Source: Halocafeteria seosinensis (Eukaryota). Taken from it: DNA of 64,000 bases. The position numbers and the translations under genes are program-made. Numbering within the stretch: the stretch's first letter is position 1; every line of letters starts with the position of its first letter. Under the pieces are notes generated by a model. The model searched no databases. It worked only from the letters and a program-made list of their open reading frames with translations, and was not told the origin of the DNA. Of this stretch, positions 1 through 64,000 are shown in pieces. Location of the stretch: NCBI GenBank assembly GCA_001687465.1, contig LVLI01000277.1, positions 1 to 64,000 of the forward strand, written 5' to 3'.

Positions 1-28
1 CCCCCTGGCTGTTGCATTGCCGTCCTTA

Positions 29-1802
29 GGTAGAAATTACCGACGTGGACGCTATGGCGCAGCAGAAACCTAGCCGTACCTACGCCGAACGCGCTGAGGA
101 GACGGATGCATCAGCTTATGTGGTTGTGGCAGGAGCTGTACAGCATGCACTCCAATGGGTGCCTCACAAGAACCCTATCACGCTGTATGTTACGTTGTGC
201 ACTTAGTGTATCTTGACGTGGTATCTTCAACGTGGTGCTTGCAGAGCTATGGGTGCGCAGCAACTGCTCGAAGAATCAACTATTCCTGAGTTGGACGAAA
301 CGACCCTCAAGCAGCTAGAAAGTCAAGGAAAAGTCATTCGAGATCCGGCAAGAATCTCGCAATGGTACAAGAGCCTGAAGCTCACCCAAGCAGCCTATGG
401 TAGCAGCGACGAAGACATCTCCATTCGGGGAAATGTCAACCGAGGTACAGTGTGCACTGGCGGTAGGAGTTCTTAACTCTCCCTACAACCACCTACTGCT
501 TATCCTACGTGCTATCGCAGATAATTTGCTCTTAACAAACTGGTCATCAAAAGCTCTCCGTCCAGCACACTACTTGATACAATTGGAAGACCATCTTGTT
601 TTAGGAATCCGCGGTAAGCTGAGCATATATATGCCGGTCAACGTGTTGACCCTCAGCATGTAACTCATCATACCTTTCCTCCTCCAGGGACTGAAAATAT
701 TGCTGATGCATTGACTGACGTAGCTGGGGCGCCTGTAGAGTACAAGTTTAAGAAAGCTCATGGATGTGTCCACGGAGGAATGCTTCGTGCTGCCTTGTGG
801 ATCGTCGACAACATCAAGGAAAAACTGCTCCAATATCAGGATAATAAGAATGAACGCCCTACTTTGCACATTGTGGGTCACTCGCTTGGAGGGGGGGTGG
901 CTTCACTAGTGGCAGTCATCTTGCTTGATAGGGAGGAGTTTAACTCCTTTCAAATCTCGGCGACTACGTTTGCACCGGCGGCAGTTGTGACCAAGGAAAT
1001 AGCAGAGGCATATTCCCCATACGTAGATGCGGTTTTGGGAGAAAACGATATTATTCCTCGCTTTGAATGCCACAGTGGTAAGCAGCTCGCAATGGAGCTT
1101 TATGAGGCTTCCAAGAGAAGAAAGCAACACTTAACGGAGCGGTTCTACAACAGCCGTGCTGCCGAATTGGGTAGAGAATTGAAGTCCTCGAATACATTCT
1201 TGGCATTCAAGAACTACAAAGACCAGCTTTCCGAAAAATACGGTCAATCTATTGCGGAATCCAAAAAGTCAGCTACTGACGCCGGTAGACAAGCTTTCAC
1301 CTCAGCCAAAGCTGCGGCCGTAAGCGCATTTAAGAAAGGGAAGGATACATGGAAGTCGAGTTTTTCGAATAAGCAGACAGAAAGTGGTGGAAATCCGTTT
1401 GCAGAAGAAAGCGAACTCACTGAAGAAGCAGAGAATGATTGGTCGGAATCGTTGCGACCTGAGGAGGAATACGAGGAAATAGCCGGCGAAAAGCTCGCGT
1501 TTGCTAAAGAACTGAAGAAAATTTATCCTATAGGGAATTTGTTTATGATACGGAAGTTATGGGAGGAAAAAAATCCGCATCAGGAAGAAAGTAACCCGTT
1601 TCAAGACGATTCGGGGTCTGCCGAACATGCCACGTACCAAAGATCTTCCGGAGAGCGTCATGTCCTTGTTTCTGTGCCTCGAGAAGTAGTGGACGAAGTT
1701 GTTGTAAACCCAAGCATGCTTGCTGACCACTTTTTGTCAAACATCCTCAATGGTGTACTTAGCGCCTTGGACTACTCGCGCGAACATCCTGAAACATCCT
1801 AA
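29..1802 (+). CDS. Lipase class 3 / DAG-lipase-like protein (5' end probably outside window; introns about 185-244, 445-520, 613-687)
   Basis: HGGMLRAA motif, GHSLGGG nucleophile elbow, TFAP, DIIPR (Asp) and DHFL (His); GT-AG introns join upstream exons encoding AAYG and LVLGIRGT. Confidence 0.85.
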
Positions 1803-1810
1803 ACTACTGT

Positions 1811-4400
1811 TTATTGAAAAGATCTATGGGAAAACGAACTTTTAGAGCTTCTAGACGAAACCGGACGATTCTTTCTTATTTCCCTGCTCTGTTTTCTTTG
1901 AAGAGTGGCTGTTCCTGGACGGACTGCTTTGGCTTCAATTCCATGATACGTGTCCTGCAGGATACTATCGTAGTGTACATCTCCTCCATCTTGTGGTGTA
2001 CCTGGCCTCCCTAAATATCTCAGTGCCAGAGCCCGTACTTCCTTAGAGGTTAAAGCGATACCCTTGGAAGCACACACGTCCCTGAAATGTCCACTGTCGA
2101 CAAAACCTTCATCAAATCCATGCTTTTCCTGATGCTTTTTCAGAAGACGATAAACCTGTGCTAAAGACTTCGTTCCAAGTACCTTTACCATCTTCTGTCG
2201 CGTCGACTCCAAATCAATATTTCTAGTGCTTACACTCGAGATGGTACTCTCACCGTCTTCATAAGATTTCTCATTCGGTTTAGATGATTGTTGGCCTCCG
2301 TCCAATGCGTCCAAGTTAATGCGTTCAACAGATGATGAATCGGCTTGCCCTGACTCTTTACTGTTGAGACAGGAATTATCCTCCTCAATACAACCTCTCT
2401 CTTCTTCATTGCAGCCCAGTGGTCTATTCGTTCCGAGAATCACACGGTTTCTATCATTCGCAATCCAAAGCCCTCCAAATTTCCCTACTAGTTCATTGTA
2501 GTTAATGAAATTTTCTCCAGCAGAAAATTCGCGAACAAGTGAGGATACAGTTGGATCACTCAGTCGGATTCCAGAATCTCGGATGGCGTTCTGGAATTCT
2601 CTGAGAGACAGCACCCCTCTATTACTGGTATCAAACCTTCTGAACTGGTCCTGCAGCTCGCTGTATTTCCCATAGGCTCCTAATAACATTTCCGCTTGTG
2701 CTTGGGACAGTTTAAGACGTTGACCGAGCATCCGTGCCTTTTCCGAAAGGGTGGTTGCTTGACGCTCCGGCGTAGTCGGCCGCAGCTGTTCGATGTTGGT
2801 GCGTTTTGTATTCATACTGCTGCTTCCCGCTTTCGTGTCCTTGTGAACGAGCACTAAGTTCATAGAATCAGGATGAACAAGTGTCCCCACTTTTGAGTTG
2901 AATTCATCATAGTTAATAGTTCCTTGATTCTTTGGATCGTACTTTTCACAGAGGTCTCGGAAATCCGGCGCGCATAAATTGAGACCCAATTCCTTCAATG
3001 CAAGGCGGAAGTCCGTGACACTAATCTGAATGCGCAGTTCTCATTTAAAAATTTCAAAGGCAGGAGACTTTTGTTATCACGTACCCTTCCAGTTCCTGCT
3101 CTATCAGCGTTACGAAGGGTTCGTTGCATGTCGGCGTATCTTCCCCAGAGTTTTGCAGCTATAAGCCTCTCAGCATGAGACAATTCTTGAATGGGAGTAC
3201 TCTCGTAAGCATGCGCTTCCTTCGCTTTGTCCATAGCCTCATCTACTGCGCATACAACGTTGTATCATTTGCATAGTATAGGTCTATCGAAGTGGTGAGT
3301 TTACCTTGTAGAAAGTCCTTCATCGCTCTCCGGAATTGATCGAAGGATAGTCCGTAGTGATCATCATCGGGGCTTTTGTACTGTAAGCATGTGCTTTCTG
3401 TACGTGTCACACAACTACATTTGCAGCATATTGGGAAAGACATACCTTTCGAATCATTTGATGGGTTTCTTCATCACTAATACTAGGTAGTCCAGTGTCT
3501 CTAAGAGCCTGTTGGAGTTCCGTTTGGCTGATACTTCCACTATGAGAACTATTGACAAAGCAGAAAGCATCTTCTAATTTCTTCAGCTTCTTCTGCAAAT
3601 TTACTGCAAATTTTTGACAGTTTGCGTTTCTCACACGTGGTGTTTCTGGTCGAGTTGAAATTGTGGCTGACGGAGGATGTATTATGTTTCCAACTGTTGA
3701 ACAAGGTCTTAAACGGATAAAGGGAACGGGATAGACATACTAAATTCAAAGGTACCCTCATACCTTTATTGTTGAACTCAACGTATGCCAGTCTTCCTCT
3801 CCCAGCAGTGTCGAAGAACCCCCATAGCTTCTCATATTCTTGGTCACGGATTTCGATCCCTAAAAGCTTCACTGTGACGACACCAGGAAAACCAAAACAC
3901 ATTCAGAAAGGGCAGCAGGGAATAAAACTCCTGGGATACCTACATTGGTTTCTGAATTCTTTCTTGCTTACAAATCCATCACAGTCCATATCCATTTGTA
4001 CAAAAGCATCTTTCACCCTTCTGTAGCGTGAAGCAAACTTATCCTCAATGATCTCCAGAGCTTTCCGCGCGGAGACGGATGGAGGACTGATGACAGGCGT
4101 TGGGCGCGCCACTCTCTGTCCTTGGATGCTTAGTTCGTTCGACATGATGAACGACTGAATCAGTGCTCGTTTATCCACCGGAAAAGGTTCACTCAAGTCT
4201 TGTTCTTCGCGGACAACGGGGTACAAGTTGGATCTCCTTAGATACGGCCGACCTTGGGGACGTTGCTATCAGTTTTTTGGTGTCTTCGCTTGTTGATGTG
4301 TTCCTAACTTGCTTTCAACAATCGTTGTTTATATAGTAACACTATACCTCCTCTCCCGTCAAACGGCTACTCGAGCGCGTTTTCAGGTGGTCGATTCTTC
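1811..4400 (-). CDS. Multi-EF-hand calcium-binding protein (multi-exon; 5' end unresolved)
   Basis: Repeated EF-hand loops across ORF pieces separated by short GT-AG introns: DMDCDGFVSKKEF, DTAGRGRLAYVEF, DRAGTGRV, DPKNQGTINYDEF, DTSNRGVLSLREF. Confidence 0.75.
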
Positions 4401-4764
4401 ACGAGAGGATCTCGGAGATTCCGCATGTAGACAGCAAACAAATGTTTCACTGGTGTCGGTCGAATTCACTTGACTCGAAGGGTTAAGAGGCTTGTCATTC
4501 AGTTCCTTCGCGGCGAAAGCAAGGTCTCGAGTAGGTTCTTAAGAGCGCACGGGAAGGGCTTGCATTGTTTGGCCGAGTAAGTGTGAGGCTGTCGTATAAA
4601 AGGAGGGGGGTGTTCTGAGACGAGAGAAAGGAAGAATCAGGGACAAAATTACATGTATCTGGTTCCACATCTCTGCTATTCTATGCTCACCCTTGTGGCT
4701 TTTGCCGCAGAACTGTATTGGACAGACTTCTTGTAGTGGTAGCGGAACGTGAGGCAGAAACGTG

Positions 4765-7700
4765 ATGAAATTCCAGCACGGCCAAGGAGATCTTCGCAGA
4801 GGCCGCACGGTGTCCGCTGGAATCGCGTTGGTCGCTGTCGTTTACGCTTTCCTGGCGATGACAGTTCCGTTGGTAGAAGCTGCGGCTCCAAAGAATAAAG
4901 TGCGCTTCGGAATACTTCTTCCCATCAAGGACTCGCTCTGTGTTAGTGGTATGCAGTATTGGATCACCGCGCAAAAAGCGAAAGAGGACTTTCAAGCGAA
5001 CCCAGATGTGGACTGGGAGCTGGAGTTGCTCCCATTAACAGCAGATACTTCGTTTGAAGCATGGAAGAGTAGCAGTGACTTTCTCGAGCTGGATCCATGC
5101 GATGAAGGTCAGGCGAACTGCAGCGTCCTTCAAGCTGGTTTGATCGGTCCACCCGAAACCGAGCCTACTCGGTTCGTCCAGTTTGTGGCACACACGAAGG
5201 ACTACCCGGTCTTGAGTTTTAGCGCTACAGGAAATGATTTGTCCAAGAATTTAGGAGGCAGTGTGTTGGATAAGCAGGACAAGGAGTTCTTCAGAGTCAC
5301 TTACACCGATAGTCTCGTTGGAGCGGCGCTGTGGAATGCGGTCCATCACTTCGGATTTGAACTTGTCTCGGTGGTTTACGAAGGCACTGCGTATGGCCGC
5401 TCGTTGATAGAGTCATTGGAGTCATTTGCCGCGTCTTCAGAAATCGATATTGTTACTTCTCAAGGCTTTGATGTAAACTCACCTTCATCAGTACGAGATG
5501 CACTGTCAGAAGTTGAAGAACGACGTGCTAGGATTATTTTGTTGTTGTCCTTTGGTAGTAATGCAGCGATGGTGCTAGACGAAGCACATAAGAAAGAGAT
5601 GTATGGCAAGGGTTGGAACTGGTTAGGAACAGACTGGGTTACCATGAATCTAGCGGACATTCCTTTCAGTGCTGCGCGCTGGCGCGACTCTTCTACAAAG
5701 GAGAAGCAAGAAACGAGCGACCGCATTAAGACGGTCATGGAAGGCGCTGTTGGAGTGGTTCCAGAGAAAGTGGAGGAATTAAATCGTTTTCCGCGTAGCC
5801 AGTATCTTCAGCAAAATTACTCAGCCTTCACAGATGAGCCACTCATTGGTATCCCTCCTTCGAATCTGACATGCAAGCCATTGCAGCGGTTTCCTTTCGT
5901 GGGCGGTATAAAGAACGCTGATATTTTTGTTCCTTATGTCTACGACACGGTGCGTGTGGCAGCACACTCTACGAAGCAGGTTCTACGTGAAAATTCTTGG
6001 GATGAAACGCACCGCGAAATCCGGAAAAAGATTATCCGTAACCTGGAAGAAACTAAAGTTAAATTTTCCCCAACTGATATCCCGATTTCGTTCGATGAAA
6101 ACCATGATAGGAGGAAATTACACCTTCGTTTGTCTAATGTTCAAGAATCTGAAGTCAAATTGGTAGCGGACTGGGAGCTCGCATCGGATATCGAAAGCAT
6201 GAATGACGTATCATGGGATGATTCAGGAGAATGGACGAATTGGAAGACGATTGTATGGCCGGGAGGATCCACTGGAATTCCGTCCGACCGAGTTATAGTG
6301 GACACAGAAGAGACCGCTTTTATAATGTCGGTCGTCTTCGTTGGTTTAGTGATCTCACTGATCATTGGAGTGTTTATACACAAGTTCCATATACACTTTA
6401 TTCCTGAATCAGGAGTGGTCATCTTGTTGGGAATTGCATTTGGATTGATCATCAGAGCTACGGCTGCAGATGAAACTGCGCGAAGTGCCCAGTTTGATGA
6501 AACCCTGTTCATGTTGGTTCTACTACCGATAATTATTTTTGAATCCGGGTATGCTCTGGATAAGCATCCTTTCTTCAGTCAACTGGGTACCATTATTACG
6601 TGCGCCATCGTAGGTACGCTGATCGTCACATTCTTGACAGCATTTGGCCTATGGGGTGTGGGAGAAGCAGGCTTATCGGTACCGCTTTCGATAGAAGAAA
6701 GTATGACGTTTTCTGCCCTGATAAGCGCCGTAGATCCTGTCGCCGTCCTGGCGACTTTTACTATCTTGCGCGTCGATCCTCGGCTAAACTCCCTGGTGTA
6801 CGGTGAAGCTGTAATCAACGATGCTGTTGCTATTGTTTTGTTCCGTACATTTTCAGAATTCATTACTAAAGAGATTGACTCTAGCTCTGTTGGAGAAGCC
6901 ATCGGCTCCTTTTTTGGTGTGCTACTGGGATCTGTTGTCATCGGCGCGCTCCTTGGAATGCTTGCAACATTTATTTTCCGCTTCAAGAGCATGCTGTGGC
7001 CGGGTGCACATCCTCCAGGACTTTTGCAGACTGCTATCCCCTTGTTACTGGCATATTTGTCCTTCGCTGTGGCAGAAGCGTTAGAACTTAGCGGTATTGT
7101 GTGCTCCTTGTTTTGTGGTATTATGATGAATCACTATATGAAGAAGGCCTTGAGTGAGGAAGGTGAGTTTCTCACAATGCGGGTGTTTCGATTGTTGGCA
7201 GTGCTTGCGGAATCCGGAGTGTTCTTTCTTATCGGTATGAATATTGTTCTTTACTCTGGTACGTAGTTTCAAATTGCTGTAGAAAGCACTGACTTTGTTA
7301 TGGCTTATTTACTTCTATGCAGGAGATTTCGACTTGAAGTTCTTTCTCTGGACTACTTTCTTCTGCCTGGCTACAAGACTGTTCCATGTGTTTCCCATTT
7401 CATTCATCCTTAACCTAGGAAGGAAAGAGAAAATTCCGATGAAATATCAAGCCGGTACGTAGACAGAATCATGCTGTTGTGCACGCTTAATAGGCAAATA
7501 ACCCCATCAATTTGCAGTTATGTATTGGGGGGGTGCTCTCCGTGGAGCGGTGGCTTATGGAACTGCAGTCTTGTTTCCTAGTCAGTATAAGGACTTGGTG
7601 GTAACTACTACTGCGTGGGTGGTAATGTTCACTATCTTCGTGAACGGAGGCTCGACCACGACACTTCTCGATAAGCTGGGCATACCGATGGGAGTTGAGC

Positions 7701-7996
7701 CCGAAGAAGAAAAAGATGAAGAGACGCGACACAGGCTCCGCGTAGGAATGACTCACCAGTCGGAGAAAGAATCAATTTTCAAAGGACTATTAGCTCGGTT
7801 AGATAGAGGTATTATTCGGCCATGCTTGCATAGCAGAGAAGTTCGCAGGAAACACCGGTACAGGGCAAACTCCCCAGAGGGAGATGCACATGATGCCGAT
7901 AGCAATGAGCCTCTGGCCGTCAACGAAGGCAACTCGCACCCCGCGATAGAAGCTAGCAAAGAGACGGGTAACGACGAATTCACTACACTGCACTAG
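4765..7996 (+). CDS. Venus-flytrap (ANF-receptor/type 1 periplasmic-binding fold) ectodomain fused to CPA1/NHE-family Na+/H+ exchanger; exons 4765-7258, 7323-7454, 7518-7996
   Basis: Signal peptide; VFT motifs GLIGP, PVLSFSAT, FFRVTYTD, YVYDTV, ISFDENHDR, IVWPGG; NHE motifs IPESGVVILLG, LLPIIIFESGY, ISAVDPVAVL, GEAVINDAVAIVL, LSGIV, GALRGAVA; both introns splice in frame. Confidence 0.9.
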
Positions 7997-8054
7997 TGGT
8001 TCCCACGCTAGATAGTTGGCGTGTCGTCCATGTTTAAGAAAAATGTACATAGCT

Positions 8055-11000
8055 CTACGCCCCTACGGTTACCGCTTGTGGCGCTCCGCTTGTGTTTGTT
8101 GCCTCCTGTCCGCTACGGTACGAACTTAGCCTCCTAGCAAAGCGGTTGTACAAAGCGCTAGACTTCGATATGCAACCGCTAACTTCAGCAATGATAGCAG
8201 AACGATTGTCGTTATGTTCACTTCGGGAGACGGCATCTAGAATCACATCGACCATGTCTATTGCTGTATCCTGATCAGATTCTTGACAAACGACAACTGC
8301 CTCGCGAGCAAACTCTTTGACAATGTCTAGATTTTCATCCTGGAGGAGAAGTTTCCATGTGGATCGACCGAGACGGCTACGGAAAAGTTGCTTTCGAATC
8401 CACCGAGTAACATTCTTGTAGCCGTGTTTTTCTAAACATGGTGAAGAAACAACGGCTATACATACGCTGGCAAATTCGTCCATACAGCTTTCCAAGCGGT
8501 CTAACGTTACTGAGGAGACAAGATGTGCAACTAATTGCAACAGATGGGACGCGAAAGCGGGAACGCAGGAATTCCCTCCACCCATTTCCTCGTTGCTTTC
8601 AAGATGCTCCCATGTGGGTATCGGTTGCAACAGCTCGGCCATATCAAAGTCTGCCACAGCTTTGAAAAAGTTGTCCACCCACTGTTCGGTCGGTATGTCG
8701 AACGACGTGCAATCAGAGAAGAAAGACAAGAGCGTCCCCATAGTCTCGTTTAGGGCTTTCCGTCTGCGTCTATCGGCAACAGAGGCTTTAGCATCAGAGA
8801 TGGCCGATCCACACTTTGCTAGAGAGTACAAGCCTGTAGAATCGAACCATGCAGCCAGTTCGGCGCACATTGTCCGCGCTTCGGTGTTCAGCACCCGGGA
8901 TCCATTATCTTCACCGACGTCAGATGTACTGTAACTGTAACGCAAGAGGCATTGGCAGAATACTCTTACAACAGTTCCGACAGTAATAAGGGGCTTAGAT
9001 GATTCCGTAGCATCAATATCCTCGATATGTCGAAGGCATTGAATGACAACGTTATGCATGCTTTGAACAATAGTTCCGCACTCCGATGTCACAAGAAAGT
9101 TCGGGTTGTAGTTGAGCATATGCTCAACAGCGTACCACATGCTGGCAACGTCAACTTCCCGTTCCCCTTTACCCCTTCCTTTCTTTCTTTTTGGTCCTTT
9201 TCCAGTAGTTGACGACAAGAACATGTCTGTTTCCGTGATGCAGCTTTGCAGAAAATCGTTTTCTGAGCCCCAACAAGAAAGTGCCTCAGCTAGGGGCAGG
9301 AGATCTCCAGCGAAGTGTCCTTTCTCGTCGAGCGCTATACCAGCAATTTGTTCTCTAACAACTGAGGCGATTTGCTCAGCGTTCTCTTCGGGCAGAAAGC
9401 CGGATATCTTGATCAGACAGTTATTTATCTCGCCACTCTTATCAACTCCTTGAAACACCGATATCCACTCAGACAGAACATCAGAGGTAAATGCAGTGTG
9501 TAGCTTCTCTTTTACTTCGCTGTTTTCGCCACTTTGCAGCTCTGAGGTAATGTTCTCCCAAAGGGCCACTATCGATTGCACGAAACCCTTCATCAACATC
9601 ACGTTGGAAACGTGCAATGGAGATGCATCGTTTCTTTGCCTCTTCCTAGCACCTTCTTTCTCTACCGCTTTGCCGATAGCTTTGTGAATTAAGAGGATCA
9701 GTTTGGTTACGGAAGGCACTGGAATATGTCTATGCAAGTTCTTGTATAGCACCAGCGTTGCTGCGGGATAGTCCGTAAGCGATTGAATTACTCGGTTAAT
9801 CAACTCAGCCCCGCCCGCATCCTCTGGATAGAAGGAAGGATGAAGCAATTTTACAAGCTGGTAACAAACTTGCTGATTTTCAGCATCCATCGCAAGACGG
9901 GCCATCAGTTCCTTGGTTGGAACAATCTGCATTGTTCAGCAAACAGCGTAAGATCTTGACAATTTCACACACCATTCCAAGTCGAAGTACTTGCCTCATA
10001 AAAGTGCATACCCTTGATGGATTGCACCCGCTGAAGCACTTTGATAAATTCGATGCGGACCTTATCGTTCTTGTCGTGGATGCTCTTCCAAAGAGTCGAG
10101 AGTAGCTGCTTCATCGTATCGTGAGTACATGCCTGGAGCCATTTTGGACACTCAGTTGACTCTCTGCAACAAGCTTATCGTTTTGTTAGTACTTACTTGA
10201 TCCAGTAGATATGCAAATCCTTCGAATACGGCTTGTCTCACATTCGGGCTATTAGAGTCATGAGCGCTTTCTGTGGTGAGCTGTTTCAACCACGTTTTTA
10301 TCGTTTGGGTTGGTAGAATTTCCCAAAAGATGGAAACTACTTTACACACACCATGCACAGCATGCTTTCTTATGTCGGCACTGCGGTCAAACAATAGCGC
10401 AGACAAGAAATCTATTTGAGTCTGCATCGTTTCATCGAATTCATCGGGTGAGGCCTTGACGTTTCCAAGAGGGAAAGCATCCAGAAATAGCAGTGTTGCA
10501 TTCAAGCGAACCTTCGCGTTCGGCGCTTCCAGTGCCCGCCACAGTATAGGAGAATATAGACGGCTGACAAGCTCGGATACCCCTTTGTGTGTCTTCTGCT
10601 GGGTAAAGTTCCAGAGAAACGTGCGAACGGCATTGAATGTTCCTTGTTTTTTGCAGTTGACTCCGCGAGCCATTAGATCCTGGATGCAGCTCTCCTCTAT
10701 TCTTTGTTTAATCTGTGGTTCCGCGCGGCTCCATGCTTTGAAGTAGAGATCTTGATAGGCATTGATATATGCCTTGGTAGAGTAGGGAATTTGATTCTTA
10801 ACGGCTTGATGGATGTCTTCCACGAAACCCTCACTTAGCAGGAGAAATTGTTCTAATACCTTGCGGTTTTCTTGAGTACGGAGGTACAACGGCGAAATAA
10901 AGCATCGAAGCATTAGTTCCCGTAGACCATCACTGCTTTCATCCTCCAAGTCAAACAAATCCAGAGCATCTTTCATTTCATACACTCGTTTTACGTCTGC

Positions 11001-11639
11001 ATTTTTGGCATTCTCTTCCAGAGATAACACTAGTAAGGCCGGCACTGTATGCAGGATAACGTTTTCCCTTCCAACCCTTCGTTGTTTCCACACGGTAGAG
11101 CAAATTCTCAGAATTGCATTTTGTAGCAATGAACCCTCTGGTCCTGCAAGATAGAAGAGCTGGTCGTGCAGGGTTGTCACAATCTCAATGAATTTTTCGC
11201 TCAGTGGCACCAGTGAGTTCTTGTTGACGTGAGCAGTGCTGCTTTCCGATTTATTTAGGAACGCTTGAAGAATGGAACAGAAGTTCCGTAGGAGCTTCAG
11301 ATCAGCCACAATGACATCAGTTTCTTCGCTTTCGTCTTGTTGCTGCTGCTGGACCATGCTATGCTCTTCCAAAGCATCCAGGAAGTTTTCTTGGTTGACG
11401 ACTGCCTTTACGACTTCCGAGACGTCTTTCCAGAATGCCTCTAATTCTTTGGAGCTAAATCCTGCCAGGAAAGCGTCCACATCGAATTTCGGTACTCCTC
11501 TGTTGTTTGTCTCGAAAAAGCCATGTAATTCTTGTAGCTTGGCGTCAGCATCTCCTTGAGGGTCCTCTGCGCAGCGTTTAGCGCAAGTTTTCAAGTCTTT
11601 ACGGAACTGCTTCCGCAGTTGTCCTAGTTCCTCTGTCAT
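8055..11639 (-). CDS. NCAPG2: Condensin II complex subunit G2; introns 10133-10196 and 9927-9994 (GC-AG)
   Basis: LMLRCFISPLYL, IEESCIQDLM, RLYSPILWRALEAPNAKVRLNATLLFLDAFPL, AHDSNSPNVR, IHDKNDKVR are typical CAP-G2 motifs. Confidence 0.9.
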
Positions 11640-11845
11640 GTCGCGCAGGTTACCAAGACAGTATTGATGCTTTTCTCAGGGTGATCACCTTTTGTTGTCG
11701 TTGTACCGTATCAATGACACATAACAATGGCATCTGTGGCTGCAGCAGCCGTTAAGCCAGTTTGTGAAGCTCAAGCGCTTGATAACCCTTGCCCCGTCAA
11801 TCCCCTCTTCCCACCTTTTTTGTCTTTTCTTCTTGAAGTCAACGC

Positions 11846-11908
11846 GCGCGAAAGGTGGTGCCTCCTTTTCCGCACCGCTGGCGAATTTGAATTCTACAGG
11901 TGTTTGAA
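11846..11908. promoter_or_regulatory. Putative E2F site and two CHR-like elements in the NCAPG2/ECO1 bidirectional promoter
   Basis: GCGCGAAA (TTTCGCGC on the minus strand) at 11846-11853; TTTGAA at 11886-11891 and 11903-11908. Confidence 0.4.
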
Positions 11909-12022
11909 ACCAGGGGAGGCGCTCTTTTTTATAGCCAATTTTGGAGGATTTGTGGGGATAAACTAGCTTGCATACCCTTTTACGAGATTTTGCTGATAGC
12001 TTATCCTCCTTCAAGAACGAAT

Positions 12023-13000
12023 ATGTCTCACAGGAACTCACTGCTGTCATGGGTTAACGGCCGCTCCCCACCTGTGAAGAGGAATATACAGCAGAAGAAG
12101 CAGCATGCAGGTTCCGTCAAGTCAAGCAGGAAGTCAGAATCACCACCTGATGTCTCATCGTGTAGTATACTTGGGTCTCCGTCGGTGGATCCACCTGGAG
12201 GAGATAGCTGGAAGGCACGAGAGAGCCCTACCATGCATTTGAATTTTTCGGACTCGTCTGGAGCTGGAGGGACAGAATATGAGAGACAGGACAGTAAACC
12301 TACCCTGTCGAAGAAGAGCAAAGTTCAAACGTTTTTGGATGTGGGACAGAAAGAGTTTGATAAGCGAACATGTGCAAAGTGTGGAATGGTTTACTCTTTT
12401 GGTCACGCGGTAGATGAGAAAGATCACCAGAGATATTGCAAGAACTTCCAGAAAATCTCCTTCCAAGGGTGGAATGAAGAAAGGGTGATTCAGAGAATAC
12501 ATCATAACAAAACGAGGATTATTTGTGTGGACAAGGACGATTTTGCCATCCGTGCGAGGAAATTACGAGAGGTAATGAACCGTCTAGCTGAAGAATTTGG
12601 GCACAACTCCATTGGCCTAGCTGCGACTCAGCGGATGTTGCTAGCTGTGCATCATGATGAAATTGTAGGGTGCTGTATCTTCGAGACTCTAGACGCAACA
12701 ACAACAGATGTCCAACGACTTAGTAAAACACTAATAGCCCAGAAAGCAAGCCATGAGGATTCCTCATTTGTTGATTTTCTCAGAGAAGCAGCTACAAGTT
12801 GCACGGAGGATCCAAAGACACTAGGAATCGCGTATATTTGGGTAAAAACCAGTTTTCAAAAGAGAGGAATAGGAACGGCCTTAGTTGAATGCGCCCTATC
12901 TTGCGAACGGGCTAAGCAATTGGCATTTTCTCAACCTACTGCCGCGGGTTTCCTACTTGCGGGTCACGTTACAAGCGGGCCAAATGTATACATTTACTAG
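12023..13000 (+). CDS. ECO1: Cohesin acetyltransferase Eco1/ESCO
   Basis: PIP-like QTFLDVGQ, zinc finger CAKCGMVY...DHQRYC, GWNEERV, GIAYIWV...KRGIGTAL, LAFSQPT. Confidence 0.9.
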   Translation: MSHRNSLLSWVNGRSPPVKRNIQQKKQHAGSVKSSRKSESPPDVSSCSILGSPSVDPPGGDSWKARESPTMHLNFSDSSGAGGTEYERQDSKPTLSKKSKVQTFLDVGQKEFDKRTCAKCGMVYSFGHAVDEKDHQRYCKNFQKISFQGWNEERVIQRIHHNKTRIICVDKDDFAIRARKLREVMNRLAEEFGHNSIGLAATQRMLLAVHHDEIVGCCIFETLDATTTDVQRLSKTLIAQKASHEDSSFVDFLREAATSCTEDPKTLGIAYIWVKTSFQKRGIGTALVECALSCERAKQLAFSQPTAAGFLLAGHVTSGPNVYIY

Positions 13001-13005
13001 CACCG

Positions 13006-14535
13006 CTACATACTGGAATTGCTCTTGTCCGTGTCGCCGATATATGAAGCAACCACAGCGGCAATCATATCCGCTGGATCACGTATTGAGGAGTTTGCCG
13101 TTAAAGCTCCTGAATTTCCTCTGGACTGTTCAGCACAGTGGGAAGTACGTTTTACAGGTCGTGGCCTATGCGCTCTGGTCTTTTGGAAAGGCAAGCGGGG
13201 CTGTCTCATCCTCGCAGAAGATGCCCGGGGACGAAAACTCGAATCAATTGGACTTGCCGCAGGTCCAGGGCTTTGTGATGGAGTGGAGCAATCGTCAGCT
13301 TGTTCCGCAGTCACTCCCAGGTTTTGGAAGGCTGTGGAGACAGTGGACGGTGTGGACGATTGCTCTGGACTCTCAGAAATGCGTGAACTGTGACATCTCT
13401 GGGAAGTATTGTTCGACCCCTTCCTCCTGTTTGAAATATATCTATTGATATCTTGAATGGGTTCAGATGACTGCTGTCCTAACGTAGTCCTGAAACGAGG
13501 TTGGTTACGCGACAATTCCGGACAGGTGCCTACAGAGATCGTCCCACCCTTCTGGCGTGTTTCTATGGGTGATACAAGTTTCATCGCTTTTACTCCACTC
13601 GAACCGAAAGATTCCTCTCCCCAAGAGGTTGTTCTGTCGCGTGAACTGTGTGTATAGCTGGTAGAGCTTCTCGCTCGAGCAAATGGGGCGGAAGAATTCG
13701 TCACTGTGCTGCACCGGCTTGCTCGCTCTTTGGAGTCATTGATGGGTGCTAAAAAGTCGTGCTGAAGTGGACCATCGTCATTCGGCAACTGCCCATTTAA
13801 TTTCTCCAAATGACTGTTTGAGTGTCCATCTAATGCAATGGTATGTCGGAAATCTCCGAGGTCTCCAGGAGACTGCTCTGCAATAGTCCACGCTGCTTGC
13901 ATATCCGAGCCAACAGTGGCCGAGCGAACGCTGTATCTCGAATAACTCCAATCTGGAGAAGAGAATTCGCGTTCTTCGAAATTACTTCCGGCGATGTCAA
14001 TGTTCAGCCCTAAGGGAGTATCATCGAAGTCATCCAGAGGAAACCTGTTCTTCCACAGCAAGGGGTCGTCCGGTTCTTCCTCTTCTGACACAGAGCTGTC
14101 GTCATTGATAATTTCCGCCCCGCGAGTAAAGAACTCATGGCCGCTGTGGGAAAGCAGTTCGTCGGTTCTATAACTCGCACGTGGAGGATCCCCTGCAAAG
14201 ACAAGGATAGCCGGTGCTATTTCCCCCCGCGCACTTTTCAAAAACCTAGGGACATCGAGCTTACCCATTACTATGCTCTTCGGGACAGCAAAGCTTGATC
14301 TGGCCAACACCAACCAAGGGGATATAATCTGCACGCACGATAAAATGTATGGAGGTCAATGCGTAGACGGAATATCTTGCCATAGGAGCTCCAAAAAAGC
14401 TAACAAGGGGAAAATCCAAGCAGTCGGGATCTTGTGAAGCTCGCATACGCCCTCAGATATTACTCTCCAGCTCCTTCGGTGTCTTCCACAGAGACGCAAT
14501 GCCCAAAATGTAAGCACCTTAGAGAGCCGATACAG
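13006..14535 (-). CDS. Hypothetical protein, Ser/Arg/Pro-rich and probably disordered (5' exons unresolved)
   Basis: 442-codon ORF plus an in-frame upstream exon across GT-AG intron 14330-14449; no recognisable domain. Confidence 0.55.
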
Positions 14536-16355
14536 CTATATAAACAATAAGGGAAAGCTTATGTTCGCGTATGGCGGAGATTGAGAGGGGTCAGCAGCCG
14601 CAGGGGACAACACCGCCCAGGACCGACGAGCCTTTCGGGTTTTGCAACCACCGGCATCGTGAACGACGGACACCCTATTCACTTACAGGTTGATTCACTG
14701 GAGCCACTAATAAAGATTCCAGACAGAGTACAAACGGAGGAATTGGAAACAAAAAAGGGAGGTTACCCCGGGGACAAAAAAAGGAAAGAAAAAAAGCTTC
14801 CTCCAAGGATATCCACCAAATAGGACAATCGCTTTTATTGGATGCTCACCAAGCCATTTGGGCAAGAAGAAGCACAAGGGCCACCCGCTCACGTAAAACG
14901 CAAGATGGGTAGCGTATGTTTTCAATAAAGCGATATCGAAATTTAACATTCCCTTCGGAACCTGAGACTGTGGGCTAGATTTGTTTTACTTGTTCGTACT
15001 GCAGTGCCAGTTGACGCAGCAGTTTCCGCTTCATGTTGAAAAAGTCAAGGGGGAAGGCAAGAAGGCGAAGAACGGAACATGAAGCTCGCCGATCAATAGA
15101 AGAAATGGAAGAAGACTCGATAAAGAGTTACGAGTGCGTTGGATCTTGGTATCCGCACTGCTCTGGTTCACTTTCGATGCTGCAAGGTTAACATAGCAGC
15201 TGGGGCGGGAACCGCGGTTTCGTTCTACAGGTACCACGTCACAGCAGTAGATGCAAACGTGTTGATTTCTATTGCATTGCGACTCGATCATAGCTCCTCT
15301 TACGAACTACAATGGTCTGTGAAAAGTGGATGGTGGCCGCTTCCTCCTTCTGGGGAAGGAAACCCGTTCTTTGTGGAAGAACGAGTCACTTCGACATCTT
15401 GCAAACAGGAACCCTGGCGTGAATCAACCTACGCCACCTAGATATTGTACAATCACATAGGCTGTACATTTGTAAATGCCAATAATACGTAATTCCCCTC
15501 ACGCGGACGTTACAGACTGCCGTGAGATAGGTACCAACTTAGGAGTCCAGAGTGATGTCTGTGCACAGAACGTATGACTGAACCACGGATACCAATTGGA
15601 TGGTTGCGCAAAGATACTTCTAGGACCATGAGGAAAGATGTATTTCACGCACTTAGTCCTTTCCCTTTTAAAGGCGGTCCCAGTCATCTTGGACCAGGGC
15701 TACCATGGTCGCTACTTAGCCCTATGGTGGTGGTGGGCATTGCTGGCTGGGAACGCCACAAAGGATCCTTGGCACTTAAGGCGAAGAAAAGCCGATATGG
15801 CTCATGGCCAGCCTACTCCTACCTAATCCTCTAAAGAATCAAAATCGGCAAGTTGCTATCCGAGTCAATACGCCATACAAGCGATCATATACAATTATGA
15901 CGGCATACATTGTCGATATGCAGTGTACCCCATGTTTCGTTCTCAAATCCATCCTTGCACCTGACAAACAATACAACATCGAAAACAAGCACTTCTGAGT
16001 GACTTCTCACGTGGCAGAGTTGAAGCCATCTTGAAGGCTGAGGGTTAGAAGTAACTTATAACTTATGCTTCCTTCCACGTACGAGGCAGGTGGATCAAGT
16101 GCCGAGGATTGGTTTGCATTTTCATAACAAACGTATGGACTTTGTGTTGTGGACTCTGGTGTGCATGAAATCTTCCTGGAAACCTCAGGTAGCTGTAGTT
16201 CTTCCGTTATCCCTGGCATTCCAGTCGCACAAGCGCCTGTATAGCGCGCTTCCAAGGGGTTCTACGAAGGTTCAGTCTTTTAGAGGGCTGCAGCTGTCTC
16301 TTACGAAGACACTGACTGTCTGTATGCCCACATCATTGTCGTATATTCTACCAAA

Positions 16356-19300
16356 ATGGCTCAGAACTTGTATGTGGGAGCGACAGTTCTGATCCAAGGA
16401 CGCCACCGTGGTGTTATCAAGTTTCTAGGGACGACGGTACGTCATGCAAAGTAGCCCCTTTTCCAGGGGCATGTGTGCCCGAGAGACTCGTGTGAGGAGC
16501 ACGCGCCGCTTAGCGCGATGTATGCCCTGAATTTCTGAATTGCAGGAGTTTGATCCCCAGAAACGCGTATGGGCTGGCGTGGAATTGGATCGACCGATTG
16601 GGTGCGTGCATCATACCAAGCTACACGAGTGGGATTCCATCTGTAGGAATTCGTCGAGAGCTATGTGGATGCAGAAAGCATAATGGAACCGTCCGTGGCA
16701 AGACGTATTTCAAGTCCAAAGAGAAGCATGGGACATTCGTTCAACCGCTACAGGTAAGAAAGGACACACAGTTAAACACCTTGAGAAAAGGCGTGAAAAC
16801 ATCCACAACGAGGTGCCTTTCTATATGCAGTGTGAGCTTCATTCCCCTGAGAAGGAAGCGGCAGGCAAGATCCAAGCAGTAGCTCGTCAGAGGATTGCAC
16901 AAAAGGAGTTCAGGAGGGAGCTTGACAGTGCGACATTTAATGAGTTGGATAATAACGATGAAAATGTATGTACACTTATTGTGTGTGTGATTCATTTGAA
17001 TGAAAATGATATCTCTTAACGCCTACGCAGCTTCATATTCGTCGGCGAAATCGGCTGATCGCCGCCGGCTTAGCTTCGGTATCTTCGGATACTCCTTCGG
17101 CAAAGGCTCGTCAGCTTGGTACGTGCTTCGTCTATCAGTGATACATAATACCCGGAATGCCTTAATCATGAAGTGCTATAAGAATTACAGCTTCTGAAGA
17201 AATCGATGCAATCGAAGTGGAGAAGTCGTATTCAGGTGAGATTGATTGCTCAATATCCTGGTACAGACGAACCCTAGGATAACTTGCCACATTTTGTCAC
17301 GCAGGCGTCCACTTGAAGTTTCCCCTTACTGAAGATCAAGTATTGAAAATGATAAAGAGCTTTAAAGAAGGGAAGATTTTGCACTACAAATATGTGATGC
17401 AAATTCTTCTCGCTGCAAGGGAACGTAATGCTGTTAAGAATACAGTCGTCGAAACAAGCATTAAGGATAATGAGAGGTTGACCATTTGCGGCGATACTCA
17501 TGGACAACTTCAAGACTTATTCTCCGTCTTCACCATTAACGGTACTCCGGATAATCATAATCGGTATCTTTTCAACGGCGACTTTGTGGATAGAGGCCCT
17601 TGCGGGGCTGAAATTGTCTTGACCCTCTTAGCGTTTCAGCTCGTTTATCCTCAGGGATGCATGCTCAACAGAGGGAATCATGAAGAACGCTCTCAAAACG
17701 AGACAGGAGTAAGTGTGCAAATTGCCTGTAGGAAATTATCCTGTACCGTTTTCTTCATGGTTTATGTTCAGGGGTTCATGTCCGAGGTGCTCGATAAGTA
17801 TAACGGGGCTACCCAGGGAGATCCGAACCGCGGCGTCCTTGTTTATGACGCATTTGAAAGTAAGTTATTGCATCGAATGTTTTTTTGCTAACCTTCTATG
17901 CATCGTCCTCCTGGCTATGCAGCTCTTTTCGACATGCTTCCTCTTGCAACCTCTATTAAGAAGAGACAGAGGAAAGTATTCGTGGTACATGGAGGCCTTT
18001 TCGATCGAACCGGGATAAAAATCGAGCATATTAACGCCATCAATGTAAGTGGACATCAAGAAGTTCACTGATAGCTCTCAGTGATAACTGTTGTGTGTAT
18101 GACCTCAGCGTAAGAGAGAGATACCATGGGGGCGGCATACCTTTGAAGATCGAGTTTTTGAAGATTTACTTTGGTCCGATCCGAAAAACAGACAAGGGAC
18201 AGCTGCATCTAGTCGTGGAGCAGGAGTGTTCTTTGGGCAAGACATTACGGACGAATTTTGCTCCACTAATGGTGTTAGTCTCCTTGTCAGGAGCCACGAA
18301 ATGGTACAGGAGGGGTTCCAGTACATGCACGGCAACAAACTTCTTACTATTTTTTCAGCCTCCAAATACTGTAATCGTGGCACTAATCGTGGAGCATACA
18401 TTGTCTTTGAGCCTGACTTGAATAGCGCGATTGAACAGTTTATGGCTGGCCGTATCGAAGCTACTGACCCGAAGCCCCTCAGAGATAGAAAAGCAGGGGC
18501 ACTTCTGGCACCACCTGACGACGTGGATGAATCCTCTCAGTCCGATGCGAACCGGCGGATGCTGATTGAGCGCATATGTCTAAATAAGCATGATCTATTC
18601 TGGTTTTGGAGCAACTCGGACAAGGAGCGAACGGGTAAGATTACTAAGCTGCAATGGGCTGAAGGCATGCGAACTGTATTGGCTCCTCTGGATCTACCGT
18701 GGCTAAGCTTAGCGAAAGAATTGGTTGAATTTGAGGAAGATGGTATGATAAGCTACCCGAAATTCTTGAATCGGTATCACATTGAAATGCGCCCGGAAGA
18801 CACTGAATGGCAAGACGCTGTCATCGAACGTGTGTGCGAAAAATTATATTCATGCTGTGCGTCTTTGGAAGAAGCGTATTGGTTATTCGATGTAAATAAA
18901 GATGGACGAATTGAGTACGTAATTTGACTTTGCAATCATTCCTTGTTCCAACGTCCTATACTTCAGCGACACTTGCAGGTACTCCGAATTCGTTGATGCC
19001 CTCGATAAATTGGATGTGGGCCTCTCTAGGAAGCAAATATATGAGCTAATGAATAGTATCGACAAAGACAAAGACGCGCATATTGACTTTAAGGAATTCA
19101 CTGAGAGGTTTCAGGTGGTGTTCACCAAAACGAAACATCGGCGCGACAGTGTCTCTGGCAAGGTAGAGGGGGCGAGAGAGAAAGCCCGGGCCAAAATTGC
19201 TAGCTTGGATAAATGGACCACGGATACGCTCAACCGAGTCGGCAGAGCTTTGTTCAAGGAAGGAAAGATCGCTCCCCAAGTATTTTCGGATATCGATACA

Positions 19301-19933
19301 GATGCCGATGGAGTACTCTCGGAAAATGAGTTCTATAAGGCATTGAAAAAACTGTCGTTCGACCCTCCATTGAGCCGCGAAGAAGTCAAGCGTCTAGTAA
19401 CAGCCATGGATGCCAATGAGAGTGGAAGCGTAAACTATCTAGAATTTATCTCTGCCTTCAAGGTTGAGGACCGGGCACAGAAGGAACACGGAGAGAAGGC
19501 TGAATGGCAGCGTGCTTTAATTGAACAGATCGTGAACACTCTGTATGAGTACAGGATCGAGCTCGCTGCCGCATTTGAGAAGTTTGATCTTAACCATAAT
19601 GGCGTCGTATCCAGCGAAGAGTTCCGCATCGGTTTACAAGCGTTAACCGGTGCCATAGGCTCTCCGATAACAGATGTTCAGGCGGATGAATTGATGCGTA
19701 TTTTGGACAAAAACCGGGACGGCAACTTGAGCTATGAAGAGTTCCTTTCAGGTTTCCGTCTAGTCGATGAACACCAAGAGGAAGAATCAAAGGGCGAAGA
19801 AAAAGGTATAGGGCGAGGATCTTCGTCCCCGAGAATGAATCGTCCGTCGTCCTTCTCCTCCCTCACTAGATCAAGATCTGTCGAACCGAATGTTCCTATA
19901 GGAGTTGTTGCCGCCCGGAGACAAAACAGCTAA
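16356..19933 (+). CDS. PPEF: PPEF/rdgC-type Ser/Thr phosphatase with N-terminal CAP-Gly and IQ motifs and multiple C-terminal EF-hands (about 11 exons)
   Basis: Spliced N-terminus GVIKFLGTTEF..WAGVELDRPIGKHNGTVRGKTYF..HGTFV; IQAVARQR; PPP motifs GDTHGQ, GDFVDRG, RGNHE, HGG, LWSDP, RSHE, FSASKY; EF loops DVNKDGRIEYSE, DKDKDAHIDFKE, DTDADGVLSENE, DANESGSVNYLE, DLNHNGVVSSEE, DKNRDGNLSYEE. Confidence 0.88.
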
Positions 19934-19937
19934 TCGA

Positions 19938-21302
19938 CTACACCTCCATTGTCTCACTCCTTACAAACCACCTTTTCAAGTTCCTTTTCGTTTCACTATC
20001 AAGTGTCTGCTGTTTCAGCTGTCATTCCTTGATAGTGAAATTCGTTTGGATGAATGTCGACAACTTACCGTTGCCAACTTAGCCACTTCCACCGCAAACT
20101 TTTCTTGTGCTAGCTCGATTCCTGCGAACAACTTCATGATAGTGCTCCTGGTGTCACATCTGTAAGAGCGGAATTGGCGTACCCTCCGATACTCCTGACA
20201 AGAGTTCCGATGAGCGCACGAACTGTAAAACGGACTGCTTCATTCTGGAGAGCTCGACCGCTAAGCGCTTCTTCCCCCCTTTGGATATATCGCCAGAGGG
20301 ACACGTTCGCATAAGCTCCGACACCTGCTTTGCACAGAGATCCCTCTGCATCGAATAGATCCTCAACGTGCATTTAATTGCCCTTACTAGCTTTCGTAAA
20401 ACTATGTCCGCTTGGTGCACTACATTGTTAGCTGTTTCGTCTCGTTGCTGGTGGGCATCGGCCTCACTTTGAGCACGCAGGACAGGCTTCCCAGCCTCGT
20501 TGGAGATACAGCGCAAAAGGGCTTCCTCATCATCCCTGCTGCAATCGCATTCCTTTTATTAGAGTAAGCAGGTGATTATGAGTATTCCTTTCTCTCCAAA
20601 ATACCGTAAACCTACCTGTACGGTACTGGTAGGGTCTGAAACCGATCTTTCTCCCAGCTCGCCTCGCAGCCAGCTTCTAGGTGTGCTAAAATCCTCTCCA
20701 ACGAGGCTTCCGGTACATGGTGAGCTTCATCTCTGAGGGCATTTCGTTCTCGAGCAAGACACCGTGGGCAATCCAACAGCACAGTTAAGAATCCAATTCC
20801 TGCTGCAGGTTCAGCCGCAGACGAAGGTCACTATCAATTCCCTACCACCCACATCAGGTGCTTTATACGTACACTCTGCAGCCAGGTGGAAGTAAGGCTT
20901 TCTCATACTCGGCAAGTGGAAATTGTCTTCGACGAAAATAGTGGTAACTGTTTTTCCTCTGGCTTCCTCCATGTTCACTTCTGAGGAAGTCTCACTTCCT
21001 CGTAGTATACGTTCAACGGCGTCTCTGACTCTATGATACAGCTCTTCCCGAGCCAAGTGCCATAATTTACGTGTCTCTTCTCCGAACCGCGTAGCAGGTA
21101 CTTCCTCTAGGCTATACTCAACCAAGCGTCGTTGCGTCATGAGAGAATCGAACTCGTCATCTAGTTTGAACACTTGCTTTCGGGAGTCGCCCTCTTCAGG
21201 AGCCGCAATTCTCTCCAATAAAGTCGATTTTCCAGCAGCCGGAGGGCCTCCAATTAATACCAGCACACAAGTCATTCGACCGCCATTGTCAGCCATACTC
21301 AT
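19938..21302 (-). CDS. PSTK: O-phosphoseryl-tRNA(Sec) kinase (L-seryl-tRNA(Sec) kinase), 5 exons
   Basis: P-loop GGPPAAGKST, EDNFHLPSMRKPYFHLA, LLDCPRCLARERNALR..VPEASLERILAHLE, NVVHQADIVLRKLV. Confidence 0.75.
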
Positions 21303-21689
21303 TCATGCATGAATGAAGCCGCCGCCATTCATCCAGTTGAAGACTGTCCCATGGAGGGGAGGAAGAAGCACTTCAGTCAGGATAACATACTGCTAGGGCA
21401 TGGAAAATCTACGACTGGATGATGTAAATAAGTGTGTTTATTAAGCGAAACAATAATTTCATTTTGTTGCACTACGTAGCACCTACACACTCAGTGAGCC
21501 CCCCGTACGTGTGAAGTCCATGGTGGCAATCCACCGTGGAATCGTAGAATCAAGCGAACAACCCGTGTGTGTACGATAGTGTCGAATTGTTTGTAATGTC
21601 TCGTATTTCTCAGAGAAAGTTATAGTGAAGAAAAAAGAGTTCACTACTGTTGTCAACCGACGATTACCAACCGGACCGTTCTGCACCAG

Positions 21690-24600
21690 TTAGCTTCCGC
21701 TCCCTCGTCCTCTTCCACCCTTTTCCTGTCCACGTCCTCGTCCTCTTTGGTCTCCTCTACCTCTATTTCCTCGTCCAGACCCTCTCTGTCCCCCTCTGCT
21801 GCCTCCTCCTCTACCTCTATCGCCCCTGCCTCGGCTGTTTCCTGGACCACGCCCGTCTCCTCCATTTGGTAAGTCTGCATCTCGACGTTGAGGAAACGGT
21901 GATGCAACGTTTTCGTTCCCACCGCCGCGGGGAGTTCCTCCCCCTCTTCCCCTTCCACCGAAATTCCCTTTTTCTCCTCCTCTACCATGGCTACTAAAAT
22001 CCTGGCCCCTTCCACGACTGCCGAAGCCAGGCCCTCGTCCGCGTTGTTGGAAACGTCCACCCCTGCCACCACGACCTCCTCTCTCATTGGAGCCGTGACC
22101 AAACATTCCCTCATCAAACGATTCACCGTACCGTCCTGTACACGTCCACCCATTGGTTTCTATTTCACGGATGTGTCTGTGAGCATCCAAGCACAGCATG
22201 TCGCGTTCCGGTTCTACCTGACCAAACACTTCAATTTGCATCAATTTGAAGAACACCTCCAATGTATATTTGAAAAACGGAGAGTCCTCGAGAATTTCCA
22301 AGAAGCATTGGTATCCGTGGTTCACAAAAATCTGAAACAATGACTCCACGGACAGTCTAATAACCTTCAAAAGAGCCGCCGTAAGCTCATCGGATTGTAC
22401 TGAAATCCACTCGTCCACACAAATCAAAGCAGCATTTCCCGGCTGGTCAAAGTCACGAGTGCGCAGCAATTCAATTAAGAGATCTACATTAAATTCCGAA
22501 CGAATTACATTTACATCAAACCCATTGTCATCAAGAGTATTACCCTGGAACGTGAGTAAATGCCAATACTCAACAGGGTGCGCACTCTTCCGGATTTGTC
22601 CCTCTGAGTCGCCCTCTTCGGCAACACCTTGAACGAGCAAACTGAAGTTCTTGCGAAACTGACGGTGCTCATAAGTCTCACGTAGGTATGCAATTTCTAA
22701 AGCAACTTCCTCGACATCAGTTTCATCTTCGGCGTATTCCTGCCATCGCTCAAGGTTATCGGGTTCAGAATTCACTTCTAAAACATCTTCCAAAAGCATG
22801 CCGTTTTGGGAAGCTCCGCCAATTACACCACACGAAAGAACCAATGCCACCGACGAAATGATCGTAGTGTCCCGAAGCATTATCTTTCCGCTCTGATTAC
22901 CAGATAATTCTTCATAAATTAACCAACGAGTTGGGTTTGCCGAGTTCTTGGCTGGCATTGGAGCACTCGAATTTAATGAGGACTTCATTATACCTGCCCG
23001 GCCATCTCCCCTAATACAGACCGTCTTGAGCTGCTTCCGCATATCGCTCCCATTAATACGTCCGATACCAGGATAGAAGCCGGCACTCAGTGCCGCCAAT
23101 ACTAATTCAATTTTATTAGAATTTTCATTTAACGAGGGACCACCGACCATTGCAGATATAGTACTCAGAGGTCCACGAATTCTGGTCGTCGAGAATTTAG
23201 CCGAGTAGGGAGTAGAAGCATCAATGAGATTGAAGCGAACAAGTTCGTCCAAAACCTGTTCTCTGATAGCAACAATCATGCACATCGTTGGGTACGACAA
23301 GTAATTGCGATTACAGAAGTCAGTTACTGCCCTAGGGCCATCATAAAGAGCGCACGACATGAATGCATTCACGGCGCCGAGGATTGCAACGTGGTCCGAC
23401 TCATGACCTCCAGCGAATGCTTTTCTCGACTTCGATGCAGCTACTTTATCCGCAGGTGTCGTCGGCAGTACAAAAGGGCTCTTGTAGCTGGCAGCACAAC
23501 ATGCTGTCAGTACAGGATCAAGGCACCGAAATAGCATTCCATAAAGAATAGCCTTTCCAAACCTGGGAGCCATAGGAAGCAACGCCAAGCAGCGACCTAG
23601 TGACGTCAAGTTTTCTTCAGTGCGGTAACCTTGGTTGTCGACAACCTCAATAGCGCCAATATCCACAAGCAACTGGAGAGCCCTCTTTACGCTCAGCGAT
23701 GATGGCGGTTCGAGCGCTAACGACAGTACCTTTTCGATTTCGCCCATACCATCTGACATCGTGGAAATTTCTTTATGGACACGAGAGAAAACTCGCCCGA
23801 TATTAAGCAATTTAACCTGCAAACAGAGTTCTTCTAAAGACGTTCTACGAATCTCCGGAACATCGAATTCATCAAGTGAGGTAGCCCGTTTGGCTGAAAA
23901 TAAGTGGTAACAGATACCCGGACGGATCCGGCCCGAGCGACCAGCTCTTTGTCGGGCAGAAGCTTTGCTGATCCATTGCGATCGGAGAATGGAACAACCA
24001 GTATAAGCATCAAAAGACTTCTGTTTCACTTTTCCGGAATCGATGACATATAAAACATCGTCGATCGTTATTGACGTCTCCGCAATATTTGTTGAAAGGA
24101 TAACTTTGGTACAACCCGGTGCAGCATGCATAAACACTTTTTTCTGTTCACGGGGAGATATTGCTGAGTGCAGCGGAAGAACCCAGAGGCGGTTGTTACC
24201 CGACAAAAAGAAATCGTTCTCTAAGGCCGACATCACACGAATTATTTCCTCCCACCCAGGAAGAAACACTAAGATAGAACCTGAAGAAACCTCTCCGTAA
24301 TCCGCTTTTATTTCAGACGTCAATGAGGCATTCACCTTCAGCTCTGTGCGCGTTTTTTCCTGGTAGGAGACAATGCTCTTCACCAAGTGCAAAATAAGCT
24401 CCTCGTCAATATCATCCTCACTAGTTTGTTGGAGATATTTGTCCAGCGGAGAAAGGGCCTTGTGCTGGTTTTCCTCGGCCATGGTGTGCTGTCTGTCGTT
24501 TTTCCGATGAGCTCTCGTAACGTCTCCACTAGCCGCAGCAACCATGCCTTGAGCAGCGTCCTCGAATGAATCATGGTCATCATCGTCACTGTTGTCGAGC

Positions 24601-26308
24601 TCACCTTCACATTGTGCACTATGAACTTCATGCTGCGGGATGCTCCTTTCAGCGGCGACAAATGGATCTAGGAAAGGATCTCCCGGCCTAGTGGTATTCG
24701 CTCCATTCGTTGCATCTGCAGAACGTAGTTCCTGTGGAGTAGCCGGTACCTCAGCGCTTTCGCAAATAGGAACGTGATCGACCCACTCATAAAAAGGAAA
24801 ATATCGCATGCATTTTTGACATTGCATGGACTCTTGGCCAATGTTCTCCACATCTGCGTCGTCACCACTGCGGTCCGGAACCGTATTTCCCTGTGCAGCG
24901 TTACGATCTGCCTCAGTCGTCGTATCTGGTTTACTTCTTAGATCATCTCCTGTCTGTATAAACTCTGTTTCGTGGATTATATCATCTAAATAGTACTCCG
25001 AAACTGAGAATTTCCGCCCCTCTATATGGATGCATTCCGGGTACAACGAAGAGAGGCTAAAATTTCTCGATTGCATCAAAGACGCGAAGGCTTGCTTATT
25101 TTGGTCCACAAAATTGCTGAAGTATTGCTCAAAAAGTTGAACTTGCAGCGTAGCACTCATTATCACAACACGCAAATCAGTTCGTTCAAGCAGGACTTCG
25201 CGTAGAACTAACAACATGAAATCACTTTGCAGGTCCCGCTCGTGAACCTCATCAAGAACAATGTGTGTAACTCCTCTAAGATTCGGATCCGTTGTTAGCC
25301 GACGCAGCAGAACACCCGTTGTACAGAATGTCAACCTGGTCTTGTCGCTGAATTGATGGTCTAGTCTTACACTGTGTCCTACCGTCTCTCCGACGTTTTC
25401 TAGGCGCTCTGTGGCAACCCGTTCTGCTAAACTGATGGCGCTTATCCGTCGCGGTTGTGCGACAATCACGTTGACTGTTCGGGGATCCACTCGTTCATCG
25501 TCAAGGATGAATTGAGGAACCTGCGCAAGAAAAACAAGCGTCGAATGGTACAGCGAAAGAGTGCATTACCATCACGTACCTGTGTTGATTTGCCGCACCC
25601 AGTATCACCACTAATTATTGTAACATGAGAAGCCGATATGGCATCTCCTATTTTATTCCGATAGCTCCAAACGGGAAGACTCTTTCTCACATTATAGAAC
25701 TGGGAATACGCTGGATTGCGTTGTCTCTGAGCCTCTCCATTTGATAGAGGAAGTTGGGGGATAAAAGAGCTCTTATGATGTTTGTGTTGACGCTTCTGGT
25801 ATTTCTGACTATTTTCCGAATCTTCCAAGAACTCCCCGCCATCCAGACAAGCCGATAGACCGTTCTTGATGTCTTGAGGTTGCAATCCTAGCAGTTTGTC
25901 CCTAAAGTCGCTTAAGCACCGCTCAGAGTCCGGGTGCAACTGGAGTGCTGGAATGCCGTCGTACTTTATTTGATCATTCGAGTCCTTCTTTTTTTTGATC
26001 ACCAGTCGGCGCTCTTCCCCAACACCATGGCTTGCGCTTAGGAGGCCCATTTTCGAGCACTGGTGATGAATAAACTTCCGTTGCGTATTGTCGAGTTCCG
26101 GTGGGAATTCGTAAGTCTCAAGTCCAGGGTTGTCTCTAAAATTCTCCAGGACCTCAATGGCACGAATGTTGAATTCTTCACCTACGGCACTTGGAGGCAC
26201 GGCACCTGCTGCACCCCCTCTTCCTCTTCCTCGGCCCCTTCCTCTTCCACGGCCTCTGCCTCTGCCACGCCCTCCTCTACCTCTTCCTCCTGTTGCAGCG
26301 TCGGCCAT
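21690..26308 (-). CDS. R3H-domain DExH-box RNA helicase (DHX36/YTHDC2-like) with RGG-rich termini; intron 25521-25579
   Basis: R3H (FPPELDNTQRKFIHHQC..SHG), GDTGCGKSTQ, QPRRISA, DEVHER, MSAT, VFLPGW, TNIAETSITI, QRAGRSGR, HA2 and OB regions. Confidence 0.92.
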
Positions 26309-26601
26309 TCTACTTCGGTCTCTATTTACGCAAAATAAGACGCAAACTAACTGCGTCGATTCCTATTATACTCTGTTAGAAAACATCAATACTATCTTCA
26401 ATAATGCTTGTAAGAGTGCTAAACAACGGAGCCAGCCAGGCCTGTGAATCAACCAATGACATCATTGACATGAATCATGAGGTCATGCATATGTGTTTGC
26501 TATAAGACTAACCCATATGGCATTGCTATTGTCCTGAAGTTTCGTGGTTTATTTATTTTATATGCACTCGAATTCGGTTCTGGTTGTAAGGAAGAAGTAT
26601 C

Positions 26602-28351
26602 ATGTCTTCCTCTGGGGAAGCTCCCACGACGCCTCCTAGAAGTTCATTCCATGATATTGGGCAGACCCATCAGTATTCACAGTTGCACGACAGTCCTCAA
26701 GTAGATGTCGAAATAGGGAAGACTCCGCCTCGACAGAAGAGAGGGAACCATCATGGTAGTTTGGACTCAAATAGCCAGACGGAGCAGCTAATGTCTCCGA
26801 GCCCGATACGAACTCAGCAGAATTCCACATGGCCGAGTCCGTTTCGGCTACTGGAACTCTCTAGCCTCCCGAGTATAGGAGAAGAACCAGATGAAATACG
26901 CTCAAAAATCAGGGAGACGAACCAACTTCTCATTTACAACATGACATGGAATCTCCACGGCAAGGTGGGTCATTTGAATTCCAACGTACCTTGGACGTTA
27001 ACCTCCTAAGAAGGGTATTGGTATATGGTACACTGCAGGCAGCCGATCCGGCTTTTACTGAATATTTACCCCCTCGAAACTCATTTCACATTCTGGCCTT
27101 TGGCACTGAGGAATGTGAAAACACTATAGCGAAGTCTGTCTTAAATACCAGTAAGGAGAATTGGGAAAGACAACTGCAGTCAGCACTTGGACAAGATTAC
27201 ATCGCCTTGGCGAGTCGAACCCTCCAAGCAATTCATCTCATCGTCTTTGTTCATCGATCCCTTTTCCCTATTATAAGCGATGTTCAAACTGATGTAGTTT
27301 CCTGCGGAACGGGCGATACTCTCGGTAACAAAGGGAGTGTTGCAATAGGATGCAATATTGGCAACACCTCGCTGTTATTTGTCAATTGCCACTTTGCTGC
27401 TCACCGCGACAACATAGAACTACGAAACAGGGACTATCTCCGTTCCGAAACGATGATGGAAATGTGTCCCACAGGTAGGGGTGCTTGTATGTATCACTCA
27501 CTTTGTGTGGGGTCATAACACTACAAACACGGCGCAGATCTGCCGGCGGACCAGCACTCCGTCTTCTTGTCGGATCGGTACGATCGAGTGGTATGGATAG
27601 GGGATATGAATTACCGTATCAATCTGTCCCGCGAAGAGGTCGATAAGTACATAAACGAGGACAACTATGAGGTGAGGCCCGTGCAACTTAGGAGTTGTTT
27701 CTATTTATCGAACACAGAATGGTTTCGGTGCTTCTCAGGTTCTTTACAAGTATGATCAGTTGACTCAAGAACGCATGAAGGGACGAACATTTCAAGGATT
27801 TGCTGAAGGGCCTCTGCATTTCTATCCGACGTAAGGCGATTTTCCGCTGCAACAGCTCTATACTTACTAACGATCAATTTGCATGCCGCAGCTACAAGTT
27901 TGACAAGGGAAAGGACACATACGACAGCTCCGGTAAGGGGCGTGTTCCTTCTTGGACTGATCGCATACTGTTCAAACCCGCTAGCCGAGTAATGCGTCTG
28001 TTTGCCTACGATTCTATACATGAGGTCAAGTGTTCAGACCATAGAGCGGTGTATGCCGCGTTCCGCGTCCAACTGAGAAAGCACTTCAGAAGGGAAGATG
28101 AACTTGAGGAAATTCAGAACAAACTATTACCTCGAGCCTCCGAACCGACTCAATTTGACGTCTCCCCTATAGAAGCACCAGCCCTCCAAGATGGGCTGAC
28201 TACGAATTTAGTCGACGTTCCCTGGACGCCAATTGATACGCGGCATGAATGGTTTTTTCACGAACCGGAAAGAGAACACAGAGATAAACAGGTTCCCACT
28301 AATAATGTGCCTATAGGACACACACAAAGCCAAGTGTGCGGAATTATGTGA
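26602..28351 (+). CDS. Inositol polyphosphate 5-phosphatase, INPP5E-like, with C-terminal CaaX (CGIM); 4 introns
   Basis: TWNLHG, GTEEC, GNKGSV, FVNCHFAAH, WIGDMNYRI, PTYKFD..RVPSWTDRIL, SDHRAV. Confidence 0.88.
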
Positions 28352-28361
28352 GCTAGAGCCT

Positions 28362-29469
28362 TCAATTTTCGCTATTGATGACTTCGCTGGTGTTCTCATC
28401 AATGAGTCTGTTCTTCCTAGAAAATACCGTAAGGAAGCGCCAGCACACACTCATCGGGGTCAAATAGCGAAGGTAAACTCCATTTGTTACAGGATCGCTT
28501 GCAACAATACCACGCATCCTTGGCACTGCCCATTTTGCAACTGTGGAAGGATGCTCAGCCAGTACGTTAAAGATCTTAAGCACCGATTTCTCTTTATTCT
28601 GTAACACAACCGGGAATGATGTGGATTGCAAAGCATATTGCACACGAGTGGGAATGGTCACATACTCCTGAAAGCAGCAAATCGGTCAGCACCATTCCAG
28701 GGCTCAATAAATGGACGCCAACTTTGGTGTCTTTGGTCTCCTTCTGGAGCGACTTGAGAAGTTGAGGCATCCCAGCTTTCGAGAACCCGTATGCAGCGAA
28801 TCGTGGGGTCGCCATTCCTTGGCTTCCTGCGGGAGCTCATTCTTTTCTTCATCGGACCATGCTTCCTGGTTAATCAGTGGTAGCGAACTTACCTGCACCA
28901 TCTACATTGAAAATGTGACCATTCCCTTTTTGCGCCAACATCAGTTGGGCCGCACATTTAGTTCCGTATAAGCTGCCAAGGACATTCGTGTTTATAATTT
29001 GATCTATGGTCTCCACCGGCGTATCAGCAAGTATTTGCTTCTCGCTCTGTGAGACTCCAGCATTGTTGATCCATGTGTCAACACTTCCTAGATTCTTTTC
29101 GGCAAACGTCGTCAAGGCTTGCATTTCCTGGTAATTTTGAACATCGACCACAAAGGACAAAATGTTTTGTTCCTTCTTGTATTTGAGGGGGATCAACTCC
29201 TGTACAGTGTCTTGTAGGGTATCTTTGTTTCTCCCGGCGAGCAGAACACTGTCTCCCAGCCGAACATATTCGCGAGCCAAAGCTTTTCCAAATCCTCTGC
29301 TTGCTCCAGTGATGACTATTTTTAAGTTTCTCTCAGGTGATTTATCCACTTTAGGCGCCTTCTTCCTTCGGTAGGTCTGCCAACATACTAAGGCGGTCAC
29401 GGATACAGCACACCCTGTATAGAGGAGAGTGGTGGAATTCATCCACGTCCACGTGGAAGACGACGACAT
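28362..29469 (-). CDS. Short-chain dehydrogenase, chlorophyll(ide) b reductase NOL/NYC1-like; 2 introns
   Basis: TGASRGFG, WINNAG, GHIFNVDGAGSQGMATPRFAAYGFSK (YxxxK), SPGMVLTDLL, FNVLAEHP; N-terminal hydrophobic anchor. Confidence 0.8.
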
Positions 29470-29971
29470 ACTGTATTTACCCTCACGCTGGAAGAAAATT
29501 ACCTAGACATCTAGACAATGAATGAATACGCTGACAACCCGTCTACACGATGTAAATTTAAGTATATGACCTGACGAGGTCAGGTTGACGTGTTTGACGA
29601 CGTTCCAGCTTGAAGTACCTCGGCTTCAATGACACCACAGACATGCTACCCAGTATCGAACTGATATGGTTTGCGATACTCATTGTCGTCTGATTTGCTG
29701 TAGCTTTGCTGCCTTAGCCGAGATATAGAAGTAGCGATAAGACAGGAGTTCCCACACGGATAATTCTTGCTTGTTGCTTCGATTGCGCTGCTCGTGATAA
29801 CCGACCGACTACCAGCAGATACGTTAATTCCGAAAGTGCACGCATGTGACATCTTGAGTGTCGGAGGTTAGTATATCTAGTAGGCGGGGAGAACTCCAGA
29901 GGGTTTACTGCGCAGTTGAGTTTTCCCCGCTGTCTGCTGAAGAACACGTCTACACTAGAAAAGGGTTGACT

Positions 29972-30647
29972 TTACAATTCGGTCTTTCTGTCGTGCTCTG
30001 ACTGCTGTAAAAGTGGCCCAATATATCTGTCCATTTCTTCCGTGGTAGCCTCGGTGGAAAACCGATAGAGTGGCTTCCCTTTGTACAACAAGAACTTTTC
30101 AAAATTCCAAGCAATGTCATGCCGGAGATATGGGCCAGCATGTTTAAGCCACCCAAACAGTAGGTGCTCATAAGGTCCATTAACATCAATCGTTCCAAAT
30201 ATGGGAAATGTACAGCCTCGATCTCGCACATACCTTTTGATGGCTTCGAATCTCCCAGATTGCTCCGTACCGAATTGATTACACGGAAACGCTAACACAG
30301 TGAATCGTCTTCCTGCAGAACCAAGCACGGAAGTATAGCAGAACTGATTACGTAGTGCAAATATAAACTTCCTTACCGCTATATTTTTTCTGTAAATGCT
30401 CGAGGTCTGCTAAGTTGCGCTCAGCAAAGTCACATTTAGTGGCAATGTTGGCAATAAGGATCACATCGTAGTTCTCGCTGTATTTTGACAGAGGTTCCTG
30501 TTCGGGGCTCACCATTGCTACCTCAATAGGGGCACTGAAGTCCTCTAGTTTCATATTACGGAAGATATGGCTTCGCTCCTCGCAATATACATTGGTTGCA
30601 AGCAATGTGAGAGTCAGCGCAAGCAATGCCGATACAACTGGCCGCAT
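29972..30647 (-). CDS. Cys-type glutathione peroxidase with signal peptide and KTEL ER-retention-like tail; 1 intron
   Basis: NIATKCDF, LAFPCNQFG, IAWNFEKFL. Confidence 0.85.
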
Positions 30648-31174
30648 TTTCGTGATTGACTGGCTCACTACTACGGACTTATGTACATAACTACACTTCA
30701 TTTCAAAGATGCTGAACTACTATGCTTGCAGGCTTGCCCTTTCAAAATGATCTGGCAAACAAACTTGACGGCCCACTACTTAATACTACTCTCTAGTGAC
30801 CAGCTTCACGAGAGCCGTCACTGGCGACATCTTACTGTGTAAGGCATAACAATATCTTCAACTCTAATGCGTACCCTACAATATGGATACCACTGCCAAT
30901 GATAGAATATATCATACAATAATTGAGGTGTCCTCTTGATTTGTTTCACGTCTCTTGATCGAGGCACCGACCTTAGGCAGGCTCCCAGTTGCAAATTTCC
31001 AGCAACTCCTCGGGACACCATCCGTCGGGCCTCCATAAAAGAGAGTAGCTGCTGCAACGTTACAAGAGCGAGACGTTGCCACAATTATCAGTCAGCGACT
31101 ACGCAGCGCTATCGAAGTAATGCTACAGCGCTACCTGGTACAACTAGTGCAGTCCATACTGAGTCAACTCACAT

Positions 31175-32495
31175 TCATGTTTCACCCTCATCGCCCTGGT
31201 CCCTATTATTCTGCTCGCTTTTCGCTTCAGTGAGTCCCTCTTTCGAAGAATTTGCATTTTCCCTTTGTTCACTGTTCTGTTGTCCATCGATTTCGGCCAT
31301 TTGCGTAGGGTGAGATTGTTCCTTCGCCGCAGGTTCTGAAGTGGTCTGCTTCGTTTCCGGCGTAGCCTTTACTTCCGAAGTAGGTATGGACTTTGCCTCT
31401 TTATCTTTTCTTTCTGGGGTAGGTCGTTTTGCTTCCCTTAAGTCTCTCGTCGACTTATCAGATTTCTCTTTCTCTTCGAACTCACTTTTGCCTGCATCGG
31501 TGTCCTTCCGGGTTTCCTGATTCGTGTCTCCCGACTTCTTTTGTGAATTGTCTGGATTTATGTTCCCTTGCCGCATTGAGCTCTGCTTCTGGAAGCCTGA
31601 ATCGCTCGCGGGCTGTCTGTTGCTCTCTTTTTGAGGTACTGCAGGTTTTCCACCCTCTTTTTTCTTTTCACCACCTAAAGACTGAACTTCGTCTTCTTCT
31701 TCGACAACCACTCCAGCATTTGCTTCGATTTCTTTTTCCATAGTCTTCTTCTCCTCTTCAGGCGTTATAGGCGACAGTCCAAGATACGATCTAATCAGTG
31801 GTTCCATTTGTTTGGGGGATGTTGTAAAGTTAAAACGAGCGACAGGAGCGCCATTCTTGAACAAGAATTTCTCCCAATTCCTGCGTGTTGCGACAACAAT
31901 ATTCCGGCTACAATGTAAAATCTCTATAGGGCAGTAGAGTTCGGCAGAGTACGTACCATTCAATAGGATGGTTTGGAATTTGCGTAACCTCATCGCTCTG
32001 TAGCCACTTAAACAGCGGGTGGGCCTGTTTACCAGTCACTTGGGTCTTCGCGAATACAGGGAAGTTTACGTTGAGGTCCCCCACGAACGTCTGTATCTTG
32101 TTGTTTGATCCAGGCTCCATTGCATCAAACTGATTGCATGGAAATCCTAGAGCTGTGAAGCCTCTATCTGCTTGTCGAAGCATCAATACATACATCATAT
32201 CTTCTTCGTTACACGCATTCCCAACTTCAGCAAGGAACTTACATTCATATTCAGTGTGCAGCGATTCAAGCTCCTGATAATGTTGCATCGTGCAATTCGC
32301 GTTGCTAGCGACGTTCGTGACTAAGACGAGTTTATATGAGCCGAATATATGAAGAGGAATCACTGTATACTCAGAGTCTGCTCTGTGTGCTGCAAAACTA
32401 TACAAAGATTTCGCCTCGACTGATCCACCACATGCTGCATATAGAGCCGTACAAAAGGCGAACAAGCGAATTGACCTCATATATGCCTGGAGCAT
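31175..32495 (-). CDS. Glutathione peroxidase-like protein with signal peptide and long charged C-terminal tail; 2 introns
   Basis: TNVASNANCT, LGFPCNQF, HPLFKWL, IEWNWEKFL after splicing. Confidence 0.82.
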
Positions 32496-32996
32496 GATTA
32501 AGTGCTGTTTTGGCGGAGTAACACTCCGGGAGGCTCAGTGATGCGCCAAGACTTTGGTGGACCAACGGGGTACAGAACGGTGATCAACTCGTTTCTCGCG
32601 CTGTCCAACAACTTCCTGTCGAAGGCCCGATACCTGAATGAAAGGAATACTATGTGTTTGAGCTTTTGAATCAATGTCTTCTCTTGACATTCGGCTAAGA
32701 TCGCTTAGAGATACTGACGCATCAAAGTTCTGAGAATGAAACAATCTTAACTTGGACTTGGATCAGCCGAATGCTTCACAAGACCGCATCAATTACCATG
32801 CTTCACATACGTTTCTACAGTACGCTTCTATATGAGGAGTAGCAGAATTTCGCACCGGTTCGTCCACTCAAAACGTGTGCATTCAAGTTGGTGTCATGTT
32901 GCTGCGTGTAGCAGCGCTCGAATCATGAGAATTGGGGCTGTAATAGAGCTCGTGGAAGACATAGAACACTCGTAACTTGATCCCGTCTGAAACAAA

Positions 32997-34109
32997 ATGG
33001 TTGATGTGGCAGAGGGCAGTGCGGGTGAGGATTCAAGAGGACTGGATGAGTATGCAGAGGGGAATGCAGGTAAACATCCAAAAAAAGTACACACATATAG
33101 GGCTCTGCGCGACAATATCAAGCAGGTTCGGATCATATCGTGGCTGATCTGGCTGGGATTACTGATACAATGCATCACCGCCTGGGTCATGTACGGGCTT
33201 GGTCACGGAAAAATTGTGCTCGTGTATGCCATTATTGTCACAATAGCAATGGTACTAAATTTGAAGACTCTTGGTCTCTTAGACAGAACGCTTGACCAGC
33301 CGGACAGCCCTTTTATAGTATTTGCACAAGTCTTCATCGACGGAGTGTATTGCAGTTTCTTCTACTGGGTGACACTAGTATCCTTTGCCCTGTACGAAGA
33401 CAACAGATCACTGGCACAGATCCTGGCCAACGCTGAAGCAGGACACAGAACAATACTGTGGCTGCTTGGTGTTTTTTTGGTTGTATCTGTTATAACAGAG
33501 ATAGCTTGCCTGTTAAGGAGCTCCTTCTTGTTAGAGTTCAGGGGTCCCAGCGGTATCAACACGCAAAGCGATGATCTTCGTCTGTTAGCGGGGACGACGT
33601 TAATTGTCCGTGTCTTCGTGGTTGCCCTCATCGTGTTAATAGGATATAGTGCACACGTCACCAACAACGCTGGTTTGGTCTTCACCGCAGTCTTGCTATT
33701 CGCCGTCACCGCGATCCAAATAGGCCACCAATTGTGTCGGAAGAACAGTGACAAGAACAGCGAAAAGGACGCTCTTGCTGAGTATTGCTTCGCCGGCTCT
33801 CAGCACGCTCTCGTTACACTCAACTGTGTCATGTCTACGATATTGTTGATAGTACTACAGTCGATGAACACTTCACTACATGAATTGTTCAGCGAGCGAA
33901 GCAACAATGCAATCATCCCTGCGACACTATTCCTGTCCTTAGGGATTATCCTTGTCCTTGCTGGCGAATCCCATGTCTCGTTCACTCTTCACCGAAAGCA
34001 CCCGATAGATGAAGGGTTACTGGGATTGGAGCAGCCAGGAGCAGCAACGCGTGCACCATCATGCGGAAGCAGGGGGAGCATTCAGGCTGATTCTACAAAC
34101 GAAACGTAG
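32997..34109 (+). CDS. Hypothetical polytopic membrane protein (about 8 TM, apparently two 4-TM halves)
   Basis: Intact 370-aa ORF with regularly spaced hydrophobic stretches. Confidence 0.65.
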   Translation: MVDVAEGSAGEDSRGLDEYAEGNAGKHPKKVHTYRALRDNIKQVRIISWLIWLGLLIQCITAWVMYGLGHGKIVLVYAIIVTIAMVLNLKTLGLLDRTLDQPDSPFIVFAQVFIDGVYCSFFYWVTLVSFALYEDNRSLAQILANAEAGHRTILWLLGVFLVVSVITEIACLLRSSFLLEFRGPSGINTQSDDLRLLAGTTLIVRVFVVALIVLIGYSAHVTNNAGLVFTAVLLFAVTAIQIGHQLCRKNSDKNSEKDALAEYCFAGSQHALVTLNCVMSTILLIVLQSMNTSLHELFSERSNNAIIPATLFLSLGIILVLAGESHVSFTLHRKHPIDEGLLGLEQPGAATRAPSCGSRGSIQADSTNET

Positions 34110-34272
34110 CGAACGTTCGTTCTTTTGAGGTGCACCGCTCCCAATTAGCAATACACACATACTGCTGTCAGCTTTGATACGTTTAACTTTCTAGTATTGC
34201 ACAGTTACCTAAGTCCCGCCGTACACGCCTCACAGTAAGGCGGCAGCCCATTGCCTTATTGCCTTCAATACC

Positions 34273-35400
34273 TCATTGGAAGCGAAACGGCGAAGCGTCA
34301 TCCCAATTAAGGTGCAAGTTATCAACCATATACTTTCCATGTGTATTCCAAGCCTGCTGCCAGAACACGTACGGTGCCCGGAACGTGATTTCGTAAGCAA
34401 CATCCTCATGACGGTTGAAGACGAGATGTAAATGATATTGAAAGCCTCGCCGTGTAGCGTTATCATCAAATTCACTGATGAGGAGAAGAGATGATATTAC
34501 AATATGACATAGCGTTGACCTCAACAGCCTACTCACTTACCTATAATCCATGATGTATTCCATGCCGTACGTATCGAGACCTTCCATGGGAGTAAACTGC
34601 CAGCTATCGACGAGTTCGGGAAGAATCTCGCTGTCTGTATTCTCTGGTGGACCGGTCTTTTTCATATGCAGTGATGTAAAAAACTCGGCCAATTGCATAG
34701 GCGTATCGTTTTTTATCAGCGGTTGGCTAAATATCCCCTCATACGACATTATCGTGAGTCCTATTTTGCAACTCTCCGGGTCGTCCACAGTGATTACAGC
34801 TTTATATGTATCTAGTTCAAGCCATTTTCCTTGTCCATGTGCACAGGTCCAACCGTCGGGCTTCAAGACGCCAGTTCTAATGTGGGGTATCCACAGCCAC
34901 TCAAAGTCTGCTGGTGGATCTGGTAGGCTCTTGGGAAGTTCCTGAGGATCATTCACCAGGGTATTCAAGGAAGGTTCACTCAAGGCTGCCGACTGGCCAG
35001 ACAGGGGGTGACTTTGCTCATGTTCCTGAGTTACCGAGGCTGTCTGAGGTTGCTGTGTTAGCTTATTCATAGTAGTCTCTAACTCATCACCTTCTCGAGC
35101 GTCTTGCTGATCTGCTAGCACTTGCTGTAAGTTCTGTTCTACATCTTCTTCAGCAGTATCCCTAGTCCTAGAGGCTTTACGAGAAGCTGTTTGCTTTTTC
35201 TCAAAAGCTCCTGACGCGGACTGAGTCCTCTTTACCACCTTATTGCGTCTGCTTTGGGCCTTCGAAGCAAAAGACTGGAATCTGGGTCGTCGATGTGCTC
35301 CACATAGGAAGAACTGCCGATGAGCTGCCTTTCCTATGGGAGGCAACTTTGAAATAGAACGCGAAATGGTTCTTGTGGCAAACATGGCGCTGTTCAGCAT
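34273..35400 (-). CDS. Hypothetical protein with mitochondrial-transit-like N-terminus; intron 34476-34540
   Basis: Arg/Ser-rich, acid-free N-terminus; GTAAGT donor joins the two ORFs. Confidence 0.6.
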
Positions 35401-35696
35401 TCACGAAAGACGTCGTACGCGTGCGGTAGTGTGTAGGCCTCACCAGTGTCAGTGATTTCGTCGTTGCACCATCCCTCTGGCAAGTTTGAAGAGCTGACAC
35501 TACAGTTTGATGGCTTTATGTGTACATAAATTAAATCTGCAAACAAAAATAACACAACCCAAGCATCATTACAGGGAAATGCGCTCTCTGTTGTCTCATA
35601 AACTCCTCAAGGCTGTGTGAAGGTGGAACGACGCGACGGACTTCACACGGGTAGTACGGTATGTGCCGTGTCCATTCTTTTGGCTAAAGACTAATC

Positions 35697-37086
35697 TTAC
35701 GTCTGGAACTTGAAATCTCGCACATTTATTCCCATCTCTTCATCGGTTTCTATACCAGCTTCCTCCATAATCTCTTTTGGCTTCTTGCCTGTTCCTTCCG
35801 ACATATTGTCGACAAGGTCCATTACCTTATTTTTCCTATCAACCCATGTCTTCTGCATTCACCTTGTAAGCACTCAGTGAAATTAATCAGTAGAATCAAG
35901 CGAGAAACAGACTTACCCTGTATTTGTTCACTTCCGCTATGATATTCTTGCGCGTGTCCTTCGTGACAACCTCTCCACCTGACGCTTCATTTAGCCTTTC
36001 CAGTTTAGCTTCCTTTTCGGAAATAGTCTTTTTCAGTTCTTCGATCGACTTTCCTAGTTGTTCTGTGGTAAGGCTCGACTGAAGGGAACTAACTTCTTGC
36101 TCCAGTCGCTTCCTTTCGTTCTTGACCTCATTTTGTTTCGTCGTGAGCTCTTTTACTTCTTCCTGGAGAGATGAGATATCGGTTTCTTGGATTTCTCCGT
36201 ATTGTGCTTGATCAGGATAATACACTTTGCTCTTCCCATAAGTCTTCGCATGAATTTTCCCTCTGACATAATCAACCATCAAGCAGATACTAAAGCTGAA
36301 CTCTGAAGGACCAATCGGCTTGTTCCGTAGTGCTTACTCATCAGCTAGTTTATCGAGGACCCGTGTTAGCGATGCTTTTTTCACTGCTCCATGAAGATTC
36401 TCGAAGATATTTAATACAGAGTAAGGACGATTCTGTTTGTTAACGTAGTCCAAGACGTAAGCCGGTGCTGCAGTACTACGGCTTCAAATATCACTTGAAG
36501 ATATACATGTAGATCACTAACTACTCCCCTTACCTTCCACCTCAGACACAGCCTTCACTTTATCACCTCCTTTGGCTGGAACTTTCGTGCTGTTCGCAGT
36601 CTTCTTGGAGCCAGCACTGGCAGTAGATGCAACTGATTCACCGTCACCCGCTTTAGTAGCCCGTTTCTTCTTCGGAAGAGAAGCTAAAGCATCGCTCTTG
36701 GCAGCTGGTGCTGCTCTTTTATTGGCAGCAGGGGCTGCTTTCGTAGCTTTCGGAGCTGCAGGGGCTTTCTTTGGAGCTGGTGCTGCCTTCTTGGCCGCTG
36801 CGCCTCCTTTCTTTGTTGCTGCTTGTTTTCCTTTCCCTTTTGCTCCCTGTATAGGTTTACGTCGTACGTTTAGGCGTTTGCTTGAGTACCATTTTGTGGT
36901 TACTGTACATACTTTAGACTTTGGGTTTACATTCTCTTCATCGTCGAAGTCGCTGCTCTCGGAATCCTCTTCCGTAGCACTCGCTTCTGCTTCGCCGTCC
37001 GTGAAGTCGCTTCCGGAATCGTGGGCGGCTTCAACGCCGGCGGACTGTTCGCTGCCGTCATCTATTTCTACCTCAGAATCGGACAT
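35697..37086 (-). CDS. HOP2: Homologous-pairing protein 2 (TBPIP/PSMC3IP) with long N-terminal extension; 4 exons
   Basis: VLDYVNKQNRPYSVLNIFENLH, KTYGKSKVYYPDQ, coiled coil, WVDRK...EEAGIETDE. Confidence 0.88.
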
Positions 37087-37824
37087 TGTTGCTACTCAGA
37101 GATTGCCTGCGTGGCAGTAAAGTACACATCCAATATGAGAATTGTAAGGAATTCTTCTTGCGCATTCTCGATTCCTCCTTCATTTCAACAGCCATTTGAT
37201 GCCTCTCTAAGTGAGTTAATCCAACACAATGACAGAAATGACGAGGTGCCGTCTAATCGTAATGTACATCGATATGATACAACTTGTGACATACTTGTAT
37301 GCGCCAGGCTTTGCTGGAGAATTCAAATAGGGTTCCTCTTTCTCTTTTCCCTTTTATACAGCTAGCAGAATTGACAATTACCAATTGTATTCCCGGATAA
37401 TGCTCCTTTCCAACCTGATGAAAAGGACAACAAGAAATGGAAAATACACTATCGTTAATGTTGAGACAGGACAACCAACAACCCTGAATAGGTGTTTGAA
37501 TTTGACAGAGGGGAGCAGCTTCAACCAGCCCACAAAACGCGCGCTAGCCGGGGCCAAAAGGGGGATTTCCGGATTCCTTTCGCCTTATTGCACAGTAAGT
37601 ATATGCAGTTTTGTTAGGAGACCTGTGGCATCAAGGGATCCCGCAATTGTAGCTTCTGCTCGTGATATTTTATAGACTTTCTGTTGGATACTTAATCAGT
37701 AGGGACAGTAGATCCTCCGTTGCGAGAGCAAAGACAAAAGCGTTAACTATAGGCATTTGGCGACGAAAACAGGTCGTTGTAGTGGCGCCGTGCGAACGTA
37801 TTGAACAGATTAAGATAGAAGAAT

Positions 37825-39710
37825 ATGGCGTTTGTCCTAGGAGGCGGTCAGAATCGCCATGGGAATCGCATGGAACGCGATATCGAGCGTCAAAGGCAGC
37901 AGGAAGACCGAGTAAATGAACTCAAGCAGTTCTCTCAAAAGTTTTCACAGCCCATCAATAGGTGCGTTCACGCATGTTTTATTGCTAGTAAAATTTGAGC
38001 CATAGAGTGCGATCTTTATCAATGTTACCTTGTATGCCACTATATGCTGCAGAGACTCTATGGTTGAAGCTCGACGCCGCAAAAATGAAAATCAACAACT
38101 CAGAAAAGAAGAGCAGCTGGAAAAATACCTCTACGAAGTAGGTGGTTGCTAAGCACAGATGAAGGAGTATCGTTAACTTGAAAATTCGATGGGTGAAATC
38201 TCTGCGACAGAAATCGAGAGACCAACGGAACAAAAGCCGGCAAGTCGAACAGAACGAGGCTTTGGCCACCGAAATGGATCGGAGGGACAAAGAAGAGCAA
38301 AGCAAGAAACGAGAGATTCAGAGGATATGCGAAGAAGATCCTGAACTCCGACAACTACAGGAATTGCTTAAGGTACGATCCACGGAGCACGATCGGAGAG
38401 TCGGCGTAGGTTTGCTTACCTTCCTCCTCAACTGCAGCAAGCTTACGCCAATAAAGAGCTCGAGACCCAGAAGGAAGAACGGGAAGCTATGCGAAAGGTA
38501 TGATTTGAGTTAACGCTGGCGACAAATGTTATTAAGTAGTACTGCTGACTCGGAGCACCTATCCTTGCAGAAGGAGGAAGAGGAGAACTCCAAGATGGAT
38601 GAGATAATGGAGAAAGAGCGACAACGTCGCTTGGAGGAAGACAAAAAAGACGAGCAACGTCGAAGAGAGAAGATGCGCCAAGGAGAAGAAGTGATCAAGA
38701 AACAGATAAAAGAACGGGAACTGAAAACAATAGAGGAACAGGAAGAAGCTGCCCGGCGCGAGAAAGAGCAGGTGGACGAAATAGTGAAGAAGATCGAGGC
38801 TGAAGACGAAGAGGCTGAACGGGAACGCCAGCAAAAGAGAGAAGAAGCTCACAACCTCATTCAAAACTTTCAAATCGAAAGGCAGAAATTCTTGCAGAGG
38901 CAAAGAGAACGAGAAAGAGAAGAGGAAAGAGCATTGGCCGAACACGCTGAAGCTCAAGCATCTAGGGAAGAAGCAATCAGGCGTGCTAGGGCCGGAGACC
39001 AGGCTGCCAAAGAAGAGGCTTACCAAAAAATTGTACGAGATGAAGAGCGGCGTCGTCGCCAGCAAGAAGAAGAGGAGAGATTGCGGTGGTTACTCGTTGA
39101 AGAAGAGGACGCCCAAAAGGTTGAGCAGCAGCGGCGTGCTCGGCAAGAGGCACAGGAGCGTAGCAAGCGTGAGATGATGGAAGCGAACGAAGAACAACGG
39201 AAGTACCGTGAACAGATTCGTCAAGAGGAAGCAGAGAAAGAAGCACAGTTAATAGAAGATTTCTTGCGCAAGTGTGAAGAAGATGATCGCCGCGAAGCAG
39301 AAGCAGCTCGCGCCCGTGAACGCTCTCGGCAACAGTTCCGGAAGGAGATTGAAGCTCAACGCGCCCACAAGATTTCTCTTTACCAAAGACAGAAAGAGCA
39401 AGAAATGGAGGCTCAAAAAGAAGCTGATGAACGTGAAGAATTTCGCCGTCGTGTGGTTGCTGAGGCTCGAAGACGGCTCCTCGAGCAGCATGCCGCTCAA
39501 TTACGTGGGCATCTACCAAGGGTACGTGGCATCGTTCAATCTTTCCATTTATTTGTCTTATAGCACACTTTGGTGAGTATGCAGGGTGTTGTTCGCTCGC
39601 AAGAAGACCTTGACATCATCAATCAGGCCGAAAAGTATGCGGCTAGTCAAGGAGCGGCTTCGGATACTGGACACGGTGAAGGCTCTTCAACAGGTGAATA
39701 CTATCGGTAA
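37825..39710 (+). CDS. MNS1: Meiosis-specific nuclear structural protein 1 (axonemal coiled-coil protein), multi-exon
   Basis: ICEEDPELRQLQELLKQAYANKE, long trichohyalin-like coiled coil, C-terminal LLEQHAAQLRGHLPRGVVRSQEDL. Confidence 0.8.
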
Positions 39711-39771
39711 CTTGGTGTTAAGTACCAGTGCAAGTGTTTCATAGGATTCAGAAATGCCTATCTACCTGCCC

Positions 39772-40615
39772 TCACTGTCCTCCTTTTCTCGCCTGAACAC
39801 TTGGCTGGGGGTAACTACCATGTCTAACGTGTAATCGTTTGATCCCGTCGGAACTTCCTCCACGATCTGCTCATCAAATCCAATTCCCTGAGAAAAGTGA
39901 GACCAAAATTGTAAGTACGCACTGGATGATATGTGAATGGGGCTACGCCGAAAACCTTACCACCAGCGTGGGGAACTTTACATCCCTCCCTTTGTATCGT
40001 TGTTCCAAATACTGAAAAAACCGGTCTGTAAAATCACCGTAGAGGTTAATCAACATCTAGAAACAACGTGTAAGTTGCATACATCAAAGTGCACGTACCA
40101 TAATACCCTCGCCCCTGTCCGCACCTCCTACACTGGGCATCAAATGCAACACCGGGGGTAATAACTAAGTCTAGCGGCGGATCAGCATCCAGTGCTTCTC
40201 GCCTGCCTGTTGCGTCATTGAATTCAAGTACTTGCCAGTGATTCCGCTCCATCAAACTAAAATCGTGTGATCCCTCTAGTTTGTACATGTGCATGGTCGT
40301 CTTGTCCATAACTTGGGGCACGTACACATCAATGTTCTTGGCAAAACACGTTTGCAAAATGTCGTGTGTGTCAACTTCTTTCGACGGCATCGACAGAAAC
40401 ACACAAACAGCTTTAACGTTATCCAGGAGCTTCAGATTGTTTGTGATTTGATCTTTGATCTGTGAGGACGGCGTTGCCCTCGTAGAGGCATCATACTTCT
40501 TTAAAGTCTGCCGGATGTTGCGGCGTAGTTCCTTCTTGCTGTTTTGGACAGCTGTTTTCATTGTCCCTTCCTCTCCTCCACTCGTGTTCATTGTGCTAGC
40601 CAAACTTTTTTCCAT
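39772..40615 (-). CDS. MTHFS: 5-formyltetrahydrofolate cyclo-ligase; 2 introns
   Basis: KKELRR, FLSMPSKEVDT, LDLVITPGVAFD..RCGQGRGYY, EQIVEEVP..D..LD. Confidence 0.9.
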
Positions 40616-40813
40616 GCACAGCCTCTTTATACACATCGATCGAAACAATTCACCAGCATTCCTCCTTGGAACATACCCTCACATGTTCTCATGGACTTTG
40701 TGAAGTTGGAGAGACGTCGTCCATCATGACCGTGCATGAGGTGGTTTACTGCACGATTTCAGTGTTATTTGGCTCTCCACAACCGCGTTTAACGAGTCAA
40801 AAGGGTGTGCAAA

Positions 40814-42523
40814 ATGGGCCTTCAGAGTGGAGAAATCCCTCGTGGAAGTATATACTTCACAGTAGGCGCGCTGGCGGGATCTTTGATTATGCGCTTACGA
40901 AAGAACGGGCGCCAGAGGGAAGCAACCGAGGCTAAGGACATAAGTGGGGGTGAAGAGAAGTCGTTCACGTTCCCACCATACGAGAATACTGAGCATTGGA
41001 CGAACCCGGAAAAGCACAAGCGAATTGTTCAAGCCATCCTGGAAGGACAATTTCCGTCGTCTTCGTTAGATACGAAGCGACAGAGCGACGATGAAGAGCG
41101 ATATAAAAGGGAGAGGCTAGAGCAAAAACTGCAGGGCTGTTCACAAGATGAATGGGTGTTCTTTGCCGAAGGTGCAGTGAATGTGATATTTCAATACGTG
41201 GGTCAGGACGAGGAGCTGTACCCTTTTGTCTTGCGGGTGCCAAAACTGGCTACATCGCGCTCCACGGGAAACGATTTTGATCCGACAATTCTCTCCCCCT
41301 ACGAAACTTTCCGGGATTTCATGCAGCGCTCCACGCGCCCTCCAGGATTACCCGATTCAGTCACTGAGGCTGTACGTTCCCACGGACTCTTCCCTCGTGA
41401 CACCCAAGAGTTCCATGAAAACGTTGTGAAACCCCTTGTTCACCGAAATTATACTCCAAGTTTACTGTGTGTCCGGCTTCCGACTGCTCTTCTTAGGACT
41501 CTGTCAAGGAAGCTGGAAAACATTGAAAGGAAAGGAAGGCGGGGAACTATTTATGATGCTGAGGAGGGTTGTTCTCCGGCTCATGGTTACTTGGTGACTG
41601 ATGCGACTAAGACACTGCAACTTTCTCGTAATAGAAAGAATCAGCTCTCTGTTTCCCAAGCCGTTGGATCCGGTATATGCATGGAAATAAAACCGAAATC
41701 GGGCACACTAGCCTCCGGTACAGATGTCATGCGAGGGCGATGCCATCACCCGCTTCAACAGGCTGTTTCCCGCTTTGAAATGCACCAGTACTGGAAGTGG
41801 AGGGAAGGTAAAATACCATCCATGAGTTCCTTTCGGCCGCAGCTCTTGTTCAGCAACCGCAAGCAGGGAATAAAACGGTCGCTTGCAACGCTCTGTGAGA
41901 ATCCACAAAACAATTTGAGGATAGTGGCGCCACCACGTTCCACAGTTGGAGAAGCTTTAACATCTGCTGGGTGTTACCCACAACACTCTTGTGAACAATC
42001 TCTATCGAAGTTCCAAGACACCGTCGCTGATATACTTCTCCAAGAACCCTTGCTCCAGCTCATTATCACTGTTCAACATGAATCAGCTAGTGAGGTTCAA
42101 GCGTTTGAAGCGTTCCGAGAAGTGCTTGACTCCCAACGTGCTGCTACCACAGCGTCTCCAGCGGCAGCGGGCGTCGACTTGCATGACTTGTACACGGATT
42201 CTGTAGCCGTCTCCAAAGGCATCCGTTTGAAGAAATACCAAGGTAAAACGCGGAAGACTTTGAGGTCGTTCCTTGTCGGTAAGTCATTCAAAGACTGCTC
42301 CATCATGTTGTCGCTACAACGCGTTAATACCAGGGATATTAAAGAGAGCGCGCGTAAAAGCATCGGTAACGATTTTGGCTACTTACCAGAGGGAGATGGA
42401 AACTATGGCTGGCTCTATCGGCCACTTCTGATAGACACGGACATGAGGGATATTCATTGCATTCCCTACTATGATTTCATGGAGAAGGAAATCATTCGCC
42501 ACTATCTAGGAGAAGTACATTAG
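40814..42523 (+). CDS. IPK1: Inositol-pentakisphosphate 2-kinase
   Basis: EGAVNVI, LRVPK, EIKPKSG, SRFEMHQ, PQNNLRI, KDCSIML, IDTDMR. Confidence 0.85.
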   Translation: MGLQSGEIPRGSIYFTVGALAGSLIMRLRKNGRQREATEAKDISGGEEKSFTFPPYENTEHWTNPEKHKRIVQAILEGQFPSSSLDTKRQSDDEERYKRERLEQKLQGCSQDEWVFFAEGAVNVIFQYVGQDEELYPFVLRVPKLATSRSTGNDFDPTILSPYETFRDFMQRSTRPPGLPDSVTEAVRSHGLFPRDTQEFHENVVKPLVHRNYTPSLLCVRLPTALLRTLSRKLENIERKGRRGTIYDAEEGCSPAHGYLVTDATKTLQLSRNRKNQLSVSQAVGSGICMEIKPKSGTLASGTDVMRGRCHHPLQQAVSRFEMHQYWKWREGKIPSMSSFRPQLLFSNRKQGIKRSLATLCENPQNNLRIVAPPRSTVGEALTSAGCYPQHSCEQSLSKFQDTVADILLQEPLLQLIITVQHESASEVQAFEAFREVLDSQRAATTASPAAAGVDLHDLYTDSVAVSKGIRLKKYQGKTRKTLRSFLVGKSFKDCSIMLSLQRVNTRDIKESARKSIGNDFGYLPEGDGNYGWLYRPLLIDTDMRDIHCIPYYDFMEKEIIRHYLGEVH

Positions 42524-42549
42524 TATAATTTTAAAATTATTACTCGGGA

Positions 42550-45500
42550 TCATTCTCCCTTAGAGGGAAGAAGCCGCTGAAGGCTGCCTCTTGCCACCTC
42601 CAGTTCCTTTCGCCGTCTCCGTGTATTGGGAGTAGCCACCTCTTTTCTGAAATCGTCATCTTCTCTAAGCAATCGATGGTGCTTTGATGGGCGGAGATTT
42701 TGGTCAATCTTGTCCATGGTCCTACTGCGTAACTTCCGTTCTTCCTGCTGCTGCGCCTCTAGAGCCTCCTGCAGTGTTGAGAATTCTCCTCTAGCTGCTT
42801 GGGCCGCCACCATGGTCGCAGCCTTTTGGTACTGATTGGTTCCAATGAACTCATTATTGGTCATGTCATCGGCAAGTGCTCCTTCTAATACGTCTTCATA
42901 TTCGATGGGTTTATCTTGATCTCGTTGTTCAGCTTCTTTAACTTCGTCTTCGGAATACGGCTGATAATTTTCAAACCCTCGAGTTGACGGCCTCCCCGAC
43001 GTGCTATGTCCCCCTGTCTGTCGCTTGTTGGTATCGGTGCTGGCCATGCTTTTCCGAGTTTTAATAGGACTAAGCACAGGACTTTGTTTAGACTGTTCGG
43101 AGGGTCCGGAAGTGGGCACCGAACTGTTCTTATCGGACTCATTAATGTGTTCCCATAACTGAGAAGACTCTCGTGCCACGGTCAGTTTACTTGCCGTAGC
43201 CCGATGCATCTGTAGATTGTATTCATAATTCCGCTTAGCTTCTGGAGAAACGATCCTGGAAGTGCCTTTCTTAGGTTTGCTGATATATTGCCAAGGTTTG
43301 ATCGGCTGTTTTAATGCGGAACGAAATTTCAAATGCTCCAGGAAACTGGAGCCAACAGGAGCAAGAGTTTGTTGTGCAGTACTCGTTGTGGGGCGCGAAC
43401 GTAAACCGCTCCTATCTAGAGCTTCTTCGAGCTGTTGTATGAGCTTTTCAATTTTTTCTTGCCTCGATGAGTTTTCGTGGTCTAATGTGGCTTGCGCTTG
43501 AGAAAAACTGTTATCTGAGATAATTTGTCTCAAGGCTTCAGCATTTTCCTCTATTTCCTTTAGTGTTGCTTGATCTCCTCGTACCTTGCTGGTGTCCAGC
43601 GTTTCGTACACTGTGGGTGGGATTCTTAATCCGGCAGCAGCTGTCTCTTCCAGCAGTGCACGTAGTCTCTTCTTCGACATTATGCTCAACGTTGGATCCT
43701 TTCCATATTGTGCTTCAAAGCCGACCTCCTTTCGAGTCGTCTCTTCAACAGGGACTTGCATTTTTGGATGCGATGTTTTTCGTATTTTCTTGTCTACAAC
43801 TGCGCTGCTCTCCCGTGTCAGGGACGCCCGTCGGTGATGCGAACGATCCCATGAAAGAGGAGATGCCTTTTCATTCTTCAGTTTCTCTTCTACTCCTGCT
43901 GTAGCCCGTTTACGAACTTCATCAACGTGTTGGGAAGTAGCAAGATCCTTCAATGCTTCTCGCTGCTGATGCGTGCTTCCCCGGCGACGTCCGAATGCGT
44001 GGCTTACTTTATCATCCATTGCCTCTTGTCGATGCTTCCGATCTTTCCTTGCGGATTTTCTAACTTCCGAGGCATGACTTGGGGAAAATATTAGGCTCTG
44101 TGCGTTGCCGAACGACGAAGACCCAAACTTGCCAACACCTGCCACTACATCGCTACTACTGTGCCTTGAACGGGGAGGTTTTCGAAGCGGGGAGAACAGC
44201 GGAGACTCTTCCCGTGTCAATCCCTTTTGGTTTTTTGAATACTGGGGATGATTATGTCGCGTCATCCATCCATTACACTGAGACTCATTCAGTCTTACCC
44301 ATTGCTCTCTAATCGATGCAGGAAGATACTTGAAGAAAGTGTCAGCCGTTATTAACACACATCGAACACTGCCTTTGGCACGAAGCGTCACTGGGGATAA
44401 CGAATCGTCTTTGACAAAGTTAGACCCCACTACACATGGCGGATGAAGCAGGGCTACGGAATCAAACCGTGTTGATCCACCGTCTGTCGTCTTGGAACGT
44501 ATTTTCAGCGAAGATTCTGTCGATTCGTTCGCTTTACGTGGACGCAAAACTTCTATGAACCCTGTCATAGCCACTACTATGTATGCGGGCGGCGCGAGAC
44601 AACGGATGATATCCGCTCCTGTCGGGAATTTCCCTAGCACAGTATGTTTAGCGATGCTCACCTGAACTGGATACTGCAGTTCACCAAAGCCAGGGGTATC
44701 CTTCAGGCTCTTAATTTTGGTCATGAGTGATTTCACCGCGGTATTTGTGTCTCCATCGCAAACAGTTTCAAGGAATATAGCCCGAGGTAGCATCAATAGC
44801 TCTACAGGTCCTTCGGACACGATGTTCACAGGACAGCTGTCACTGCGGACAACAAACTGCTCACCAAATATTTCGCCCGCATGCAACGTCGCGATAATGA
44901 GGTTCTCCTGGTCTCTGACAGAAACCATTCCAGATCGAACGACCGCCATACCTTCACCCTTACTTCCCTGCAATTAAACAACCGGGGTTAAAGTGGCCCA
45001 AGAGAATGAATTCTTGTCAGGACGTACAACATATTGAATTAAGGTGTTGTGTGCGTATCTTCGGACTCGTGCTTCGGCGATAAGTTGTAATTGCGTTTGG
45101 ATAGGAAGCGGTCTGAAGATTGTACTCTGTAGGATCAAAGAACAACGTGCATAGATTAAAAAGTGTAAACGTAACTACTCAGAGTGTGTTACCTTTCTCA
45201 ATATCTGCAAGACTGTTGCGAGCTTCCTCCTCTGTTTCCGTAAGTAGTAGCGCCTCATAGCTCTTCGCAGTAGCGCACAGGCTCTCGCTCGGGGAAAATC
45301 ATGGCGCGGCAACCGCGTCTTTGGTGTCGCGACATCGACGTCGAGCCCCGTAGAATGCCTGACAAAACCATCAACCCCATCCACGTCATCATATTGGCTA
45401 GTAAAGTTCTTTGGGGTCGTTAAGAACGATTCCTCCACGGCTAAATCTGTTGCAGAATTACGGCGTTGGCCACTACTGTCCCCTGTGGCACTCGGCAAGC

Positions 45501-45624
45501 GTTCCGAGTGGCTGGAATGGAGCGCTCGTTTCTGCTGCTGTTCGTGGGTTCCTCGCTTTTCAGTGTCATAGCTAACTTGTAATCCACTGATGTCCGTGAT
45601 CGAAAATCGCCGCGCCGACGCCAT
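42550..45624 (-). CDS. Cyclic-nucleotide-binding domain protein (two cNMP-like domains, long disordered C-terminus); 2 introns
   Basis: QGSKGEGMAVVRSGMVSV..LHAGEIFGE; second degenerate beta-roll (VAMTGFIEV..VTLRAKG). Confidence 0.7.
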
Positions 45625-46300
45625 ATTAAAGGTTGCGCGCACTTCTACGTGAAGTTACCTCCGCAATTCTTCATTGCACCTCTCACTCATACAGTGTACC
45701 GTAAGTGTCCTCCAAAGCGCATTCAAGGATCCCCGTATGCATATCGAATATCTTCCGTAAGGCCGGGTTATGAGTGGAGGGCATCTGTTACATATACGCT
45801 ACGTTCGGGGTCTTAACGTCTTTTTCCTTGGGGTCGTTCCAGAAAGCCCCAGTTACGTAGCTTGAGTATGCCAGAAAATTTGGGATACTGAGTGCAAAAG
45901 ATGATATAATCACTTAAAACCCTCGTAGAGACCCATGCAATCCATCAATTCCTTGACTCAATGGAACTGCATCGGCAACGAGATTTCGTGTTCACAACTT
46001 GGACTCTGAGCAATGCAGTGAGCATCAATCAACAGATCTCAGATACTCAAAGATGGCCAATATTTTCTTTCCTTCGGAGAGTATATTTAACTTTACCAAT
46101 TACCTTTTCTTTAACAATTATCTTGTGTATTGAAGCGTGTAAAATGAAGCGCTTCTCGAGCATGTGTCAACCAACCTTAGCTGGGTGTGTACATAGGGTC
46201 GATGAGCTCTTATAACTGATTCGCCCTACAGCAGAAATAAACAATATACACCCAATGCGAATTCTCCTTTCGACCATAGCTACGCTTAAACCTTAGGTCA

Positions 46301-46876
46301 TTACCGCTCTGACACATGCGAGTTCTGTAACCTGAGCTGATCCTGTGCAAGGAGATCCTTTACATAGCGCGTATTCTTTAATCGATAAGCATATTTTAAG
46401 CTTCCTTTATCATCCTTTATCTTTGAAATAGAAAACTGCAAGGCAATAAGGGGACAGCAATTCCGAAGTATAAAACCAAGCGCCCACCGAACCAAGGCGC
46501 ATACCTGATTACCCAGTCTCATTGGCGCCAGAATACGTTTAAAGTGACGTTTACTCTTAAATGCCTCGCCGTGCTTCTTTACTTCCTTATAGAGTGCGTT
46601 TGGTGTAATATACTCGTTTCCATTGTCCAAAATGGTCTTCCTTATCAGCGTTGAGGGGGTGACTTCCTGATTCCTGGCATATCGTTCATATTTTGTTCTG
46701 TCTGCTTTCTCAGAAGGTGCTAACACTATGCTCCTATATTGAGAGGCCTCTCCAGGAAAGATAGGCTTTGTAGCAGCGTCTGTATCGGCCATTCCCCTGT
46801 ATAAAGCGCTGTGATAGGAGCGACACTGTCCCACCGGGGGAAGGCTCCTCCGCCATGTCCTACACAGTGCCTGCAT
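46301..46876 (-). CDS. Small basic hypothetical protein with mitochondrial-transit-like N-terminus; probable in-frame intron about 46437-46505
   Basis: MQALCRTWRRSL start; GTATGC...TTGCAG intron-like segment within the ORF. Confidence 0.55.
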   Translation of the reverse strand: MQALCRTWRRSLPPVGQCRSYHSALYRGMADTDAATKPIFPGEASQYRSIVLAPSEKADRTKYERYARNQEVTPSTLIRKTILDNGNEYITPNALYKEVKKHGEAFKSKRHFKRILAPMRLGNQVCALVRWALGFILRNCCPLIALQFSISKIKDDKGSLKYAYRLKNTRYVKDLLAQDQLRLQNSHVSER

Positions 46877-47406
46877 GGTGATGATTTCTGCTTTGCAAGC
46901 GCTGTTTGACGAAGTTAATAAGGTGCAAAAAAGTGTCAATACGGGGCAAGAATACATTGGCCTGGAATCATTCAGCCAGGCGAATCAGCCTGAATGATTC
47001 AGGGACTCGGAGACCGTGCAAACAAATGTTCGACTTGAAGTGGAGGCCAAAACTAGGAAAGTTCTGCAGCCATGTATCCACTGTTCTATGGGACTCCATT
47101 GGGGTATACTTGAGTTTGTCGGTGTTGGTATAAATTAATTGGTGTCTAGATCGCGTCCTCGTTTTCCGTGCGTCTTGGATAGATGTGTCTTGGAATTTGA
47201 CAGGCTCACGACGTCCATCAGGCCTTTCTTCAAGACAAATCACATTATACAGGCTCCACGTGTGTCACTATATGCGTTCACTCTGGAGGGGGGCGAACGA
47301 TTGGTTGTTTATTTGCGAAGCTGCATGACTTTGCTTCAACTTCGGAAAGACCCAAGAAAAGTAAGTCACGTGGTTTTTTGAGGGACAACGAGGTTCAACA
47401 TCTGCT

Positions 47407-50400
47407 ATGCACTACCTGTTGTGTCGCCTTGATGCAGTGCTAACCGTAAGCGAAGTAGTGAATCACCTTAAAGAATTTGGGCAATGGATAGGAGAACCGC
47501 CTTTAAGGGAAGTCACGATATGTGCAGTAGTTGCGGTGGTCACTCTTGCTGTTGGAGTCGCCATGTTCCAAGGTACACTATCCTTCGGGAGGACGGATAA
47601 CACTAATTCCGCTGAGAACGAAGATCCGTTTCCCGAATTTTCGAATCAAGGACCTTGGTGGAGGCGACTGATATCCAAGTTCCACAGGCCATGGAGGACT
47701 GTGGAAATGGGACTTGGCTGGGATCGTGGAGATGACGACAGTATATTTGTCGGAGGAGAAATTTTTGTTGATGTGACTGCACCGAATGGCCACACCAGCC
47801 AAGATGAAGTTCAAGTGGTAAGACTTGAGGCAGATGGGGACAATTCTAACTGTACACTTCAAGGGCAAGTACTCACCGTTGTTAGTAGATGGGCATGGTC
47901 CGCTGAGTCAGAAACCCAGCAAAGTTTCAGAACCAGTGCGCTCGACGAAGTTGGAACGTATTTTGTTAGATACGTGGTCTTCCCAGATGGACGGCCAGAC
48001 AATGATATCCCAGTTATTAAAGAAGGAACACGAGAAGCTGGTTATACATTGGAGTCTCTTGGACCAGTGTTAGTTCGTTCGCCTGAACTGGCAATATCGA
48101 AAGCTGCAAGTTTAAGATGGGCGGAATCCGTAGAGGTAGACGTGAAAACACTCTCCAACCATCATGAAGACGATGCTGTGGAACTGGAGTCCTTAGGTCA
48201 TTCCTACACGGAGACTCCTCAGAGGTACGATGGCCCAGTGGGGGAAAGCGTTAGTACTAAGAAGATGCCCTTTCCAGACAAAAAGGAACAACATGGACAA
48301 CACTCTTTCCAAGCAAAGCTGGCTTTTACTGGGAAGGATGCGCCGCAAAGCCCGGGAAATTATCGCTTCCTATATCGTAGCGGTCGTTCAGGAAAGGTAT
48401 GGTCAGCGAGCAAAATCTTTAGAGTACATGGTCCATCTCTTGATGCCGTAGCGCCTGATACGGGAGCTACTTTAACTGCCTCCAATCCACGATGTGACAT
48501 GCCAGAATGTGGTCATGGTGTACTGTCTTGGGGGGCTCCACTGACAGTCACCTGCATCTCAAGTCAACACCATGGGAGCAATGACTCAATCATCCTTCGA
48601 CGAGGTCCCTGTCTCCCAACCCGCAACAGAAACAAACCTCTAATGTATCCAGTCACTCCTCTTGAATGGTTTGCTGGGGGCAAGAATGTAGCAGGTGAGC
48701 TATCCGAAGAAGAAGAAAACGCTTTACTTCAGGCCCGTGATACTGATCAAGAAGTCCAACTGCCTACGGGGAAATCTCACGTTCGTTTTAAATTCGGTAC
48801 TGCTTCGAAGCGCAAGGAAGAAGATGGGTACGCGGTGGTACACAAGCGTGGTGGTGGTTGCAGGCAACCAGGATTTTACTATGTACTTTACGTCTCCTCC
48901 CAGACGCGTCATGAAGAGTCGTGGTTTGGACAGAATCCCCCAAAAAAGATAATGGGATGTATAGGTCCTATTGTTGTAACTGGACCGGAGCTTTATCCCT
49001 GTGGGCATTCCATGTCCACAGTGCCTTCAACTACAAAATCATCTGTAGATGCGATGGTATGCTCATATTACGAAAGCATAATCCCTCAACCCTTTTCCCC
49101 TCTGATGCTGAGACATAACGACGAATCTAATGGTCTAGAAAATCGGCATGTGTGGTGGGGATCAGATATCACTGCGTTTTGTTTATGGTCGAAATTTCGG
49201 CACAGTCGACAAGATAGAATATCCTTGCAGCGGATTGCAGAGCTGCCAGTGAACGAAGTTGGCTCGCTTGTGGGTGGTCAAAGATCCTTAGACCGGAAGG
49301 AGACTTTAGAGTACTGCACCGCGAAATTTTTGGGGAAGACTACCACCGCTGGTTGTGATATTTCGGGATTAGGATTGCGAGACGAGGCTGGGAAGTTATT
49401 GTCACAGGTCACTCCTCTAGAGAAACATGGAGCGCTGACGACTGTGTCTTCTGTAAACTATGCCAGCAACGGCTTCGGTTCTTCTTCATACGACCAAAAA
49501 GTGAAGGCTAGAGTGTTTCCACACATGGAAAGTGCGTCTTCTGCCTCAATTAGCTGTGAAACTTCCGCGATTGTCCCATTTCATCGGGAAAAGGCTCCGT
49601 CGCTGTCGGGCGTCTATAGGTTCGTTTATGAGTTGCATGATCCAGAAGAGCGATGGGATACAATGTATTTCGGAAGTGCTCCATTCCTTGTCCGAGGGCC
49701 CGAAATGAGTTTGGGAGAAACAAAAGATGAGGATGATGATTCGCTCGACGTTTCTGAGGAGGTAGATCTCTCCACATTTTGGGGAGAGGCAGTTCCTGTC
49801 GGAGTACAGGCCTCTCCGTTTAGGAGCCCATCTGTCAAGGATTATATCGCATTGGTACCGGTTATCCGAAGTGGCCCAGAATCCAATCCTTATCGTTCTG
49901 TTGGAAACGTGCAGTTTTCAAATTACGGTACACCCATCAATGTTAATGACAAAGCTTCTTCCTTCCCCGTGGCAGTAAGCGTGCCGGATCCTCCCGGTCG
50001 AACTGACGATGGTGCATCTTGCGCTCTTCAAGTGTTACAAAGGGTGTTTTTTGAAGGTAGCAGGGCTCCACCACGACCTGGCTTATGGCAGCTCGTATAT
50101 TACGCTAGCCCCACCAACGGCTTCACAAATATTCCCCAAAAAATTCTTGACGGTCAAGTGTTGCGGGTCAGAGGGCCGAGTTTACGACTTTCGGTGGTAC
50201 CTCACACATTTTCGCCAACTAAGTCCGAAAGCACGTGGTTCCGATGGGGTAAAAGCGAGGATGAAGTAAATGACGAAGTAGCCAGGAAAGTGGCAGCAGC
50301 ATATGAAGATAGTGCCCCCATAGTATCGGTACCACCAAAAGTGAAAGTATCGTTTAACACTTCTCCCACTCATAATCAAGCCGACTGGATAGCGCTTTGC

Positions 50401-51708
50401 CGAGTGGATGGGGCACCGGATGATGCTATTAAGAACAAAGTCTTCAAGTTTGTTAATACTTCGACCCAGGGAGAATTCTGTTTTGCTGACTCTGAAGTAC
50501 CTTTTGAGCGGGGCGAATATCAGGCAGTCTACGTAAGGGGAGAAACTGGTCCCGGCATCTGGACTGCTATTGGCGTGAAGAACCAAGATCCTTCATCATA
50601 TATCCATACTAAACACTCTCTAGACCCCCGAGATGATGATTCCCCGAGACAGCAAGTTGCTTCACTTTATGATGTTATTGCCCGTAGCAAGGAAACGTTT
50701 AAGATTGAAACAGATCCTAATGGAAGGGCTTGTGCAATACAGGAACCCAGAAGTCACACTTCTGTGCACATTGACTTGAGGGGTACCCATTGCTCTAAGG
50801 ATGCCTCTGCGACAAGTGATGGAGCTAGTAGTAAAGGCGATGTATTGACTAGCTCATCCGCTGGTGTAGAAGTTTCAGCGGGAATCGCGAAGAACTCAAC
50901 TGGCGCTGAAGGTACGGCGAGTGATAGTAACGTCACTACGTGCACCTCACAGCACGGTAGTGCATCGCTACGGCCGATTTCTGCGGCAACCGGGATTGCG
51001 TCTGAAAATGGGAAGGATCTTAAGCAGACAGATATTGCTAGAAACCGAACCTCGTCGAGGCACAATGGTTCGAAGAGAACCAACCATGTAGGAGACCGTA
51101 CACAAACCTCTTTGAACGCCACTACAAAGGGGAGCTCTTCAGGAAATGCTATAGGGGGTGGGGTCGAGGCCTCAGTCAACGAGAATGGAACCGAATCTTC
51201 TAGCGTCACAAATGAGGGTAGCTCAATGAAGGAGCCGGCAACGACTTCAATCCCACTTCAGCGGAAACCCGAGAGTCTTTTGTCTGCTATTCAGAAACAG
51301 GGAGGGAAACCAGCTCGTAATGCTTCCTCAAATACAGTATTAAAGGCTCGAGGAGTTGGAGATGGCAGTGGTGGTGCAAAGGCCCCGGGCTTCTTGAGCG
51401 ATATTATGAAGCAAGGAGGGCAACCTGTGAAAGCCCGTGGACAATCTTCGAGCAAGGAAGGGAAACAGAATGAAGGCACCCGCCCTTCGCGAGCTCCAAG
51501 TTTATTGGACCAAATACAACAGAGTAGGGGAAAGCCGTCTCAGTTAAACTCACAGAAAAAACGCTTATCGGGAGACATAAGTTCCTCCCAAAAGAGTTCG
51601 CAGCAGAAAGGACCTCCAAAGAAGGGCCCATTTCAGTCCATATTGGAACGGCGAAAGCATATACAACCGGAATCCGAGTCCGAGGATGATAGCTCTGATA
51701 ATAACTGA
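47407..51708 (+). CDS. Membrane-anchored protein with six SKICH/Ig-like repeats and C-terminal WH2-like/central/acidic tail
   Basis: Intronless 1433-aa ORF; TM at aa about 37-55; repeats ending PGxYxxxY...VxGPxL; DWIALC motif; tail LLSAIQ/FLSDIM/LLDQIQ then ILERRKHI..SESEDD. Confidence 0.7.
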   Translation: MHYLLCRLDAVLTVSEVVNHLKEFGQWIGEPPLREVTICAVVAVVTLAVGVAMFQGTLSFGRTDNTNSAENEDPFPEFSNQGPWWRRLISKFHRPWRTVEMGLGWDRGDDDSIFVGGEIFVDVTAPNGHTSQDEVQVVRLEADGDNSNCTLQGQVLTVVSRWAWSAESETQQSFRTSALDEVGTYFVRYVVFPDGRPDNDIPVIKEGTREAGYTLESLGPVLVRSPELAISKAASLRWAESVEVDVKTLSNHHEDDAVELESLGHSYTETPQRYDGPVGESVSTKKMPFPDKKEQHGQHSFQAKLAFTGKDAPQSPGNYRFLYRSGRSGKVWSASKIFRVHGPSLDAVAPDTGATLTASNPRCDMPECGHGVLSWGAPLTVTCISSQHHGSNDSIILRRGPCLPTRNRNKPLMYPVTPLEWFAGGKNVAGELSEEEENALLQARDTDQEVQLPTGKSHVRFKFGTASKRKEEDGYAVVHKRGGGCRQPGFYYVLYVSSQTRHEESWFGQNPPKKIMGCIGPIVVTGPELYPCGHSMSTVPSTTKSSVDAMVCSYYESIIPQPFSPLMLRHNDESNGLENRHVWWGSDITAFCLWSKFRHSRQDRISLQRIAELPVNEVGSLVGGQRSLDRKETLEYCTAKFLGKTTTAGCDISGLGLRDEAGKLLSQVTPLEKHGALTTVSSVNYASNGFGSSSYDQKVKARVFPHMESASSASISCETSAIVPFHREKAPSLSGVYRFVYELHDPEERWDTMYFGSAPFLVRGPEMSLGETKDEDDDSLDVSEEVDLSTFWGEAVPVGVQASPFRSPSVKDYIALVPVIRSGPESNPYRSVGNVQFSNYGTPINVNDKASSFPVAVSVPDPPGRTDDGASCALQVLQRVFFEGSRAPPRPGLWQLVYYASPTNGFTNIPQKILDGQVLRVRGPSLRLSVVPHTFSPTKSESTWFRWGKSEDEVNDEVARKVAAAYEDSAPIVSVPPKVKVSFNTSPTHNQADWIALCRVDGAPDDAIKNKVFKFVNTSTQGEFCFADSEVPFERGEYQAVYVRGETGPGIWTAIGVKNQDPSSYIHTKHSLDPRDDDSPRQQVASLYDVIARSKETFKIETDPNGRACAIQEPRSHTSVHIDLRGTHCSKDASATSDGASSKGDVLTSSSAGVEVSAGIAKNSTGAEGTASDSNVTTCTSQHGSASLRPISAATGIASENGKDLKQTDIARNRTSSRHNGSKRTNHVGDRTQTSLNATTKGSSSGNAIGGGVEASVNENGTESSSVTNEGSSMKEPATTSIPLQRKPESLLSAIQKQGGKPARNASSNTVLKARGVGDGSGGAKAPGFLSDIMKQGGQPVKARGQSSSKEGKQNEGTRPSRAPSLLDQIQQSRGKPSQLNSQKKRLSGDISSSQKSSQQKGPPKKGPFQSILERRKHIQPESESEDDSSDNN

Positions 51709-51877
51709 AGCAGCAGCACCACAACTATGACTTTCTGCAATTGTGTTCATTAGATGAGAGTCGATTGCGGCTATTGTATACCGTGCTCACCCGAAGTAAG
51801 GAATACCTACATCTGGTGACTACACTCCATATCAATCAACTTTATTCCCTAGCCACTATGCTCACGATGTTGTTCGT

Positions 51878-54769
51878 TTAATTTTCATCGTCTTCGTCGT
51901 CGTCAGCATCGTCTTCGTCATCAGGTGTTTCATCATCCAAATTGTCATCTGTCAGTAACTCCATTAGATCATCATCATCTTCGCTGTACGCTTGAAGGTT
52001 GTCGCTAGTGGAATTCGTTAAGTTAAGGGCGGCATCAACTTCCTCTGCAAGTGGGACCTGAATATTCATGTCTAATTCATCCTCGTCGGAAGTTTCTGCC
52101 TCTTCATCCGCGGAAGCACTCGAAAATAATTCCCCCGCAATATCCTTGGGTGTTATATGCCTACCCTCAGTATTTCCAACACTGTCCGAAGAAGAGGAAG
52201 AGTTCCTATCCTGGAAAATCTGAGAAATCCATTCAGATACATCAATGTCACTACCCAAAGAATGCCCGAGCCTCCAAGCGGCAGCGACTATACCCGTTTC
52301 GTAATGACCACTAGTCACGCGACTCCGTTGAGATGGGACGGCAAACCTTTCTCTCGAGTCTATGAAACCAAGCTCTTCCCAGATACTCATTCTGTCCGGC
52401 AATGACGTATCTAGTCTCCATTGCTGCATCTGTGCCTTCTGCACAGTAATGTTACGCACTGCTAATAAATTTGCTTGTAATGCTTGTGCAGCAGGATCTA
52501 GAACCCCCAAACCAGCGTTTAAGAGTTGATCTCGCGGTGGTAACGGTAAAGCCATTGCGGCTTTCGAAGGTTTTGCCATCTTGGTTTGCTTCCCTTCATC
52601 CGGGTCCTCCTCTGAGTTTCTATACGTCCTCATTGAATTATAAAATCGACTAATATCTATTTGGGGAAACTCCTCAAGGCGTTGATCAAGGGACGTTTTT
52701 GAGTATCTGTCTTCAAGTTCTTCTTTAGAAAACCGAATGCGCTTCCGGGACAACTGTTCTCCTCGAAACGCATCTTCAGGAGCACGCCAGTTTTCAGGTA
52801 GGTTCTCGCGACTAAGAAACCCAGCAATCGAGTAATGTCCATTTTTGATTGCTTTCATAATGGCAGTCTCTCCATCGACGTCAATATGACCTTCTGGCAC
52901 GCCACTCTTCACCAGAAGACGAACAATACTCCGGTATCCTTTGGCGGCGGCAATATGTAAAGCTGTCTGGTTATCGAATGTTGTTAGTTGCACGAGAGGC
53001 TCATGCGAACTTAAAAGCAATCCAATCAACTCAGCGTGATTATTTTCCGCTGCAACATACAGCGCAAACCTGCCCCTTGCTCGTTCTTGTACGTTGACAT
53101 CTTGGCCTAGAGCTAATCGTAATTCAACCTCGGTAGTATCGCCACGCGCTACGGCATCAAGCCACATCGTGGTGTCGTGCTCGATACGTGGAAGTGTAGC
53201 GGACCCTTCCGGTGGTTGTTTCGGCATCGATAGGGTGAGGCGACGGATGACGTCACCAATTCTATCAGCTTCCTCTGCATCCTCATGCTGTATTTTTTCT
53301 TTCAAACGATCAATTTGTCTTTTCTTCAGAAAGTATAATATTCGCGGCATTGGCAGAATTGACCCATTAGATAACACCCTGCAGAAATGACAGATACGCG
53401 CCGTATACGTAGTTGTCGAGTATTCGTCGAGGTGACTACGCTCTTCTGATTCTTCCTTGCGTTCCGGTGGATATAGCACCTTCAGAACTTCTTCATTGGA
53501 GGTTGTGCGCTGACAAACAACTGTTGACCGTGGAACACAGTCAGAACACATAACCAACCCACACGTGCGACAGTGATGCTTCCTTACAAGGAGGGAAAAA
53601 CCGGTTCCGCAAGAATGACATTCGCGAACATTCTTCGTAGCGTACCAAAGAGGGCTCGATTTGTCCAGTAAAGAGAGAGGGTTAGATACCAAGCAAGATT
53701 CCGCTATCTGGTACTTGCTGTGGGTTTCCAGCGAGCTAGCCACGCTGTAGTCCTTCTGCTCCTTGGCATTTGTAACATCTACGGCACTGCACTGCTGAGC
53801 ATACCGCCTCAGCGTGTAGTCCTCGTAGGGAACGGTCGAGACTGCTTCATCACTTCCACGTTCTTTGTCGACAACCGGAGACTCCCGCAGTAAGCGTGCG
53901 CGCTGACGTTTCCGAGCTCTTCGAGCTCTGGCTGTGGCACGGCGAGCAGCGACTGAGAATCGCGGGAGTTGCTCCTTAGTGCCTTTCCTAACATCTGAGC
54001 TTTCGGAAGGGATTGATTCGACCTTAGTGCTTCCATCCAACTTGTCAGTCTTGGTATCTGCAGCTGAGCTCTGAGTCCCGCTTTGGGGTGTGTCGCTGTC
54101 CTGAGACGAGGAGCTCCCGCAAGAAACCGCTTCTGTACGTTGTTTACTACTCGGCGGCATACTTTGCAGCCTTGTCATTAATCCGCGTCGTAGCTTGTCT
54201 CCACTTCTCGCAGTAAGTGATGGTACAAGGTAGGGTGATTTAGGTGTGTTCCTGGATCTGTTCTCTGGTGTTTTGCTTTTTGTCGATTGCTGCTGTTTCT
54301 GTCGTGCTGGTCCATCTAAAGTGTGCGTCCTAGCTCTGTCCGGTACTGTATCCGCCGTGGCAGCCCGTATACGTCCTGTAGCTTCTGTTGCTGCTGCTGT
54401 AGTGTTTCGGCCAGTCTCCTGTTTGTCTGGAGGTGCTGGTTCCAGTCCGCCAGCCCCTTTACTACTGTGTGCGTACTGAAGGAATTCACGCTGAAGAGAT
54501 GAAATATCACTAGAGCTCTTACTCCTGCCTCCCCATGTTCCCATTCCCACTTGCAGTTCGAACAAAGAGGAGCTATCCGGCATCACTTTACCGAGTTTGT
54601 GCAAGTATCGCGACCGCAAGTAATGCGATGATCTCCCTACTGTGTGATAGCCTCGCCTCGGAGGCACCGGAGGGGTAGATGGCGAGACCACAGCAGCATT
54701 CGAAGAGTGCTGCTGCTTCTGTTGATCGTCCATGGCCCCTGAAGTGGAAGAATTCGACGCACTGAGCAT
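51878..54769 (-). CDS. FYVE zinc finger plus ankyrin repeat protein
   Basis: CHSCGTGFSLLVRKHHCRTCGLVMCSDC...RICHFC; ankyrin motifs ALYVAAENNH, TALHIAAAKG, TAIMKAIKNGH; acidic tail. Confidence 0.85.
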   Translation of the reverse strand: MLSASNSSTSGAMDDQQKQQHSSNAAVVSPSTPPVPPRRGYHTVGRSSHYLRSRYLHKLGKVMPDSSSLFELQVGMGTWGGRSKSSSDISSLQREFLQYAHSSKGAGGLEPAPPDKQETGRNTTAAATEATGRIRAATADTVPDRARTHTLDGPARQKQQQSTKSKTPENRSRNTPKSPYLVPSLTARSGDKLRRGLMTRLQSMPPSSKQRTEAVSCGSSSSQDSDTPQSGTQSSAADTKTDKLDGSTKVESIPSESSDVRKGTKEQLPRFSVAARRATARARRARKRQRARLLRESPVVDKERGSDEAVSTVPYEDYTLRRYAQQCSAVDVTNAKEQKDYSVASSLETHSKYQIAESCLVSNPLSLLDKSSPLWYATKNVRECHSCGTGFSLLVRKHHCRTCGLVMCSDCVPRSTVVCQRTTSNEEVLKVLYPPERKEESEERSHLDEYSTTTYTARICHFCRVLSNGSILPMPRILYFLKKRQIDRLKEKIQHEDAEEADRIGDVIRRLTLSMPKQPPEGSATLPRIEHDTTMWLDAVARGDTTEVELRLALGQDVNVQERARGRFALYVAAENNHAELIGLLLSSHEPLVQLTTFDNQTALHIAAAKGYRSIVRLLVKSGVPEGHIDVDGETAIMKAIKNGHYSIAGFLSRENLPENWRAPEDAFRGEQLSRKRIRFSKEELEDRYSKTSLDQRLEEFPQIDISRFYNSMRTYRNSEEDPDEGKQTKMAKPSKAAMALPLPPRDQLLNAGLGVLDPAAQALQANLLAVRNITVQKAQMQQWRLDTSLPDRMSIWEELGFIDSRERFAVPSQRSRVTSGHYETGIVAAAWRLGHSLGSDIDVSEWISQIFQDRNSSSSSDSVGNTEGRHITPKDIAGELFSSASADEEAETSDEDELDMNIQVPLAEEVDAALNLTNSTSDNLQAYSEDDDDLMELLTDDNLDDETPDDEDDADDDEDDEN

Positions 54770-54861
54770 GTCATTCGACGGTACAGGTTTTCAGGTTCAT
54801 TCACTGCTACACGGTAGTTGTTTGTGAGAGCGCATGTGTGTAGATGGTTCGTTAATTCAAA

Positions 54862-55138
54862 CTGAATAAGGGAAAGAAAAAGGTCAATATTAACCGACAA
54901 AATACTGTAATATAGCCTTTTGTGGATGCCGGCAAACTCTGTGAAGCAGCACTGGAATCGGTACTTCCGAACTTCGGAGGTAGCGAGCCCACCGTACCCA
55001 CTCGGGAGGAACGCGCTCTGAAAGGATACGTGTGAAGAACCTCATACTCACAAAGAGTCCGAGTGTTGGTGAGATAATACTGCACCACTTTGGGCATTTA
55101 CACGTATTCAGAATGAATGTTTTCATCCCCTTATTCAG
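54862..55138. mobile_element. Putative MITE / non-autonomous TIR element (277 bp)
   Basis: Left end CTGAATAAGGGAAAGAAAA vs reverse complement of right end CTGAATAAGGGGATGAAAA (17/19 match); flanked by AA and TA. Confidence 0.45.
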
Positions 55139-55459
55139 TAACGCAGTGGCGTGTGTTAAATGATGGTTAACTCCAAATTTTATACATATATATGCGTATT
55201 ATCTGTTAACTGTTTGTGGTGCATGTCTTTCAGGGGTACCAGAGCATCACACACGAAAAGAACACTGATATTCATTGGATATTTCCAGAAGTGGTACCAG
55301 GTACGAAATGTACCACTCATCATGACTCATTGTACAACGACTTCACCTTCTTACTGATTTCGAGAAGAATTGAAAATGTTCTAAGTGAATGCTGGGCACC
55401 TAGCTATAAGATAGACTTTGAGAGCAAGCACCCGTCCCAGCTCGGTATACAGTAAACGA

Positions 55460-56863
55460 TTACTCCCGTTTCTTTACAACAACAACTCGGGAAAAGTACA
55501 CGTTGTTCACTACTTCAGGCGTCGCCTCGTTACCGGTAAACTCGGATCCCATTTGATGGGATTTGCCCAAAGCTTTACCATAGCTTCCTCCACAGTGGTA
55601 TATCGGCAGACGCTGCGGATTAGGGGGCTTCTTCAGAGTTGCACCAACCAAATAGTTCCAATCATCGGGATCACAGCGGAACGCTTGTACATGTTTACTG
55701 CTTTCTGCGCAAGCGTCCAACCACGCTTCTTCGTGATGCTTCAGCACGACGTTATGAATTTCGAAGTCCACAAGTGATTGACCATTTAAATTCTTGATAA
55801 CCGACAACAAGGGTTGGTCGATTCCTTTCTCGTCAGTTTCAAAGATAGAATATTGATGTCCCATCAAGATTCCGAATTCATCATGCAAGTCTAGTAGACT
55901 CTTCACAGCCTTCATGAGCAGTTCGAATTGGCCATTGGTAACCATTTGGTATGTATTCGGAACAGTATTCTCCCAGTCCTCTCCTTTCATAATATAAAAG
56001 GACAAGCTTACTCGTCGGCCCTCTTTAACAGGCTCGATGGAATGAGGGACATCGGCATAAAAGGCAACGGAAGTTTGGCAATCGTGTTCACTTGGGACAA
56101 GAGGGTGCTCTATTTGGACTCCGTTGCCCAGTCGGAATTCCCCTCCACGGTATCGAAACTGGTTGAGGATAACGACCAGGGTACCTACCACATCCTTAGC
56201 AGGATGGTCGACGTGACGGGCAAAAAAACCACCTTCCTCATAGATATTCAGTTTGTTCAGCTTTAGTTGCGTCGGTTTTCCGTCAAACAATGTTTTTTGA
56301 ACCTGTCTACGACCGAGGGTGTCCCATAAGCTGTTAATATCGTCGATTTCCAGCCCAGAGCCTTCCTCATTCGGTATTTTTGCTGGTATTTCCAAGGCTT
56401 TTCGAACAGAATGGTCAATTTTCGTCGACCCGTCCAACATATCTCCGAAGGTACTTTCTGTTGCTTCCTTGACAAGATCTTCAACATTCCATTCGCCAAC
56501 AGGTTTCCCTTTCAGGAGAACACGTTTCAGTTGCTGTACCGCCCCTTTTTCATGAATATGGTAATAAGATGGCTTACAGGCCTGATTTAGAAGCTCACGT
56601 GGAATTCCGGCTTCGTCCTCAGAGTCACTTTCGCGGTACCCCTCGTAGTATTCTTTGTCTGACCATTCGATCAATTTCAACGAGTTGGCAACATTTCCCA
56701 TAAAAAAATAATGGCTAATCTCTGCTTTCAGTATTTTTCGGACTCTCACTGCCGATCTTACAGTTCCTTCGAAAGACTGTATCGATCGGTCTTTGGCCCA
56801 TTGATGAAAAACGTCGGCTGGGGACTCTAGCTCTTTGGATATATTATCGCTCCGAGTTGCCAT
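55460..56863 (-). CDS. 2OG-Fe(II) oxygenase superfamily protein (intronless)
   Basis: KLNIYEEGGFFARHVD (HxD), GTLVVIL..YRGGEF, AFYADVPHSIEPVKEGRRVSLSF (distal His and 2OG-binding Arg). Confidence 0.88.
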   Translation of the reverse strand: MATRSDNISKELESPADVFHQWAKDRSIQSFEGTVRSAVRVRKILKAEISHYFFMGNVANSLKLIEWSDKEYYEGYRESDSEDEAGIPRELLNQACKPSYYHIHEKGAVQQLKRVLLKGKPVGEWNVEDLVKEATESTFGDMLDGSTKIDHSVRKALEIPAKIPNEEGSGLEIDDINSLWDTLGRRQVQKTLFDGKPTQLKLNKLNIYEEGGFFARHVDHPAKDVVGTLVVILNQFRYRGGEFRLGNGVQIEHPLVPSEHDCQTSVAFYADVPHSIEPVKEGRRVSLSFYIMKGEDWENTVPNTYQMVTNGQFELLMKAVKSLLDLHDEFGILMGHQYSIFETDEKGIDQPLLSVIKNLNGQSLVDFEIHNVVLKHHEEAWLDACAESSKHVQAFRCDPDDWNYLVGATLKKPPNPQRLPIYHCGGSYGKALGKSHQMGSEFTGNEATPEVVNNVYFSRVVVVKKRE

Positions 56864-57451
56864 TTTCGCGTTGATTGCAGTATCCACTGGATCACACTGG
56901 TGCACCTACTGACGATGATATTGTCCCGCAGACAGGAATTGACTAGTCCCAAAACTTAATGGGTTTTCGTTGATAACAAGTCCTACAGAAGAGTACTTTT
57001 GTATGGTGTTCAACTGTTCCCTAACTTTCTGTGTTAGGAGTCAGAAGTTTTTTTCCGGATACTCTGAAGTGCAACGTTTACCGACACTGAAAACTGAGTC
57101 GATACATGGAATCTACGATGTATGTGAAATTTTCCACTCTTCAATACATAAGCTATAATCGATACGGGGATTCGCATGATCAGTTTGAGGGCTTGATCGG
57201 CCGTCAACACTCGGCTAGAGAGAAACCATTACTGGTGTATCAAACTTTTGAACAGCAAACTCTTGTGGACCCAGCATTACGAAGAAACACAAGATGTAGA
57301 TTGTACGGAACAAAGCAAAGTGTATACAATTGTTCCGATGTGTCTCCGATGATTGGAACTGCAGGAAGTGGCTCTGTGTTATTGCACCTGATAGACATCT
57401 TTAGTCCACATGTGTGTGTGTGCTGGTTTGTGAGAGTCTAACGAGACATGA

Positions 57452-57454
<3 letters not shown>

Positions 57455-57506
<52 letters not shown>

Positions 57507-57542
57507 GAGAGAGAGAAAGAGAGAGAGAGAGAGATAGAGAGA
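57455..57542. repeat. (CA)24 microsatellite followed by imperfect (GA)n
   Basis: Directly visible. Confidence 0.98.
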
Positions 57543-57914
57543 TAGGCCACCGGTCAGGAAGCATAGCATCATCTTGCAATATTAATACTGGTACACACAG
57601 CGTTGGTGATTTTTTTCCCTCTTCCTCTCTTGTAAACTGTATAGTAGGTGTAAAGTATTTGTCGCACACTGCATGCCATTTCAGGGCTACCAGAGCACCA
57701 CACACACAGTGTGACACACTATGGACGAAAGCATAGACTGAAGTGGTACCAGGAACGTACAAGCATCACTGACCGTATGATATCAACCGTATAATGATGC
57801 CAACCTTCTTGCTGACCTGGATAAGCATTGCAAGTATTCCAGTCCCAAGTGAATGCTGGGCACCTGCCTACAAGAAAAAGAATTTGACAGCAAGCATCCG
57901 TATACAGTAAACGA

Positions 57915-59311
57915 TTACTTCCGTTTCTTTACAACAACAACTCGGGAAAAGTACACGTTGTTCAGGGACACAACTTCAGGCTCCGTCGTTACCAGTAAAC
58001 TCGGATCCGGCCAAAGCATTCCCAGAGCTTTCTCCACAGTGGTATATTGGGAGACGCTGCGGATTAGGGGGCTTCTTCAGAGTTGCACCAACCAAATAGT
58101 TCCAATCATCAAGATCACAGCGGAAGACTTCTACAGTTTTACTCCTGTCTTCACTATAATCCAGCATTGCTTCCTCGTGATGATTCAGCACAACGCTTTG
58201 TATTTCGGAGTCCACAAGTGATTTTCCGTTTAAATTCTTGATAACCGACAACAAGGGTTGGTCGATTCCTTTCTCGTCAGTTTCGTAGATAGAGTATTGA
58301 TGTCCCATCAAGATTCCGAATTCATCATGCATGTCTAGTAGACTCTTCACAGCCTTCGCGAGCAGTTCGAATTGGCCATTGGTAATCATTTGGTATGTAT
58401 TCGGAACAGTATTCTCCCAGTCCTCTCCTTTCATAATATAAAAGGACAAGCTTACTCGTCGACCCTCTTTAACAGGCTCGATGGAATGAGGGACATCGGC
58501 ATAAAAGGCAACGGAAGTTTGGCAATCGTCTTCACTTGGGACAAGAGGGTGCTCTATTTGGACTCCGTTGCCCAGTCGGAATTCCCCTCCACGGTATCGA
58601 AACTGGTTGAGGATAACGAACCACATCCTTAGCAGGATGGTCGACGTGACGGGCAAAAACCACCTTCTTCATAGATATTCAGTTTGTTCAGCTTTAGTTC
58701 CGTCGGTTTTCCGTCAAACAATGTTTTTTGAACCTGCCTACGCCCGAGGATGTCCCATAAGCCGTTAATATCGTCGATTTCCAGCCCAGGGCCTTCCTCA
58801 TTCGGTGTTTTTGCCGGTATTTCCAAGGCTTCCCGAACAGAATGGTCAATTTTCGTCGACCCTTCCAACATGTCTCCGAAGGTACTTTCTGTTGCTTCCT
58901 TGACAAGATCTTCAACATTCCATTCGCCAACAGGTTTCCCTTTCAGGAGAACACGTTTCAGTTGCTGTACCGCCCCTGTTTCATAAATATGGTAATAAGA
59001 TGGCTTACAGGCCTGATTTAGAAGCTCACGTGGAATTTCGGCTTCATTCGGAGCGTCTTCTTCATCCTCATAGCCTCTTTTTTAAGAGTATCCTTCAAGC
59101 AACTCCAACGTATTCAAAACACTTCCCATAAGAAATGTATTATTAATGTTTCCTTCCAGTAGGTTTCGGACTCTCACTGCCGAGTTTACAGTCCTTTCAA
59201 AAGATTGAATCGGTCTATCTTTGGCCCATTGATGAAAAACGTCGGGTGGAGAGTGTTGCCCTTGGGATATACTACTACCCTTCGCTTGGCTTGAGCTCCC
59301 GAAGTTGCCAT
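57915..59311 (-). pseudogene. Disrupted tandem paralog of the 2OG-Fe(II) oxygenase
   Basis: Aligns to 55460-56863 but has a 5' frameshift, an in-frame TAA near 59082, an A7-to-A5 homopolymer contraction near 58656, an 11-nt deletion near 58620 and indels near the 3' end. Confidence 0.85.
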
Positions 59312-59993
59312 TTTGGCGTTGATTGCAATACCTACTGCACGCACTGTTGCAAATATTGTGGGCGATTTCTTCCGAAGACTAAATTGACTAGTCGTTAAGA
59401 CTCTATGGGCCTTAGCGGGTAGCAAGTCCGATGTAAAATACTTTGTCGTGGTATTCAGTTTTAGAAGTGTCTTCACAGATGTTCACAATTTGCAGGAGTC
59501 AGAAGTTTTCTTTCCACTTTGAAGTATGATCACTGAAAGCATCCATTCCTCAATTTGGTATGAATGGCGTTCGCCATAGTGGCGCGAGTCCTTTATTTTA
59601 CAGTGCCGGCGTCCTGAAGCGCCTCAGTGGAAATTGGTCTCAGAATGCAGAAGCTGATAATCGACGGCCTTTGTAGTAGAAAAGTTTCTACTAGATGGTT
59701 GGGTTGTTGCCTGAACGGTGTAACCCTAAGCCTAAAACCACCAATGTCTCAAGAATATCCTCCGTCTCCGAAATGACTCCATCGATCGCACTGACGATGG
59801 TAATCGACCGTCGTTCCTACAGAACATATCGATTGTGATACAGGCAGTGGCTTCCGAATGCACAGCACTTAGTTTTGGCTTTAGGCATATCTTCTCCGTC
59901 CTCGCATAGCGCCACACAGGACCACAATATAATATTGTTGTCACGAATAACGCCAGGCTACTTGATAATAAACCAGAATCTGTCTTCTACAAC

Positions 59994-60751
59994 TCAAGGA
60001 GTAATGGATCGACTGAACTTGGAGGCGCTGCCGACAGCGCTGGTTCCCACTTCATCAGACCTTGAGCGTTTGGTACCACTATTCGGGACGGGACTGGATG
60101 CATCAGATTGTGAACTTAACTCGCGTTTTGATATATTGGGATGCTCGCGAAACTTCTTCGTGAACCTGGAGAAACAATGCGGGTGTAGGATGATAGCACC
60201 ACCAAGCTATAGAAATAGACCACACGTATAAACTTACTCTCCTTTCCTTGTTATCCTGCCACCTTTCCCAAGATACAACCAGGCACAGTTCTGATAAGCC
60301 TTTGTCATTCCACCCTTCATGTCGTATATGTTGCCGCTCTTTAAATCATCCCCTGGACCTCCAGCGTCTTTCCCAAAAACTGTGAGCCAACACGAAGCAG
60401 TTTCGTCAGCTACCAAGAACGTATGAAGAGTCCGACCATCCTTGGTTCTCGAGATTTCTGGATCTGCGAAACGCAGTAGCCCCCAGGCTGTGCTTAAACG
60501 ATGAATTCCAGTGCTCGACTATGACACCACATACGTTTTTCCAGTACTATAAAGTTCAGAGCCACACTCAATGTATCCGGTTTGAGGTCGAAAATTCTCA
60601 TATACCCTTGGCTCTGGACGTCACTCTGCTGGGGGCGCTGTTCAGCCGATGCATTCGGGTGGGGAATGGACAATTGAGCTGCGAGGGTGTTATGCGAGCC
60701 ACCATTGCTCTTTTGGGATGAGGAGGATACCGCCTGCATATCAGATGCCAT
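59994..60751 (-). CDS. SOSS complex subunit B (hSSB1/NABP-like OB-fold ssDNA-binding protein); 2 introns
   Basis: IFDLKP..LNFIVLEK, TKDGRTLHTFLVADETA, LYLGKGGRI..GEF...F.EHPNIS. Confidence 0.85.
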
Positions 60752-61063
60752 GGTTTGGATTACGAGCAGAACAAGAGGCTCTCAGGGACAATTCCAGAGA
60801 GTGAGGGGTGAATGAACAACTTCAATCAGGATACATGTCCGCCACGCGCACTGCGGCGCACACTTCTGGGAGCGTGCCTTGGCCCTTCTGGAAGCGTGCC
60901 TGGGCCCTTGGGCAGCACTGTAGGCAGTGTATACGATGAATGCTACTGGGTTGATTACGAAAAAAAGTTTCAGCTTTACACTTGTCGAATAGATTGGGCT
61001 TGTGTCTGGAGTGATAAAGATACCCATTTTTGTTGTGTCGAACACGATTTGCAAAGGAAGAAG

Positions 61064-61838
61064 ATGGCTCTCTCGAATGCATTGGGGCAATTGTTCCGTC
61101 TTTCGGGGCAAAATGCACGCACTGCTGGATCACAGCAAGTGGCTGCATTGAGCAACGCTGTGACTAAATTTGAACTGCCGGATATGCCCTACGATTATGG
61201 GGCCTTGGAACCCCATATCTCGGGTGAAATTATGGAGCTTCATCACGACAGGCATCATCGCACTTACGTCAACAATCTCAATGCCGCGCTGGACCAATAC
61301 GAAACTGCTGAAAAACAAGGGGATCTTTCGAAAATGATCGAGCTCCAGAATGCTATCAAGTTTAATGGCGGTGGCCACCTCAACCATTCCATCTTCTGGC
61401 AAAATCTCTCTCCCAATGGTGGCGGTGAACCCAAGGGAGACCTGGCTAAACGAATCAATCAGCAATGGGGTAGCTTTGAGGTATGTATTTCATATACATG
61501 CTCATACGTTTGGGTAGCTTCAACCGCTTAACACAAGAATGATGTGTTATTCTGCGCAGACCTTCAAGAACGAGTTTAACACGAAGTCCACTTCTGTCCA
61601 AGGATCAGGGTGGTGCTGGCTTGGATACAACCAACAGAAAGATCGTCTTGAGATTGCTCAATGTCAGAACCAAGATCCTCTGGCTATGTATGGCTTGGTC
61701 CCCCTAATGGGTTTCGATATGTGGGAGCATGCGTTCTATCTTCAGTTCAAGAACAAGAAAGCTGAGTACGTCCAGCATTTGTGGAATGTAATCAACTTTG
61801 ACGACGTCGAACAGAGATTGCGAAACGCCCAATCCTAA
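61064..61838 (+). CDS. SOD2: Mitochondrial manganese superoxide dismutase; intron 61481-61559
   Basis: Transit peptide, [48 protein letters not shown]. Confidence 0.95.
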
Positions 61839-61912
61839 AACCGGTACTTTGGGCCCTTATTCCATAAACCAATATCACATTAAACTTCACCGGCTCCTTA
61901 TTAATGGAGTCC

Positions 61913-62487
61913 TTAATCTAGATCCTGCATGTCGGAATTGCCTGCTGATGTCATAACTGGTTCCTCGGCTTCACGACCGTCAATGTTTGCTATCGGCACA
62001 AAATTTGGTCGAAACTGGTGGGTATCCCAAGATCTGTAAAAAGAACACGGGTACACATGTTTCTCCTTGAAAGTGATGAGCGCCCTCGCCTATACCACTA
62101 CACACCTCTCAGGTACATCTCTAGCTCGTTTGACAGCCGGTTTGAACGAGCCCACAAACAACACTAGTCCCACTATACCGAATATAAGGAAGAGACATGT
62201 CTCTATCCAGACCTGAAGCATGATCATAAATTAGCAAATACAAGAGCAAAAAAGTCACCCCAAAAAGCACTCACATCGCGGGGTAGAGGGACATCGTGTA
62301 CTCCGTATAATTCATCCACTAGATGCTGATCTGCAATACTCGCGAGTTCATATATTCCATATGGTAATGCTGCACATATATAGCGTCCTTATAACGTACA
62401 ATGTAGAGAACTGAAGAGTGTATGGAGGAGCAAAATACAGGAGACTCCTATGCAGAGGTGCCCCAGAGACTTCCGTCCACCTGCCAT
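61913..62487 (-). CDS. EMC5: ER membrane protein complex subunit 5 / MMgT family (4 short exons; missed by the ORF track)
   Basis: Spliced product MAGGRKSLGHLCIGVSCILLLHTLFSSLHYQHLVDELYGVHDVPLPRDVWIETCLFLIFGIVGLVLFVGSFKPAVKRARDVPERSWDTHQFRPNFVPIAN..; two TMs, LPxD and RPNF motifs. Confidence 0.72.
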
Positions 62488-62620
62488 TCTATTATATCGA
62501 CTGTATTGTTGGTCTTAAAGTATTACCGGGACAACAACAACACACGTATACACAGATGTATGAGTTTGGAACACTTTTGCAATGGGATAAATTAACAAAT
62601 CGAGTGTTTTCTGCCTGAGA

Positions 62621-63353
62621 ATGCCTCGCCATAGGAAGCACCATCGAGATGATGGCGATGACGATGAACGAGCTCATAAGCACAGTTCATCCTCCTCCAA
62701 GAAGAGATCCAGTCGCCATTCAAGCAAAAAGAAGAAAAGATCAAGATCGAAATCTGAATCTTCCTCGGACAGAAGCCGAAGTCCAAGCCATGAGAGATCC
62801 AAAAAGTCTTCCAGACGCGGAGAGGAGAATAAAAACAAGCAAAAGAAGAAATCGAAGAGCAGTCACAGTACAAGTAGATCTAGAAAAGAGCGATCGACAA
62901 TAGAGGGTGAAGGAGAAAGCTCAGAAGCGACTGCCCCTAAAGATGTTTCCCCGATAAGCAGAGATGATTACTTCCTCAAGAATCCAGAGTTCAGAGTCTG
63001 GCTAAAGAAGGCCAAGTAGGTACTACATAGGTTGGCACAAACACTGGCAACTTCATTAAACTAATATGGTGCACTGCAGGGACATTGTCTTTGACGATCT
63101 GGACGCAGCCGAAGCTCGAGAATACTTCCAAACATTTGTCGAGAAATGGAACACTGGAAAATTGCCTAACAGATACTACAGTGGATCCGTTGACGCTGCT
63201 TTTGAAAAGGAGAATCGTACACGACATCAGTGGAACTTTGCAAAAAAACTCACTGAAGATGAGAAGCTAAAGCTGGATTCTACAAAAGACAGTGTGTTCA
63301 GCTCCACGCGGCGTAGCGACGAACTGCAGAAAGCAGAGCTCGCGGGGGAATAG
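62621..63353 (+). CDS. SCI1-like protein with Ser/Arg/Lys-rich N-terminus; intron 63017-63079
   Basis: ISRDDYFLKNPEFRVWLK..FDDL..AREYFQTFVEKWNTGKL..YYSG..RTRHQWNF resembles plant style cell-cycle inhibitor 1 family. Confidence 0.7.
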
Positions 63354-63399
63354 CCTTAAAGAGAAGATTTCCCTTGAAAGAAAATATAGCCTATGGTCC

Positions 63400-63400
<1 letters not shown>

Positions 63401-63461
<61 letters not shown>

Positions 63462-63463
63462 NN
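63401..63463. repeat. (AC)24(AT)n microsatellite abutting an NN assembly gap
   Basis: Directly visible; NN at 63462-63463. Confidence 0.97.
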
Positions 63464-63674
63464 CACACATATGTGACAGATGGTCCACCGGCCGGGGAGT
63501 TGAACGTCTCCTCTTAATGAGGAGCGGTATGCACCCGTGTTAAGCAGCGACGGGCCCGCTGTTTCTGCAGCCTTGCTGACATGCGCCGTGAGGGAACACA
63601 ACACTGGTTTTGCTCAGGAGGCATCGGAGGAGAAGCCATGCCTGCGCCAACGACGTCAGGGGTACCGTCAAGGC

Positions 63675-64000
63675 TCAGTCTGGAAGGAAAAGGCCCTGAG
63701 CCTGCCACAGGGACGCCAGGACCGGTTGCAGCAGCGCAGGCAGGATTAAGTGTTGGTCCAGACGCAACAGTTGTGACCAATGACAAGCCACCACCTGACG
63801 CGGGAGGTGGCTTCTGTCCACCCCAGTTTCGTCAACATAGCCCAGATTGAAGTACATCTCCTGCTCGAGGTCGAAGAAGGTGCGGCTTCCCAGGTCCTTC
63901 TGAAGCCACGAAACCGGTTCCCACGTCTGTGCTGCCTCTGGGTAGCCCTTCCAGTTAACTACCCGACTACCGGTACCCACACTGAGGACAGAAATTCAGC
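63675..64000 (-). other. Chromodomain-encoding fragment, possibly transposon-derived, truncated by window edge
   Basis: VNWKGYPEAAQTWEP chromodomain motif; sequence after the gap is visibly more GC-rich. Confidence 0.55.

What the first reader, a model, noticed from the sequence alone, without database searches (positions are those of the whole stretch)
4765..7996. Receptor-exchanger: Venus-flytrap ligand-binding ectodomain fused to an intact Na+/H+ exchanger
Seen: one uninterrupted exon (4765-7258) encodes a signal peptide, a ~460-aa VFT domain (about 4900-6290) and the N-terminal majority of an NHE, so the fusion cannot be a splicing-prediction artefact. Transport motifs look intact (PIIIFESG, SAVDPV, GEAVINDAV, LRGA). 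Known: VFT domains normally drive class C GPCRs, iGluR/GLR channels or receptor guanylyl cyclases, while NHEs are regulated through cytosolic tails. I know of no described VFT-CPA1 protein. Inference: a ligand-sensing Na+(K+)/H+ exchanger that couples an extracellular or luminal amino acid/ion signal directly to pH change. Both modules work as dimers, which makes allosteric coupling plausible.
Basis: partly seen in the sequence, partly recalled or inferred. Interest (0 to 1): 0.9.

Follow-up and report, generated by a model that had tools for sequence, protein, structure and literature searches.

The report
Flytrap-capped sodium/proton exchanger of flagellates
This spliced gene joins a Venus-flytrap receptor domain to a sodium/proton exchanger with intact transport motifs, a pairing kept in dozens of protist proteins, and it would likely let an outside or vacuolar amino acid tune proton exchange directly.

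Summary
The fusion is real and conserved. One exon encodes Pfam ANF_receptor (E 1.9e-26) and most of Na_H_Exchanger. Spliced contigs from two runs cross the junction in one piece, and the gene model equals EukProt protein P0002, 1034 aa. I aligned 36 fusions in 27 groups under 50% identity; named carriers are Cafeteria, Platysulcus and Picozoa. Six residues matching NHE9's ion site and salt bridges are invariant wherever covered. This protein fits 6 of 8 positions of the published amino-acid-binding motif, but 4 of 29 members fit 3 or fewer. An invariant P-x-D-R lies 38 residues before the helix-2 motif in 32 of 36, while flytrap loops vary by tens of residues. Both domains share one history; some relatives lack the flytrap. 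Best reading (0.5): a ligand-regulated exchanger; binding, gating and location are untested. No description was found in six targeted paper searches.

The parts
4484..4576 (+). 5'-UTR exon (left end is where the contigs end, not a mapped start)
   Evidence: X2 record 4 and X4 record 8
4577..4710 (+). 5'-UTR intron, 134 nt, GT..AG
   Evidence: joint 4576-4711
4711..7258 (+). long exon; coding from ATG 4765; holds signal region, flytrap, linker and most of the exchanger
4765..4881 (+). predicted signal peptide or anchor, aa 1-39 (hydrophobic core 19-37)
   Evidence: hydropathy; full-length relatives have similar N-termini (22 listed)
4894..6264 (+). Venus-flytrap (type I periplasmic-binding) domain, aa 44 to about 500; conserved C59 and C370; three N-glycosylation sequons
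   Evidence: Pfam; model pLDDT 90.1; Z 36.5, rmsd 2.6, 394 aligned to a chain of the mGlu2-4 entry 8wgb
5158..5634 (+). predicted ligand-pocket positions T132, T155, R177, D182, V185, Y210, G211, D290
   Evidence: alignment to mGlu1; published motif
6256..6318 (+). linker W498-A518 with invariant P506-x-D508-R509 (6280-6291), 8 residues before TM1
6316..7675 (+). CPA1/NHE membrane domain, aa 518-928 (two introns inside); D657 6733-6735, E681 6805-6807, N685-D686 6817-6822, R850 7376-7378, R884 7541-7543
7259..7322 (+). intron, 64 nt
7323..7454 (+). coding exon, 132 nt
7455..7517 (+). intron, 63 nt
7518..7996 (+). last coding exon; LRGA motif, last helices, cytosolic tail aa 929-1034, stop TAG

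Best explanation
This is a single-chain fusion of a Venus-flytrap domain and an NHE-type cation/proton exchanger, predicted to face the outside or an organelle lumen, that likely changes its exchange rate when a small ligand, likely an amino acid, closes the flytrap. Shown: gene structure, both folds, conserved ion-site residues, fixed linker length, shared history of the two domains. Inferred: (1) the flytrap is exoplasmic; (2) exchange is electroneutral Na+(K+)/H+, from the N-D motif and E-R pair; (3) the ligand is an amino acid; (4) closure acts through P-x-D-R and 8 residues on TM1, the dimer-interface helix in NHE9, or the lower lobe rests on the moving core and frees it; (5) the output is a pH or Na+ change at the cell surface or in a food vacuole of a flagellate.
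For: Transport residues equivalent to NHE9 D215, E239, N243, D244, R408, R441 are invariant in 36/36, 35/35, 35/35, 35/35, 32/32 and 32/32 of the 36 aligned fusions that cover them. The mGlu1 residues S165, T188, D208, Y236 align with T132, T155, D182, Y210; D290 falls at the published spacing for D318. P0002 fits 6 of 8 motif positions, plus T for S; 12 of 29 members complete at all eight columns fit 6 or 7, in distant branches. P506, D508, R509 are invariant in 36 of 36. R509 to E548 is 38 residues in 32 of 36 and 39-40 in 4, by an alignment-free pattern too, while flytrap intervals have SD up to 30 residues and mean identity is 25%. Four further metagenome loci give 38, 38, 39, 39, one of them identical to P0112. 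Flytrap and exchanger trees of 31 members share 13 of 28 splits, Mantel r 0.75. In NHE9 the dimer interface is TM1 on TM8. SLC9C1 shows that an added sensor can restrict the NHE core (abstract).
Against: No binding or transport data. The motif Q is absent (1 of 32), Y is kept in 11 of 31, and 4 of 29 members fit 3 or fewer positions; the three named or Cafeteria-like proteins P0008-P0010 lack both Y and the last acid. Some motif positions may be structural in any flytrap, so the fit is not proof of binding. Linker residues 512-516 have pLDDT under 50 and vary in sequence; most of the 38-residue span is TM1 and its loop, which resist indels anyway. The best profile match among solved structures is the N-terminal domain of plant GLR3.4, a domain recalled as mainly for assembly and modulation. 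About 14 exchangers inside the clade look complete without a flytrap. TM1 belongs to the static scaffold, not the moving core.
Confidence: 0.5

Rival explanations
1. The flytrap does not sense; it is an assembly, trafficking or protective cap (as recalled for the GABA-B2 flytrap or glutamate-channel N-terminal domains) on a constitutive exchanger.
For: Pocket decay in some members; flytrap tree is 1.6 times longer than the exchanger tree (30.6 vs 18.6); flytrap-less relatives nested in the clade; top profile hits GLR3.4 and GluN1 N-terminal domains.
Against: 12 of 29 members keep 6-7 of 8 pocket positions across distant branches; a mere cap would not obviously need an invariant P-x-D-R at a fixed distance.
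Confidence: 0.25
2. The flytrap senses something other than an amino acid (Ca2+, Zn2+, protons, an osmolyte), or signals through a partner flytrap receptor or the cytosolic tail rather than through exchange rate.
For: Pocket residues differ between subfamilies; calcium-sensing and taste receptors score alongside mGlu receptors in sequence and fold searches.
Against: This protein's pocket fits the amino-acid motif at 6 of 8 positions with correct spacing apart from one loop insertion; the tail has no recognised domain.
Confidence: 0.15
3. The flytrap captures a solute and hands it to a repurposed CPA1 domain, like a fused binding protein of a bacterial uptake system.
For: Fold match to bacterial Leu/Ile/Val binding proteins (LivK, Z 35.4, rmsd 2.6, 336 aligned); some members are automatically named branched-chain amino-acid binding proteins.
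Against: The monovalent-cation site and the electroneutral salt bridge are invariant; the protein passes the cut-off of the eukaryotic NHE model TIGR00840.
Confidence: 0.07
4. Artefact: two neighbouring genes merged by assembly or read-through.
For: The four runs are one study.
Against: One stop-free exon; spliced contigs cross the junction; 32 proteins from several sources pass both Pfam cut-offs; congruent domain trees.
Confidence: 0.01

Closest known systems
Intracellular NHE exchangers (SLC9A6/8/9; CPA1 family)
   Same: Best solved sequence matches are NHE9 (221 bits), then NHE6, then NHE1/3; same fold; same ion-site residues; JGI and NCBI name several members NHE8/Slc9a8.
   Different: Their N-terminus before TM1 is short (23 residues in NHE9, 84 in NHE1, removable in NHE1; passage) and control comes from the cytosolic tail. 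Here a 460-residue folded flytrap stands before TM1.
SLC9C1 (sperm exchanger) and SOS1-type exchangers with a cyclic-nucleotide-binding domain
   Same: An NHE joined to a sensor module; in SLC9C1 a linked helix restricts the transport domain (abstract).
   Different: Their sensors are in the membrane or cytosol and C-terminal; different NHE branch (93 and 65 bits against 221 for NHE9). No outside ligand domain.
Class C GPCRs (mGlu, GABA-B, CaSR, T1R)
   Same: Same flytrap fold (Z 33.6-36.5, rmsd 2.5-3.8), amino-acid motif largely met; like GABA-B (recalled) there is no cysteine-rich domain before the first helix.
   Different: No 7TM domain; the effector is a transporter in the same chain.
Plant GLR and ionotropic glutamate receptor N-terminal domains
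   Same: GLR3.4 is the best flytrap match of the family profile (126.9 bits; Z 35.3, rmsd 2.5, 377 aligned).
   Different: No second ligand domain or channel pore.
Venus kinase receptors
   Same: A flytrap with a GPCR-like pocket joined to an unrelated effector and reported to bind amino acids (passage): the best precedent for reuse.
   Different: Single-pass tyrosine kinase of invertebrates, not a transporter.

Membership tests
CPA1 / eukaryotic NHE | Na_H_Exchanger and TIGR00840 above curated cut-offs | tested here: met
   205.9 vs 26.2 bits; 325.4 vs 251.25 bits
CPA1 / eukaryotic NHE | NhaA-type fold of NHE structures | tested here: met
   Foldseek prob 1.00, TM-score by target 0.75-0.88 to NHE9, NHE3, NHE1
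CPA1 / eukaryotic NHE | Ion-site D215/D244, N243, helix-break R441, electroneutral E239-R408 pair (NHE9 numbers) | tested here: met
   D657, D686, N685, R884, E681, R850
CPA1 / eukaryotic NHE | Measured Na+(K+)/H+ exchange | not testable with these tools
   needs a transport assay
NHE8 subfamily | Groups with named NHE8 proteins in a tree | tested here: inconclusive
   Automatic NHE8 names on members; the tree separates the fusions from named NHE1-3 types but held no row named NHE8 outside the fusion clade
Venus-flytrap (type I periplasmic-binding) domain | ANF_receptor above cut-off and bilobed fold | tested here: met
   model pLDDT 90.1, pTM 0.91; Z 36.5, rmsd 2.6, 394 aligned
Amino-acid-binding flytraps | 8-residue motif S-TS-R-D-Q-Y-GA-ED with set spacing | tested here: inconclusive
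   6 of 8 exact, T for S, V for Q; one interval 21 instead of 13-14; family mean 5.0 of 8, range 2-7
Amino-acid-binding flytraps | Measured ligand binding | not testable with these tools
   needs a binding assay
Class C GPCR | 7TM domain after the flytrap | tested here: not met
   Pfam lists only ANF_receptor, Peripla_BP_6 and Na_H_Exchanger for P0002; the membrane part matches NHEs
Glutamate-receptor channels (iGluR/GLR) | S1/S2 ligand domain and pore | tested here: not met
   residues 518-928 are the exchanger
SLC9C / SOS1 sensor-bearing exchangers | C-terminal voltage sensor and/or cyclic-nucleotide-binding domain | tested here: not met
   106-residue tail without Pfam match

The most novel reading that the evidence does not exclude
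A new receptor class: a secondary-active transporter switched by an outside ligand, in which a class-C-type flytrap drives a Na+/H+ exchanger directly, with no G protein, channel or enzyme in between. It arose once, early enough to be in both stramenopiles and Picozoa (or moved between them), and turns amino-acid cues outside the cell or in the food vacuole into pH and Na+ signals in heterotrophic flagellates.
Probability: 0.45. Interest if true: 0.92.

Novelty: new variant of a known kind. Interest (0 to 1): 0.8.

Why it matters
Flytrap domains are known to drive GPCRs, channels, cyclases and kinases; NHEs are known to be controlled from the cytosol or the membrane. A flytrap wired to an exchanger would add a transporter to the first list and outside-ligand control to the second. 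It gives a one-chain system to ask how force on the scaffold helix TM1 controls an elevator transporter, and a template for chemically switched pH actuators. Cafeteria is a cultured carrier with sequenced strains, so localisation and ligand tests are within reach. Even if the flytrap is only a cap, an undescribed NHE subfamily hides under 'NHE8' and 'hypothetical protein' labels.

Tried and rejected
Flytrap homodimer prediction (aa 43-511, two copies): no verdict, score 0.00 against a mark of 0.32, alignment not used; no weight given either way. No RNA holder listed. No genome held for the window, so paralogues outside it could not be counted; the window holds no second flytrap or exchanger by my profiles. 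ESM Atlas: P0002 not held; P0009 gave no usable hit. Flytrap-only and alignment word searches returned only 3 and 4 proteins, too insensitive to find the flytrap's donor; its origin (GLR-like or GPCR-like) is unresolved, and top fold scores are tied within 1-2 Z. Prokaryotes: 0 of the best 80 loci (of 416 relatives) carried a flytrap hit; a weak blank, as patterns were exchanger motifs. Metagenomes: 5 of the best 80 loci (of at least 540) did. Neighbouring genes (lipase, EF-hand protein, condensin II subunit, ESCO acetyltransferase, helicase and others) show no functional link. The 'Symbiodinium sp. KB8' members were not counted as a dinoflagellate record: they are partial, on 1.8-2.5 kb contigs, in one 90% cluster with metagenome proteins, so a co-assembled organism is plausible (inference). 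Earlier scan notes: nothing. No AU test of the clade was run.

Full report
Observation. The frame 4753-7266 (+) has no stop and, from ATG 4765, scores above the curated cut-offs for ANF_receptor (aa 92-461, E 1.9e-26) and Na_H_Exchanger (aa 529-828, E 3.6e-45). Two short GT..AG introns complete the exchanger. Contigs of three coded runs skip exactly these introns; X2 record 4 and X4 record 8 carry the domain junction and the spliced joints in one piece, and also skip a 5'-UTR intron. The runs are one study, at most three samples, and not on record as RNA, so expression is inferred from the splicing. The joined coding exons give exactly P0002, a 1034-residue EukProt protein.

Family. The first search gave 10 clusters with both Pfam domains among 94 hits. 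A profile search of 50%-identity representatives listed its best 150. I scanned 41 of them, chosen for rank or long N-termini, and 22 passed both cut-offs. Four more hit my flytrap profile and carry the linker motif. These 36 form alignment A2 and fall into 27 groups at under 50% identity. Of 30 clusters looked up, most are unnamed metagenome proteins. Named carriers are Cafeteria roenbergensis/burkhardae (four records), Platysulcus tardus, Picozoa sp. COSAG05 and COSAG01, and partial 'Symbiodinium sp. KB8' records that I do not trust as dinoflagellate. Databases label them NHE8, NhaP-type antiporter or hypothetical protein. That the named carriers are heterotrophic flagellates is recalled, not from a call.

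Exchanger. The best solved matches are NHE9, NHE6, then NHE1/3, and the model folds like them (pLDDT 83.1, pTM 0.78). The NHE9 paper (PMC7737618, passages read) names D215, D244, N243, R441 and the electroneutral E239-R408 pair. The equivalents D657, D686, N685, R884, E681 and R850 are invariant in every one of the 36 rows that covers them (32 to 36 rows). Selection keeps a working cation site, so this is not a dead transporter used as an anchor (inference).

Flytrap. Folded alone it reaches pLDDT 90.1 and matches mGlu receptors, LivK, GLR3.4, taste and GABA-B receptors at Z 33.6-36.5, rmsd 2.5-3.8; these are too close to name a donor. The family profile prefers GLR3.4, then GluN1. The alignment to mGlu1 puts T132, T155, D182 and Y210 on S165, T188, D208 and Y236, the residues that bind the amino-acid group (PMC2680970, passage). 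Against the 8-residue motif quoted in PMC12965686 (passages), P0002 fits 6 exactly, has T for S and V for Q, and has one longer loop; D290 sits at the allowed distance. Of 29 members complete at all eight columns (7 dropped for gaps), 12 fit 6-7, 13 fit 4-5 and 4 fit 2-3; sliding the columns gives means of 0.2-1.1 against 5.0, which shows register, not binding. C59 (22 of 24) and C370 (32 of 33) are conserved, and all three sequons lie in the flytrap, as expected outside the cytosol.

Linker. P506, D508 and R509 are the only invariant columns before the exchanger. From R509 to the helix-2 P-E motif there are 38 residues in 32 of 36 and 39-40 in 4; flytrap intervals and two cytosolic loops vary with SD of 11-55 residues. 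None of 144 other exchangers matched the strict pattern; one of them, P0122, is a truncated fusion with the same spacing and a variant helix-2 motif (read by eye). Only 8 residues separate R509 from TM1. In NHE9, TM1 packs on TM8 of the partner and forms the dimer interface, and the authors suggest control through oligomer state. Against rigid coupling: those 8 residues vary in sequence, and 512-516 have pLDDT under 50.

History. In a tree of 185 exchanger domains (P0144 dropped as too short; profile-aligned, LG+G4, quick search), 35 fusions and 27 other rows form one branch, FastTree 0.93, SH-aLRT 88, not starred. I defined that group from the first tree, so the second is not independent. Of the 27, 11 begin at or inside the exchanger, 1 is the truncated fusion, 1 is unclear, and 14 look complete without a flytrap, 6 of them on a long branch; missed upstream exons are possible. 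Nine unfused rows nest with starred support beside fused ones, which points to loss. Separate flytrap and exchanger trees of 31 members (5 dropped as short) share 13 of 28 splits, Mantel r 0.75, p 0.001: the two domains have been inherited together. One origin is the simplest reading, not proven.

Mechanism. I commit, at 0.5, to a ligand-regulated exchanger: an amino acid outside the cell or in a vacuole closes the flytrap, and the short fixed linker passes this to the TM1 scaffold or lifts a block on the core. Every functional step is inferred. The cap reading (0.25) is the main rival, helped by pocket decay and flytrap loss. The nearest working analogies are SLC9C1 (PMC10620092, abstract and outline only) and Venus kinase receptors. 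It is a member of CPA1/NHE by every sequence feature tested, and not a member of class C GPCRs, glutamate channels or SLC9C.

Novelty. Six searches aimed at the fusion found no description: flytrap + exchanger + protist, 1 paper, on a different protein; the two Pfam names, 0; CPA architecture terms, 1 paper with no mention of exchangers; flytrap + SLC9 terms, 10 papers unrelated by title and abstract start; binding protein + antiporter, 0; the two Pfam numbers, 1 C. elegans survey seen only as a listing. A search on the named taxa gave 0. Two papers on a related bicosoecid, seen as passages or term counts, mention only SOS1-like antiporters or none (PMC5447177; bioRxiv 10.64898/2026.06.25.734631). 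The library lacks most subscription papers, and I read no supplements; annotation tables there could list the architecture.

Verdict. Real, spliced, conserved, apparently undescribed; function untested. Interest 0.8.

Noticed in passing
proteins P0204 (915 aa) and P0229 (761 aa): NPC1_N (Niemann-Pick C1 N-terminal, sterol-binding as recalled) domain fused before an NHE; both pass the Pfam cut-off, and they branch next to the flytrap clade (starred set of 69 rows). A second luminal-sensor exchanger architecture.
   Followed up: partly
protein P0195 (714 aa): Cysteine-rich EGF/laminin-like stretch (below cut-off) before an NHE.
   Followed up: no
protein P0183 (678 aa): About 190 N-terminal residues before an NHE with several histidines, looking by eye like a Cu/Zn-dismutase-type fold (recalled); no Pfam hit.
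   Followed up: no
proteins P0007-P0011, P0106-P0115: Large low-complexity insertions (up to 231 residues) in one cytosolic loop of the exchanger in several subfamilies; absent from the window's protein.
   Followed up: no
window 7996-8300 and 8055-11675 (-): Spliced contigs of the fusion gene run on past the stop into the convergent condensin II subunit gene, 58 nt away; overlapping 3' ends are possible, but contigs cannot show it.
   Followed up: no
window 47365-51708 (+): 1447-aa open frame with no Pfam match at E 1e-4.
   Followed up: no
window 42550-44973 (-): 807-aa frame starting in a cyclic-nucleotide-binding domain; rest unassigned.
   Followed up: no
window 5736, 5806, 6480, 6813, 7765, 7771: Single-letter differences between runs within the gene, consistent with alleles.
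   Followed up: no
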